A stretch of 63,305 nt of DNA, filler included, from Folioceros fuciformis (Eukaryota), in assembly GCA_049999805.1 (NCBI GenBank). It is 13 parts of 13 records of this genome, joined end to end, with 100 filler letters (N's around TTAATTAATTAA, not from the genome) between each part and the next. Parts side by side here need not be neighbours in the genome. Positions count along the whole stretch, not along the records: positions 27,752 to 42,620 come from JBNGIO010004703.1; 12 more parts are not named here. One strand, given 5' to 3'. Positions 1 to 63,305 of this stretch are shown piece by piece. Under the pieces are notes generated by a model. It had not been told where the DNA came from. It was given only the letters and a program-made list of their open reading frames with translations, and made no database searches. Each line of letters begins with the position of its first letter. Position 1 is the first letter of the stretch. The position numbers and the translations under genes were made by a program.

Positions 1-2
1 TG

Positions 3-1553
3 ACTGAGGAGGACAAGTCCGTCGCAGAGCCGGAGGCTAAAAAGAAGAAGCTGGTTTCGGAAGATGCGGAGGCCAAAAAGAAGAAGGCGGGGAAGGCTGG
101 AAATGGTGTAGAGAAGAAGGTTTCCCCTCCTCCTGTCAAAGCTCCGACCAGGAAAGAGCGCAAGGCAGCTGAAAAGGCGCGAAACGTGAAGGAGGCGGAA
201 AAGGAGAAGGTGAAGGAGAAAGACAATCCTAAGGTGGTGGACAAGGATGTAACGGCTGTGCCAGAGAAGAAGACTGGTAAGTCGAAGAAACAAGCTTTGG
301 AGGTTGAGGCAGCCAAAGCTGAGGAGTCACTGAAGTTGACTCCACCTCAGAAGAATGTTACAGGGGAACCGCCTGCCAAGACAAAGAATAATACGCACTG
401 GAGTTACAAAGATGAGTTGCTCCTTTCGTCCGAGATCCTAGCTCACATGAAACCTGGGCAGAAAGTTACAGGGAGTAGGGGGGATACGTTTTTTTTGCAG
501 CTGACCAAGGATCTAGAAGGGAAGCTCGAAGGACCGTGGGGCAAGGAGCAGGTTTCTGATAAAGTCCGTCGGATGAAGGCTAGGACTCAATTTCTTGAGA
601 AGAGTCTTCAAGATAAAAGCTCGGTGCCTAGGTTCAAGAATGAAAGAGAAGATAAGTTGTACAACGTCTACTGGAAGAAGATTTGGGGTAGTACACCTGA
701 GCCTCCCCCTTCTACGCCCGAAAAGGTTCCTGTATCCGTGAATGAGTCAGAGGATGAATCTGAGGAAGATGAAGTTACTGTGGTGAAAGTTCAGGACGGT
801 AAGGCCGCTGTGTCAGTGGGTAGCGAGACTAGCTCGCAGGATTCCAAGGGCAAGAAGGACGAGGCGGAGGAGGAGGGGCAGGAGGAAGAGCAGGAGACGA
901 AGACTGTGGTTGAGAATGTTGAGGATGATAGCCAGAATTCTTTGCCCTCTCATGGTGACATCCAGACTGCACAAAATGGTGTCCTGGCAGATAGTCTGGC
1001 ACTGGTTGTGGAGGAACAGAGACCACGAGCAATTACTGAGAATGAAGATGGCAAGGGTGTGGCCAGTACAGTTAGGGGACCTGATGATATGGATGTGGAC
1101 CAGGAAACAGCGACCGAAGCACACCACCATGGGCATGCTGCTAACAAGCAGGCTGAAGTAACATACAGCCGTGTCCTAGCTTCGCTTGCTAGTCTGGAGA
1201 AGCAGGTTGCATCAACGCAACAGGATCAGGAGAGGATTCTGTCTCTTCTAGAGGGTGTGAAAGCGCAGCAGAATGCACTCGTCTCCGCGATTGATGGTCT
1301 TGCTGCACGGGTTCCTTTTGTCAACATGCCGATGTTTAGTCCTAATATTGGATTATTGGGACGAGCATCGATTCCTCCCAATGGTTTGTATGGTAGGGAT
1401 GGGGTAGAGCATTCGAAGTTTCAGCAACAGTGGAGGCAACTGGACATGGATGAACTTGGCTGTGTAGCTAGAAGATGTGACCTATTATTGCAAGAGCAGC
1501 ATAAATTGAGCGAAGAGGAACTTCAGCGTCTTCGGAGCAAGTTCCAGAGCTGA
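3..1553 (+). CDS. GeBP/STOREKEEPER-like (DUF573) transcription factor, 5'-truncated by the window edge
   Basis: The frame is open from nt 3 (TEEDKSVAEPEAKKKK...) to TGA 1551-1553; the listed start at 186 is a GTG. GeBP-like core WSYKDELLL...FFLQLTKDL...EQVSDKVRRMKAR...FKNEREDKLYNVYWKKIWG; C-terminal QQWRQLDMDELGCVARRCDLLLQEQ helix; K/E-rich N-terminus. Confidence 0.75.
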   Translation, partial: TEEDKSVAEPEAKKKKLVSEDAEAKKKKAGKAGNGVEKKVSPPPVKAPTRKERKAAEKARNVKEAEKEKVKEKDNPKVVDKDVTAVPEKKTGKSKKQALEVEAAKAEESLKLTPPQKNVTGEPPAKTKNNTHWSYKDELLLSSEILAHMKPGQKVTGSRGDTFFLQLTKDLEGKLEGPWGKEQVSDKVRRMKARTQFLEKSLQDKSSVPRFKNEREDKLYNVYWKKIWGSTPEPPPSTPEKVPVSVNESEDESEEDEVTVVKVQDGKAAVSVGSETSSQDSKGKKDEAEEEGQEEEQETKTVVENVEDDSQNSLPSHGDIQTAQNGVLADSLALVVEEQRPRAITENEDGKGVASTVRGPDDMDVDQETATEAHHHGHAANKQAEVTYSRVLASLASLEKQVASTQQDQERILSLLEGVKAQQNALVSAIDGLAARVPFVNMPMFSPNIGLLGRASIPPNGLYGRDGVEHSKFQQQWRQLDMDELGCVARRCDLLLQEQHKLSEEELQRLRSKFQS

Positions 1554-2100
1554 GCTGTGAAAAATGACTGCTTCTTTAATGGTGATCCTGCATGTACTGT
1601 TGCCCTTCCTCTCATACCCGTTGTAACGTCCAGGCTGCCAGAGCTTCTTCTGGCCATAGGTCACTCCCACGTCAGTACCCGGAACTACTTGGCCATGTGC
1701 CTGTCCCCTCCTGTATTCTACAGGTTATGGTTCACAAAATTTTGTTTTCTTAAGTATGGTAAACGCGGCACTGGCATAGTAATTTGCATGCCGCTAAGTG
1801 AAGCTATTTTCCTGCCAATTCTTCAACTTCCTTCTCTTACTGCGTGGTTCCGGCTGGGAGCTGGTTCTCCTATGCACACTCCGTGCTAGATGTGTGAAAC
1901 AAATTTTGGACACACTATGTCCATGTCAAGTGGTCAGAGCAAACCCTGTCGACAGGCGATAGAAGACGACAATCGGTAGGTGACGCGTAATACAGTATAC
2001 AATCAAAAATTTTCATATTACAAAGGCGCTGGAGGTGCATTTTTATTCCATCAGTGTTTGTCAACTCCCATGCGTTCGCAGATGATCATTCTTCTCCTAA

Positions 2101-4878
2101 CTAGAAGGAGCCGCTGCGTGCGACATGTTCTAACCACCCAGCCACATCAGACATGCCTGGCCGCTCTATTGAGGCTGCTCTCACACAGAGTTCCGCGATT
2201 TCTGCTATTCTCAGCAGGGCCTCGACACTCTTTGGTAGCTCCAAACTGCGGTCCAGTATAGCGACAGTTTTTCCCTGCTGGATACAAGGCACTGCCCATT
2301 CCACGATATGACCAGGTTGAAACTCTGAGTCATACACCTTTCTTCCACTAACTATCTCCAGAAGAACTACTCCGAAACTGTACACATCACTTTTATCAGT
2401 GAATGTCTGCGTTTGAAGATACTCCGGATCCAAGTAGCCCATCTCACTCAGTTGTGGAGTGGAAGCTAGAGCTGCTTTCTCCATCCCTGAAAGACTCAAG
2501 CCGAAATCTGCAACACGAGCTCCCCATTCCCCATCCAGCAAGATGTTAGAGGATTTAATATCCTTGTGCACAATTCGCGGTGAGGCGTCTTTATGCAGGT
2601 ACTCTATTCCTCGAGCCGATTGTGTTGCAATCTTCACGCGCAATCCCCAACTCAAAACGGAAAGACCACCGTGAAGATGATCATGCAGAGTTCCATGAGG
2701 CATGAACTCATAGACCAACAATCGCTCCCCCATCTCCTCACAGTAGCCCAGCAGATTAACCAGATTGGCATGATGCAGCTTACAGAGGATTTCTAACTCA
2801 GCTTCGAAGTCTCTGCTGTTGCTCTGTATCCTTCGAGCAGCATTCGCCCTCTTCACTGCCACCTGCCGCCCGTCTGCAAGAGTAGCTCTGTATACAAATC
2901 CATAATTCCCCCTGCCTAGTTCGTTGACCTCTTTGAATCCATTTGTGGCATCCCGCAGTTCTGTTAGCCTAAAAGCTTGAGTCCTTATAACCATTTCATG
3001 CGTGTTACGGCGACCAGGACCACTGCTTCCAAGGGAAGAAGACAAACTTGAAGACGTGTGCACTAGCCCATTCTGCCCAGTCATTTCTGAGTCAGAACCA
3101 CAGGCAAACATCAAGTACCTCCCTCTGCGCCTAACCATGAGACAACATGACACTGCAGCACCGACGAAAAATACAAAAAGCCCGCCACCGGTGGCAACTC
3201 CGATGATGACACCCATGCTTGTTGTGGTTGCCTTGCCGCCCTTCACAGACGCGAAGCCATTGGCTGCTTGAGGTTGGCCTGTGAGACTTGCATGTGGGTC
3301 TGGACTGAAAGCAGGAGCAGGTCCTCCAGTTTTACAAGCACTTTGGCATCCTTGATTTTGACATTGCGAACAAGGAGCGCACTGTAAGTCGGCGTCAGCG
3401 GTGCAGCTCATAGACACATAGTTGCCCTTAGGACAACCCTGGGCACACGGGGAGCAGATTCTTTGTGAGGGGTCAGTGCACACACTTGCAGGTACTCCAA
3501 TCGCACTTGCATTGTAGTAGAATTCTCCAGCCCTGCAGGAATCTGTACCACATATACCTGGGCTGAAAAGCTGCAAGGGTGCTGCGTAGCCTGTGCCATT
3601 ACCCCAGCATGATACAAGGAGGTTTGTTTCGCTGACTGCACAGCTTACTTGACCTCCAGTGATGGCTAGATATCCAGAACCCACAGAAACATTGAATACC
3701 GTGTCTCCCCAACACTGCACTTCATGTGTATCAACCCTAATCCCACAAGTACCAGCAAATCCCCCGGCCAAAGCAGCAAATTGGACAAGTGGAGGCCCAG
3801 CCTGTCCTGTGCTGTTGTCGCCCCAGCACTTCACCAGTTGAGTGTCGTTAATGATACCGCATACGTGGTTCATACCTGAGGAAAGGCTTTGAAAGATATC
3901 ACGTGGAGGATGATTCAACAGACCACCCCAGCAGAAAGCTGTGCCGTCGACTTTTGAGGTGCCGCATGTGAAATTTTTTCCCGCAACAACAGAGGTGGCA
4001 GGAGTGGAGGGAGGAGATGACTCTCCTGAGAAGTTAGAGCCCCAGCAGTCAATTTTTCCAGGCGCTGGAGCCGACTCACCGTGCACCGCACAAACATGGG
4101 TATGTCCCACTGCAATAGATGAGTACGGGACGCCCATGTACTGGGGAGGAACAACATTCAGACCAGTATTGTTACCTGACCAGCAATAGGGCTGATAAGA
4201 GTTGGCCTGCAGTCCACAAACCGTCCCAAGACCTCCAGACAGGCCCGCAAATCCTATGTTCTCCGGGCCGTCAAATTGTCCCTGAGGGCTACTAGCATTC
4301 CGCCCCCAGCATGTAACTTTCTGCTGATCACTGGCCTTAATTGCACACACGAAACCCGGATCTCCGTACGAAGCCGCAACCGTGGTCATATAACCCAGGC
4401 ATTCTGTTCTCAGAGGAACGGTTGCAAGTAGCCCCAGAGTGATGAGAAGCAATCGAGTGGCAGACAAGATGGGAATGCTGGATTTCGGCGGCTCTCGCTG
4501 CGTGGAATGGCACAAGTCATAAGTCCTATGACAATGTGACCAAGCTTTCCTGCCATGATCGCTAATTGACAGCAGAATGCGCGGCCAGGACCTCCTTTTC
4601 CTTGGCTGCCTTGTGCGGTAACCTGCTAACATATGTGCTTCAGACAGCCACGGTGAAGGCGATGGCAAGCCGGTGGCCGCACCATGATCTGCTTCAGAGG
4701 CAAGGAGACTGCGAAGAAAGTCCAGCAGCAGAAGCACAAAGGTAGCGATCTCCTTCCTGGCAATTGCATAACAGCTCAGAACCATAAGTGCCTGTCCCCA
4801 GGCGTCCGCTCCAACTCCCAGTCCCGGCTGCCCTAGTAGATCTGCGTGCGGCCAGTTCCACAGCAGACCAACTGCCAT
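2101..4878 (-). CDS. CRINKLY4-related receptor-like kinase, CCR1/CCR2 type (crinkly repeats, TNFR-like Cys-rich region, TM, kinase); intronless
   Basis: About seven crinkly repeats (VCAI...VTCWG, HVCGI...VKCWG); Cys-rich ICSPCAQGCPKGNYVSMSCTADADLQCAPC; TM GVIIGVATGGGLFVFFVGAAVSCCLMV; kinase start FRLTELRDATNGFKEVNELGRGNYGFVY...VAVKRANAA characteristic of CCR1/2. True start uncertain (4878 or the downstream Met near 4632). Confidence 0.9.
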   Translation of the reverse strand: MAVGLLWNWPHADLLGQPGLGVGADAWGQALMVLSCYAIARKEIATFVLLLLDFLRSLLASEADHGAATGLPSPSPWLSEAHMLAGYRTRQPRKRRSWPRILLSISDHGRKAWSHCHRTYDLCHSTQREPPKSSIPILSATRLLLITLGLLATVPLRTECLGYMTTVAASYGDPGFVCAIKASDQQKVTCWGRNASSPQGQFDGPENIGFAGLSGGLGTVCGLQANSYQPYCWSGNNTGLNVVPPQYMGVPYSSIAVGHTHVCAVHGESAPAPGKIDCWGSNFSGESSPPSTPATSVVAGKNFTCGTSKVDGTAFCWGGLLNHPPRDIFQSLSSGMNHVCGIINDTQLVKCWGDNSTGQAGPPLVQFAALAGGFAGTCGIRVDTHEVQCWGDTVFNVSVGSGYLAITGGQVSCAVSETNLLVSCWGNGTGYAAPLQLFSPGICGTDSCRAGEFYYNASAIGVPASVCTDPSQRICSPCAQGCPKGNYVSMSCTADADLQCAPCSQCQNQGCQSACKTGGPAPAFSPDPHASLTGQPQAANGFASVKGGKATTTSMGVIIGVATGGGLFVFFVGAAVSCCLMVRRRGRYLMFACGSDSEMTGQNGLVHTSSSLSSSLGSSGPGRRNTHEMVIRTQAFRLTELRDATNGFKEVNELGRGNYGFVYRATLADGRQVAVKRANAARRIQSNSRDFEAELEILCKLHHANLVNLLGYCEEMGERLLVYEFMPHGTLHDHLHGGLSVLSWGLRVKIATQSARGIEYLHKDASPRIVHKDIKSSNILLDGEWGARVADFGLSLSGMEKAALASTPQLSEMGYLDPEYLQTQTFTDKSDVYSFGVVLLEIVSGRKVYDSEFQPGHIVEWAVPCIQQGKTVAILDRSLELPKSVEALLRIAEIAELCVRAASIERPGMSDVAGWLEHVARSGSF

Positions 4879-5811
4879 TAACCGATGGGCGATCAGGAAG
4901 AGATCCGCGTGCGCACCGAGGAGCCAGCTTCGAGTGGCCGCGGAGAAGCTGCGTGCTCCGCATCAGACCAGAAACCAAGTCCGGTTGCCACTCCCAGGAT
5001 CTCACACCAGCAACCTGCGACGGAGGAGAAGTGGCGGATTCGGCATCTGAAGCATCGCAGGAACATGCCATGAGAAGCGTAACCAAACAAGCGCGTAAAA
5101 TATTGCATGACAAGCTAGGAAAGAGGAAGCCATGGCAGAAGTAGGACGCAGTATCAGGATTCTCACCACCATTCTTGCCTGCCTGCGGCTGCCCACGCAG
5201 CTGCCGACCCGCGGCATGTGAGCAAGGCAGCGAGACCGGACATTGCGAGCTGCTGCCGGGTCGTAGCGCGGCCCTGACGCTTTACATGGTGAGGTAGTCT
5301 GAAGGCTCCGGATCCTCCCCGCGGATGCTGCGGGAGGAGCAAGACCTGCTGGAGCGGATCCCCTCGCCCCTCTCCCTCTCCAAGAATTGGAAGGTGCAGG
5401 AAATGCGAATGCTCCCCAGGCTCCTGCTCCGGCCCAGGAAACCGACGGTGCGGGCAGAAAATGGCGTCGTCTTTCCCTGCGGGTATCCAGGTCGGGATTC
5501 AGTCATTCCCGTCCCCTCTGCGCCGCACCTGTAGAGCAGAGATGCGAGGCAGAGAGGGCTGGAGGCGGGGTCCGACTAAGAAAGAGGAGGGCCGGAATTC
5601 CAAGTGCAGCAGCCAGGGCGTGCACCATGGCCGGGGCCGCAAGAGAAAGCAGCCGAAGTCGAGCGCATGGACATGTCGGAAGCGAAGGGCGTGGGTAAAT
5701 TTGGGGAAGCGGCCGCAGTCACGCAGCGGTACGAGGAGCAGGAAGAGGCGGAGGAGGCGCAGGCCACGGCAAGAAGCAAGAAGCGTAGGTGGAACGAGCC
5801 AGGTGTTGGGG

Positions 5812-5911
5812 NNNNNNNNNNNNNNNNNNNNNNNNNNNNNNNNNNNNNNNNNNNNTTAATTAATTAANNNNNNNNNNNNNNNNNNNNNNNNNNNNNNNNN
5901 NNNNNNNNNNN
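5812..5911. other. Artificial scaffold-joining linker N44-TTAATTAATTAA-N44 (stops in all six frames); first of twelve
   Basis: Identical linkers at 5812-5911, 14365-14464, 16506-16605, 18841-18940, 23835-23934, 25512-25611, 27652-27751, 42621-42720, 48050-48149, 50622-50721, 56692-56791, 61277-61376. Plain 100-N gaps at 19202, 20146, 23126, 29163, 32092 and 35534. Confidence 0.98.
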
Positions 5912-6111
5912 TAGGCTATTAAAATAATATTTCTCAAGTTAGAGAGAGGTGAAGTCAGAGAGAGAGAGAGATAGGCTCCTATAAGATCAGGTGAGCCTGT
6001 AGGAGGAGGGAGTCATTCACTTTTGGGAGCCAGTCTATCTCTTTGTGAGCTCTTGGAGGTCCTCTCTTCATGAGCTCTTGTGGTCTGTCCCTGCTTGGTT
6101 TAGGACCTGTA

Positions 6112-6274
6112 GTGTGTTGCCGGCTGTGCAACGTCTGGTAGGATCGCAAGTCGTGTGTTGCCGGCTGTACAGTGTCTGGTAGGATCGCAGGCAGCGTGTT
6201 GCCGGCTGTACAGTGTCTGGTAGGATCGCGGGCAGCGTGTTGCCGGTTGTGTAGTGTCTGGTAGGATCACAAGG
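6112..6274. repeat. Tandem repeat, 4 x 41 bp, in LTR-like sequence
   Basis: Unit GTGTTGCCGGCTGTACAGTGTCTGGTAGGATCGCAGGCAGC starting at 6114, 6155, 6196 and 6237. Confidence 0.9.
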
Positions 6275-7592
6275 TGTAATGACCAGGGTGAAGGGGCTTG
6301 CCCCTAGCTCTTGATTGTAAAGGGTGTGTCTTTCTCTCAACCTGTCCACTCTGGTTCCTTGCTTGGTCAAGTGTTGTAGGCCGGCCATGTCTCATGGTGT
6401 CTGGTAAGGTTGTAGGGGGGGAGATACCCAAGAGGGGAGTGTGTTCCCTTCTTCCTTTTGTTTGGGGTTAGTTTAGTGACTCTTGCCGGGTAGGAGGAGT
6501 CAGTAGGGAAGTGTAGAAGGTAGTGGTGTCGTTGCTGGTGGCTGGTAGTTGCTGGTGTTGGTGCTGGAGTGAGAGAGTGAGTGAAGTGTGTGAGAGAAGT
6601 CGCAGATCTGAGATGTTAGAGTCGTTGTAGTGACTGGAGTGAGTTTGTGGGCACCGAGAGAGGTGCAGCTGACCGCCGGACAGCGAGGCCTGTCCTACGC
6701 CTGATCGGAGCTGGAGGGGAGCCCTCAAATCCGTCATCGAGTCGATCAAGTCCGACCCTCCATCCACAGCAGCAAGGAACCCCATCGCTCCTTCGTGGGA
6801 ACGAAACCCAATGTCTCAACGACAGTGGGATAAGTGTGGCCACTAAAGGTGGGACCCGTCGGCAATCAGTGCCCTGGGTTTTGCCTCCACAACACACTAC
6901 GCAAGGGAATGGATACTAGCAGAAAAATACTCCCCTAGGCAGTGGCCCTTGCACATGAAGATTTGTGAGCATTACCTGACAGACATAGATTCGCCCAAGA
7001 TAGAAGAGCAGAGAATGAAGATGGATGTGGCCAAGGCTAGGCTCAAAGCTATGGTACCAGCTGGATTCAAAGTGAGACTTGAGAACACGCCTCCAGAGGT
7101 GTCCTTTTGCAAAGCCAACAAAAGGGAAACATGGGAGGATCTCTCGTTAAGAATATGAGAAATTGATGAACTCTGCCTTGCCTAAAGAAGAAGGAGAGCT
7201 ACATTACTACTATGCATACAGAATCAGTTCTGACAGTGTGGCTGAAAAACTGAAAGAGTAGGAACAAAATCTTCTACTATGAGCTACCAAGATGAGTGGT
7301 GATAGTAGCAAGTCTCCCTCTGGAGCTGGAGTAGGAGCAAAGGGGAGTTATGACGACTTTGACGAAGAAGGGCAGGCGCTTACATGTGAGTGACTCCTTC
7401 ATCCACCTTGCCACTCCATTTACCTATTAGTCTCACCGTGCTTGACTAATGTCCTTACCTCCTTGTCATGTGGTTTGCAGCAATGCTGGAAGAGCTGAAA
7501 AAGGCGGAAGAACTGCTGTAGACCTTGAAGAGGAAGATCAAGGAGAAAAGCTATCACCTGAATATATGAAGCATGTTGTGAGAATAGCTAGT

Positions 7593-10500
7593 CTAGTGTG
7601 TTGTGCCTGGCTTATGTGAGGTAGAAGCCAAGCCAAGCCCTACTGCGGTAGTGTGTTTTGAATGCAAAATCTTGGGCAAGGCCTTTGTAAGCAAGTCTGC
7701 AATGTTATCACCAGTTGGAATGTATCTCACCTCAACCTCACCTGTATCAGCAACTTGCCTAATGAAGTGGTGTGTAATTTCAATGTGTTTTGACCAAGCA
7801 TGAAAAATGGGATTCTTAGAGAGGACTATCGCCGACTGATTATCACACCATAATCTGGTGGCTCCCGTTGGCAACTACTGCAAACCCTTGAGGAATGATC
7901 GGATCCAAATAACCTCTCTCGCTGCTTGGGATAAAGCCCCGTACTTGGCTTCAGTTGAAGATAAGCAGATGGTCGTGAGCTTCTTGCTGGACCAAGAGAC
8001 TACATAACCCCCAAGCAGATTACAATATGCAGCTATACTCCTTCGACTATCGGGATCCCCAGCCCAATCTGCGTCACAATAAGATGTAAGCCACAGGCCA
8101 GCAGATTGCTTAGTGTACTTCAAGCCATATCTTGGTGTCCCTTTCAAGTAGCAAAAAATCCTCTTGACAGCTATCCAGTGTACTTCTCCCGGGTTCTCCA
8201 ACAACTGTGACACGTTGCTAACGGCCTTGGAAATGTCCAAACGCATCCAGGCAGCAAGGTAAATAAGGCTACTGACTGCCTGCCTGTATGGGCGTGATGA
8301 CATGATATCCTTTTCTTCTTGTGTGGAGGGGCACTGCTCCTTCGAGAGTTTCTCACCTGTGGACATAGGTGTAGACATAGGACGAGCGTCAGCCATGTTA
8401 AAACGTTGCAATAGCTGATAGACAAAATGCTCCTGATGGATCTCTACAGTATGCCTATCATCAGAGAACTGGAACCATACACCCAGAGAAAAAGTAAGCT
8501 GCCCTAGGTCTGTCATATGAAAGCGAGACAGCAAAACACTCTTACTCTTGGCCATCAAAGTTGTTGAGGTACTAAACAAGAAATTATCATCAACATATAC
8601 TGATAAAATTAGGAAATCCTCTCCATCCCATAATATGTATACACTGCTATCTGCATCAAGGCACATGAACCCCAACTCAATAAGTAAAACATGAAATGTT
8701 TCGTTCAAGGCCTTGCTAGATTCTTTGAGTCCATATAAAGTCTTGAGCAGTAATCACACTTTGTCCATATCAACTTGGAAACCTTCCGACTAAGACATAT
8801 AAATCTCTTCCTCAAGTGAGCCATTAAGGAAGGCTGTTTTAACATCTAAGTGGTGGACAAAAAGGCCATAGTGCGCTGCCAAAGATAACAGTATCCTAAT
8901 TGAGGTGGACTTCACCACTGGAGCAAAAGCCTCATTATAATCCAGACCAACTACTTGGCTAAATCCTTTAGCAACAAGTCTTGCCTTGTATCGCCCTACG
9001 TTGCCATCAGTGTTAAGCTTCTTTTTAAAAACCCATTTGCAAGAGACTGGCTTACGACCCTTAGGCAAATCGACTAGCTTCCAAGTACTGTTAGCCATAA
9101 GAGAATTGTATTCAGAGTCTATGGCTTCTTTCTAGTACTCAGCTTCAGGGCTAATAATAGCTTCTAGGTATGTGACTGGCTCGAAAGTATCAAAGTTAGG
9201 TGTAGGAGGTATGGAGGAAGCTATGCCAGCAACAAATGGAAGCTCAGACCAATCATGTCTAGGAGGCCTATGACGGGATGACCTACAAAGGATAGGAAGG
9301 TCTATAGGTTTGGCAGAAAGAACGGGGTCCGATTTAGAAATAAGGTCAACACTAGGGTCAACAACGGAGTCTGTAACAACTGATTCAGTCACTGGGATGT
9401 GAACTTCTACAGGTTCAACAACAAGAAGAGGGAACAACTCATCTGGTGTTTGTGATGAAGAAGGTAAAGGTAACCCAGATGGAGACGACTATGTGCTCCC
9501 CCGTGAAGCTGAAGAAGATGAAGTCACAGTGGGATCTTCAAAGTCAAAGATAGAGACGTCAGTATCCTGGTCAGCAGCAAAATTGGCCTCATCATCAACA
9601 CCATGAATGGAAACATGGCTAGGCAAGGAAGATGGCGACAACAAGCTATCATGCCGGCGTAACAAAGCATGCTCATGAAAAATGACACTGCGGGAATATG
9701 ACAACTGTCTTGTGCTGGGATCAAAAAGTTTATATCCCTTAACATCATCAGCATATCCAACAAAAATGCGGCGAACTGCCTTGGGGTCCAGCTTGCTACG
9801 CAGTTGAGAAGGAACCAAAGCATATGCAGGGCTGCCAAATATCCGCAAGTGAGTGATATGCGGTTTCTTGCCTGTCCAACGTTCATACGAAGTAATGAGA
9901 CCAAGCTCCTTAGTGGGCAGTCGATTTTGGACATAGTTGGTAGCTGTAAGGGCTTCTGCCCAATATCCACAAGGGAGCCCAACAAAGGATAAACTCGAAA
10001 GAGTATCTTCTTGAAGAGTCCTATTCTTACACTCCACAAAAGAGTTTTGTGCTGGTGTGTAGGAAACTATGAATTGGTGAAGTACTCCCTCAACAGCATA
10101 GAAAGCAGAAAAAGCATGGTTGGTGTATTCACCGCCAATGTCATGATCTTGAGCTTGCTACCAATCTGCCATTGAGCCATGTTGAAGTAAACTTGGAAAC
10201 AAGAAAAAACTTCACTCTGCTGATGCAGAACATAAATTGTATAGTATCGACCCCATTCATCAATGAATATGAGAAAATAAGAAGCACCACCAAAGGATGC
10301 TGTGGACATGGGTCCACAAATGTCACTGTGAACTGTATGCAAAAGACAAGGGGCTCTAGAGAGGTTCTGATCTCAAAAGGGTTGTGAAATGGCTTTGCTA
10401 AGCTGACAGGAATCACAAAAGGCTTGGTTGTCAAAGGGAAAAGATAGTTGATCTCGAAAGACACTATTGTTCACCAAAGTAGACAGACGCTGGAAGTTTA

Positions 10501-12690
10501 CATGTCCCGATCGATAGTGCCACAATTGAGTAGGTGATAGAGAAGGGGAATGACTTACATGAACTGTGGTATGCTATCGAAGGGTTCTGACATTCAACAA
10601 ATAGAGGTCATTAAATGATGTACCTAAGAAGATCTCATCCCAACCAAGTATACTAGAGATGGAACAACCAGTGTGATAAAAACAAATGTGACAAGAGTGT
10701 TCTTCTGCTAGCTTCAGGACCGACATTAAATTTTTAGTCATGGCTGGAACAAAAAGCACACCTGTAAGGGTAAAGGAGTCTGAGCTGGGCAATTCTATGG
10801 TGACCGAACTGAAGCCCTTAATGGCGAGACCATTGCCATCACCTAACAAAACAAACTGATGATTATCAGAAAGAGGGAATGAAATCACTGAAAGAACATC
10901 TATCATAACTGATATGGCTAGTTGCTCCTAAGTCTAAGAACCACATATCAGTCTCTATTTGAATGGAAGATAAGCAAACTGCCAAAATAGAAGGGGACTT
11001 CGTAGAAGAAGCCTTGGAAGTGGTCAAGTTAGATTCAGCAGATGCTTCCCTTTTAGGCTCCCCTGCTCGTTTCTTCCTGTAGTCCTTCTCATAATGCCCT
11101 GGGATTTTACACCAGTTGCACGTAAACGTCTTCCATTGCAAATTTGGGTGTCTCAGGCCGGATGAGGCACCACGTCCTTGTGCTCCACGTCCTCAACCTC
11201 GAAAACTCCCTCTGCCTCGTCCAAAAACAAGGACTCTTGAGTTCTGTTGTGATCCTTGCTTATTCTTATGGAAACCCTTCGTGCACTCCTCATCTAGAAG
11301 TGCACCTAGCACCTCCTCCAAACTTAGAGAAGGTGCTCCTCCAGGTACTGTAGGAGAGGACCTGGCACTTTGGGAGCTAACAAAATGACTGTAACTCTCA
11401 GGTAAGGAAGCAAGAAGACTAACAGCAGCTTGTGCTTCCGTTAGGCTTGTTCCACAATAAGCTAAAGTTGCATGTGCTGTGCGAAACTTGTTGATGTATG
11501 ATTCCACTATCTCGTTCTCCTTCATCCTCATACTGTAAAAATCCATGTGTGCATGGAGTTGAGATGCTCTACTCCTATCCTTGTAGATGAGACTGAAATT
11601 GTGCCAAACAGCAGCAGAGGTGTCAGCACCCAAAGTGTGAGGCATCATATTTCTGTCAAGGGAAGCTATGAGAATGGAACGAGCTCTTCTATCTCTCCTT
11701 TGCCATTGTAATATATCAGCAGCATTGATTGGTGTAACAAGCATTGCATTTGCAGGTTGTACAGTAGGTATGGCCTCGATCCCATCAACAACCGACATCA
11801 GCTCATTCTCCTCAAAAATTTGGGTCAAACGCATTGACCATATGTTGTAGTCGTTTCCATTGAAACGATCCTTGTCCCTGAACTCGATCTTCAGGGTTGA
11901 TTGAGGGAAAGCTGCCATGGTTGAAGAAGTGACCCCCGTTGATGTTGATGCTGCAGTGGTATTCGATGCAGAGATTAACGGTTGCTGAGCTGCCTGAGAT
12001 GACACTGGATTTTGGTTAAACTGGACTCCGCGAGGGAAGGAACCTGGATTCCCTCCTTGTACAGTCGGTAGAGGGTCTGGTTCGACCCTTGGCTCCACTA
12101 TGCCGCCAGAATCCAAGTCAAATTCACCATCAGATCCGATGCTTGGAAATCTTCCTGGCAGCATGTCATCAAATTGGATAAAGAGTCAGTAATGGGTCGC
12201 ATTCTCGCGACCTACTGCTAGGAAAGTAGCAATGTGGGCACACCAAGCACTCTTATGGCTCTGGCAAATCAGGTGTAACTGATCGATGCCGTTGGTTAGT
12301 CTTTCAAGGACATCCTGTCCCATGAATCTAAGCACATGCAACGAGGATGTAACCCTATTTTGCTTGGCTATCTGGGTGCCGTCTTTGTGGTATGTAGGAT
12401 GTTGAACAGCTTACCAAAGAAATCCTGTGATGACTGAGCGTGGGGCTCACCTCGAAGCGCCTAACAAAGATGGGCCGAGCAAGATGCCGAGAAGGCGAGG
12501 ATCGCAAAGCAAGCGGTTGCTTACCGTCTTCGTGACAACTCGAGCACAGGAAACCTGCCATGGGAGAAGAAACGTCGTCTGCTTCTATGCGGACTCTTCT
12601 ATGAGGCGCACGTGGTGCTGACCCACGCTTCGGCATCATGATGTTTTGCACATCGGCGCTCGTGAACGGATCATCAGGGCTCTGATACCA
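7593..12690 (-). mobile_element. Degenerate Ty1/copia LTR retrotransposon internal region (PBS-gag-PR-IN-RT-RH)
   Basis: gag (FNGNDYNIWSMR), degenerate Zn knuckle CNWCKIPGHYEKDY, protease WFLDLGATSHI, integrase VHSDICGPM...ECKNRTL, RT CKWVFKKK...YKARLVAKGFSQ...HLDVKTAFLNG...YVDD, RNase H CDADWAG...CDNQSA...ADLLTKAL in copia order; many stops and frameshifts. Confidence 0.95.
12677..12690 (-). promoter_or_regulatory. Primer-binding site (tRNA-iMet) of the copia element
   Basis: Minus strand reads TGGTATCAGAGCCC, upstream of gag. Confidence 0.9.
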
Positions 12691-12899
12691 TAACGCAATC
12701 TAGAAACGCGAGGGGCATAAGCGCGTGGGATGGCGATGAGCGTGAGCGCAGAGGAAAAGGAAAAAATGGTTATCTAAATTCAGCAAAAATGGTACATATA
12801 TACAAGAGTTGAGTTGTCTATTATAACTCATCACAAAACTACTAAAATGTGTTGAACCTAACTGTAAAGTAATATTAATTCCTTTAATTTTTTTCTTCG

Positions 12900-13270
12900 G
12901 TTTCAACTTCAGATTTGTGCCTCAATCCAAGCCCCACAACATGCTGGTTATGTTCCTCTTTTGTAAGAGCCTTTGTTAGTAGATCAGCTGTGTTGTCATA
13001 TGTGGGAATGTCGCTAAAACTGATTATCTTGTTGGCAATTGTATTTCTAATGAAATGCTGCTTCACCTCCACATGTCTAGTACAAGCATGTGAGATGGGA
13101 TTCTTCACTATAGCAATAGCAGATTGATTGTCACAGTACATGGGCATCGGCTCTTGCTGCTGGTAGCCTAAGGTTTCTAGGAAATTCGATGGTGCATGAC
13201 CTCTTGGGCTACAGTTGTAGCTACCGCATATTCGGCCTCTATGGATGAAAGTGCAACCACTATTTGCTTC
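12900..13270 (-). mobile_element. Copia RNase H fragment from a second, diverged family
   Basis: MYCDNQSAIAIVKNPISHACTRHVEVKQHFIR...DNTADLLTKAL. Confidence 0.9.
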
Positions 13271-13316
13271 TTCGAGGGTCAACTGACAAGGTCCCCACAC
13301 ACCTTTATACAGTATA

Positions 13317-13601
13317 TGTAGGGTTATTAAAGCCCAATGTGCTTAAACTAATGTGTTTAGTCTAAGATTAGTGTCTAGTTAAGTATCATTTGTTTAGATT
13401 AGCTTAAGCTAATCTTTATGAAGCTTCTTGTGCAGCTTTCTGTGAGCTTCTTGTGAAGCTTCTTTGGGAGCTCTTCTATATGGTATAAATACCCTCTTGA
13501 GCTCCCTTGCAATATAGAGAGTGTGTGAGAGACCTTGCTTTCTCTTCTCCTCCTCTTTTTCCTCTCCTTCTTCACCATGTGGCTTCGTTAGCGATCCTTC
13601 A
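13317..13601 (+). repeat. 5' LTR (TG...CA, 285 bp) of a copia element
   Basis: TGTAGGG...GATCCTTCA with TATAAATA, followed by a PBS-like TGGTGTCAAAGCC (13604-13616); closely similar copy at 26642-26933. Confidence 0.9.
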
Positions 13602-14364
13602 AATGGTGTCAAAGCCTAGGTTGTGGAGCAAGAGGGTGATGGCTGTAGGTGTTGCGAACAAGGTGCACAAAGGTGCAACAAGGCCGTGAGGAAGGCACCG
13701 GAGTTAGCGAGGGCCGTGTGGGGCAACCTTGCTACCTAGGGTGTAGGGGGCTCCAGCCCCACCGTGCTCAGGCTCGAACAGCGGCAGCGCGGGGCACCAG
13801 GGCGCCAGCCGCGCCTAGCATGGGCCGCGGGCGCTGGGATCAGTCTGGTCGCGAGGCGGCAGGATTAGTCCTTGGGCGTAGGCCAGCCGGGATCCCAGCC
13901 ACGAGGCAGCAGGATCAGGCCTTGGGCTGCCCTGCACCCACACACCTAATAATATTGAGTGTTATCATTGTCACAAAAAGGGTCATATCAAAAGGGACTG
14001 CGAGAAGTTCAAGAAGGACAAAGGAAAGGAGACGAAGAAGAACGACAACAAGGCAAGTCCGAGTATCAAGTCTAACGAGGTGAATTTTGTTGATGATGGA
14101 GATGTTCTTATCTCTTCTTCCTTAGATTATGCACAATTGACAGCCGTGGATAGTCACTTATTCTCTAATTGGATAATTGACTCTGAAACATCTTTCCATG
14201 TTACTCCGCATAGGGAGTGGTTTAGCACCTATGATGCTACTAGGAAAGGATGTGTTCGGCTTGGAAATAACTACGCATGCGAGATTGCAGGCGTTGGTGA
14301 TGTGCAGCTGAGGTTTGACAACGGATCTTCATTCATATTGAAGGATGTTAGGCATGTTCCGAAG
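13317..14364 (+). mobile_element. Internally deleted copia element (LTR-PBS-Zn knuckle-protease), cut by scaffold end
   Basis: IECYHCHKKGHIKRDC near 13953-14000; WIIDSETSFHVTPHREWF...LKDVRHVP from about 14170; most of gag is missing. Confidence 0.85.
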
Positions 14365-14464
14365 NNNNNNNNNNNNNNNNNNNNNNNNNNNNNNNNNNNN
14401 NNNNNNNNTTAATTAATTAANNNNNNNNNNNNNNNNNNNNNNNNNNNNNNNNNNNNNNNNNNNN

Positions 14465-16505
14465 GCAGAAGCAGCTAGGCTAACCAAGGAGTTTCATGAT
14501 TTGAAGTACATGGGTTCAGGGGGAGTTAGAGAGCATATTATGAAGATGATCAATATAAATGGCAGACTCAGGGAGCTCTTGATGGGGGTTAGGGATGAGC
14601 AGGTAGTGCATTATGCACTACATTCCTTGCCTAACAGTTTTAGTCATCTTAGGACCAGTTACAACTCTCAAAAGGGAAACTGGACTCTAGATGAACTTAT
14701 ATCCATCTGTGTGGATGAAGAATCTAGGATCAAGGAAGAAAAGGAACCTGCTACAACCATTAACCTCATTGAGAAGCCTAAAAGGAAAAAGCCCCAGAAT
14801 AAGCTCAAGCCTATCAAAGCCATAACTAAGAGTTCAACAGCTGCAGTGGCCAAGGAAAACAGGCCATTTAGGTTCAAGTGCTACTTTTGCAAAAGAGTAG
14901 GACACATGAAAAAGGACTGCACTGGCTATAAAAATTGGTTAGCCAAAAAGGGTAAGATTTTTTCTAATACAGTTTTTTCTTTAGAAATTAATCTTATAAA
15001 TGTTGAACCACAGTCTTGGTGGATAGATTCAGGCTCACCTATTCATATTACTAATTCTTTGCAGGGATTCATAAGGAGGAGAATCCCAAAAAGTGATGAA
15101 GTGAACCTGTGTGTAGGCAATGGCATGAGAGTGGCAGTCAAGGCTATTGGAACCTTAAAGCTCGATTTAGGATTAGGAAAATTGTTAGTTTTGGACAATG
15201 TTTTTTATGTACCTTCCATGAGAAGGAATTTGGTTTCAGTTTCTCTTTTAGTAAAATCTGGTTGTAGACTTGTTATGGATAGTAATGGAATTCTTATTTC
15301 TAAAAATTCTGTTCAAATTGGTTCTGGTGTTATTATGAATGATTATTTACAGTTAAATTGTTCAATGGCTCAACAAGAAATTTTACTTGTTGAAAATAAC
15401 ACAAACAGTACTAGCACTTTAACAGGTGTTAAAAGAACCAAACTAAATGAAAAGTCTGCATTTTTATGGCATAGAAGACTCGGCCATGTTTCAAAAGAGA
15501 GACTGAAAATTTTGGTGAAAAACAACATCCTAAATGAACTTGATTTTTCTGATCTAACAGACTGTGTTGAATGCTTTAAGGGAAAAATAACTAATACTAG
15601 AAAGAAGACTGCATATAGAAGCCAAAATTTATTAGAACTCATACACACTGATATATGTGGACCATTTAGGCATCAAACTATCTGTGGGAATGTGTATTTT
15701 ATCACATTCATTGATGACTTTTCTAGATACAGTTATATTTATCTACTTTCAGAAAAGGCACAAGCATTGAAAGCCTTTCAAATCTTTAAGTCTGAGGTAG
15801 AAAATCAACTAGAAAAGAAAATCAAAACAGTGAGGTCAGATAGAGGGGGAGAGTTCTATGGAAAGTACACTGAATCCGGCCAACAAAAGGGTCCATTTGC
15901 CTTGTTTTTGCAAGACAATGGAATTAAAGCTCAATACACAACACCCTATAATCCACAACAGAATGGTGTTGCAGAGAGAAAGAATAGGACTCTTTTGAAC
16001 ATGGTTAGATGTATGATGTGTACAACTGGTTTGCCTAAATTTCTGTGGGGTGAGGCTTTAAAAACTGCAAATTATATTTGCAACAGGACACCTAGCAAAG
16101 CCATAGAAAATACTGCTTTTGAGCTTTGGTGTGGCAGGAAACCTAGTCTTCATCACTGTCATGTTTGGGGATGTCATGCAGAAGCTAGGATTTATAATCC
16201 AAGCTTGAATAAACTTGACCCCAAAACTGTTAGTTGCTATTTTATAGGTTATCCAGATAAATCTAAAGGCTATAAATTATATTCTGCTCATCATTCACCT
16301 AGAATTTTTGAAACACATCAAGTAAAGTTTCTAAGTGAAAAAGTTCACAATACAAACCTTGAGGATTTAACCTCAGATTTTGAGGAAATTGTGTCAGATG
16401 AGAATATAAGTGTAGCATTGCCTTTAGAACAAGATGTAACTGATCATGTCACTGGTCACGTAACTGACCATGTCACTGACCAAGTAACTGTACCTGGTCG
16501 AGTAA
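14465..16505 (+). mobile_element. Ty1/copia gag-pol fragment with an uninterrupted ORF (gag, Zn knuckle, PR, integrase)
   Basis: CYFCKRVGHMKKDC, WWIDSGSPIHI, LWHRRLGH, IHTDICGP, VRSDRGGEF, PQQNGVAERKNRTL; no stop across the scaffold; ends in 12-bp (VTDH) tandem repeats. Confidence 0.95.
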
Positions 16506-16605
16506 NNNNNNNNNNNNNNNNNNNNNNNNNNNNNNNNNNNNNNNNNNNNTTAATTAATTAANNNNNNNNNNNNNNNNNNNNNNNNNNNNNNNNNNNNNNN
16601 NNNNN

Positions 16606-18840
16606 AATAGCAGCAAGCCACCACGTTTTGGTGTAAGAGTGGATAGCCTTCTTGCTTTGCCGGAAGGTGTTGTCGTCCGTGATCTAGAAGATCCCTCTAA
16701 AAGCTTCACTCAGCTCTTTGATTATCCCGATCTACCTATCAAGTGCGGAATGTGTGGTGTGCAAAACCATCTTAAGTGGACTTGCCCTCTTTGGGCCGGA
16801 AAAGGAAGCGGGAGTGACAAAGCTGAGACGATGCCTTCAGGCCCGCTGCTTGGTTTTAAAGGTGCTCCTAAGAGGTCTTGGAAGACTAACCCAGGAGCAC
16901 AACAATGGGCAAGCAAGGTGCAGTACGCTTTCTTCTCAGGGTGCGTTGGTGCAAACAACACGCAAATGAAAAATAAAAGTGGGTGAGACTTATTTCTACT
17001 GGATGCCAAAGGACGGGGAGCTCAAGGCCTTGCCTACACGCTCCTTCCAGGTAGGGGCCTTGTCTGGGGATTAGCTCCCAGCTCTTTGGAGTGCAGTTAA
17101 GTTGAAAGTTAGGGGCATGCTACAGGCGAGCCTGAGGTTTGATGACCAAGCCGTGAGAATGTCTCTTCTAGATGCAAGACACAGTATGGTGTGTCACAGA
17201 CTGGATGACAGTTCCTCCATCTTATATGTCAACACACTGATTGAGCTGAGCGAGGAGTGCCGTCTTCGAGACATTAACGGGTCGTAGTGCATGGGGGAAC
17301 CTCAAGTACTAGCTTGTATCAAGGATGCTAAGTTTGGCAAAGGCAGGGTTACTCTCGCTTCTTGGGTGATCTTCAAGGCTCACCTTGGCTTTTTGGGCCT
17401 TTTCACAGCCCCGATCTCTATCAAACTCCCAGGCACTTGGGAGCTAAGATGGGAAGAGGATTTGGTGGTAGAAGATGTTGTGCCTATGGAGGACGACCCT
17501 AGTAGCGTGGAGCACAATCGGAGGGTAGGTTTGTCTCTAGCAGGTGGACTCAGTGATCCATTTAAGGAGACCAAGGTCACAAGCGGGGAGCCCGCCCAAA
17601 GGTTGGAGGACCTCCAGCCTACTTGTCCCACAGTAACACAGAACTCCTCAGGGGGCTCCCTGGAAGCAAACCCTGCAGAGCTGGTAGCAAAGATGGTGTC
17701 CTAGGGAAAGACTGAGAATGGTGGGGTCTCCACTGCAGAGGACAAGGTGGCAACCCAGCGAGTATTAAGACAAGCTCGCTCACCGGAGAACCTGAGACCA
17801 GGGCCGAATGCATGGCGGGTCGCTCAAGGGGGAGTTCAAAGGGAGGGCCAATGCCCCAAGGCAGGGGAACGCATAAGGCCTAAAGCTAGGCTAGAGCTTG
17901 GTGAGCTGGCGCCACACCTGGAGGGTGTTGTTGAGGGCTTGGGTTTCCCAGACTGCATGCAGGTGACAGGATTCGCAGTCGGTCCTGAACGCTTTGAAGG
18001 ACCAAGGGCAAACTCTGCTCAGTCGGCCCAGCAAGGTGGAGTGAGCAGTATAATGGTTGAGCCTCATGAAATGGGAAGGACGGCGCAGGATGGTGGCTTC
18101 GGGGTACCTCCGGGTGTGGGGAGAATCGCAGGGAGGATGGCTCAAGATAGCTCCTTATCCCAGCTCCTTGTGGCGCAGCTAATCGGCTACTCAGAAGCGG
18201 GTTTAGGATCCCCTTCCTCACCGCCAAAGGTGATGGATGGAGCAGCGTCTCGGAAGGCGCTGGTGTGGGGCTCAGCAGGTGAGGAAGCGGTGGGCAGGCA
18301 GGAGGACTTACAACTCAGGCGGCAGCCATGGGCCGTTTAGGAGGTTTCTGGCAACGAGCTTGCCCAGGAACAATGCGTCCGGCCTGTTCACGAGACTGAT
18401 GGTGAGTGGACGGGGGATGTCTAGGCGACGGTCCTGTTGGCCAGGGGTGCCAAGGTTGCGGAGCAGTCAAAGCAAGTCCTGCCAATGTTCAAGGATCAGT
18501 AGGACGCATGTGCATGAGCTACATCATTGCTGAATCACGACGGTTCTCGTGCAGAAGGCAAACAACGGTTCTTGGCTTTGAATTTGGCAAACGAGGAGTG
18601 TGGGGCAGGGGTAGCGGATGATTTTGTAAAGCTAGGAGCGCTTGCGCTCCTGTCCAGAAGGAATCTTCAGCTGGTAGGCAATCAGGAACGATCCAACGTA
18701 TCTCCTCCAGAAACGGAGGAAGAGAGATCTAGGGAAGTGATGCAGGAATCTCCTACCACGATGGTTTGGAAGAACGAAGTCTAAAGGGCAAAAAATCTAG
18801 TCAAGGCGGTGGCCCAACTTGCCAGGGTTGTCCTGGAGTC
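16606..18840 (+). mobile_element. Degenerate LINE (L1-type) ORF1 remnant
   Basis: LPEGVVV...FTQLFDYPDLPIKCGMCGVQNHLKWTCP (CX2CX4HX4C knuckle in the plant L1 ORF1 context), followed by stop-ridden low-complexity coding-like sequence. Extent beyond about 17000 is uncertain. Confidence 0.6.
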
Positions 18841-19156
18841 NNNNNNNNNNNNNNNNNNNNNNNNNNNNNNNNNNNNNNNNNNNNTTAATTAATTAANNNN
18901 NNNNNNNNNNNNNNNNNNNNNNNNNNNNNNNNNNNNNNNNCCTTAACCGACCGTAAACGCCGGGGCCGAGACATGGCACGTCCCCCGTTCCCCATCCCAG
19001 CCGGACCGCCGGTTATCGTAACCGCACGACTAGGCAAGCCGGGGCGGGACGGCACGGCACGACAGCGCGCTCCAGTTAAGTGAGCGCGAGAAGCCTGGCG
19101 ACTGGGACTCGTAGCATCCACGCGCGCGGCCCCAGCGCAGGCCCACAGGCAGTTAC

Positions 19157-20290
19157 ACCACACCACACCACACCACACCACACCACACCACACCACACCA
19201 CNNNNNNNNNNNNNNNNNNNNNNNNNNNNNNNNNNNNNNNNNNNNNNNNNNNNNNNNNNNNNNNNNNNNNNNNNNNNNNNNNNNNNNNNNNNNNNNNNNN
19301 NTTTCCTTTCCTTCCCTTCCCTTTCCTTCCCTTTCCTTCCCTTTCCTTTCCTTCCCTTCCCTTTCCTTCCCTTTCCTTCCCTTTCCTTCCCTTTCCTTCC
19401 CTTTCCTTCCCTTCCCTTTCCTTCCCTTCCCGTCCCTCACTTTAGGTTTAGCTTCAGCTTTCCCCGTCCTTATCCGAATTCGCGACTCACCACAGCACTA
19501 CACGGCATACCAGAGCAAAGCAGAGCACAACACCACACAACAGAGCTCGACAGAGCAGAGCTGTCTTCCTTCTTAACACTGACGTTGTCGTCATTATTTT
19601 AAACAGGAAGGGGAAGTGGAAGAGGAAGAGGAAGAGGAAGAGGAAGAGGAAGAGGAAGTGGTAGTGGTAGTGGTAGTGGGTGTCGGAATCATCGGGTTGG
19701 GATCACGACCCGGGTAGGGCCTGTCCCCGTGCCCGTGCCGGTGCCCGTGCCCGTGCCGGTCCCGGTCCCTACCCAGCCCAGCCCACGATCCACCTGACTC
19801 ACCCTCAGCCTCTGCCCAACTGCCAACTTGGCTGATATCCCTGCCGACGCGTCACGCATTTCGTGCGATACGATCTCGGGGCTGTGAACCCCGTTCGGAT
19901 TTTGCGTCCCCCTTTTTTTAAATATCCCCGCTCCCACGCCCACCTCCGCCACCTAACCCCACGCGCCTACTTAATACCTCTCTTACTACACTGCACTACA
20001 CTCTTGAGCCTGCTCCTGCCAGATTCCCCGCGTATGCATGCATTCTCTTCCTCCCCTCAACGTACACCACAATTTTGGCACTGGAACGTTACGCTCTCTA
20101 ACGCCCCACGTTTGCTTCCTTGCCCTGCCCTGCCCTGCCCTGCCCNNNNNNNNNNNNNNNNNNNNNNNNNNNNNNNNNNNNNNNNNNNNNNNNNNNNNNN
20201 NNNNNNNNNNNNNNNNNNNNNNNNNNNNNNNNNNNNNNNNNNNNNTCCCCTGCCCTGCCCTGCCCTGCCCTGCCCTTCCCTTCCCTGCCT
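19157..20290. repeat. Microsatellite cluster: (CACCA)n, (TTCCC/TTTCC)n, (GAGGAA)n, (GTGGTA)n, (GTGCCC)n, (GCCCT)n
   Basis: Directly visible; two assembly gaps fall within or between these arrays. Confidence 0.95.
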
Positions 20291-20637
20291 GCCCACAATT
20301 ACCTCTTCGTCTTATCTCTGCCTTATCGTAACTACCCTTTCTTCGCTTACTATACCACTAACAATCTGAACAACCAACTTCCCTCCATGCCATGCCATGC
20401 CATGCTTTCATACAAGAAGACAGTTTCTTTGGACTATCATCATCCTTAGTTGGATAATAGACTTGAAGATGGCAAGAGACAAACCTTGGATAATGAGGAG
20501 GACAACAAAAATGATGACTGGGTCACTTGTTAAAGATTAATAAAAAATAATCACAACAGCAAATGTATAAGGCAATCACATGAGTTAGGTCCTTTTGTGA
20601 TATGACAGTCTCTTTCATGCATTTTATAGTGGACACT

Positions 20638-21987
20638 ATGAGCAGCCACAAAGCAACATCGTGGTACCGTGTGCCCGGTCACTCTGTACGAGACAACCAC
20701 TTTTCAGTGCCATTGGATTATAGTTCAGGAAATGGGCACCCACGCATCACACTTTTTGCTCGGGAATTGGTTGCCTATGGGAAAGAGGATAAGCACTTGC
20801 CTTGTTTGTTGTTTCTTCAAGGTGGCCCAGGCTTCGAATGCCAAAGACCGACGGATTGTGCTGGCTGGATAGATAAAGCTTGTGAGGAATACAAGGTCAT
20901 CTTGTTAGATCAACGAGGAACAGGGTTATCAACTCCTATAACTGTTAGTGCATTGGCACAGTTTCAATCACCACAAGCTCAAGCTTCTTATTTGCAGCAT
21001 TTTCGAGCTGACAACATTGTGAGAGACGCAGAGTATGTAAGAGGGCTTGTTTTGCCCAATGGAGAGCCGTGGACTGTGCTAGGGCAAAGCTACGGCGGGT
21101 TCTGCGCAGTGACGTATCTGAGTTTTGCACCAGCTGGCTTGCACCATGTATTGCTAACTGGTGGCCTTCCACCTTTGGATGCAGGATGCACGGCTGAGTT
21201 TGTATATAGGGCATGTTACAGGCGTGTGATTCTTCAAAACAAAAAATACTACAAACGATATCCTGAAGATGTTGAGGTTGTGCATTGCATTGTTAAGTAC
21301 CTGGTAGAGAATGAAGTGACTTTGCCTATGGGCGGAGTACTGAGCCCCAAAGGATTTCAACTCTTGGGGTTGACAGGGCTAGGTTCAAGTGGAGGATTCG
21401 AGAGGTTGCATTTCTTGTTGGAACGAGCATGGGATCCCCCTTTGGTAGCTGGAGCTAAAAAAGAAGTGAGCTACACATTTCTTAGGATGTTTGAGAATTG
21501 GTTCAACTTTGACACCAATCCTTTGTACGCTTTAATGCAAGAATCCATATATGCTCAAGAAGGAGCATCAAACTGGGCAGCCCATCGTGTGAGGGAGGAA
21601 TTTGGGAGTCAATTTGATCCAGTGAAATCATTGAATAACTCCGAACCCATATTCTTCACAGGAGAGATGATTTTTCCTTGGATGTTTGATGAAATACAAG
21701 CTCTCAAACCATTCAAAGAGTTAGCCTATCTTCTTGCTTGTAAGGACGATTGGCCCAAACTATATGACTGCAAAGTTCTTAGCACAAACACCATCTCCGT
21801 GGCTGCACTTTTGTACTATGAAGACATGTATGTGAACTTCAGCATCTCGGAGGATGCATCAATCCAAATAAAAGGCATACAACTATGGATCACAAATGAA
21901 TACATGCACACAGGACTTCGGGAGGATGGGGCAAGAATCTTCCAACAGCTCATGGGAATGGTGAAAGGAAAATACTTAATTCATTAG
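20638..21987 (+). CDS. Proline iminopeptidase (alpha/beta hydrolase, peptidase S33), intronless
   Basis: FSVPLDY, LLFLQGGPG, LLDQRGTGLS, HFRADNIVRDAE, nucleophile GQSYGG, YYEDMYV and EYMHTGLR in one ORF (in-frame ATGs at 20602, 20617 and 20638). Confidence 0.9.
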   Translation: MSSHKATSWYRVPGHSVRDNHFSVPLDYSSGNGHPRITLFARELVAYGKEDKHLPCLLFLQGGPGFECQRPTDCAGWIDKACEEYKVILLDQRGTGLSTPITVSALAQFQSPQAQASYLQHFRADNIVRDAEYVRGLVLPNGEPWTVLGQSYGGFCAVTYLSFAPAGLHHVLLTGGLPPLDAGCTAEFVYRACYRRVILQNKKYYKRYPEDVEVVHCIVKYLVENEVTLPMGGVLSPKGFQLLGLTGLGSSGGFERLHFLLERAWDPPLVAGAKKEVSYTFLRMFENWFNFDTNPLYALMQESIYAQEGASNWAAHRVREEFGSQFDPVKSLNNSEPIFFTGEMIFPWMFDEIQALKPFKELAYLLACKDDWPKLYDCKVLSTNTISVAALLYYEDMYVNFSISEDASIQIKGIQLWITNEYMHTGLREDGARIFQQLMGMVKGKYLIH

Positions 21988-23055
21988 GTTAAGGAAGCTA
22001 GTATGAAGTGTTGCAATTTTTGGAGAAAAGCCAAACAAGCTTGCAATGTGATAGGCTTCTTTTCCTCCTTCCTTTTCCTCTTCACGATAGATCTATGTGC
22101 ACGGTTGTTAAACATGATATTTTGTACAAGGAAGAATCATGTTTGGCAACATTAAAAAAAGAAAAAAAAAAGAAAAAGAATTTTGGTACTGTGATCTAAG
22201 TACTACACATTGAGCTCTTTTGAATGAAAAGAAACATTACAATCGTTTACTTTATGTGAAGTTCTTTCCCTACACCTACAGCCCTAAATTGATGTTATTT
22301 TTTTGTTTGTTTATTTATTTCTTTGTTTGTTTGTGAGCACAAATGGGAATAGCTTATCTTGGTTGAGAAGCTAGATGAAGACCAGCATCTCATTTCCCTT
22401 TGCTACCATGTATTTCTTGTGACACAAGTGTTATTAAATATTGAAAAGTAATGTTTCATGAACACTTTTGAGAAAACGTATTCTTTAAAATATTTGTCAA
22501 CTCACATGTTTTTTTTTTTTTTTTTCCTTCTTTTTGTATTGTTTGTATGATATAAATGATGAAAAAGAAAATGATGAAATTAAATGTGAAGAGAGGGAAT
22601 AAAAGGCGTGGCAGGCAAGGTTTTATAGTAGAAAGCAAAGAACACATGTGCTTTATTATTTAATTTAGTTTACATATATATAAATATAAATATAAATATA
22701 GGTGGGATTTGGTGCAGTCTAAGGTACGAGGTATATTTGCAACCGATCTGGCAGCTCTTTTTATGGAGGATGGGGATGATGCTTTGTGCGGGAGAGGAGA
22801 GTGATTGGGTGCATGAAGGACAAAGAAATGGTGGGTGAAGGCCGTGCCGTGCCGTGCTCTGCCGCCGTCTGGTCTGGAGGAGACAGAAAAGAAAAAATGT
22901 ATAATGAGGGGAAGAAGGTGAGCTTTGCCAGGCATCCGAAAGGCTGATGAGGAACAGAGAAAGCATGCATCCAAGGGGGTTGGAGGTTGTAGAGAGGGCG
23001 AAGGGCAAAAGGCATGCATGCCAGCCATCCTGCGTGCCTGCGAGCCTGCTTGCCT

Positions 23056-23125
<70 letters not shown>
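23056..23125. repeat. (CAG)n microsatellite running into a gap; pentamer repeats (CTGGA/CTCGA/CTCCA) at about 23560-23620
   Basis: Directly visible. Confidence 0.95.
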
Positions 23126-23935
23126 NNNNNNNNNNNNNNNNNNNNNNNNNNNNNNNNNNNNNNNNNNNNNNNNNNNNNNNNNNNNNNNNNNNNNNNNNNN
23201 NNNNNNNNNNNNNNNNNNNNNNNNNAGAAGCCGGGTGCCCGTGGTGAGGTGAGCCGGCGTGGAATATCTCGCAGGGCCACGTGTCGAATCGAAAAGGCTG
23301 ACAGGGCGGACGTGGGTGGGGACTGTGGTGTGCGTCGGTGTGCTGGCCCACTCACTCCGCCAACGCGCCCCTTTTCATGGGCCATATTGCCCTAAATTTT
23401 TATTGTCCAGACCTGGTAAGGGCAAAGGGCAAAGGGCAATGGCAGGCAGGCAGGCAGGCAGGCAGGGCCGGGCGGATACGCGGAATTTGCCATCTCGGGT
23501 AGGCGTCCCGACCGCTTTATTTTTGGCTGACTGCATGAGGTGACAGTGAGGTCACGGGGACTGGACTGGACTGGACTCGACTCGACTCCACTCCACTCCA
23601 CTCGACTCCGCCTCCACTCGACTGCCCTTCTTCAGGTCGTGCTTCTCCCCCTTTTTTTTCTTCCCTCTCGTCTTTTCTTTGTGTGGTTGCTTCCTTCCTC
23701 CTTCCTGGCTTCCTTCCTGGTTTCCTTCCCGAATCCCCATGGCGGCATGGCCACAACTCCCCACACCCAACCCAACTCTAAACCCTTGGCAAGCCTTGCC
23801 TGCCCTTTTTTTAACCCCACCCCCCACCCCACCCNNNNNNNNNNNNNNNNNNNNNNNNNNNNNNNNNNNNNNNNNNNNTTAATTAATTAANNNNNNNNNN
23901 NNNNNNNNNNNNNNNNNNNNNNNNNNNNNNNNNNA

Positions 23936-25511
23936 ACCGAAGGTCAGACAAAGGAGCAGGCTATACAAGAACAGGAGGTAGAACAGGAGCTCGCTAATCA
24001 GAGGGTTATGGATCAAGAACTGGAAGAGCAGGGGCAAGATGAAGCAGGGTTGGAGGGGTCTCAAGATCAGACGTTAGCCGCCGAGTTAATTCCTCCCAGG
24101 CATGAGAGCGAATTAGGGCACGATTCGGCGCAAGGAGCTTTTTCCGGATGGGAAGAAATCTTCAGGAGCATTCCTCAGAAGGATAGGCTGCAGGTGGGAG
24201 ACCTGGAGAAGCTGAGGGAGTTTCTGGGCAAGCAGATTACGGCAAGGGGGATGACGGTTGGAAAGGCGCAGGAGGTGGATCTGCCAAGGCTGACTACCAC
24301 AATGGTACAAGCCCAAGCAGATTTCCTGGCCCAGGCTGCTAGGGCACTGACCTGGCTGAGTGTGCAGGCAGAATGGGAAGCCGAGGCCCGAGGGAAAGAA
24401 GCAGAGGCATACCGGAAGGAGGCTGAAGCCCAGAGGCTACTGGCAGAATCGGAGACGGCGCGGCAGCAGTTGGAGGGGAGACACCGAGTCCTGGATAAAG
24501 AGAGGGCATAGGCTGAGGAAGAGGTACGCCAGGCGAAGGCCGAGGTCCAAGCGCTAAGGGAGCAACAGGGGATCCTACTAGCTCAGGTGAGGGAGGCCCA
24601 TGAGACTAACTTGGAGATACAGCAGGAGATGGCCAAGGCGCAATAGCTGGAAATAGCAGCAGTGGAACAGGCCTAGAAGCTGGCCGACATGTACAAGCGG
24701 GAGCGAGACGAAGGTAGAGAGAGGGTGAAGGGGAAGGGTAAGGTTGGGCGCCCAAGTCAAACGGTGACCCCGGTAGCTGAAGAGGCTACCGGTAGTCGAG
24801 CAGGGGAACCGGTAATCGAGCGGACTACCGGTAGCCGAGTAGCCGCCAGGGCTACCGGTAGCCCGGCTAAGCCAAGAGTAGCCGAGGGACCAGCCCTGGG
24901 AACCAAGGAAGAAACAGCAAAGGCGCCTGAGCTTAGGCGCTCCAGGAGATTGACCCGCACCAGAAGGACAGAGCCAGAGGAAGCAACATCTGGACGGGTG
25001 AAGGACCTTCAGGTACCCCAGAAAGATGGGGAACAGACGGCCCACGGTAGTCCAAGGGAGGAAGGGGTAAGCACCTCCTTTATGACAGAAGGTCGGGTTG
25101 TGCTGCAGTATGAGGAGGAGGCTTCCTATGTGCTAGGTCTTTATGTGGAAGGGGCCAGAGTTCTTAAACTGTTTCTGTATGTATGTATGGGCACAGGAGG
25201 GACGCGGGGTTACGGCCTGCATATGAGGACCCGCAAGGGACTCTACCGCTATAGCTGGTGGGTGACAGGCCTGCCCCATTGCTACTCGAAGGCAGTTCTG
25301 GAGGAGTTGACGGAAGAAGAGGCCCAACGATGGGTAGAACGAGAGCCTGTTGCCATCCTCAGTAACCAGAGGAGGAGGGGGAACAGTAGTTCTCAGCGGC
25401 AGGTCCCACCTGTGCCGCCGCCGGACAAGTCCAGCAACAGTAGTGACGTAGAGATCTTGTGGGAAGATCTGCCCGATCAGCGGAGGGGTAGGAGAGCAAG
25501 AGGGGGAGCAG
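23936..25511 (+). pseudogene. Long unidentified coiled-coil ORF broken by three in-frame TAG codons; probably TE-associated
   Basis: ORFs 24008-24511 and 24689-end share one frame; the only interruptions are TAG at 24509, 24644 and 24674. Confidence 0.5.
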
Positions 25512-26039
25512 NNNNNNNNNNNNNNNNNNNNNNNNNNNNNNNNNNNNNNNNNNNNTTAATTAATTAANNNNNNNNNNNNNNNNNNNNNNNNNNNNNNNNN
25601 NNNNNNNNNNNCTGTCTACATAGAGAACTGAGGTGAGAGATTACTTTCTCCTTGACATCTGTGAGTGAGATGGGAGCGATGATGTCTAGACATGTGGTAA
25701 ATTCCCTTTTCATTGTTGATGGAAGAGGTATTCTACCTGGATGTATGAGAAGTCATAATCATTATGTTCTAGGTGACCTCTGAGGAGTAGTTCTTCGCTA
25801 ATTAAAAAGTAGGACACCGCAGGTCCTAAACCAGCCATAATGACAAAGGTTTTCCTGTGCCTCTTTGAGGTATTGAATCTCTCTGTTGGACCTTTGCCAT
25901 TGAAGGTATTTGGCTTTTTTTTTCTGCCTTCTTTGCAAGGCGCCTTAGCCTCTGATCACCAGGCACTAGGTCGCAATTGGCGAGGCATTATGGTGTGGCT
26001 GGTATGGATGAGATCAATGACCAGAGGGAAGGGGTCCTA

Positions 26040-26050
26040 CTCTGATACCA
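26040..26050 (-). promoter_or_regulatory. tRNA-iMet PBS next to an LTR end (TG at 26051 on +)
   Basis: Minus strand reads ...TTACA TGGTATCAGAG. Confidence 0.8.
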
Positions 26051-26641
26051 TGTAATTATCAGGATTAGATTTGCATTGAAACGCGATCGTTAAGTACAGA
26101 GGTGAAACGCTGCGAGCGTACTCGTAACCGTTCGCTTAAGTTCGACTTTTGGTATCTAGTCTGTAGACCGAAACGTGCCCTAACCTAAGCAGTAGATATG
26201 CATTAATAACAGGCCCACCTTTGATACCCTACAGTCAGTGTTTGGGCAATCAGCATGTGCACCTCCATGCTCTTCTGAAAGGCACCAGTGCTGTGCACCA
26301 GCCTTTTTCAAGCACAGCAAAGTAACATGGTCAGCAAAAATGAGGCCCTCCGGCTCTAGTCGTCCACACACAACTATTGCTTCCTGTTCAAGCAAGCCCG
26401 TGCTTGGAATACCTAGTCTCATAGCATTCCAAATGGAATATTCCACTCGCACCTCAAATGGACACCGAGATCAATGTACTCGTCGCTTCACAAATAAATC
26501 CTTCTTACAGACGGACACTTTCGAAACTTTGCCTCTAATTACAAAATAGGTGTAGATGTGACAATAATGAGCATCCATCTTAGCATTCATGTATGTATTA
26601 TTTGTAGTAGGTTTCAAAACATTCACTCATGACCATGGTGA

Positions 26642-26933
26642 TGTAGGGTTATTAAAGCCCAATGTGTTTAGAATAATGTGTTTAGTCTAAGATTAGTGTC
26701 TAGTTAAGTATCATTAGTTTAGATTAGCTTAAGCTAATCTGTAGGAAGCTTCTTGCGCAGCTTCTGTGCGCTTCTTGTGAAGCTTCCTAGGGAGCTCTTC
26801 TAGAGGGTATAAATACCCCCTTGAGCTCCCTTGCATATTAAGACTCATTGTGAGAGTGTGACCTCTCTTTCTCCTCTCCTCCTTGCCTCCTCCTCTACCT
26901 CCTTCACCATGTAGCTCCTGGAGCGATCCTTCA
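26642..26933 (+). repeat. Solo or orphan LTR of the same family as 13317-13601
   Basis: TGTAGGGTTTATTAAAGCCCAATGTG...GCGATCCTTCA, collinear with the 13317 copy; flanks GGTGA/AGTGG are an imperfect TSD or the start of a truncated PBS. Confidence 0.88.
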
Positions 26934-28512
26934 AGTGGAACAATGCACATGATATTGGAGCACCATGGACCACTGGATCAGTAACAATGTGGTTTAACTT
27001 CTTCCAAACATGGCATAAGGAAACCTTGTGGCCAAACTCCTTACACACCTAGCAAAAGGGAACGTGGTGGCTGAACTTCGTACACACTTAATAAAAGGTA
27101 ACATACGTTATCTACCTTTTTGGCTAAGGGCAGTTGGAGGCTTAGTGCCTTGGCATGTTGCTATTAAAACAACATCCTCTGGAATTAACATCAATTATTA
27201 GAACGAAGCAAACCTCCACTGCCCTACTAAGGTTGGTCGTACACTATGGAATTAATAAATTGGGACTATCTGAAGTCTCTCTCTGTGTACAGTCGGCCGA
27301 AGTTGTTACAATTATTGTATTATTAATTTTTAATGTTTGATTTGCTCTTTGATTTTAGATTGTGGAAGTGGCAAGGCCAAAGTCTATTGCGGTAGCCATT
27401 AACCAAGTCTTAGAGCTTGTGAAAGAAGCTAAACTGGTTATAGGTCTAAAAGGGAAGGATCATTATCGAAGAAAACTCTAGAGAGGACTTCGACTAGGGT
27501 GTGCATGACCAGAGGAGTTATGTCAGATTGACAACTAAGGCAACAACAAGCATAAGGAGGACACTTTTTTTTTCTCCTTCTTTTTCTTCTTCCTCCTCCC
27601 ACCAGCCCCTCCCTCTTCTTGTCTGTACACAGGTTGGCTGGTTCTTCATAGNNNNNNNNNNNNNNNNNNNNNNNNNNNNNNNNNNNNNNNNNNNNTTAAT
27701 TAATTAANNNNNNNNNNNNNNNNNNNNNNNNNNNNNNNNNNNNNNNNNNNNCCATCTGCAACGCACTGTGCTACCCACTTTGTAGTGAAAATTCCCATGG
27801 TCACTGCAGTCCACAGGGAGGGACAATCTGTAAGGTCAACTCCCTCTATTGGTCCATTTGCAAGTACGACACAATCTGCAAGGTCTACTTACAAGAGCAC
27901 CGCATCTTACCACACCGCCATTTGCAAGTTTCGCTATACCTGTGAAGGTCTAGGGTGCCTTCAACTACTACCTCGCCATCCTCAAATAACCCTTGCACCA
28001 GCTGCCGAGCAATCTAATGCCTCTACGGAGAAAGTGCAAACCAATACCCGTATACGCCCCATGAGGTGGAGGGTGAAGTGTGAAAGAATGACAGTGCATG
28101 CAGAAAGATTATGAATGATGAAGAAAGAAAGTAAAAACCCTTAGATCACTAAAAAGGTAGAAACCCTTAGATCACTGAAGTAATAATCATACAAGAAAAA
28201 AAGAACTTCATACCCTATGGCAGCTTGTGATGTGACGTGGAGCCCTAAAATCTGTATATATTTGAAAGATTTCATGGAATATTCGATTAAACATATGGAG
28301 ACATTTAATAAACTTACGTATCAAAAAATCTGTAGCTCGGACCTAATACAGGTAAACGTATGGAGAAATGTTTTTCTAGATCTATCTCGGGAGTGCGATT
28401 TTAGGGCTTGGGGCAACGTTCACCGGAGAAACAAGGGAGCAACTGCGCCATCGAGAGGAGTTCACGCGGACTTGCGGAAGCGGCAGGGGCAGGTGTGGGG
28501 TTGACTGAAGCT

Positions 28513-28887
28513 ATGGCAGCTATTAGCCTTCGGAGGGGAAACGCGCGGCTTCCCCCTGAAGTGAACAGAGTGTTGTATGTGAGGAATTTGCCTTTCAACA
28601 TATCTTCGGACGAGATGTACGATATCTTCGGCAAGTATGGAGCCATTCGACAGATTCGGATAGGCTGTAACAAGGATACCAGAGGCACGGCTTTCGTTGT
28701 GTACGAGGACATCTATGATGCCAAGAACGCAGTCGATCACTTGTCCGGCTTCAATGTTGCAAATAGGTATTTGATAGTTTTGTACTACCAGCAGGCGAAG
28801 ATGACGAAGAAGATCGACCAGAGGAAGAAGGAGGAAGAGATTACCAAGCTGCAGGAGAAATATGGAGTCTCAACGAAGGAAAAATGA
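28513..28887 (+). CDS. SF3B6: Splicing factor 3B subunit 6 (SF3b14/p14), RRM protein, 124 aa
   Basis: [51 protein letters not shown]...[36 protein letters not shown]. Confidence 0.97.
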
Positions 28888-29046
28888 GTTTCGGGCGCGT
28901 CAGGAAACTTCATTACTTTTGCAGTTTCTAGTCGAGGAGCTGCTCTTCGGTTCCGGAGTTGGCGGTTAATGATGCAAAGCTAGCCTTTTGAAACTGCCTT
29001 AGGCTTCCTTGAGGACATCACGTTGCAGACTCTTCTCAAATAGTGT

Positions 29047-29521
29047 CCAACAGTGGAATTGTAAATTGTAGGAAGGTTGAGGAAAGTGTGTGTCAAAAGC
29101 TCAAGCTCTGGTAGACAAGAACATGAGCCATCCAACATGCAAGTTTTCAACCCCTTCCAACANNNNNNNNNNNNNNNNNNNNNNNNNNNNNNNNNNNNNN
29201 NNNNNNNNNNNNNNNNNNNNNNNNNNNNNNNNNNNNNNNNNNNNNNNNNNNNNNNNNNNNNNCAAGAACATGAGCCATCCAACATGCAAGTTTTCAACCC
29301 CTTCCAACAGTGGAATTGTAATTTGTAGGAAGGTTGAGGAAAGTGTGTGTCAAAAGCTCAAGCTCTGATAGGCAAGAACATGAGCCATCCAACATGCAAG
29401 TTTTCAACCCCTTCCAACAGTGGAATTGTAATTTGTAGGAAGGTTGAGGAAAGTGTATGTCAAAAGCTCAAGCTCTGATAGGCAAGAACATGAGCCATCC
29501 AACACGCAAGTTTACAACCCC
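29047..29521. repeat. 110-bp tandem repeat (at least 3 copies, spans a gap)
   Basis: CTTCCAACAGTGGAATTG recurs at 29301 and 29411; another copy begins near 29047. Confidence 0.92.
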
Positions 29522-29635
29522 TAGCGTCACTCCCATGCAACTCTCGCTTTGAATTCAAGTGGGTGCCAATGACTCGGTAACCTGAACAGGACTTCCAATT
29601 ACTGGACACCTGAACACATTGGAAGTCCCTGGGCA

Positions 29636-30022
29636 TCACTTAATCAAGCCTTCTACTTTCTTCTCAACGTCAGCTTCATGGTCTTCCAGGCGGCCAACAA
29701 CCTGGCCTTCATGCCAGCGAATGAGCGTGGGTACGCCCTTGAGTCGAAATCGAGGATCTTGCCTCCAAGGATTGTTGGGGTTGCGCCATGAGAGCCGGTC
29801 GCCAACGTATGTCCGCACCAGGGTCATATCCTTGGGGCTCTGCTCCAGCACCTTGTAGATGACCGGCTCCGCCCGCACGCAATCAGGGCACCAGCTATGG
29901 CCGATTGAAGGATCCCTATCTCCCAGAAATAGCAGCAGCAGCGTACCAGGGCCTTGCACTTCGGCGACCGTCAACACCTGATCAAAATCATCCGCGCTCG
30001 CGTCCAGTATGGCTGCCGGCAT
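29636..30022 (-). CDS. TXNDC17: Thioredoxin-like protein Clot / TXNDC17 (TRP14)
   Basis: LLFLGDRDPSIGHSWCPDCVRAEPVI...YVGDRLSWRNPNNPWR...GVPTLIRW; WCPDC active site; start at 30022 or 30055. Confidence 0.93.
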   Translation of the reverse strand: MPAAILDASADDFDQVLTVAEVQGPGTLLLLFLGDRDPSIGHSWCPDCVRAEPVIYKVLEQSPKDMTLVRTYVGDRLSWRNPNNPWRQDPRFRLKGVPTLIRWHEGQVVGRLEDHEADVEKKVEGLIK

Positions 30023-30581
30023 CGCTCCTTCCCTGCAAGGCACCGGCCCTACCATTCACGAATTCGAGACGTAGGTGTAACGAGGACACGAAACTTGCTA
30101 TGACCTGAGCGTAGCTAACACCACATGCCAAGTGTCAGTTAACACCCGTTGCGCACATTCCGAAAGGGAACTCAGGGCCAAGAACTGAAGATGGAAAAGA
30201 AAATCGCCGAGGAACCCTGGAGCCCCAAGTCCTCACAACTGAACGCGATACAGAGGTAATATATTTACATACAAGATGGCTGCCAAATCTGAGAGCAGGC
30301 ACTACTTCCTGGTATGAACTGCTTGGTGAAGCGAGGCCTCGACCAGTCATCCTACTCTAGGAGAGTGCGGTCTGATAAGTTAGCCGATGACAATGCAAAC
30401 ACTGGCAACTGTACAGCACTACTCTCCACCACAACTAACCAGCACTGGCAGCAACCTGCAAATTGCATCCAGGTCAAATTCCTGCAAGGACGTTGTGGAC
30501 AGCAAGAATGCTCTCAGACCATGCTACTTCCACAAATCCGAGAAAGGTGTTAGTGGTCAAAAACGAAGGTGGGATGGTTGG

Positions 30582-30925
30582 TCAGCCCTCTACCACGCTG
30601 CTGCTACATCTCCAGAACATGGCTGCTCTTCGCTCTTCGAAAGAATACTCCTCATACTGCAGTGGAGTCGCATTCTCTACATCTACTACTGGGTCAGGAT
30701 GATTCGTCGGCGTTGCAGGAACCGGACTCTTCTTGGGCATGATCTTGCTAGAGCTGGTTCCCAAATTCGACCTATTTATACCATCTTCTGACGGCTGTGG
30801 ATTCAACCTGGCAGGACTTCCAATTACTGGGGAGAGTGGCTGCCGAACTGCCTGCACCACGAGTGGAGCACCTCCTTCTCTCTGAAGCACCTGTGAGCCA
30901 ACAATTTGTGGCGAACGAGATCCAC
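30582..30925 (-). CDS. MAP65: Predicted alternative terminal exon of MAP65 (MAP65-3/PLEIADE-type tail)
   Basis: Donor CAG|GTGGGT at 31207/31206 joins in frame (phase 1) to acceptor TTTTGTAG|GT at 30926/30925; the exon encodes VRQPLSPV and EEYSFEERRAAMF. Confidence 0.75.
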
Positions 30926-31171
30926 CTACAAAATTTTGAGCACCGTGCAAGGATCAAGAACTGACGGCGGCAGAAGAGCAAACGAGGAGCTTGGAGAGTT
31001 AGGAAGGGGACAAACAAGCAAGCAGACAGGCACTAAGTTCTACGAAGCTATGCTCTCGGCACCTGTACCTCAAGGTCAATCTCCTACAGTCATTCTGCAG
31101 CAACAGTGCTTGCGAAGCTGTGTACTATGCAAAGAAGATTATACCAGAGTTCTGGTCGAGGTCGAAGGAGG

Positions 31172-34152
31172 TTATCCTGCTTGAGGGGAAGTGGGGTCAG
31201 ACCCACCTGCTGATCCAAGTGAGACTGTGTCATCCTTGCAGAGCGCCACATAATTGACAGGAGCGGCTGGTCGAGGTCGATCCTTCTTGGTGTCTTTGCC
31301 ATTCACGGAGCCAAGTCGAGAAGGAGTTACCCCATTGACACGAGGTAATAACATATCTGGTGTCCCTGGTTGACCAATGGCTCCACTTAATGTGAGACGG
31401 CGGTTGGCAGGAGTTCCTGCGGTCGGAGTGCTTCCATTGGCCCGCAGCCCTCCACCTTTTTTCACACTGATAGCCTTCCCAGGACTAGGCCTAGACCCAA
31501 AATAAGTTTCTTGCTCGTTCATGAATTGCTCCTGAAGACGTTTTTGGTCCTGCAGGAGCCCGAAAGACCGGGTCAGCCAGTTGTCAACAGTAGCCCCCAT
31601 TCCATCCTGGCAGTAGAAACTGGTTCACATAATTACCCGGAGCCGTCTCTTTTCTTCCTCCTTCTCCTGGCGCAGAAAATTGTACTCGTCCAGCATAGAC
31701 AACAACGGCACCTGCAATGCACCCACATAAACTTGTCAACGACAGGAAAAGAACCACCAGTAAAAGAATAACTCCGTGGGTGTCAAGTCACGTACTCCAT
31801 CATACAGAAAAGGTGAGCCATGCTCATCCTCCCATGCTCTAGTTCTTGACGTCAGGGACTCCACCAAAGCTAAAAAACAAAGCCAGCCACGAGTAAAGAT
31901 AAGAGGACCACGGGAATAAAAAATCAGACAAGGACGGCAGGAGAACCTCTCCACGTACCAGGAAGCTTGATGAGTGTAGCACGAGCCCGCTCAGCCCGTT
32001 TAAGACTGATGTGTGCACCCTTGCTGGCGTTATACCGATTTTCATCCTGAGAGGGAAAAAAAAAAAAAAAAGTGGCAGGACACGGTTGAGTNNNNNNNNN
32101 NNNNNNNNNNNNNNNNNNNNNNNNNNNNNNNNNNNNNNNNNNNNNNNNNNNNNNNNNNNNNNNNNNNNNNNNNNNNNNNNNNNNNNNNNNNACACGGTTG
32201 AGTATAGCTTAAAAAAAGCGGGTCCTGAAGTTTTGCGCGAAAAAAACGAAGCCCACCTTGTTGTAGTCCTCTAGCCAGCTTTCTTCTTCACAAGCCAGCA
32301 GCCATTTCTCCATCTTGTCCATGATCTCCCTCCTGGCATATGCTTCCTCCTTTGCCTTTGCGATCTGCTCCTCTATACTTCCGAGAAGCTGGGCAGCGTC
32401 CACCATCCCTTCACAAGGCATGAACAGAACAGACGGCTCAGTAAGGACATGTTTCGAAGAGATGACTGAAAGTTAATGCACTGAGGACGCAAAGTTACCA
32501 GAGTCGATCAGGGCATTCGTCTTCTCAGGAGCTGTGCTGGAATCAGGTTCCATGTGTGCCCTTCTACAGATCTCTTCCAGCTCTGTCCGCTTCTTCAATA
32601 CTAGTTCCTTCATCTTGCTTGACTTCAACGTATCTAGCCTCTCAACCTCCACTTCCGCCTGACGAGAAGGGGCATGCCACCGAAAAAGAATCAGCCATAG
32701 AAAAATCCCCGAAGCGAACGGCCATACTCTGCAACAAGGCAGTTATAACGCAACTACAAGAGAGTCAAACCTGCTCAATGACATCCAACGAAAGAGCACC
32801 AGGAGCATGAATCTCGGACTCCGACGCAGCAATGTTGCATGTCACGTGCTGGAACATCTGTTGCTCTTCAGCAGGGGTGTCCATCAGGTTCCACAGCTCA
32901 ATCATTGCCGCGCCTAAATCTTGAAGCTGGAGAGTATGAGAAAGAGCGACATTAGAGGAGGAACATCATCGTCCCATGGCAAGGAGAGAAGCTGTCAGGA
33001 GCATGGAGTTCACCTTCTGCATACGTTGCTTCTTCTCATTTTGCAACTGATGGATAGCCCTGGCCAGTCTTTCAAGAGTCTCATTGCTGATACTTTTAGA
33101 TTGCCCACCTGCGGACTCGTCTAAGCTGGGGTGAATCTCCGTCACCGTGTGAAAGAAATCCATCCCAAGCACAGCGCATAGTTCGTGTATAGAGTTGATG
33201 TATTCCAGGACCTTATGCAGCCGATCACTCTGCGGAAGCGAGCAAACAGAGCTCAGGCGCAGACATGAGCGCTGAAACCAACAAGTAGACGTTCAACGGC
33301 GAGCGCGCACAAGGGAACCTGCTCCTCAACCTCACCTTCTCCTTCTGCAAAGCCTGCAGCTGGGCATGATACTCATCCAGCCTCCTGAGAGACAAGTCCG
33401 GATCACCATTGGGAAACAATCCAGAGTCCGCACCAGCGCCAGCTATCTCTCCAAGAATCTTTCGAATCTGTGCCTTGACATCCGCGAACTGCCGGTACCG
33501 CTCTTCACGCTTCTGCCGCAGTTCCTCCAATTGCGGCGAGATAGCAGCAAGCTGCTCCTTCAATGTGCCAGGCCGCTTCTCCGCCTACAATGCGGAAAAC
33601 AGCGAAGAAACGTGAGACCGCCGACCGAAGACTGCTGTCCGCCGTCGCGGGAACAGGAGAGTGCAATGCTGCACCACACAGCGTCACCTACGCTCCTCCT
33701 CCTCTCAAGAACCCGCCCGAACCAAGCAACGAGGCGCCTAGGAAGCACAGCAAACTCGGCGCCTAGTCAAAGGCGGGTGTGAGAAACGGCTCACCCTTGC
33801 AGCAGCTCCAGGCCGGTCCCCTAGCGAGGAGAAAAGCGCAGCCAACTCCGACTCCGCATCAGCGAGGGCCTGGTGCAGACGAGCCCGGGCGTGAGAGGCA
33901 TTGTCAACTTTCCTCCTGTACACCTCCAAGCATTCCTGCTCCAGCTGCAGGAGCATCTTGTCCCGCTCCGAGTCGTTCTCTCCTACTTCGTCCCAGATAA
34001 GCTGGACCAGGCGCACGCACACCACAGCGTTAGAAAGCGCAGAGCAGAGAGCAGCACAGGGGGCCGACTACAAGCCGCACCAAACTCGCGCAACGAACCT
34101 GCAACTCCCGCAGCAAAGAGCCGCACGTGGTGTCCACCTGCGGCTGCGCCAT
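31172..34152 (-). CDS. MAP65: Microtubule-associated protein MAP65 (Ase1/PRC1 family), 11 exons, short-tail form
   Basis: GT-AG exons with consistent phase: 34099-34152, 33795-34001, 33336-33584, 33014-33229, 32771-32926, 32499-32658, 32257-32408, 31959-32046, 31796-31869, 31637-31711, 31172-31549. Motifs [69 protein letters not shown]. Confidence 0.95.
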
Positions 34153-36300
34153 AGCTGGTGACATCGCACCAGAAACCAGCTGCTACGTTTTCCTTTCCTG
34201 CGAACCCGCAGCCAAGGCGCAGAGCAGCGGCGAGCCGGGCGTGGCAGGGGCAGAAGCAACACAGAGGAAGCCGACGGGGTTGGCGAAGAGAGAGGGACCG
34301 GAACCACCTCTCTGGCGGAAAAGAAGCGATTCAAAAAACAAGGCACAGAAAATGGAGGAAAGCAAGCGGACCGAGCAGAGAGGCAATGAGAGCCAAAGCG
34401 GCCTGCTCCTGAGCTCCGTCTGACACACAGCCAGCCCAGCGGGCGCAGGCCTCAAGGTGGCCGCAAGTCTAAGCTTCAAGCCTCCCTGTCTCCCTCCTCT
34501 ACCCTTCAGCCCTCTGCTCCAGCGCTCGTCTCTGGCTCTCCCTCTTTCGTCCTCTCCTCCCTCCCGGCAATGCAATCCCGCCTAGGTAGAAAACCCGCCT
34601 AGGAGACGAGAAGCAGTCATGAAGCCCGGCGATGGAGCATGGAAGAGCGGGAGGAGAGAAAGCAGGGCACTCATGGCGCTATCTTTCCAACAGCTCTACA
34701 ACGCAAAAGGAGTGGAGAGGGCGAAGTGTCCGCGCATAGGCCTGTCGCTAGTTGGGCGCGATCTGCGCCGGGGGTGGGGCCACGCTGGTGTTTTTCTTAA
34801 TCGCGATAACCAAATCGGTGATTGGACGCGTTGTTTGAACTCTAGCGACTATTTCCCGACTAAAAATGGGAGAAATTCAAACTGAAATGACGCTGCGTAG
34901 TGTGCACAACGGTCGGCGGGCAGGGCAGAGAACGGTCAGCAGAGCCAGCGTCGACTGCGGGCAGGTTACCCAGGGCGGCGCCCAAGATCCAGGCAATTAT
35001 GCAATGCGGATGGTGCATGCGTATGTACCCATGGGGGCACCCGACGCCAGCTAACAGGTAGGATGCTAAATGTAATTGCGGCCCCACCAGCTGTTGAAGC
35101 ACAAGCATATCTGCGGAACGAAGCTTTGCGGGGGCCCGCCATCGCTCCTTGCCATGTGACTTGTCCCAGGCCCTTGTCCAGACCCATGCTCTGAATCAAT
35201 CCATCTGCTCCCTCGTGCAGCCGGGCAAAACATTCCATCCCCTTTGTCACTATCTCTATAAATCTATAAACAAAGAAGAACCCACCGTGACATCTAAAAT
35301 GTCTTCTTGCGTTCTGTTTTTAGGTCTAATACTTTTTGAGATAACATCAAGTTAGAAGGGTTGAGTACATTTATGAGTTGGGAACTAGCTGCATCAATCT
35401 AAGCTTCTTCTTGCACGGTTGTTCCAATCTTTCGAGTTCTGAGGTTCTGCTATCGAAATCCATGTACACCTTCCTCCACGGATCAATTGGGGGGTTGCCA
35501 ATTATAGTGAGCATGAGAACCGAGTTTTCTTGGNNNNNNNNNNNNNNNNNNNNNNNNNNNNNNNNNNNNNNNNNNNNNNNNNNNNNNNNNNNNNNNNNNN
35601 NNNNNNNNNNNNNNNNNNNNNNNNNNNNNNNNNCCATTGTAGAACACTCTTTGCTTGTGAGGTGGAAAGTTTTGGAGAGCTTCTTGCTCGTTGTGGAGCT
35701 TCATCTTCATGAAATAAATAGGCTTCCCACTCTCCACCTCGACCACAAACTTCAAGCTTGAGAACCGCACAAAGATTTGCATTTTCGGATGCTACTCAGA
35801 AAAACTTAGCTCTTGTGCTTGTGATTATGTTGTCGTGTTCTAAGCTCGTTTATACTCAACCTAATGAAACCATATCAGCTTCAATTCTGGTTTTCTACTC
35901 TAGAAGCCATGTGACAACTAAGCTTCAAGTTGCATAAGACTTGTACTCACCTTCCTTACAAAGGAGCATGCGTTCCATAGAAGTCAAGGAATAGTGTCTA
36001 TCCTATATATGATAGGGGATTAAGCAGACCATATATAGCATGGTCCAAGAATAGTGTCCATCCTATATGTAGGAAATTAAGCAAAACATATATAGCATGG
36101 TCCAAGGAATGTATATAGCGTGTTCTTTCTTATCCAACTTATCCAATTTCAAAGGAACCCCAAACCCTAAACCTAGTTATAAGCGGTTCATGTACTAATT
36201 TGGGTTCTCATCCTTGATTCACTATGCACATACTTTACGTGCAATCTGTTGGTTTTCCGATGTGCCATTCAAGGCGTGATCTCGTGTGGGTACTTTGTTT

Positions 36301-36545
36301 ATGTGACCAAGGTGGGCTCCTATTCCATAGTGGCTTTGTTAATGTGACCAAGGTGGGCTCCTATTCCAGAGTGGCTTTGTTAATTCCAGAGTGGCTTTGT
36401 TAATTCCAGAGTGGCTTTGTTAATGTGACCAAGCTGGGCTCCTATTCCACAATGGCTTTGTTAACGTGACCAAGGTGGGCTCCTATTCCACAATGGCTTT
36501 GTTAACGTGACCAAGGTGGGCTCCTATTCCACAGTAGCTTTGTTA
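36301..36545. repeat. 41-bp tandem array (about 5 copies) with an internal roughly 20-bp sub-duplication; a further imperfect duplication of about 60 bp at 35985-36110
   Basis: Unit ATGTGACCAAGGTGGGCTCCTATTCCA(T/G/C)A(G/A)TGGCTTTGTTA; ATTCCAGAGTGGCTTTGTTA occurs three times in a row at about 36363-36422. Confidence 0.9.
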
Positions 36546-38082
36546 CCCAACTACGCTCCTATGACCAGCTATGGCTGCCCAGTGTTGTGACTCGTGGTTG
36601 GGGGTACTAGCTAGCTCCTCCACAAGTCATTCACATTTTAGCATTGTCATAGAGTTTGTTCTCCCTACTTCTTCTCTCATTGTTCTAGCTCTCATGTTAT
36701 GAGGCTATGTTCAATTATTCTCGTTTTCATAGACATTGTCATTTGCTGTGAAGTTGCTATCAATTTGCACTTGTCCCATTGCCTCCATACCAAACCTTGT
36801 CTTATCTTTCTACAAAATACCAGCAAAAGGGGAAGGACATAATGCACCGTTTTAATATGTTGTAAGTTAGGCCTCCCATGAATGACATGCACTTTTCTAG
36901 TGGTGGGTAGTCGTTATCTTAGCCCATCCTAGTAGGCTATGTATAGCACTCTCCAATTAATCGTTGGGAATTCTATCCACTACGACTAGGTGCAACTTGA
37001 TGCCTAGCAGCCATTGTAGCGAGACATGGCCACCATGGGTGCCTCTAAATACAAGACATTCTGTGTTTGGATGTCTTGTATTTAAAGGCACCATGAACGG
37101 TCAATCCTTTATTGAGTTCCAATTAAGCCCTTATCAACATCGAATAACTCCAAGCTCACTTGGCAATGCCTTTGTAGAGTGATGGAGACATGTTGTCGAA
37201 ATAGGATGTGACATAATGAAGATCCTCCTTAGTATAGGATGTCCCGATTGTTGCAGAGCTACATTCCTCCTTAAGCTAGGTTAGATTCATCATAGTCCAA
37301 GGATGTGCAAGTGAAGCTTCACCTTGTTTTTCTGCACTATCTTATGTCTCGTAGGAATGTGCATCTCAACTCGGAGAAGTTGTCTTCCAAGGTTGTTCAA
37401 ATTTTCTTTCTATATCTTGGAAAATTGATTGGTGCATGCATTGCAAATATTCGGGTACCAACCAAATGTCCCGATGGTCAATAATTACCTGCCTAGATAG
37501 CCGTTAGGGTACCTAGACTTAGGCGCAACCCAGCATAGACTTTGCACAAAGACCTTATCTATCTAGCTTGGGTCGAACTTAAAGAGCCAATTTGTGATGC
37601 GAGGGGCAGCAGTTGGTTATTTGGTCGCTTTTCTACACGCCATCTTCCGACCTGACCATCCCGAACGCCAACCAGGTCTGTGTCTGCAAAGGGACTTGCA
37701 AGATCATAATTGAAAGGGGGTATTATTTTTTCAGATAGTATCTGATATTCTGGTAAAAATCGCATACAGGTAGAGAGCGAAGGGTCAAGCTAAGGTGGAT
37801 GTAATGAAAAGAAATATCGCAAAATGAAATTGTAATGGGGTCCGTGGAGGACTAGTCACCTTGATTGCTTTCATCTGGGGGAGACGAGGGTCGAGGTTGG
37901 GCGTGTGGGAGTTTGTGCTGGGCATCCATGCGTGCGGGCATCGCTATGCCGTGCGACGAGCTCCGTCAGGCACTGGTCCCAGCAGTTATGCAGCTGAAAC
38001 CTTTACACTCAGGATCGATGTCCGAGGACTGTACGAAGGGGCATTGTGGGGTTGCTGTTTTGCTGCGGTAAGAGAGCTCACT

Positions 38083-40439
38083 ATGAACTCTCCAAAGCGA
38101 TCCAGGGTCGCTGAGGAGGATACTGGGAGCCTCGTAGCAAAGAAGGTGTCTACAGCTCGTTCCGTTCAGGAGGAGGGTCACCCACTAGTACGGCTGGTGG
38201 AACAGCGTCGCAGCGACGTGACTGAGCTGGTGGAACACATTGCCAGGCTGCGAGCGAAGGTAAAATTGGCGTATGAGGTTTTGCAGAGGGCAGGCATGGC
38301 CTTCCAGTTTTTTGTTTTTTCGGCAACTGAGTGGCACCTAGTTTTTCTCGAGTTCTAAGTTGCTTTCAATCAGTTGAATTGAATCGGACCGTTGTCTTTG
38401 CAGCTGGTGGTTGCCCGAAAGAAATCTCATGAGGCCAGCACTCTGCTGAAGCAACTGCAAGCTCAGGAAACGGATTGCTCAGGTGTTCCAGAAGAACCGG
38501 ACAGCTTCAGAATTTCAGAAGATGGCGGAAAGGACTTGCTTCAAGGGCGTCAGGGTAGTCTTCCCGTGGGGTCCTTGGCGTGTACTCTGCCCGAGCATCT
38601 GCCGCCCAGTATTGTTCTCAGTATTCCTGGAGGATCTTCCCGAACGAGTAGTGGGTCGGGACGGGGAACTGGAGATTTATTTGGTTTTGGGGATGGTGTA
38701 GCAGGTGGAGGTGTGTTGTCTGGGCAAGCTGATGCTGATACGGAGAGGACTTCGGGGCGGGCAAGCTTGTCGGGTAAAGCGCGTTGAGTGATTTGAAATG
38801 GCCGGAACAGTTTCTCCAGTCACCTATGCGGAGTCCGAATTTATGCCAGCTTACCCATATGGAGATTGCCACTATTTTCAGGGCATGAGTGTACATCTCC
38901 AGAAGAAAGGCTGCACAAGGAGCACGTTAACTTAACCTCTTGCGTCAAAACAAGTGACATGCCACTGCCCGTCTGTTTCAATCCCCCAGTTTATGTTCCT
39001 AGCCAACGAAAACGGAAGCTTAGGTGTCTGGAAGTGAACCCCGTTGCAGAAAACCAGTGTGCAACTACGTGCGTGCTACCTGGCATAGGCTATTTTTTGC
39101 TGAACGTGGTCCGTGCCTGCTAGGTGATGCTGTGACTAGACTAAGTTTGAACTGAATGCTGGACTTGCAGTGCTTTGGATGGCCAACTTTGTTTCTGGCG
39201 TATTGATGGCCCTGGGTAAGATGGTCCATAGCCCTCTTGATACTTTGTGTAACGGAAGCTATCAACAGTCTCGGTAGATTTTGCAAGAAATGTTCTTGAT
39301 CTCTCTTAATTTCAATGGTCCATTTCTAGGCATTCGTTCTCTCTGCAACACACAGTCGATTGTCTTTCTCCTAGCCAGAAGAGGTGGCCAGAAGATGTGG
39401 ATTGGCATCCGTCGGGGGAAAGCTTAGTTGCCTGCTACAGTGCAGACGCTGGGGACTCACAAGTTTCCATCATATCGAATACGGAGCGGGTGAGTGTCAT
39501 CTATTGAAGCATCCTAGGCTTGCTCTTTGACCCTCCATGCTAGTACCCATTACGAAGGAAGAGGTCAGCAGTGAGTGCCATACCAGCGTGTTGTGTTTCA
39601 GAGTTGGAGCTTGTGCGATACGTGTCTGCTTTTTCTTGCAGAGAACAGCCGTTTTCCTTCCGGACAAACCCCATGGCAAAGGCATAATCAATGGCATAGT
39701 ATACCTGCCCTGGAGTAATGGTCAAGATTTCGCAACAGGAGGTTGTGACCATGCAGTGGTTCTGTGGAAGAGAAGGGATGGGAAGGCTGATGGCTGGCAA
39801 CCAAAGGTTTTGCACAGGACTCTTCACACTTCGGCAGTGATGGGCATTGCAAGTTTGAGGCACAAAGAATGGATTCTTTCTTCTGGTGCAGACAAACGTG
39901 TCTTTGGGTACGACTTACAGGCTGCAAACGCACCCTTGAGCCAACTGCTGGAAACTAAGGTCATCAACGTGGTGCCCAATCCGGTGGATTTCAACATATA
40001 CCTGGCGCAAACAGGGTCAGTTGTTCGTCACACCGTGTTTGTTGTTCAGTCTTGTTTTCTGGAGGTAGTTTCGGAGCTTCAAAATGGTTACGTTTTTTCA
40101 TTTTCTTGAATCAGCAGAGCTCCGGGACTCCAGATAAAGCTTTTTGACATTCGATCTCCGGGGTCATACATTCATAATTACGGTTGGTATCAGGACAATG
40201 GTGAGAGCCAAACTGCACTCATCAGATCGTCGTGGTCTCCGGATGGCCTTTATACAGTCACAGGCTCTACTGATCCAAAGATTCATATATTTGACATTCG
40301 CTACATTCGCCCAGATCCTGTTAAAATCATCAAAGCCCATACCAAGCGAGTTTTCAAGGCTGTATGGCATCATACCCTACCATTAGTCGTCTCTATTTCA
40401 TCTGACTATCAGATTGGGTTGCATAGACTTTGGAACTGA
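38083..40439 (+). CDS. WD40-repeat protein with N-terminal coiled coil (resembles Arabidopsis At5g50970), 7 exons
   Basis: Exons 38083-38259, 38404-38773, 38882-39068, 39171-39215, 39330-39489, 39642-40015, 40118-40439. Motifs SQRKRKLRCL, KRWPEDVDWHPSG, KPHGKGIING, FATGGCDHAVVLW, HTSAVMGI, IKLFDIR, AHTKRVFKAVWH. Confidence 0.88.
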
Positions 40440-40663
40440 TGGTCATGTTAACTGAAGTCATTTTATTTCCCTGGTATCTATGACATTTGTCCAGAAAATA
40501 CCACTAGGGACACAACCATATTTTATGCCGCGGACAACATTACGTATACAACTCATCAAGGGAATACGGCTACAAAATTGCGAGTCACCTGCTACCACGT
40601 TCTTCTGCCAGGACGAGTATTCCTGTCAGATAACCCTTGCATCGTTTGCGGGGGTTGCAGATA

Positions 40664-42490
<1,827 letters not shown>

Positions 42491-43836
42491 CTGGAAGAGC
42501 AGAATCCAATCAATATGGTCACACTATGAGCCAGGCAGGCAATATACAACGAAATAAGTTCTCAAGGTGCAGGTCCTCTTGTGAGCATGAGGCGGCGGGG
42601 GGGGGGGTGGGGGGGTGTCGNNNNNNNNNNNNNNNNNNNNNNNNNNNNNNNNNNNNNNNNNNNNTTAATTAATTAANNNNNNNNNNNNNNNNNNNNNNNN
42701 NNNNNNNNNNNNNNNNNNNNCCACACAACTCTGCCCACGTCATCCCTCCCGCTTCACACATCAAAGGGACAAAGCCCAAGGGCAAGAACTCACACGAGGG
42801 ACCCCGAGAGCAAACCAAACAAACAGAGCAACAATCAGACACCGCCTTCCCTCCCCCTCCTCCTCCTCCTGACACACCCGGCCCCGGACAGCCAGACGCA
42901 AAAGCGCACCACACATGCTGTGGTTGTGAAACAAACATCGGTACATATGTACGTCGGGCGTGCACGGTGCACGGTGCAACGGCAAGGGGGTTTGTCCACA
43001 AACGGTGCCGCCGGTGTGGAGACTGCAATGTACAATTTCGCGGTGGTGCAGGCGCAGGTGAGGGTGCAGATTCCTCCACTCGCAGTGTGGCCCCGCACGG
43101 GGGGCGCCTATATCGCCTAACATGCATTATTAACCTGGCTATGGCGTCACTCCTACTTCGAGTGCCGCGCGGGCGGGGCCCCTCGGGCCCCCTCCCGCCA
43201 ATGGGCCCCCGGCACGACCTGCACAATCCGATCCTTCTCTAAATGAGGCTGCACCCATCACTCCACGAGGACCCTCGCCACACGCCCTCCTTTAGAGTTT
43301 TCCTCCTCTATATTCCGGCAATGAGTCGTCACCAAAAAACACATGTCCGCGATCCACTGCCTCATTCCACCTCCAGTACATACCTTCCTTCTCTTCTGTC
43401 TCCTTCCCGGACCTGGAAATAGAAACCAACCATGAATTATACATACATATAATATAAGCACAATTCCAACCATGAGCCTCCCTCAAACCCTAAACCCTTT
43501 TGGATTGTTCCACCCTAAACCCTTTTGGATTGTTCCGAATAATAAGTATGTGTAGCCTTTGGTTTCGGATATCACCTCTAAAACGGTATATGTCTAAATA
43601 AGATTTATAAAGTTTATGTTATTAGTATGATTATTTTATATGCCATATTCAGGATTTAAATGGGGCAGCTGCATCCCTCCTATAAAGTCCTTTGGGCCCA
43701 ACACTATCCTCTATACCCAGACAAAGGAGTTGTTGAATGAGATCTTCTCTTCAAGTCTTACTCCAAGACTTAACTTTGTAGACATATTGTGCTAATGGTT
43801 TTTGCATTTGTTACTTTAAATCTAGTAGCTCACACA

Positions 43837-44325
43837 ATGGATGTAACATTAATTTGTCAACATCTTATTCAATTAGTAGTTTTCATAGCACCAATACAAC
43901 AAGCATGGGCCAGGGCACTACGAGAACTAAACAGCTTACAAATGTTGGATGTTGTTTCACCAACAGCCAATGAATTTGTTCCAATACCCATACCAGAAGT
44001 TTCCCATGAACTACTTAACACAACACAATTTTGTGTACTATGTATATTATCGATACTAACTTGTGTCATAGTAGTTACTTGGGTATGTTGTAAAAAAGAA
44101 ATATCCTCATTTTTACAACGAGACAGAAGAATACCAGCTACTGCACCAACACCGGCACCAGCACTTGCACTTGCACCAGCACCAGCACTTAGACAAGTTC
44201 AAAGTTTTCTTGACATATCGAAATTGAATCAAATAATTCCATTCATACTATACAAGGCAGAAGAGGGTGTGAATGAAGAATGTTGTATATGTTTAGATAA
44301 AATCGTGGACAATCAAAAAGTTAAG
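43837..44325 (+). pseudogene. ATL-type RING-H2 E3 ligase gene truncated within the RING
   Basis: TM segment (FCVLCILSILTCVIVVTWVCC), GLD-like FLDISKLNQIIPFILYK, then EECCICLDKIVDNQKVK; similarity stops at 44326, before the CxHxxH half. TATAAAG at 43681. Confidence 0.65.
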
Positions 44326-47300
44326 TGTACAAGGAACAATTGCTTCTCTCTTCGTATAGTGGCATGAGTCTTTTGTTTTCAATATCATCCCAAACTTATC
44401 TTAGGTAGGTTTTGATTAGTGGTGGGAACTATCCCCTCTAACTACTCAATAGTCTTTATTGGGTTGCAGCCCCATTGAATGGGTTTTGGTATCTCTTGTT
44501 TTCAATGAAGTTTGTCTTCATGTTCCCTGTTGATCCAAATACATTACACGCTAGTATGGAATCATCCGAATGAGGCTAGTATGGATGTGCAAATCCTTAT
44601 GTCTATGTTCTTCTATAATACAACATATCATATGTTATCATCATCAATAAACATAACTCAAGTTTGCCGAGAATTATATGAACTTATAGATATCATACTT
44701 GCAAGGTTGTTGAGTCCCTCCCCCTCAAGAAGAGGTTGATGATGGACTGAAGGAAAGAGGCATTTTTCAAATAAAATGGCTTTAGGTCTCCAACTGAACC
44801 CTAAAAAGTAGTAGAAGGAAAACCATTTAAAAAAATATATTTCAAATCATTTTTCTTAAGGGAAAAATTATTTTTACCCCCCCCCCTCTCTTTCCCTTAT
44901 TTCTATTTTTTATATGTGAAAATACCTATTGTTTTAGTTAAAATAGCTTTAGGCCTCCAAATATGGATTAAAAGGCTTTATTCCACACTTCACTGAAGTA
45001 CAAAATGTCTTGAGAAATTAAAAATAAATAAAAATACTTTATGCCTCTAGCTAAAAAATATTTGCCGAGGTTTGGGCTCCTAGAGCCCGAGCCCTCGGCC
45101 TCCTGCCTCCCTTTTGTTAGGGAGGGACTACGGGACCCCTAGGTGATGGCTTCCTCTCTTGATTGGGCAAGGGCTTCAAGTTCCCAAGGCAATGGCCATC
45201 GTCTTGCTTAGGGAGTGGCTCCGAGACTTCTAGGCCAAGACTATAGCCTCCCTCCCATGTGAAGAGGGGCTTCATGAGCCACAACCTCCCACTCACTCAC
45301 CTCGAGAAGGACCTACAACATCCCTCAAGGCCTACTTATATTGCCTTCATCACGAGGATGTTAGATGTGTGGTTATCGAAAGATTCTTAGAAAAGAAAAC
45401 CCAGCAACCTTCGTGATGAGTAGACATAATGCCTCCGTATCATAAACGAAGCTCCGTTTGTGTTAATCCAAAAATCACATACAGTGGGACCATCAACTTC
45501 TGTCTTGCGCACACGCCATCCATCTCGGATTAAAGTGATAAGAGAATTTTGCGGCCCTTGTGTTCGTGTCCTTTTAATAGCAAGTGTTACTTTGTAGATG
45601 TTAATTTGCGAGGGTGTTGATTTTCAAGTGTCACTTTGCGGGTGGCTCTTCATGCAAGTATCGTCTGTGTTGTGCTTCTTACACTTGGTGCTGCTCAGCT
45701 TCGTGGTTTTCTTTGTTATGAGATGGTTTTCTTTCTATCACTCCGATACTTGCTGTTACTTAGCATTGCGGTTTTCTATGTTGTTGGGTATCACTCCAAT
45801 ACTTGCTACTACTTAGGTCTATTGTTTTCTGTGATGTTGGATGTCAATTCGATATCTGTTTTACTCCTACAGCTCCAATACTTGTGTCCCTCCTCTACCT
45901 GCTCTTTTGGTGTTGCTCTACTGCATGGATCTCATCTACCATATTAGGCAACTTGCACTTTCATCCACTACCCCAACTCATCAGCTTGTTATCTCAAGAC
46001 TTTAGAATCAAAGGTGTGCTTCTAAGACCATAGAGAGAACATTTTCCTTGATTGCATTGTTTAAGAAATATGTGTGAATCATTTGTACAAGAGTAACCTT
46101 GGGAGACACCATTTGGGAGGCTCTTACTCCAAAGATATTGCTTGCCTACATAGATTTGTTGTGACCAATCTACAATGTCAAAACAAGATGAATAATTTAA
46201 AGAAACAGTACAAGGTGGAAATAAAGGAACAAAGGAATACTCCTGGTACTTAGGTAGGAACAAAGGAGAAGACATGAGGGAGGAACGACATGTAAGCACG
46301 AAAAGGCGCTACTCCTGGTACTTAGGTAGGAACAAAGGAAAAGACAAGAGGAGGAAGAAGAAACCGGATGAGGTGAAAAACTACCCAAGTACAAGTAACA
46401 TGTGGGGTTGTCAGTCCCATAGTCGCAGCCACACGGCTTGCGGGTGTTTGTAGTAACATCCTTAGAGTCCGTCCCACGAGTCCGGTGTCATGCTGGAAGC
46501 ATCTATCTACTCACCCACTCTACCACTCTACTCACAGGACCATCTATAGGTCACTCCTAGGCGAGGTGGGGTGGCTAAAGACCCACCAAAGGTTGAGAGA
46601 GCGATGAAAGAACTAGTCCGTTGGCAATGCTAGTTCTTTCATCCAACTAGAAGTGTTGAGGCGACCCGTGTTGACAGTACCTCCAGGGACTCCTTCCCGC
46701 AGCTTTACCCCTTCGGCTAACGGTGACTACACCCACGGTTGACGCTACAAAACCTGACCACAACGCCCTCACGTCCACCTCCACCGAGGTGGTGGCACAC
46801 ACCAACTAGCGGGGTCCTCCGCTCCAGTCCAAGAGCTGGGAGAAGTGGTATTGTCTACCTACAGCTAGGTGCATTTTATGGACTTAGGCCTCCGCTACCG
46901 ACTGCGCTTGGCGTCCTTTCACCAACTTTTCCAGCTAGCTACTAACATATCTAAAGTGCCGTGCAAGACCCTGAGAGCTTGTTCAAATCACACCACGTCC
47001 AATTCACTGACTTTCTTTAGAATCTCGGCGCGAGTCGAGACTTTAATAAGGGGAGGATTCTCAAGCGGGAAGTGTGCTAAGGGATTTGAGGCCATTCTAT
47101 TGGAAAATCTTGCCACCAGATTTCCAAGATGTGGCTTCCATGGCTCACCTGCCACAGCGAGCCGAAACCGGCACCGGCACTGTCACCGCTGGTGTAGTTT
47201 CTTAAAAGATCCTTCTTCTCGAGCCTGTTGTCCTCCATCCCATCCTTTCCACATGGGAGCTACTATCTCCAGCTCATCTTTAAACACCACTAACGGTATT

Positions 47301-47454
47301 GAATCCACAGTCGAGGCGAACCCTGCTTCGAGTGCATTTTTTAACCCCCAAGCAGCCCGACTACCGGGTCGTGTAATTACAAATTGCCGTGCAGGCCCAG
47401 TTTGCTTGGAGCCTGCAGCAGCAAAGCCCATCGACAGCTTGTATTAAAACAAGC

Positions 47455-47811
47455 TTAGCTTATGTTGTTAAGCGACAATAATAATACCCACCAATGCGCC
47501 TGTGCTAAGCTTGTTCTTACTAATGCTGCTACCCCGGGTTCCCCAGAAATGAAGACTGAGGGGCCGTCCGGGATGGACCCTGAGAGCTGGTTGTAGGAAA
47601 CATTGAGGAAGGTCAACGCCGCTAACCCTGCAAAAGACCCCGGAATCTGGCCCGATAGGTTGTTGTCAGACATGTCTAGACTCTGCAACTTGGACAGCCC
47701 ACCAAGGGTACCTAGGATGCTCCCATTGAACCCGTTGTGACTCAGATTCAGCTCGTAGATGAGGCTGGTGAGGCTCCCGAGTGTAGTAGCGATGGTCCCG
47801 CACGTGAGCAC
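47455..47811 (-). pseudogene. Plant extracellular LRR (RLK/RLP) fragment
   Basis: [71 protein letters not shown]; no upstream LRRs, TM or kinase in frame. Confidence 0.8.
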
Positions 47812-48149
47812 GAATCACTTGATCGGGCTCCCCGGGAGGAATCTGCTTCCAGAACTCGGTGCAGTTCTTAGCGCCCCCCTTGGAGACACTCTCCAGGGAG
47901 GTCACTCGAGAGCAAAGCTCATCGCTGCATCGCCACACGGAGAGTTCAAACATGAGGTGGTCCAGCTGGGAGAAGTAGAGGTCGGTGGCTATGAAGCGTG
48001 CGAGGCGACAGACATCGCTGGTAACCTCTACCGTGACTCTGGGGTGGCCNNNNNNNNNNNNNNNNNNNNNNNNNNNNNNNNNNNNNNNNNNNNTTAATTA
48101 ATTAANNNNNNNNNNNNNNNNNNNNNNNNNNNNNNNNNNNNNNNNNNNN

Positions 48150-50621
48150 AGTGGTATTTAGATACAGGTGCAACTGCTCACATTTGTTTTGATAGACATA
48201 CTTTCAAAACATATAGGTCAGTTCCATATCAGTACATTTACCTTGGAAACGATAAATCTCTAGTTGCACCAGGTCGAGGCACAATTGAGTTTTCAGTCCC
48301 ATCTGGCATCACATTAGTGCTAAAGGATGTCTACTTTGTGCCTGAGATGACTAGAAACTTTGTTTCAGTCAAGAGATTAAATGCTGATAACAACAGTCAC
48401 GTTGTTTTCACTAGAATAGACTGTAAGATCGTAGATGCATTTGACCCTTGGAAAGTACGTGCGTCTGGTTTCTCTGACCATGACGTTTATCGTCTTGATC
48501 TTCATTGAGGAATAGCTGATACTGACCAGTCACCAGCTGTTTCTTTAGCCTCTGCACAACAAGTAGCAAAGTCTAAGTTGTGGCGTGCACGTTTGGGTCA
48601 CCCTCACATGGCAAAATTGCATAAGTTGGCCGTGAGTAGCCTGTATCAGGATGGCCCCATTGGACCATTCGTTGATACTCCTCTATGTGAAGCTTGTGTA
48701 TTATATAAGAAACACAGAGCAGCTTTCAAGAATAAAGCACCTTACCGTGCTTCAGATCTCCTTGAGCTTGTACATACAGATTAGTGTGGACCCTTATCTC
48801 AAGAGTCCATTGGAGGTGGGCGTTACTTTCTAATGTTTACTGATGACAAAAGTTGTTTTGTCACCACCTATATCCTGAAGAACAAGAGTGAATGCTTTTC
48901 CTACTTTAAGGAGTACATTAAGTTTGCTGAACGCTGGACAGGCAAACAGCTCAAGACACTTAGATCTGATAATGGCGGAGAATTCATATCTAATGAATTT
49001 CAGAACTTTTGTAAGGACGAAGGCATTGGTCGTCAACCCACATTTGTTTATACTCCACAGCAGAATGGAGTTGCAGAGCGTTTGAATCTTACTCTGTAGG
49101 AAATGGTTTCTTCTTTGCTGCATGATGCTATGTTGCCACTCCCTTATTGGGCTGAGGCCTGGATTACTTCAACTTATCTGCCCAATAGATTGCCAACAAG
49201 TGCAGTTGCATATAAGACCCCTTATGAAGCCTTTACAGGCAGAAAGCCATCAATACAACATTTGAGGACTTTTGGTTGCCTAGCTTATGCCTTTATCCCT
49301 AAACAGAAGAGAGTTAAACTCTTAGATAAAGCACATAAGCTCCTTATGTTGGGCTATACAGAAGGGATAAAAGCCTATAAGCTATATGATGTTCCATCTA
49401 ACAGAGTAATCTATGCTCGGAGAGTTACCTTTGATGAAACCAAGACATGGGCTTCAGTGGGAGCTCATCCTGTAATACTAGAATTTGATCATGCAGAGAA
49501 CTCATTGGAGATTTCCCATTTTGATCTCACAGACCATGGGACTCAGAATTCAGATGTATCTTCTGCAAAGGGGGCAACTCCAACCGCTATTACAGAGCCA
49601 GAAGATGCACCTTTGTTGACTGACTCTGACCAGCTCGTTATGCAGGACCTGCATCCTCATCAAGACATATTACATGATCCCCTACTTGATAGTGAAACAT
49701 TAGAGTCTGCAGAGTTGCCAGATCTTGTTGATCCCACTGATGAGATTGCATCAACTCCACTCCTGAACTTGCTCGTCGTTATCCCACACGAGAACGGCGA
49801 CCTCCTGACTTCTATAGTGCACCTGATTTTCGTCCGGATTCTGCTCATATTTGGGCATATGCTGCTATCTCACTTGATCCTATTGAACCACAGTCTTATG
49901 CTAAGGCTTTGAGTAGACCTGATCATCTAAGACTGGCAAAAGGCCATATAGTCAGAATATGACTCTCTCATTGAGAATGGCACTTGGGAGTTAGCTAAAT
50001 TACCTCCTAGCAAGAAGATGGTCTCATGCAAATGGGTATTTAAACTCAAAGTCAAAGCAGATGGCACATTTGATAGGTATAAGGCTAGACTTGTAGCAAG
50101 AGGCTTTTCACAAATCCCGGGTGTGGATTACTTGGAGACTTATGCTCCTGTGGTCAAGCTACCAACTCTGCGAGCCATTTGTGCAATATCAGCATATAAG
50201 AATTATGAGCTGCAGATGTTTGATGTTAAAACAGCATTTTTGAATGGTACGCTTCACATAGAGATTTATATGGAGCAGCCTCCTAGTTGTGAAGTCAAGG
50301 GGAAGGAGGATTACGTTTGCAAATTGAATAAAACCTTAAATGGCTTGAAGCAGTTTGCTATGGCTTGGAATTGAGTGCTGGATGCTGAACTTTTAGCTTT
50401 TGATTTCACCAAGAGCCAAGTAGATGGAAGTCTGTACATTTACAACAAGAATGATATTGTGTGTTATCTGGCAGTATATGTAGATGATCTAATTCTGTCC
50501 AGTAACAATCAAGCTTTCATCACAATGATCACAGACATGTTGGCCACAAAGTTAAAAATGTCGAACCTTGGCCCTCTACAAAGTTGTCTTGACATATATG
50601 TACAGTGCAACAGAGAAAAAC
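48150..50621 (+). mobile_element. Degenerate Ty1/copia pol (PR-IN-RT)
   Basis: WYLDTGATAHIC, LWRARLGHP, LRSDNGGEF, PQQNGVAERLN, CKWVFKLK...YKARLVARGFSQ, DVKTAFLNG, YVDDLIL; multiple stops. Confidence 0.95.
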
Positions 50622-50721
50622 NNNNNNNNNNNNNNNNNNNNNNNNNNNNNNNNNNNNNNNNNNNNTTAATTAATTAANNNNNNNNNNNNNNNNNNNNNNN
50701 NNNNNNNNNNNNNNNNNNNNN

Positions 50722-52076
50722 CTCCTCCTCTCATGCTCCTTGACAGCATGAAGGTGGAACTTCTCAAATTTACTCAGCATTTCCTCCATCTTGGACTCTT
50801 GCTGTTCCACCTTCTTGGCTGCAGCCTCAGCCTCTTTCTTAACCTGCTCCACTTCCCTCTTAGCATGGGCCACCTCTTGCTTTGCCTTGGTCAAATCTTT
50901 GGCCTTCTTGGCCTCCCTCCTCTTCCTTGCCATCTCCTGCTCCTTCCTCTTCCTTCTTCTCCTAACAGCCTCATCCTCTGAGGACTCCTCATCCGAGCTG
51001 TCCTCCGCTGAAGATGTGGAGGACCCTGCTGCTGATCCTTTTGAAAAATCACTCTCCTTAGAGGATGATTCCTCCAAGGAAGATGCTTCCCTCTTCTTCT
51101 TCCCCTTCCTAGGTTTATTCTTCCTCTTGTCCTTCTCCTTGGATTTCCCTTTGCCCCAAGGATGAGACTCCTCGTAATTGAGAGCTGCCCTTATAGCCTT
51201 GTCTACATCCTTTTCTGCGAACAACTTCACATGGCCCCCCATCCTCGATCCTAGGCCTCCAGCAAACCACCTAATGGCCTGTAAATGTGAATGAGGTCCA
51301 CAGCAATCCCGCAGGCTGTGGAACCTCTCCACATAGGCCTGCAAGGTCTCCTTCCTCCTCCTTCTCAAGGCCTCCAGTTTGGACAACACGTAGCCCTCTA
51401 CGTCTATCCCCTTGAACCGCTCACAAAAGGCTCTCTTCAGCACATCAAAAGTTGCTGGAAATGTGCCGGCCTTGAGGTACTCCCTCCTATACCACTTGGC
51501 AGGCCCTCCACGCAGCACCCCATAGAACAATTGGATGCGCTGTGCATCCGCTGATTCCTGGTTAGCAAGGGTCAGCTGCTCAAACCTCTCCACAAATTCA
51601 TACGGGTCCTCATACCCCCTCTTCTCCCCATACAAGGGGTACGGCTGCTTGGTGGACATTGCAACAACTGGTGTCGCCATGGTGCTTGCACTCCCTCCTG
51701 CAGTTGCAGCTCCATCAGCTCTAGCCCTTGGAATTTGGCTGATGTTGCTGAATCCTTCAGCCCCTGCACTCCTAAGCCCATGCACAAGCCCAGGTTGAGG
51801 ACCCAAGGGCAGACTCGGGTTAGGTTGGCCTGAATTAGGCCCCTCCCCCACAACAGAAAGTTGGGGGTCTTGCTCCCACGTGACTGAATTTCCCACGACT
51901 TGCTGGTTGCTTGCCCCTCTCCCCCTCCTTGCTGGTGTATGCCATGGTTGTGCCCGCCTCAGCTCCCTCTCTATTGCTCTTTGCCCACGCTCCAATGCTT
52001 GCTGCTGCCTCCTTGCTTGAGCTTGAGCTCCCCCTTCACAGTTGGAGTTGAACTCTTCAGCTCCTATGCGGGGCAC
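50722..52076 (-). mobile_element. Ty3/gypsy gag ORF (non-chromovirus type), cut by scaffold end
   Basis: EDPYEFVERFE...LRGGPAKWY...FDVLKRAFCERF...ETLQAYVERF...WFAGGL (retrotransposon gag); first in-frame ATG at 51680. Confidence 0.88.
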
Positions 52077-52152
52077 CCATCAGACCTGCCACACTCCCTT
52101 GTACAGACCCCTATCCAGGTCAGTCCTCTCCAAACCTTGAAAGCAATGTCAC

Positions 52153-52170
52153 TCCCTAGCAACGGCGCCA
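52153..52170 (-). promoter_or_regulatory. Primer-binding site, tRNA-Asp type
   Basis: Minus strand TGGCGCCGTTGCTAGGGA, 3 nt from the LTR end (CA on minus, TG at 52174 on +). Confidence 0.85.
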
Positions 52171-52173
52171 AAA

Positions 52174-55100
52174 TGTGGAGTGATTTCTTGCACCCAAGAA
52201 CCACCCAAGGGCCACACATCCCCTTATTGTCGTTGCAGTCTTGTGGTTCGTTCCCAAGGGAGTGAACTAGTGCCAAGGAACACTACTTATCACAATTCTA
52301 CCTATCAGCCGGTCTATAGGCCTGACCATACACTCACAAAAAAAAGGCTAGAAGCCTAGCCTATCCCCCAAGTCAGCTCACACATCTCACACTCCTGTTC
52401 TTCAATCCTTCAGCTCTTCATGATTCCCACTTTAGCCCTTTCTCCTTTACCTCAGCTCTTCAAGATTCTCACTTCAGTCCTTTCTCCTTCACCTCAGCTC
52501 TTCAAGATTCTTACTTCAGTCCCTTCCTCTTCACTTCAGTCCTCCACCCTTCACTTCAACACACACTCCTGCACTTTAGCAGCTCACTCCTCACTTCTAT
52601 GCATTTCACCCCAACTCTTCCTTTCTTTTCTTCAGCTGCCCCCCTGGAAATTGGGACACAATGGCTTCACTTCCTGCAGCCTTCAAGCATAGTGTGGATA
52701 CTAGGACTGGATAGCCCTCCAGCTCACGATCCTGTTCCTTCACTTCAGCCAACCTGCGAATCATGCAGCCCTTGCGGATCCGGCCACACGGATCTTGACA
52801 GTCTTGGGATTTCCACGTTCCCCTAGTGGCAAGGGAAATCAGGACCTCGGTTCGATCTCAACCGGCTCAGCGCCCTAAGCCAGGAGTTCTGCACACAAGG
52901 TCCGGGGACATCACACCGTAGACCGCCCCTCCTCAATAGCAGGTCTGGCCCCTTATACTACCCTGGCCCAGGACCCCCATCTTTGTCTACTAGGGTTAGC
53001 CTCAGTCCGCTGCCAATAGTCTCTCTCTCCGACCTAAGCCTATCCCTAATTCTAACCTAAGCTGCCCCTGACTCTGACCTAGACCTAACTCTAACCTAAC
53101 CCTAATTATGACCTAATCCTAACCCCACCCAAACCAAGCCTAACGCTAACCTCCTGGACACTAGTTGCCCCTACCAACAATCAACTAGTGCCTCTCAAAA
53201 ATGCTCTTCAGTCCCTCGGACCCCTAGGATCATCTTGTAACCCTTTAGAGACCCCCTTCGCCTTCAGGTCCCTCACTCCACTCTGCTGGCCAAGACCCCT
53301 GACCCGGAAAAACTACCCCTCTGGTTCCCCGGAAGCGACAACCCACCATCTCTGCCAACATAACCATCACTGGGTTTCCCACCCACTAGGAGCACGCCTG
53401 TACTAAGGGCTTTCTACCTTCAACCAACCAGGCGTGCTGCCATCCACAAGCCGAATGCCACTTATGCCACTTATGTCCTCTGGTTGGGGTGGTATCCCCC
53501 AGCTTCGTCTACACGCATTCTCCTGGCAGCCCACTTGGTGATTTTGAGTGTATCAAAGTGACAACACTCTTGCCTGGAACCATCGTCTGGTAGTAGATGG
53601 AACCCTCTCTGCGAGGGCACCTGGGACTCCATACCGGCCGCTCAGCCAGACACTTTCACCGCTGCTCATTCTCTAGACCCAGAAAGTACCCCTCCACAGT
53701 GTCATTGGAGCCTGCCTTCGGACCTGGCTGTCCCCGAGCGCCTATGCCTACCTACATCCCACCGGCAACCACCCCTACTAGCTGATCAACCCGGCTCCAT
53801 GTCTGCTCGGCCGACCTCCTGCCTTCCGGATCCGTCAGCCTCCAACTTGCTCACCAGGCATTGGTCACTGGGTCAGCCAGCCCAATCTCCAGTGATCATC
53901 GCCTTGTAAACAGACTCCCCAGTTAACCAGCCGTGCCGCCCTAGTTGGCTGAACTCGGCGCCGTCCTTCCTCCAGCTGCATCTAGCCAGCCAGCCCTAGG
54001 CGCTCTGCCCCCATATTAGCTAGCCATCCTGCTACATCCCGATCTGCCTCTGTAGCTGGCTAGCGGCCGCCTGGCCTGAACCTGACTTGCCCACCAGCAC
54101 TACAAGCACGGCCCGGATCAACCCGAGGCCTGCCTGGCTTGGATCCAACATCACCCCTGGCTTGCCTACACTACCAGTCTGAACCCGACCAGTCGCCAGC
54201 CCCAGCCGGCTACCCGGCCTTCGAATCCGACCTTGGCCAGCCTGCTGGGTCCTCTAGCCACCGGCCCTACCTGATCTATTGGTCGCCCACCGGCTCCTAG
54301 GTCGCTTGGCTACTGCCCACAGCGGCCTTTGCAAGCCAGCCGCTGTCTGGCCGATGAGCCAGGCCGCCTGCCTGGCACCCATCTAGTTCCATCCTAGCCA
54401 GTCGCTAGGCGGCTACCTGACTGCTTGCTGGCGGGCCAGGTGTGTCTGCCGCCATTCCACCGACTAGCTCGGCTAGCCCGACCAGCCGGCCCCCCAAATC
54501 AGCCAGCCGACCTACAGGCTGGCTACTCCTGTGTGCTCCAGGTTGCCTGGCTCCAGTCGTGAGCAGCCACAGCCAGCCCTATCCACGCCGCCAGGGCTCG
54601 GCCCCGATCTGCTCCTGTCAGCCCGGCAAGACGGTCAGCCAGGCTTCCCAGACCCGTCAACAACCCCCCTGCTCATCGACTAGCCAGCCGTCTGCCCGAT
54701 CTCTGCTAGTCCTCGGGCTATCTGCCTGGCTGCCTCCTTGCTCAGCCGCCTGCCAACTGGCCTTGATCAGCCGCCTGCACCCTGGCCTCGATCAGCCGCA
54801 GCCAGCCCGGCTAGGATCAGCCCGAGGCCTGCCTGGCTTGGTCCAGCGCCGCCCCTGGCTTGGGTGTGCCTGTGCTGCCACCCTTCCTGCTAAACTCCGG
54901 ATCCAGTCCCGTCTACCAGGAAGCCGGGCGCCGGCCTGGCTTCGGGATCTGCCCCCAAGCACCCTACCGGGCCACTTGCCATACAGGGCTGTCGGATTGG
55001 CCGCTTGCAGCCTGTTCCGCTAGCCGGCCGCTGATGGCCGGCTCAGCCTCTGCTGCCCGGCCCAAGTCCACCCCGGCCAGCTCCTACAAGCCGGGCGGCT

Positions 55101-56542
55101 GGCCTGCTAGCAGCCCGACCTGGTCAGCAGCCATGGGCTGTACACCGGCCTCCCATCTTCAAGGATTTGGCCGGGTAGGCCCCCCCCTTCCCAGATCCTG
55201 CGTAGCCAGCCACCCGCCGGCTTAGATCCGTTGTCATGCCGCCTGTTGATACGGCCTCCTGGCTGGCTGGATCCGCCAGCTACCAACTGCCACCAATCGC
55301 ATATCCGGCCAGGCCGACCGAAGCCACTGCCTGGATCTAGCTACCTGCAGCACAACGCCTTGCTGCATCCCCGCTTGGACGCCCGCAGTTGTTGATTTTA
55401 CAGCCACTGGAGAGGTGCCGCTACCCAGCCTGTCCAGGACCTTATGCCATTGCCCGCGCCTGGCTGGTCTGCCTCCTGAATCTGATACTACCGCAGCCTT
55501 GGAGCGGCCTGCCGACCAAGACCCGGCTGCTGCTGACCACTTGCCAACCTCCAAATCCAGCCCCGGTCTCGACCAGCTTGGATCCGCCCAGCCAGGCCAG
55601 CCAGCCCGCCCGTCAGTTGGCTGCTCCTTTGCGCTCCAGGCTGCCTGGCACCAGTCGTGAGCAGCCACAGCCAGCCCGGACTCCAAGATGGGCTGCTTAC
55701 CCTTCAGCTGGCCTGCCACCGACATGCCCGGTCTCCTGCCCTCCTGAACCTGGCCAGAAGCTAGCCCAGCAGACCCGCCCGCAGCCTGCCTGTAGCTAGG
55801 CCAGGCTGGGCTGCGGCCAGGCTCCTCAATAGCCAGCCGACCAACTCAGCTGCCCAGCTCAACTCCAGCCCGCGCTCTAGCAGCCCGCCATCACCAGTCG
55901 ATTCCAAGCCGGCCCGCCCTGTTCACTTGCAATAGCTTGGCTTGCTTTAGATCGGCCAGCAAGGCCAGCGGATCCAGCGCCGCCCTGCCTGTCTAACCCA
56001 CACCGAGCTGGATTAGCCCACGTCCTGTCTGGTGGCTTCTCGCCATGGCCCAGCTCTTTCCCCTATGGTGAGCACAAAAAACATGCTGCATCTTTTCGCA
56101 AGAACCACGAAACCGACTGCACCACAGGCAGCCCCACAGCTTCCACCAACCCACGCTGGCCGCCCAGATCTACCCCAGCACCACCTAACCGATACGAGCC
56201 GATGGCGGCGCCTACGTGGAACCAGGATCCATCGTCGCCCCGGCCCGCTTGGTGCGGCCTAGTCCCCAGTTGCTGTCGATCCCCTGCTAGCTGCCCGTTC
56301 GCGGCCTACACCGACCTGGATCGGCCACTGACAGCCAGCTCCACAGTCGCCACGGCCTGGCCTAGTTGTCCCCTCCACAGTAGCCGCCGATCCGGCACCT
56401 GCTCTCAACTGTGACCAGCCAAACCGCCCGGTCAGCACGTCCTGGCCTACGGTTGGCGGCCGAATCCGTTTGTCATCTGGCCCGCCAGCCAACCCGGCCG
56501 GCCAGGCCGCTCCTAGTCGTCAGCCTACTGGTCCAAACCTGG
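52174..56542 (-). repeat. Putative very long 5' LTR (or LTR plus GC-rich repeat) of the gypsy element
   Basis: Begins at the PBS; non-coding, C-rich on +, with internal degenerate repeats (e.g. 54115/54815 and 54542/55640). Far boundary not identified. Confidence 0.55.
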
Positions 56543-56691
56543 TGTGGAGTGAAACTTGCACCCAAGAACCACCAAGGGGCCACACTTCCCCTTATTATCG
56601 TTGCAGTCTTATGATTCACTCCCAAGGGAGTGAACTAATGTCAAGGTCACCTACATCTCCATAATCTCACCCTATCTATCAGCATATACCA
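56543..56691 (-). repeat. Second copy of the same gypsy LTR terminus
   Basis: TGTGGAGTGAAACTTGCACCCAAGAACCACC...CCCAAGGGAGTGAACTA matches 52174-52270; no PBS adjacent. Confidence 0.9.
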
Positions 56692-56945
56692 NNNNNNNNN
56701 NNNNNNNNNNNNNNNNNNNNNNNNNNNNNNNNNNNTTAATTAATTAANNNNNNNNNNNNNNNNNNNNNNNNNNNNNNNNNNNNNNNNNNNNTTGTAAGGC
56801 TGATGCCATCTGCTTTACCAGTAACCCTCAGATATTTGGGTGTACCCCTTACGTCGGTGCTTCATGGTAGGATTTGAAGGAACTGACTTGATGCAGTATC
56901 CAAACCAAACCGTGGAGTTGATGAGTTAACTGGTCACATGGAAAA

Positions 56946-59900
56946 ATGGACGGGATGCCTCCAGCCAGGCCAACTGCTAGACATGCGGTCTCCCCGAGAC
57001 ACCATGTTGAAGCTCATTACTACCCCACCAAGGGATGTCACAGTGTCAAGTGCTTTGCAGTGGGGAAAAAGATAGGGACTGCATCTGAGCAAAGAGGTCT
57101 GGCTCCCAGTGACTTGGGCCCGGATCCAGTTGGGTTTTTTAAGGAGAAGAATCTCACCTCGAGAGCCTTCCCGCAATATTTGCATGAAAGGTACTACTCT
57201 CTCAAGCTCTGTATGGCGCATTGTTTAGGTAAACATGAAATGAAAGTAGCTGGAGGTGAAAACTGTGGTTGGTTCAGGACTTGGAATTTGAAGCAGACAT
57301 AGCATAGGAAAAGGGGAAAATTTTCTCCTGAGCTGCTGCAATTGTTGTCCAGGTACAAAGCTTTGAAGGACTTGAGAATGCTGATAGCTGAGCAGGATGA
57401 CAATTTTCATCCCTTCCCATGAGCGTACGTGACGCTTTGTGTACCTCCTTTGATGGTCCACAGTGGTGAGGGTTGGGAAGGGGGGATTGACCCGGTAGTA
57501 TGCATCGCAGATATGAGGATATGGGTCTCCATCAAACTCCCTTTCATGCTGTTGAGGTTATTGAATGGGCTCCAGGTAAAATTTGTCTTCGTTTTCACTT
57601 TCTGGTGAACAAGTGCATGCATGCATTTTGTAGGAGCTACATCCTATATCTTGGTGTAGAGTCAGTCCTGCAGGTGCCTTGAAGTCTCCATTGCCAAACA
57701 GTGGCTATTCAAACCATTCCATGTCTTGTGCTTCTGACGCATGCTTGTCAGTACCGTACCTGACTCAGCCATCATGGTTGCAGCTTCTCGTTTTTGTTTT
57801 GTTGTTGGGGATTTCAACAACTGGGAACCCAGTCAAGAGTATTTCAGGGGATGGATATCTTGGACATGATGATAATGGCTGTTGGAGACTTGTAATTGAA
57901 GACAAGCTTCGTGAAGGAGAAAAGCCAGATCTTATAGTAAACGAGTACAGTTACGATAAGGATTATGACTTAGGTGATGAGAACCTTGAGTGGGATGCAA
58001 TTTTTGACGAGGCTGACAAGCAATATTGGGAGCTTGGTGAAGATGAGTATATGGGTGATCCCATGGTTAAGTGGCTGGAACTACATAGGAAGACTTTCGG
58101 AGACAATCCCAATCCCATTTATCGGGAAGAGTCCACAGACATAGAGGAGGAGGATGGTTCTGACGACTTTCCTGACTACATTACATCCCCAGTGCTCGAG
58201 CAAGATATGAAGCATGGAGAGCAAGCCAGCCTGTCATTGAGGGATAGTTGCCTCCGATTGATGTAGTAGATGATGGGAGAAACGTTGGACCGACCTGTGT
58301 AGATGACCCTGTTTACCGGGCTCGAGCGGAGCGAAAAATACCTCCTCCAAATTATTGGAAATACCTACGAAGTGGCCGTAAAGCATGGGAGAAGAAGTAT
58401 ATACCTACTCTCGCTCATAAGAGTAAACTACGGCTGTTTCTTCAAACGCCTGAAGGGCCTCTGGAGCGAATCCCTGCTTGGGCCACGTATGTCTTACAAG
58501 GTGAGCGTATCAACCACACCCTGTACTCTATGACTCATGGTTTCTTCTAATGTTGATGGCATTGGGGTGTGCTGTAAGGAAAATTCTTCTAATGCCTGTA
58601 GCAGCAGATGTAATGACCTGTATATCCGGCAGGTTGAACCTGCTGAGACAAAGGATGTGAATGTGTTCTGCAGGATGGACGATGATGTTAAGTTGATCTT
58701 AACCAATCTATTCATATGTTGGGAGTAATACATTTAGCGCCTGTATGTGGGATCCACCTCAACATCGGCACCAATGGCAGCACAAGAGTCCCAAGAGACC
58801 ACAGCCATTACGGATTTATGAATGTCATGTCGGAATAAGTGGAGAAGAACTTGGTGTAACAACGTTCCAACAGTTTACTGCGAATGCAATTTTGGATTGA
58901 GTCTGGTGGTTCGTTACCTTTGTTTTGTGCCCTGCTCAGAATGTCTGTAGTATGTAGTTTGCAATATGAGAAACCATGTTTTATGACAAATAGGGCTCTT
59001 CCTCATGTCAAGAAGCCTAGGTACAAGGCTGTCCAGCTCATGGGTATTCAGGAGCATGTAGACTATGCAAGTGCTGGCTATAAGGTACAACCCTGTTGTG
59101 CTCTTCATGTGCCTCATGTTTGAAGGTTCGTTGAGATTATTCTGCGCCCATTTAATGTGCAGAATTTGCCAACTAGGCAGGTTACGAATATGTTTGCGGT
59201 AAGTAGTCGCTTTTGAACCCCAGAAGATTTCAAACATCTGGTTGACAGTGCCCATGGTTCGTTAGGCATTCCTTGCAAGCCTGCGACTGCAGCCCAGTTT
59301 ACATCAAGTCAGCGTTTCGTTTCTCATGTTTTGAGTTCATGATGAAACAGGAATGGGCCTGTTTTCCATCATGGACATAGTCCACTCACATGCGGCTGCA
59401 GATGAGATGGTTGGCCTTTCTTCATTCGATGGTGCTAATGAGTGTTACTTCCATGATGGTTAGTGTGCACTGCCTTGCAAGGAGTGGTGCAGAATGCTGA
59501 GATTGTTTTTTCGTCTATTCACCATCCCATTCACTGTAGCAGCTGAGTTCACCCTTGCATTGCAGGACGGCGAGGGCGTCACAAACATACAGGCACCCGC
59601 ATATGCAATTATGGTGAATACGAAGTGCTTCGCTACCTCTTATCAAAGTTGAAGTAGTTATTGGATTTAGTCCGCCTCGATGATCTCTAGTGTGACTGAT
59701 CTTTCTGAATGCTGTGTTTGAATTTGCTCTCAGGCAGTTCGCATCTAGAGCAAGGTAGCTTGGAAGTCACACGTTTCTTTCTCATGGCAGGTGGGTGGAA
59801 GAGTATCAAATAGATGGTTTCCACTTCCATTTGCTGCAGTCCATGTTTTACAACCACAATGGATTTGCAGAGTTCACAAATGGCTTGAATGAGTAAGGCT

Positions 59901-60499
59901 GCTGTCATTCAGGAAATTGCTCGCAGGAGCTCCATGTTGGTCGAATTACATGGACTGCTTCCTCGCTCTCTCTCACATTTCTCTGGTTGTGCAGCTACTG
60001 CAATCAATACGTGGACAGAGATGCATTGCTGTATGTGATTTTGGCTAATGAGATGCTGCACAAGCTCAACTCGAACATTGTCACAATTGCAGGGGATGTA
60101 TGCACAATCCTGCCCCTCTTCTCTTAATTGACAAATTCTGGATTGCTTGTGTGCACAGCACCAGCACTCTTGGCTGAGTCGATTGCTACTTCCCACAGGC
60201 CTCACAGTATCCAGGATTGACTGAACCCATCAATAAAGGCAGGTTGGGCTTTGACTACTTTGCCAGCGTCTCACCCTCTGAGATGTGGTCGTATCTCATT
60301 GAAAATGTTCCAGACAGTGAATGAAGTATGAGTCAAGTGAGATTTGAGAGCCCTGTACTCCATGGAATTCTTCGTGAGTGTGGTTCACGTTTTGTGAACT
60401 AACGAACGGTATGTGGTATGGCGATTTCAGATTGTAGAGACTTTAATCGATTCCAAGTTCGGAGGCAGAGCTCTTTTGTATGCAAAAAATCAGGCCTAG
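56946..60499 (+). pseudogene. Starch branching enzyme BE1/SBEIII-type (GH13) pseudogene with introns, 3'-truncated
   Basis: DPVGF...YLHER|YKALKDL, GHDDNGCWRLVIEDKLREGEKPD, TPEGPLERIPAWATYV, LRIYECHVGISG, DIVHSHAAADEMVGLSSFDGANECYFH, EEYQIDGFHFH; frameshifts near 57830 and 58240; in-frame TGA at 59214 and 60322. Confidence 0.9.
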
Positions 60500-60687
60500 G
60501 TAATTTCGCCGACTTAACACCTGAAGCCTAGGGATTCTGGAGTGATCCCGGGCACGCATGCACGCTCCGCGTTTGCTAAATGGGGTCCACGTCACAGTCT
60601 ATTCCATCGTAGGGTCCTGATAGACCTACGGGCCCTCTGTTCTTATAATTTTATTTTGAAAGATCCTCAACTCTTCAGAAGAAAAAA

Positions 60688-61276
60688 AAACCTCATGCTA
60701 AGGTGCTTCCTAAGCTCAAGCACCTCATGGCTAAGTTTTTCCTAAGTTAAGAACCTCATAGCTAAGTTGTTTTCTATGCGCAAGAACCTCATAGCTAAGT
60801 TGTTTTCTATGCGCAAGAACCTCATGCTAAGGTACATTTATTTTAAAAAGACCAGTATAAAAAATATAAAAAAACCAATATGAAAAATCCAATGAGGGAG
60901 ATAAATCTTGATTAGACACTAGGGCTACCCTGACCCTAATGGCTACCAATAGTAACTATGTCTAAGCTAGTAAGAAGATAGAGTCTTCACTGCCACTAGA
61001 GTCCTAGCTCCTCCAAGCTAGTAAGGAGAAAGAGTTTTCACTACCACTAGAGTCCTAGGAAGCTTTCAATCTTAGGACCTAAGAACCTGCGCACTAACCG
61101 CATCAGAAGCTGCGCAAGAAGCGCATCGGAAGCTGCGCAAGAACCGCATAGGAACCTGCGCAAGAAGTGCATGGGAAGTTGCACAAGAAGCGCATCCGAC
61201 GCTGCGTAAGAAGCGCATCAGAAGCTGCGCAAGAAGCTTCCAAGTAATTAGCTTAAGCTAATCTAAACTAATGGTA
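60688..61276 (-). mobile_element. LTR-related repeat (same family as 13317/26642) with expanded 23-bp units and other short tandem repeats
   Basis: 61240-61276 is the reverse complement of the ...CATTAGTTTAGATTAGCTTAAGCTAAT... LTR segment; about 6 x AAGAAGCGCATCAGAAGCTGCGC at 61093-61238; further repeats at 60748-60833 and 60963-61058. Confidence 0.75.
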
Positions 61277-62222
61277 NNNNNNNNNNNNNNNNNNNNNNNN
61301 NNNNNNNNNNNNNNNNNNNNTTAATTAATTAANNNNNNNNNNNNNNNNNNNNNNNNNNNNNNNNNNNNNNNNNNNNTTGTGGCGGCTCGCCTACAGGCCT
61401 GGACAGATTGTCGACAGTTGAATCCTATCCAGGCCGAGCCAGACGCAAGAATTGTAAACAAATGGGGCGCACGGCAATCCAAGCCCAGGCCTACAGGCTA
61501 CAGCCTTTTTACAGGGCCTGCAGGGCTACAGGCGCAAGGGGATAGAGGGAAAGGGAAGCGGGGAGTGGCGGGCCCAGCCGCTGGACACTGCCGTGGCCTG
61601 CGGGCATGACTGGCCTCCTGCTCTGCCACCTCCAGCCTGTGCAGCTCGTGCCCATGTGATCCTCCCGCCCACCCGCGTGCCGGCCCGGGTCGGGCTGTCC
61701 CGCCCCATGGGATCACCTCACACCCGGCCCGGCTCGCTAACCCGGCCCGGTATCTCTCTATGTACAGTACAGCACAGTACTCTACATACTGTATGTATGT
61801 TTGTATGTATGTACACACACATTAGGGTTGGGAGACGCGCCAGAGGCCAGACCCGGGCTCGGGGCTCGGGCAGCCCGCGCTGCCCGAGCCCCGCCCGCGC
61901 CTGCCCCGGTCAAAGGCCGGGTCAAAGTACGACGCACGACTCGGCCGCGTGCGCTGCCCTCTGGCTCGTGCAGTCTGCCACCCAGCCCAGTCTTTATTAC
62001 CCAGCTCCCATGCTCTTGTCTTGAGACCTTGTCGCCGTGCCCATTCCTCTGCCCTCTCTACGACTCTACGTTACATCCCCTCTCTACGTATGTATCTACG
62101 GTCGGTGTACAGTATGCACTTTCTTCTTTTAATAGTAATACGTACTATTAAAACAAATTAAAATATAATATGTAAGAAAGACATAAGTGTGTTCTATGAA
62201 GAGAGAGAAAAAGAAACCCTAA

Positions 62223-62885
62223 ATGGATTACCCTGAGTTCATTTCCAAAGTAGCTGTGCTAGAGCCAGTGAAGGTGGCTGAATCGCTGGAAGGAGGAGGG
62301 ATTGACCCAAAGGCTTTGATAGATGGGAAAAGTATTCACCAATTCACGGTTAAAGATATCCACGGGAGTGATGTGGACTTGAGCACATTCAAAGGAAAAA
62401 TATTACTGGTGGTGAATGTTGCTTCGCAATGTGGGTTAACCCATGCCAATTATGTTGAGCTAGAAGAGTTGTATACAAGGTACAAAGATAAGGGGTTTGA
62501 GATTTTAGCGTTTCCTTGCAACCAGTTTGGTGAACAAGAGCCTGGAACCAATGCACTAATTTTTGAGTTCTGTCTCATGAAGTGTAATGCAAAGTATCCT
62601 TTGTTTGCAAAGATAGACGTTAACGGACCTAACACAGCTCCTGTCTATAATTTTCTGAAAGCAAACAAGAAGGGTATCTTGGGAGAGAACATCAAATGGA
62701 ATTTCACAAAATTTTTGTTAGATCACAATGGCCATGTCATAGATCGTTACTCCTCTTCAACTTCTCCATTTCATATTGAAAAGGATATAAAACAACTTCT
62801 TGAGTTAAATAAGGATTATAAGCTTGTAGAGCCTAGTCCTGCATACCAAGGTACCCAACTTCAAGGCTTCTTTAGTTCAGAGTGA
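62223..62885 (+). CDS. GPX: Plant-type (Cys, thioredoxin-dependent) glutathione peroxidase, intronless
   Basis: [54 protein letters not shown] in a single 220-aa ORF. Confidence 0.95.
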
Positions 62886-63305
62886 AATTGCATTACCTTA
62901 AAGACAACAATAAGATAATGTTCTTTTTTGCTTTTTCGTTTCAATGGAGCAAGAGCATCAATATCAAAAGTAGTTCACATTTGTATATAAAGGTTATTTG
63001 AGTTTTATGCATAAAGATTCTAATCATCTTGGTGGGGACATTAATGTAATGTATAAATTAAAAATTGTGTTAAGTGGATCTAAAGAATATAATGTGAGAT
63101 GAAGTTCTTGGATGTTGTAATTCTTATCCATGTTGTCATTATACGACTCTTTAATGATGGTTTGAAAATGTATTTTGTTTTTGGTCTATTGAGACTGTGT
63201 ATGTGTTTCTTTTTTTGTGTTGTAAGTTATGATCTTGGAGATTGACATTGGACTTGTCTTACTATGATTGTATGGTTATCATATTTTTTATTTGAAATTT
63301 AAAAT

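What the first reader, a model, noticed from the sequence alone, without database searches (positions are those of the whole stretch)
30582..31549. One MAP65 gene may encode both the MAP65-1/6-type and the MAP65-3/PLEIADE-type C-terminus via an alternative 281-nt intron
Seen: the last MAP65 exon reads through to ...[33 protein letters not shown] (stop 31172). Inside it lies a strong donor, CAG|GTGGGT (31207/31206), that joins in frame to TTTTGTAG|GT (30926/30925), adding about 113 aa with VRQPLSPV, several SP/TP sites and EEYSFEERRAAMF. Known: the short RPAAPxNYVA...GSxPxSP ending typifies Arabidopsis MAP65-1/6/7, whereas RxPxSP plus a terminal EYSFEERR typifies the cytokinetic MAP65-3/4 group, whose tail directs phragmoplast-midzone function; in angiosperms these are separate genes. 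Inference: both endings look motif-conserved, so intron retention versus splicing could switch between interphase and cytokinetic crosslinkers, possibly the state before duplication split these roles. I do not know whether this has been described.
Basis: partly seen in the sequence, partly recalled or inferred. Interest (0 to 1): 0.85.

Follow-up and report, generated by a model that had tools for sequence, protein, structure and literature searches.

The report
MAP65 gene with two alternative tails
A plant microtubule-bundling gene (MAP65) makes two proteins with different ends by choosing between two splice sites, and each end matches one that flowering plants encode in separate genes, which hints at how their interphase and cell-division versions arose.

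Summary
On the minus strand the last common MAP65 exon reads through to ...[10 protein letters not shown] (TAA 31174-31172). The donor at 31207/31206 joins in frame to the acceptor at 30926/30925 and opens a 113-codon tail ending ...EEYSFEERRAAMF...*.

Contigs of public runs (kind only guessed as RNA) that match the window exactly carry two junctions onto that one acceptor. One is the predicted 281-nt skip, which gives the long tail. The other is a 219-nt skip from a second donor at 31145/31144, which keeps a 62-nt piece holding the stop and gives the short tail. The switch is therefore alternative 5' splice-site choice, not intron retention.

Both tails are conserved. The short end is identical (11 of 11 residues) in Marchantia polymorpha and matches the end of proteins named MAP65-1 or MAP65-6. 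The long tail is homologous to liverwort tails and to tails of proteins named MAP65-3, -4 or -9 (hhalign 97.3%, E 2e-11).

The M. polymorpha locus MARPO_0064s0049 already has both isoforms annotated (602 and 694 aa). Five literature searches aimed at this found no paper describing it. The interphase-versus-cytokinesis roles and the "pre-duplication state" remain untested; the tree neither rejects nor favours the latter.

The parts
30300..34152 (-). MAP65/Ase1/PRC1-family gene, from ATG 34152-34150 to the 3' UTR. The 3' end is not mapped; 30300 is the limit of what was laid. A 100-N assembly gap at 32092-32191 falls inside an intron.
   Evidence: PF03999 hits on exon ORFs. tblastn collinearity with the M. 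paleacea MAP65 P0005. Exon pieces with GT-AG borders. 81% identity to the Calypogeia MAP65 over 490 columns.
31207..31549 (-). Last exon common to both isoforms (DQKRLQEQ...[22 protein letters not shown] + first base of a Gly codon). The [10 protein letters not shown] motif lies at 31273-31244.
   Evidence: 68% identity to M. polymorpha P0001 over 98% of the exon.
31205..31206 (-). GT of the proximal (upstream) 5' splice site, CAG|GTGGGT. Its use gives the long isoform.
   Evidence: X1 contig record 3 (55 nt, no mismatches, depth 48.2) skips 281 nt with GT..AG ends. The liverwort long proteins join at the same ...SAG|G... position.
31145..31206 (-). 62-nt alternative exon extension. It encodes (G)[10 protein letters not shown], then TAA at 31174-31172, then 27 nt up to the distal donor.
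   Evidence: It is kept in X1 record 2, X3 record 5 (735 nt) and X4 record 11. The peptide is identical in M. polymorpha P0001 and near-identical in Diphasiastrum P0002 and P0003. In organisms C and D it shows 0 of 60 and 1 of 90 differing letters.
31143..31144 (-). GT of the distal (downstream) 5' splice site, CTG|GTATAA. Its use gives the short isoform, with the tail exon as 3' UTR.
   Evidence: A 219-nt skip with GT..AG ends in 3 of 4 runs laid: X1 depth 138.1, X3 15.3, X4 166.4.
30926..31144 (-). Intron core removed in both isoforms, ending at the shared acceptor TTTTGTAG (AG at 30927-30926).
   Evidence: Both joints end at 30925. The only contig inside it (X1 record 4, 30979-31138) has depth 3.66.
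30582..30925 (-). Tail exon coding part: 113 codons plus the shared Gly codon, with stop TGA at 30584-30582. Motifs are RQPLSPV, PSEDG and VDVENATP, with EEYSFEERR at 30653-30627.
   Evidence: hhalign against MAP65-3/4/9-type tails gives 97.3% probability and E 2.2e-11, while the 19 of 20 column-shuffled controls that returned a score all stayed at or below 13.7. The only indel in organisms C and D here is 3 nt long (30871), whereas the 3' UTR carries four 1-nt indels.

Best explanation
The terminal intron of this MAP65 gene has two competing 5' splice sites and one 3' splice site. Splicing from the upstream donor (31207|31206) removes 281 nt. It fuses the common body, which already holds the [10 protein letters not shown] motif, to a 113-residue Ser/Thr-Pro-rich tail ending in EYSFEERR. 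That is the tail type of proteins named MAP65-3, -4 or -9. Splicing from the downstream donor (31145|31144) removes 219 nt and keeps a 62-nt extension that adds [10 protein letters not shown] and a stop. That is the ending type of proteins named MAP65-1 or MAP65-6, and the tail exon then becomes 3' UTR. The stop lies 27 nt upstream of the junction, which is under the usual 50-55 nt rule for junction-dependent decay (recalled general knowledge).

Shown: both junctions exist, and both peptides are conserved across liverworts. The short one is also conserved in lycophytes, ferns and seed plants, and the long one in the MAP65-3-type proteins of vascular plants.

Inferred: both mRNAs are translated into working cross-linkers that differ only in the unstructured regulatory C-terminus. 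The ratio of the two is a way to set MAP65 behaviour. Vascular plants later split the two endings between duplicate genes.
For: Sequence: the donors, the acceptor and the frames are as described.

Transcripts: 4 of 4 X1 records match the window with no mismatches. Record 3 joins 31207 to 30925 and record 2 joins 31145 to 30925. The X3 735-nt record 5 bridges the 219-nt skip with 60 and 618 letters on its two sides. X4 record 11 shows the same skip. X4 record 12 (55 nt, depth 62.6) ends at 31199 with a loose end resembling the start of the tail exon, which I read as the long junction in organism D. Depth inside the intron is 3.66, against about 100 on the exon, which fits RNA rather than DNA.

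Conservation of the short end: M. polymorpha P0001 ends ...[13 protein letters not shown] and Diphasiastrum P0002 and P0003 end ...[10 protein letters not shown] and ...QAD. Proteins named MAP65-1 end ...NYVAI.KED..S..S..[DE]P.P.SP.

Conservation of the long end: 25 invariant columns against the M. paleacea, Calypogeia and Riccia tails. There is a collinear match to Eucalyptus MAP65-3 at R(Q/K)P(L/F)SP, EN.TP and EYSFEERRA. Profile against profile gives 97.3%.

Same gene, two products elsewhere: M. polymorpha locus MARPO_0064s0049 has a 602-aa and a 694-aa isoform that are identical for 594 residues.
Against: All transcript evidence comes from assembled contigs of runs whose kind is only guessed as RNA. 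No raw reads were laid, so there is no strand, tissue or reliable ratio.

The X1 contig for the long junction has 25 and 30 letters on its two sides. That is below the 31 letters the tool asks for before a record counts as bridging. It is the length expected of a k=31 bubble path, but the caveat stands. The long junction was not seen in X3, and X2 laid nothing.

There is no protein evidence for either isoform. The short-isoform mRNA would carry a long 3' UTR (27 + 341 nt plus the normal UTR), which in plants can itself trigger decay (recalled). A regulatory, poorly translated role for it is therefore not excluded.

The 12 MAP65-3-type tails used were chosen because they carry the EYSFEE motif, so that test is partly circular, although the alignment extends well beyond the motif.
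Confidence: 0.8

Rival explanations
1. One reading: the short form arises by retention of the whole 281-nt intron, and the long form by its removal.
For: A retained intron would also stop at 31172 and give the same short protein. One low-depth X1 contig lies inside the intron (30979-31138, depth 3.66).
Against: The piece 31206-31145 is joined directly to 30925 by a 219-nt GT..AG skip in X1, X3 and X4, at depths 138.1, 15.3 and 166.4. That is far above the intron interior.
Confidence: 0.05
2. Only the long, MAP65-3-like protein is functional. The distal-donor mRNA is splicing noise or an unproductive variant used to turn expression down.
For: The short-isoform mRNA has an intron in its 3' UTR and a long 3' UTR. 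The annotations for M. paleacea, Calypogeia and Riccia give only the long form.
Against: The ten residues encoded only by the extension are identical in M. polymorpha, and 8 or 9 of 10 are kept in a lycophyte. They align with the conserved end of MAP65-1-type proteins. The distal junction has the higher contig depth in X1 and X4. The stop is only 27 nt from the junction.
Confidence: 0.08
3. Only the short, MAP65-1-like protein is functional. The proximal-donor junction is noise and the tail ORF is a decaying relic.
For: The long junction has the lower depth and rests on short contigs. It was not seen in X3.
Against: 113 open codons. Homology to liverwort and MAP65-3-type tails. An in-frame 3-nt indel against 1-nt indels in the UTR in related organisms. 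The long form is annotated in four liverwort species.
Confidence: 0.05
4. The two-tailed gene is not ancestral. A MAP65-3-type gene existed before bryophytes and vascular plants split, and the bryophyte gene is a MAP65-1-side gene that merely kept (or regained) a tail exon while the true MAP65-3 orthologue was lost.
For: In the free tree the vascular-plant long-type clades branch nearer the Chara root than the bryophyte genes do. The constrained tree with all vascular-plant MAP65 in one clade is 9.2 lnL units worse.
Against: That constraint is not rejected (AU p 0.104), the deep nodes are weak (81/37 and 84/81), and the long-type rows sit on long branches. Under either history the common ancestor must have carried both endings in one gene, because the bryophyte gene shares each ending with a different vascular-plant group.
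Confidence: 0.3

Closest known systems
Marchantia polymorpha MAP65 locus MARPO_0064s0049, isoforms of 602 aa (PTQ36365.1 / BBN18307.1) and 694 aa (PTQ36366.1 / BBN18306.1)
   Same: It has the same architecture. The two products are identical for 594 residues and diverge just after ...SAGGS into DPTSPQAG* or a long ...PLSPV...EYSFEERR... tail. The last 11 residues of the short form are identical to the window's. The window's protein groups with the liverwort rows at 97/98 support.
   Different: It is another species: 68% identity in the last common exon, and the window is sister to the four liverwort rows, not nested among them. For Marchantia I saw only the protein records, not the DNA, so the distal-donor mechanism is shown only for the window and its relatives. 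I found no paper on these isoforms.
MAP65-1-type proteins of vascular plants (records named MAP65-1 or MAP65-1-like in Cornus, Nymphaea, Elaeis, Citrus and others; MAP65-6 in Lupinus)
   Same: RP.AP.NY/FVA followed about 20 residues later by a terminal [DE]P.P.SP-type end, as in the window's short isoform.
   Different: None of the stored proteins of this type carries an EYSFEE tail: 0 of 37 long representatives had both motifs. Whether their genes keep a relic tail exon could not be checked, because no plant genomes were at hand.
MAP65-3/PLEIADE-type proteins (records named MAP65-3 in Eucalyptus, Cannabis and Ilex; MAP65-9/3 in Amborella; MAP65-4 in Capsella)
   Same: A C-terminal tail with R(K/Q)P(L/F)SP, EN.TP and a near-terminal EYSFEE(R)R, collinear with the window's tail. 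A paper passage I read describes the C-terminal-most MTB2 domain as the most divergent part of MAP65 proteins, citing Smertenko 2008 and Ho 2012 (PMC9643714, passages only).
   Different: They lack the NYVA motif (0 of 14 EYSFEE-bearing representatives have it). They carry an extra TP-rich insert between EN.TP and EYSFEE. They are separate genes from the MAP65-1 type.
Partition of splice isoforms between duplicate genes (the 'function-sharing' or isoform subfunctionalisation model), and C-terminal splice isoforms of human PRC1; both recalled, not from any call
   Same: The pattern is one gene with two alternative ends in one lineage and two genes with one end each in another.
   Different: It has not been shown here that the duplication followed the two-tailed state (one search is undecided). 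The comparison with PRC1 rests on memory only.

Membership tests
MAP65/Ase1/PRC1 (Pfam PF03999) | Sequence match to the family profile over the dimerisation and spectrin-fold region | tested here: met
   Three exon ORFs hit PF03999, at 35.7 and 35.2 bits (above the 26.9 cut-off) and 23.7 bits (below it). The model is collinear with P0005 over its residues 5-692, with 81% identity to Calypogeia over 490 columns.
MAP65-1-type C-terminus | An RP.AP.NY/FVA motif followed by a short acidic, S/T-P-containing end and a stop | tested here: met
   The short isoform ends [33 protein letters not shown]. It aligns by eye with the ends of proteins named MAP65-1 or MAP65-6.
MAP65-3/4/9-type C-terminus | A long tail with R(K/Q)P(L/F)SP, EN.TP and a near-terminal EYSFEE(R)R | tested here: met
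   All three motifs are present and collinear. hhalign gives 97.3% and E 2.2e-11; the 19 of 20 shuffled controls that returned a score reached at most 0.4%.
MAP65-3/4/9-type C-terminus | Absence of the NYVA motif upstream of the tail, as in the named MAP65-3/4/9 records seen | tested here: not met
   The window's long isoform keeps [10 protein letters not shown], as the liverwort long forms do. 0 of 14 EYSFEE-bearing representatives have it.
MAP65-3/PLEIADE (orthology and function) | Membership of the MAP65-3 clade, and a role at the phragmoplast midzone | tested here: inconclusive
   On the conserved domain the window groups with liverwort genes, not with the angiosperm MAP65-3 clade. The deep branching is unresolved. 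Function cannot be tested with these tools.
Alternative 5' splice-site event | Two donors joined to one acceptor in transcripts, both with GT..AG ends | tested here: met
   Joints 31207>30925 and 31145>30925 in X1, and the second also in X3 and X4. Caveat: these are contigs of runs only guessed to be RNA, and the flanks on the long junction are short.
Intron retention event | Continuous transcript cover across the whole intron at a level comparable to the exons | tested here: not met
   Only one 160-nt contig lies inside the intron, at depth 3.66 against about 100 on the exon. Contigs can drop rare forms, so a minor retained fraction is not excluded.

The most novel reading that the evidence does not exclude
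The last common ancestor of land plants had a MAP65 gene that made both a MAP65-1-type and a MAP65-3-type cross-linker by choosing between two donors of its last intron. Bryophytes still work this way. In the vascular-plant line, duplication let one copy fix the short end and lose the tail exon (MAP65-1 group), while the other fixed the long end and let the NYVA region decay (MAP65-3/4/9 group). If the two bryophyte isoforms already divide interphase bundling from phragmoplast-midzone work, the functional split of plant MAP65 isotypes began as a splicing switch.
Probability: 0.45. Interest if true: 0.8.

Novelty: new variant of a known kind. Interest (0 to 1): 0.6.

Why it matters
Flowering plants carry many MAP65 genes (nine in Arabidopsis, according to the passage read). 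The variable C-terminus is held to set the differences among them, with MAP65-3 being the cytokinesis-specific one. How that division of labour arose is not known.

A single bryophyte gene that encodes both conserved endings through a two-donor switch gives a concrete origin hypothesis. It also gives a clean experimental handle. In a transformable liverwort with the same two annotated isoforms, each ending can be removed or tagged without touching the rest of the protein. That would test directly what each tail does.

For annotation, gene models of bryophyte MAP65 that list only one form (short in some records, long in others) describe half of the locus.

Tried and rejected
- One search used a wrong frame and returned an error. 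I corrected the coordinates and re-sent it.
- the window tail alone, searched against longer proteins, gave 272 candidates and none at E<=0.001.
- the profile of four tails found only the three liverwort proteins already in the profile plus Diphasiastrum P0076 (E 0.018). It found no angiosperm, and only 8000 candidates were scored, so the link to MAP65-3 had to come.
- no whole genome is held for this window, so I could not look for other MAP65 genes of the organism.
- no RNA holder is listed, and every run's kind is a guess.
- X2 laid nothing. X1 has no cover on 31260-32091, and I draw no conclusion from that. The long junction was not seen in X3.
- the Chara braunii P0085 tail, which follows an NYVA motif, compared with the bryophyte tail profile gave hhalign 0.1%. 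There is no support for homology, so I make no claim about algae.
- the AU test under the mixture model did not finish. One search timed out and one search gave no answer. I replaced these with my own IQ-TREE runs under the simpler LG+F+G4 model.
- Kosetsu 2013 and Ho 2012 are not held, so I know them only from reference lists and citing passages.
- Papers: seven searches in all. (MAP65-3, C-terminal, MAP65-1, phylogen) was for background on the C-terminal domains. Five were aimed at MAP65 alternative splicing or MAP65 in bryophytes and found nothing on it. One search was badly aimed, since it did not require the term MAP65. One search ('YSFEE') gave only unrelated hits. Subscription journals and supplementary files could not be seen.
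- there were no earlier findings of this scan.
Full report
**What is in the sequence**

On the minus strand, ORF 31624..31172 ends ...[33 protein letters not shown] with TAA at 31174-31172. Its coding part starts at 31549, after a ctgcag acceptor. Inside it, CAG|GTGGGT at 31207|31206 is a donor, and TTTTGTAG|GT at 30926|30925 is an acceptor 281 nt downstream. The split codon G|GT keeps the frame into ORF 30953..30582. That adds 113 codons (GSRSPQ...VRQPLSPV...PSEDG...VDVENATP...EEYSFEERRAAMFWRCSSSVVEG) before TGA at 30584-30582. Every coordinate of the finding is right.

The gene is a MAP65:
- Three exon ORFs hit Pfam PF03999. Two score above the curated cut-off and one below it.
- tblastn with a liverwort MAP65 lays out a collinear set of exons from ATG 34152.
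- The exon pieces have GT-AG borders.
- A 100-N gap at 32092-32191 lies in an intron and does not touch the region in question.

**Transcript evidence**

The run search listed 20 runs. 18 hold at least part of the stretch, one holds more than half of its words (X1, share 0.70), and none is on record as RNA; every kind is a guess. I laid X1-X4 on 30300-32091.

All four X1 records match the window with no mismatches, and two of them are junction contigs with the same outer ends (30897 and 31232):
- Record 3 (55 nt, depth 48.2) skips 281 nt with GT..AG ends.
- Record 2 (117 nt, depth 138.1) skips 219 nt with GT..AG ends. It runs from a second donor, CTG|GTATAA at 31145|31144, to the same acceptor.

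The 219-nt skip is also carried by a 735-nt contig of X3 (60 and 618 letters on its two sides) and by X4 record 11 (depth 166.4). X4 record 12 (55 nt, depth 62.6) ends at 31199 with a loose end that resembles the start of the tail exon. I read this as the long junction in organism D.

The interior of the intron is covered only by one 160-nt contig at depth 3.66, against about 100 for the tail exon. That pattern fits RNA, not DNA. It also shows that retention of the whole intron is at most a minor form.

Caveats:
- These are contigs, not reads.
- Contig depth is a rough figure.
- Record 3 has 25 and 30 letters on its two sides, below the tool's 31-letter rule. This is the length a k=31 bubble path must have, but the caveat stands.
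- The long junction was not seen in X3, and X2 laid nothing.

**What the two junctions mean**

The upstream donor gives the long protein. The downstream donor keeps 62 nt (31206-31145), which encode [10 protein letters not shown] and the stop, and the tail exon then becomes 3' UTR. The stop is 27 nt from the junction. So the switch is alternative 5' splice-site choice. The [10 protein letters not shown] motif (31273-31244) is common to both products.

**Conservation of the short end**

A search with the last common exon gave 75 proteins at E<=0.001.
- The best, M. polymorpha P0001 (602 aa), ends ...[17 protein letters not shown]. Its last 11 residues are identical to the window's.
- Diphasiastrum P0002 and P0003 end ...[10 protein letters not shown] and ...[10 protein letters not shown].
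- Proteins named MAP65-1 in many angiosperms end ...[16 protein letters not shown]..[DE]P.P.SP, and Lupinus MAP65-6 ends ...NNYVAISKEDTLSYASLCGSDESPPLS.

Only the first six nucleotides of the 62-nt piece are constrained by the splice site. Identity of the peptide across such distances therefore argues that it is translated. In the related organisms C and D the piece shows 0 of 60 and 1 of 90 differing letters, against 35-37 differences plus 6 gaps over about 625 nt of tail exon and UTR. The comparison is weakened by the fact that these runs were found through shared exact words.

**Conservation of the long end**

M. paleacea P0005 (694 aa), Calypogeia P0006 (697 aa) and Riccia P0009 (698 aa) continue after ...SAG into tails that align with the window's at 25 invariant columns. 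These include PLSPV, ED, VD.EN.TP and EYSFEE.R.

An exhaustive profile search with four long forms gave 2173 hits. I inspected the 37 representatives of at least 450 aa among P0077-P0129:
- 14 carry an EYSFEE-like motif near the end.
- 7 carry an NYVA-like motif.
- None carries both.

The EYSFEE bearers whose names I looked up are called MAP65-3 (Eucalyptus, Cannabis), MAP65-9 or -3 (Amborella), MAP65-4 (Capsella) and MAP65-9-like (Impatiens). The longer member (P0250) of the Ilex cluster, fetched, is also named MAP65-3-like.

Further tests of the tail:
- Pairwise, the window tail matches Eucalyptus MAP65-3 collinearly at three motifs (E 0.002 and 0.017 for that single comparison).
- A profile of five bryophyte tails against a profile of 12 MAP65-3-type tails gives hhalign probability 97.3%, E 2.2e-11, over 82 columns.
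- Of 20 column-shuffled controls, one returned no parsed hit. The other 19 stayed at or below score 13.7 and probability 0.4%.
- The 12 tails were picked because they carry the motif, so part of the score is built in. The alignment nevertheless runs from R.PLSP to the end.
- In organisms C and D the only indel inside the tail coding part is 3 nt long (30871), whereas the 3' UTR has four 1-nt indels. This fits a preserved reading frame.

**The same arrangement elsewhere**

The cluster look-up shows that M. polymorpha locus MARPO_0064s0049 has two annotated products: P0001 (602 aa) and P0284 (694 aa). They are identical for 594 residues and then read DPTSPQAG* or GNFSNGG...EYSFEERR.... So the existence of both isoforms is already in public annotation for a model liverwort.

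In the lycophyte Diphasiastrum the endings sit in different genes:
- 06G, 08G, 02G and 04G end short, and all listed isoforms of 06G and 08G that reach the C-terminus end short.
- 03G and 05G carry a degenerate NYVA region and an EYSFEERR tail.
- Ferns likewise have short-type and long-type proteins.

Among all stored proteins, only liverwort proteins combine NYVA and EYSFEE. These were P0005, P0006 and P0009, 3 of the 249 proteins then stored. P0284, P0285 and P0286, fetched later, do so too.

**Phylogeny**

I built a tree of 33 rows: the window and 32 proteins that I chose for full length and taxon spread. I left out the many near-identical angiosperm MAP65-1 rows and the fragments. The tree used 508 columns of the conserved body, up to FGSRPSP, so that the tails could not drive it.
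- The window is sister to the four liverwort rows (97/98).
- The deep nodes are weak, and the long-type clades sit on long branches near the Chara root.
- The mixture-model AU test did not finish.
- Under LG+F+G4, the constraint 'all vascular-plant MAP65 form one clade' costs 9.2 lnL units (AU p 0.104).
- The constraint 'all vascular long-type form one clade' costs 8.3 lnL units (AU p 0.133).
- Neither constraint is rejected and neither is favoured.

The order of duplication and speciation is therefore open. The bryophyte gene shares each of its two endings with a different vascular-plant group, and the simplest account of that is that their common ancestor carried both endings in one gene.

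**Function**

What follows is inference. A passage I read describes MAP65 proteins as having a conserved N-terminal half for dimerisation and a variable C-terminal half for microtubule binding. It says the C-terminal-most domain diverges most, and it describes MAP65-3 as acting in cytokinesis (PMC9643714, passages). Another passage states that knock-down of three moss MAP65 genes abolishes phragmoplast bipolarity (PMC5371999, passages).

The two isoforms here differ only beyond that region: ten residues with one S-P site, against 113 residues with six S/T-P sites and the EYSFEERR end. The most likely effect is a difference in regulation, partner binding or localisation of the same cross-linker. 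An interphase-versus-phragmoplast split is plausible but untested.

**Novelty**

Five of the seven literature searches were aimed at MAP65 alternative splicing or MAP65 in bryophytes, and none found a paper on either. One search was poorly aimed. One search was a background search on the C-terminal domains, and the motif search found nothing relevant. Subscription journals and supplements were out of reach, and two key papers were not held.

The molecular fact is annotated for Marchantia. What I did not find in print is:
- the mechanism, two donors with one acceptor;
- the match of each ending to a separate angiosperm MAP65 class;
- the evolutionary reading.

I rate this a new variant of a known kind, of moderate to good interest.

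Noticed in passing
window 29636-30055 (-): A 139-codon single-exon ORF about 530 nt downstream of the MAP65 stop encodes a TXD17-like thioredoxin domain (PF06110, E 1.8e-34, with a WCPDC motif). X1 contig record 1 runs from the MAP65 tail exon for 825 nt beyond 30300, so it reaches this gene. Contigs cannot show whether this is one transcript.
   Followed up: partly
window 5812-5911, 14365-14464, 16506-16605, 18841-18940, 23835-23934, 25512-25611, 27652-27751, 42621-42720, 48050-48149, 50622-50721, 56692-56791, 61277-61376: Twelve identical spacers of 44 N + TTAATTAATTAA + 44 N. The 12-mer gives a stop codon in all six frames, so these look like artificial contig linkers. The window is therefore a stitched pseudo-scaffold, and adjacency across the spacers may not be real. 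None lies between 29263 and 32091.
   Followed up: partly
window 32092-32191 and 35534-35633: Plain 100-N assembly gaps. The first lies inside the MAP65 intron between the ...WLEDYNK exon and the [10 protein letters not shown]... exon, so the length of that intron is unknown.
   Followed up: no
run X3 laid on window 31143-31202 (records 5 and 6): Organism C has two different sequences joined to 31143. Record 5 matches the window's tail exon. Record 6 carries a diverged tail-exon start as a loose end and an extra C after 31160. This suggests a second gene copy or allele that also uses the distal donor.
   Followed up: no
proteins P0076, P0077, P0227 compared with P0002, P0003, P0004, P0007 (Diphasiastrum complanatum): The lycophyte already has separate long-type genes (degenerate NYVA region, EYSFEERR end) and short-type genes (NYVA + GSDPTSPQ end). 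Two of the short-type genes (02G and 04G) have replaced the end by ...DENSLQF[AV].
   Followed up: partly
protein P0085 (Chara braunii, 747 aa): This algal MAP65 has RPVAPVNYVA followed by about 155 more residues in one annotated protein. The tail showed no detectable homology to the bryophyte tail (hhalign 0.1%).
   Followed up: partly
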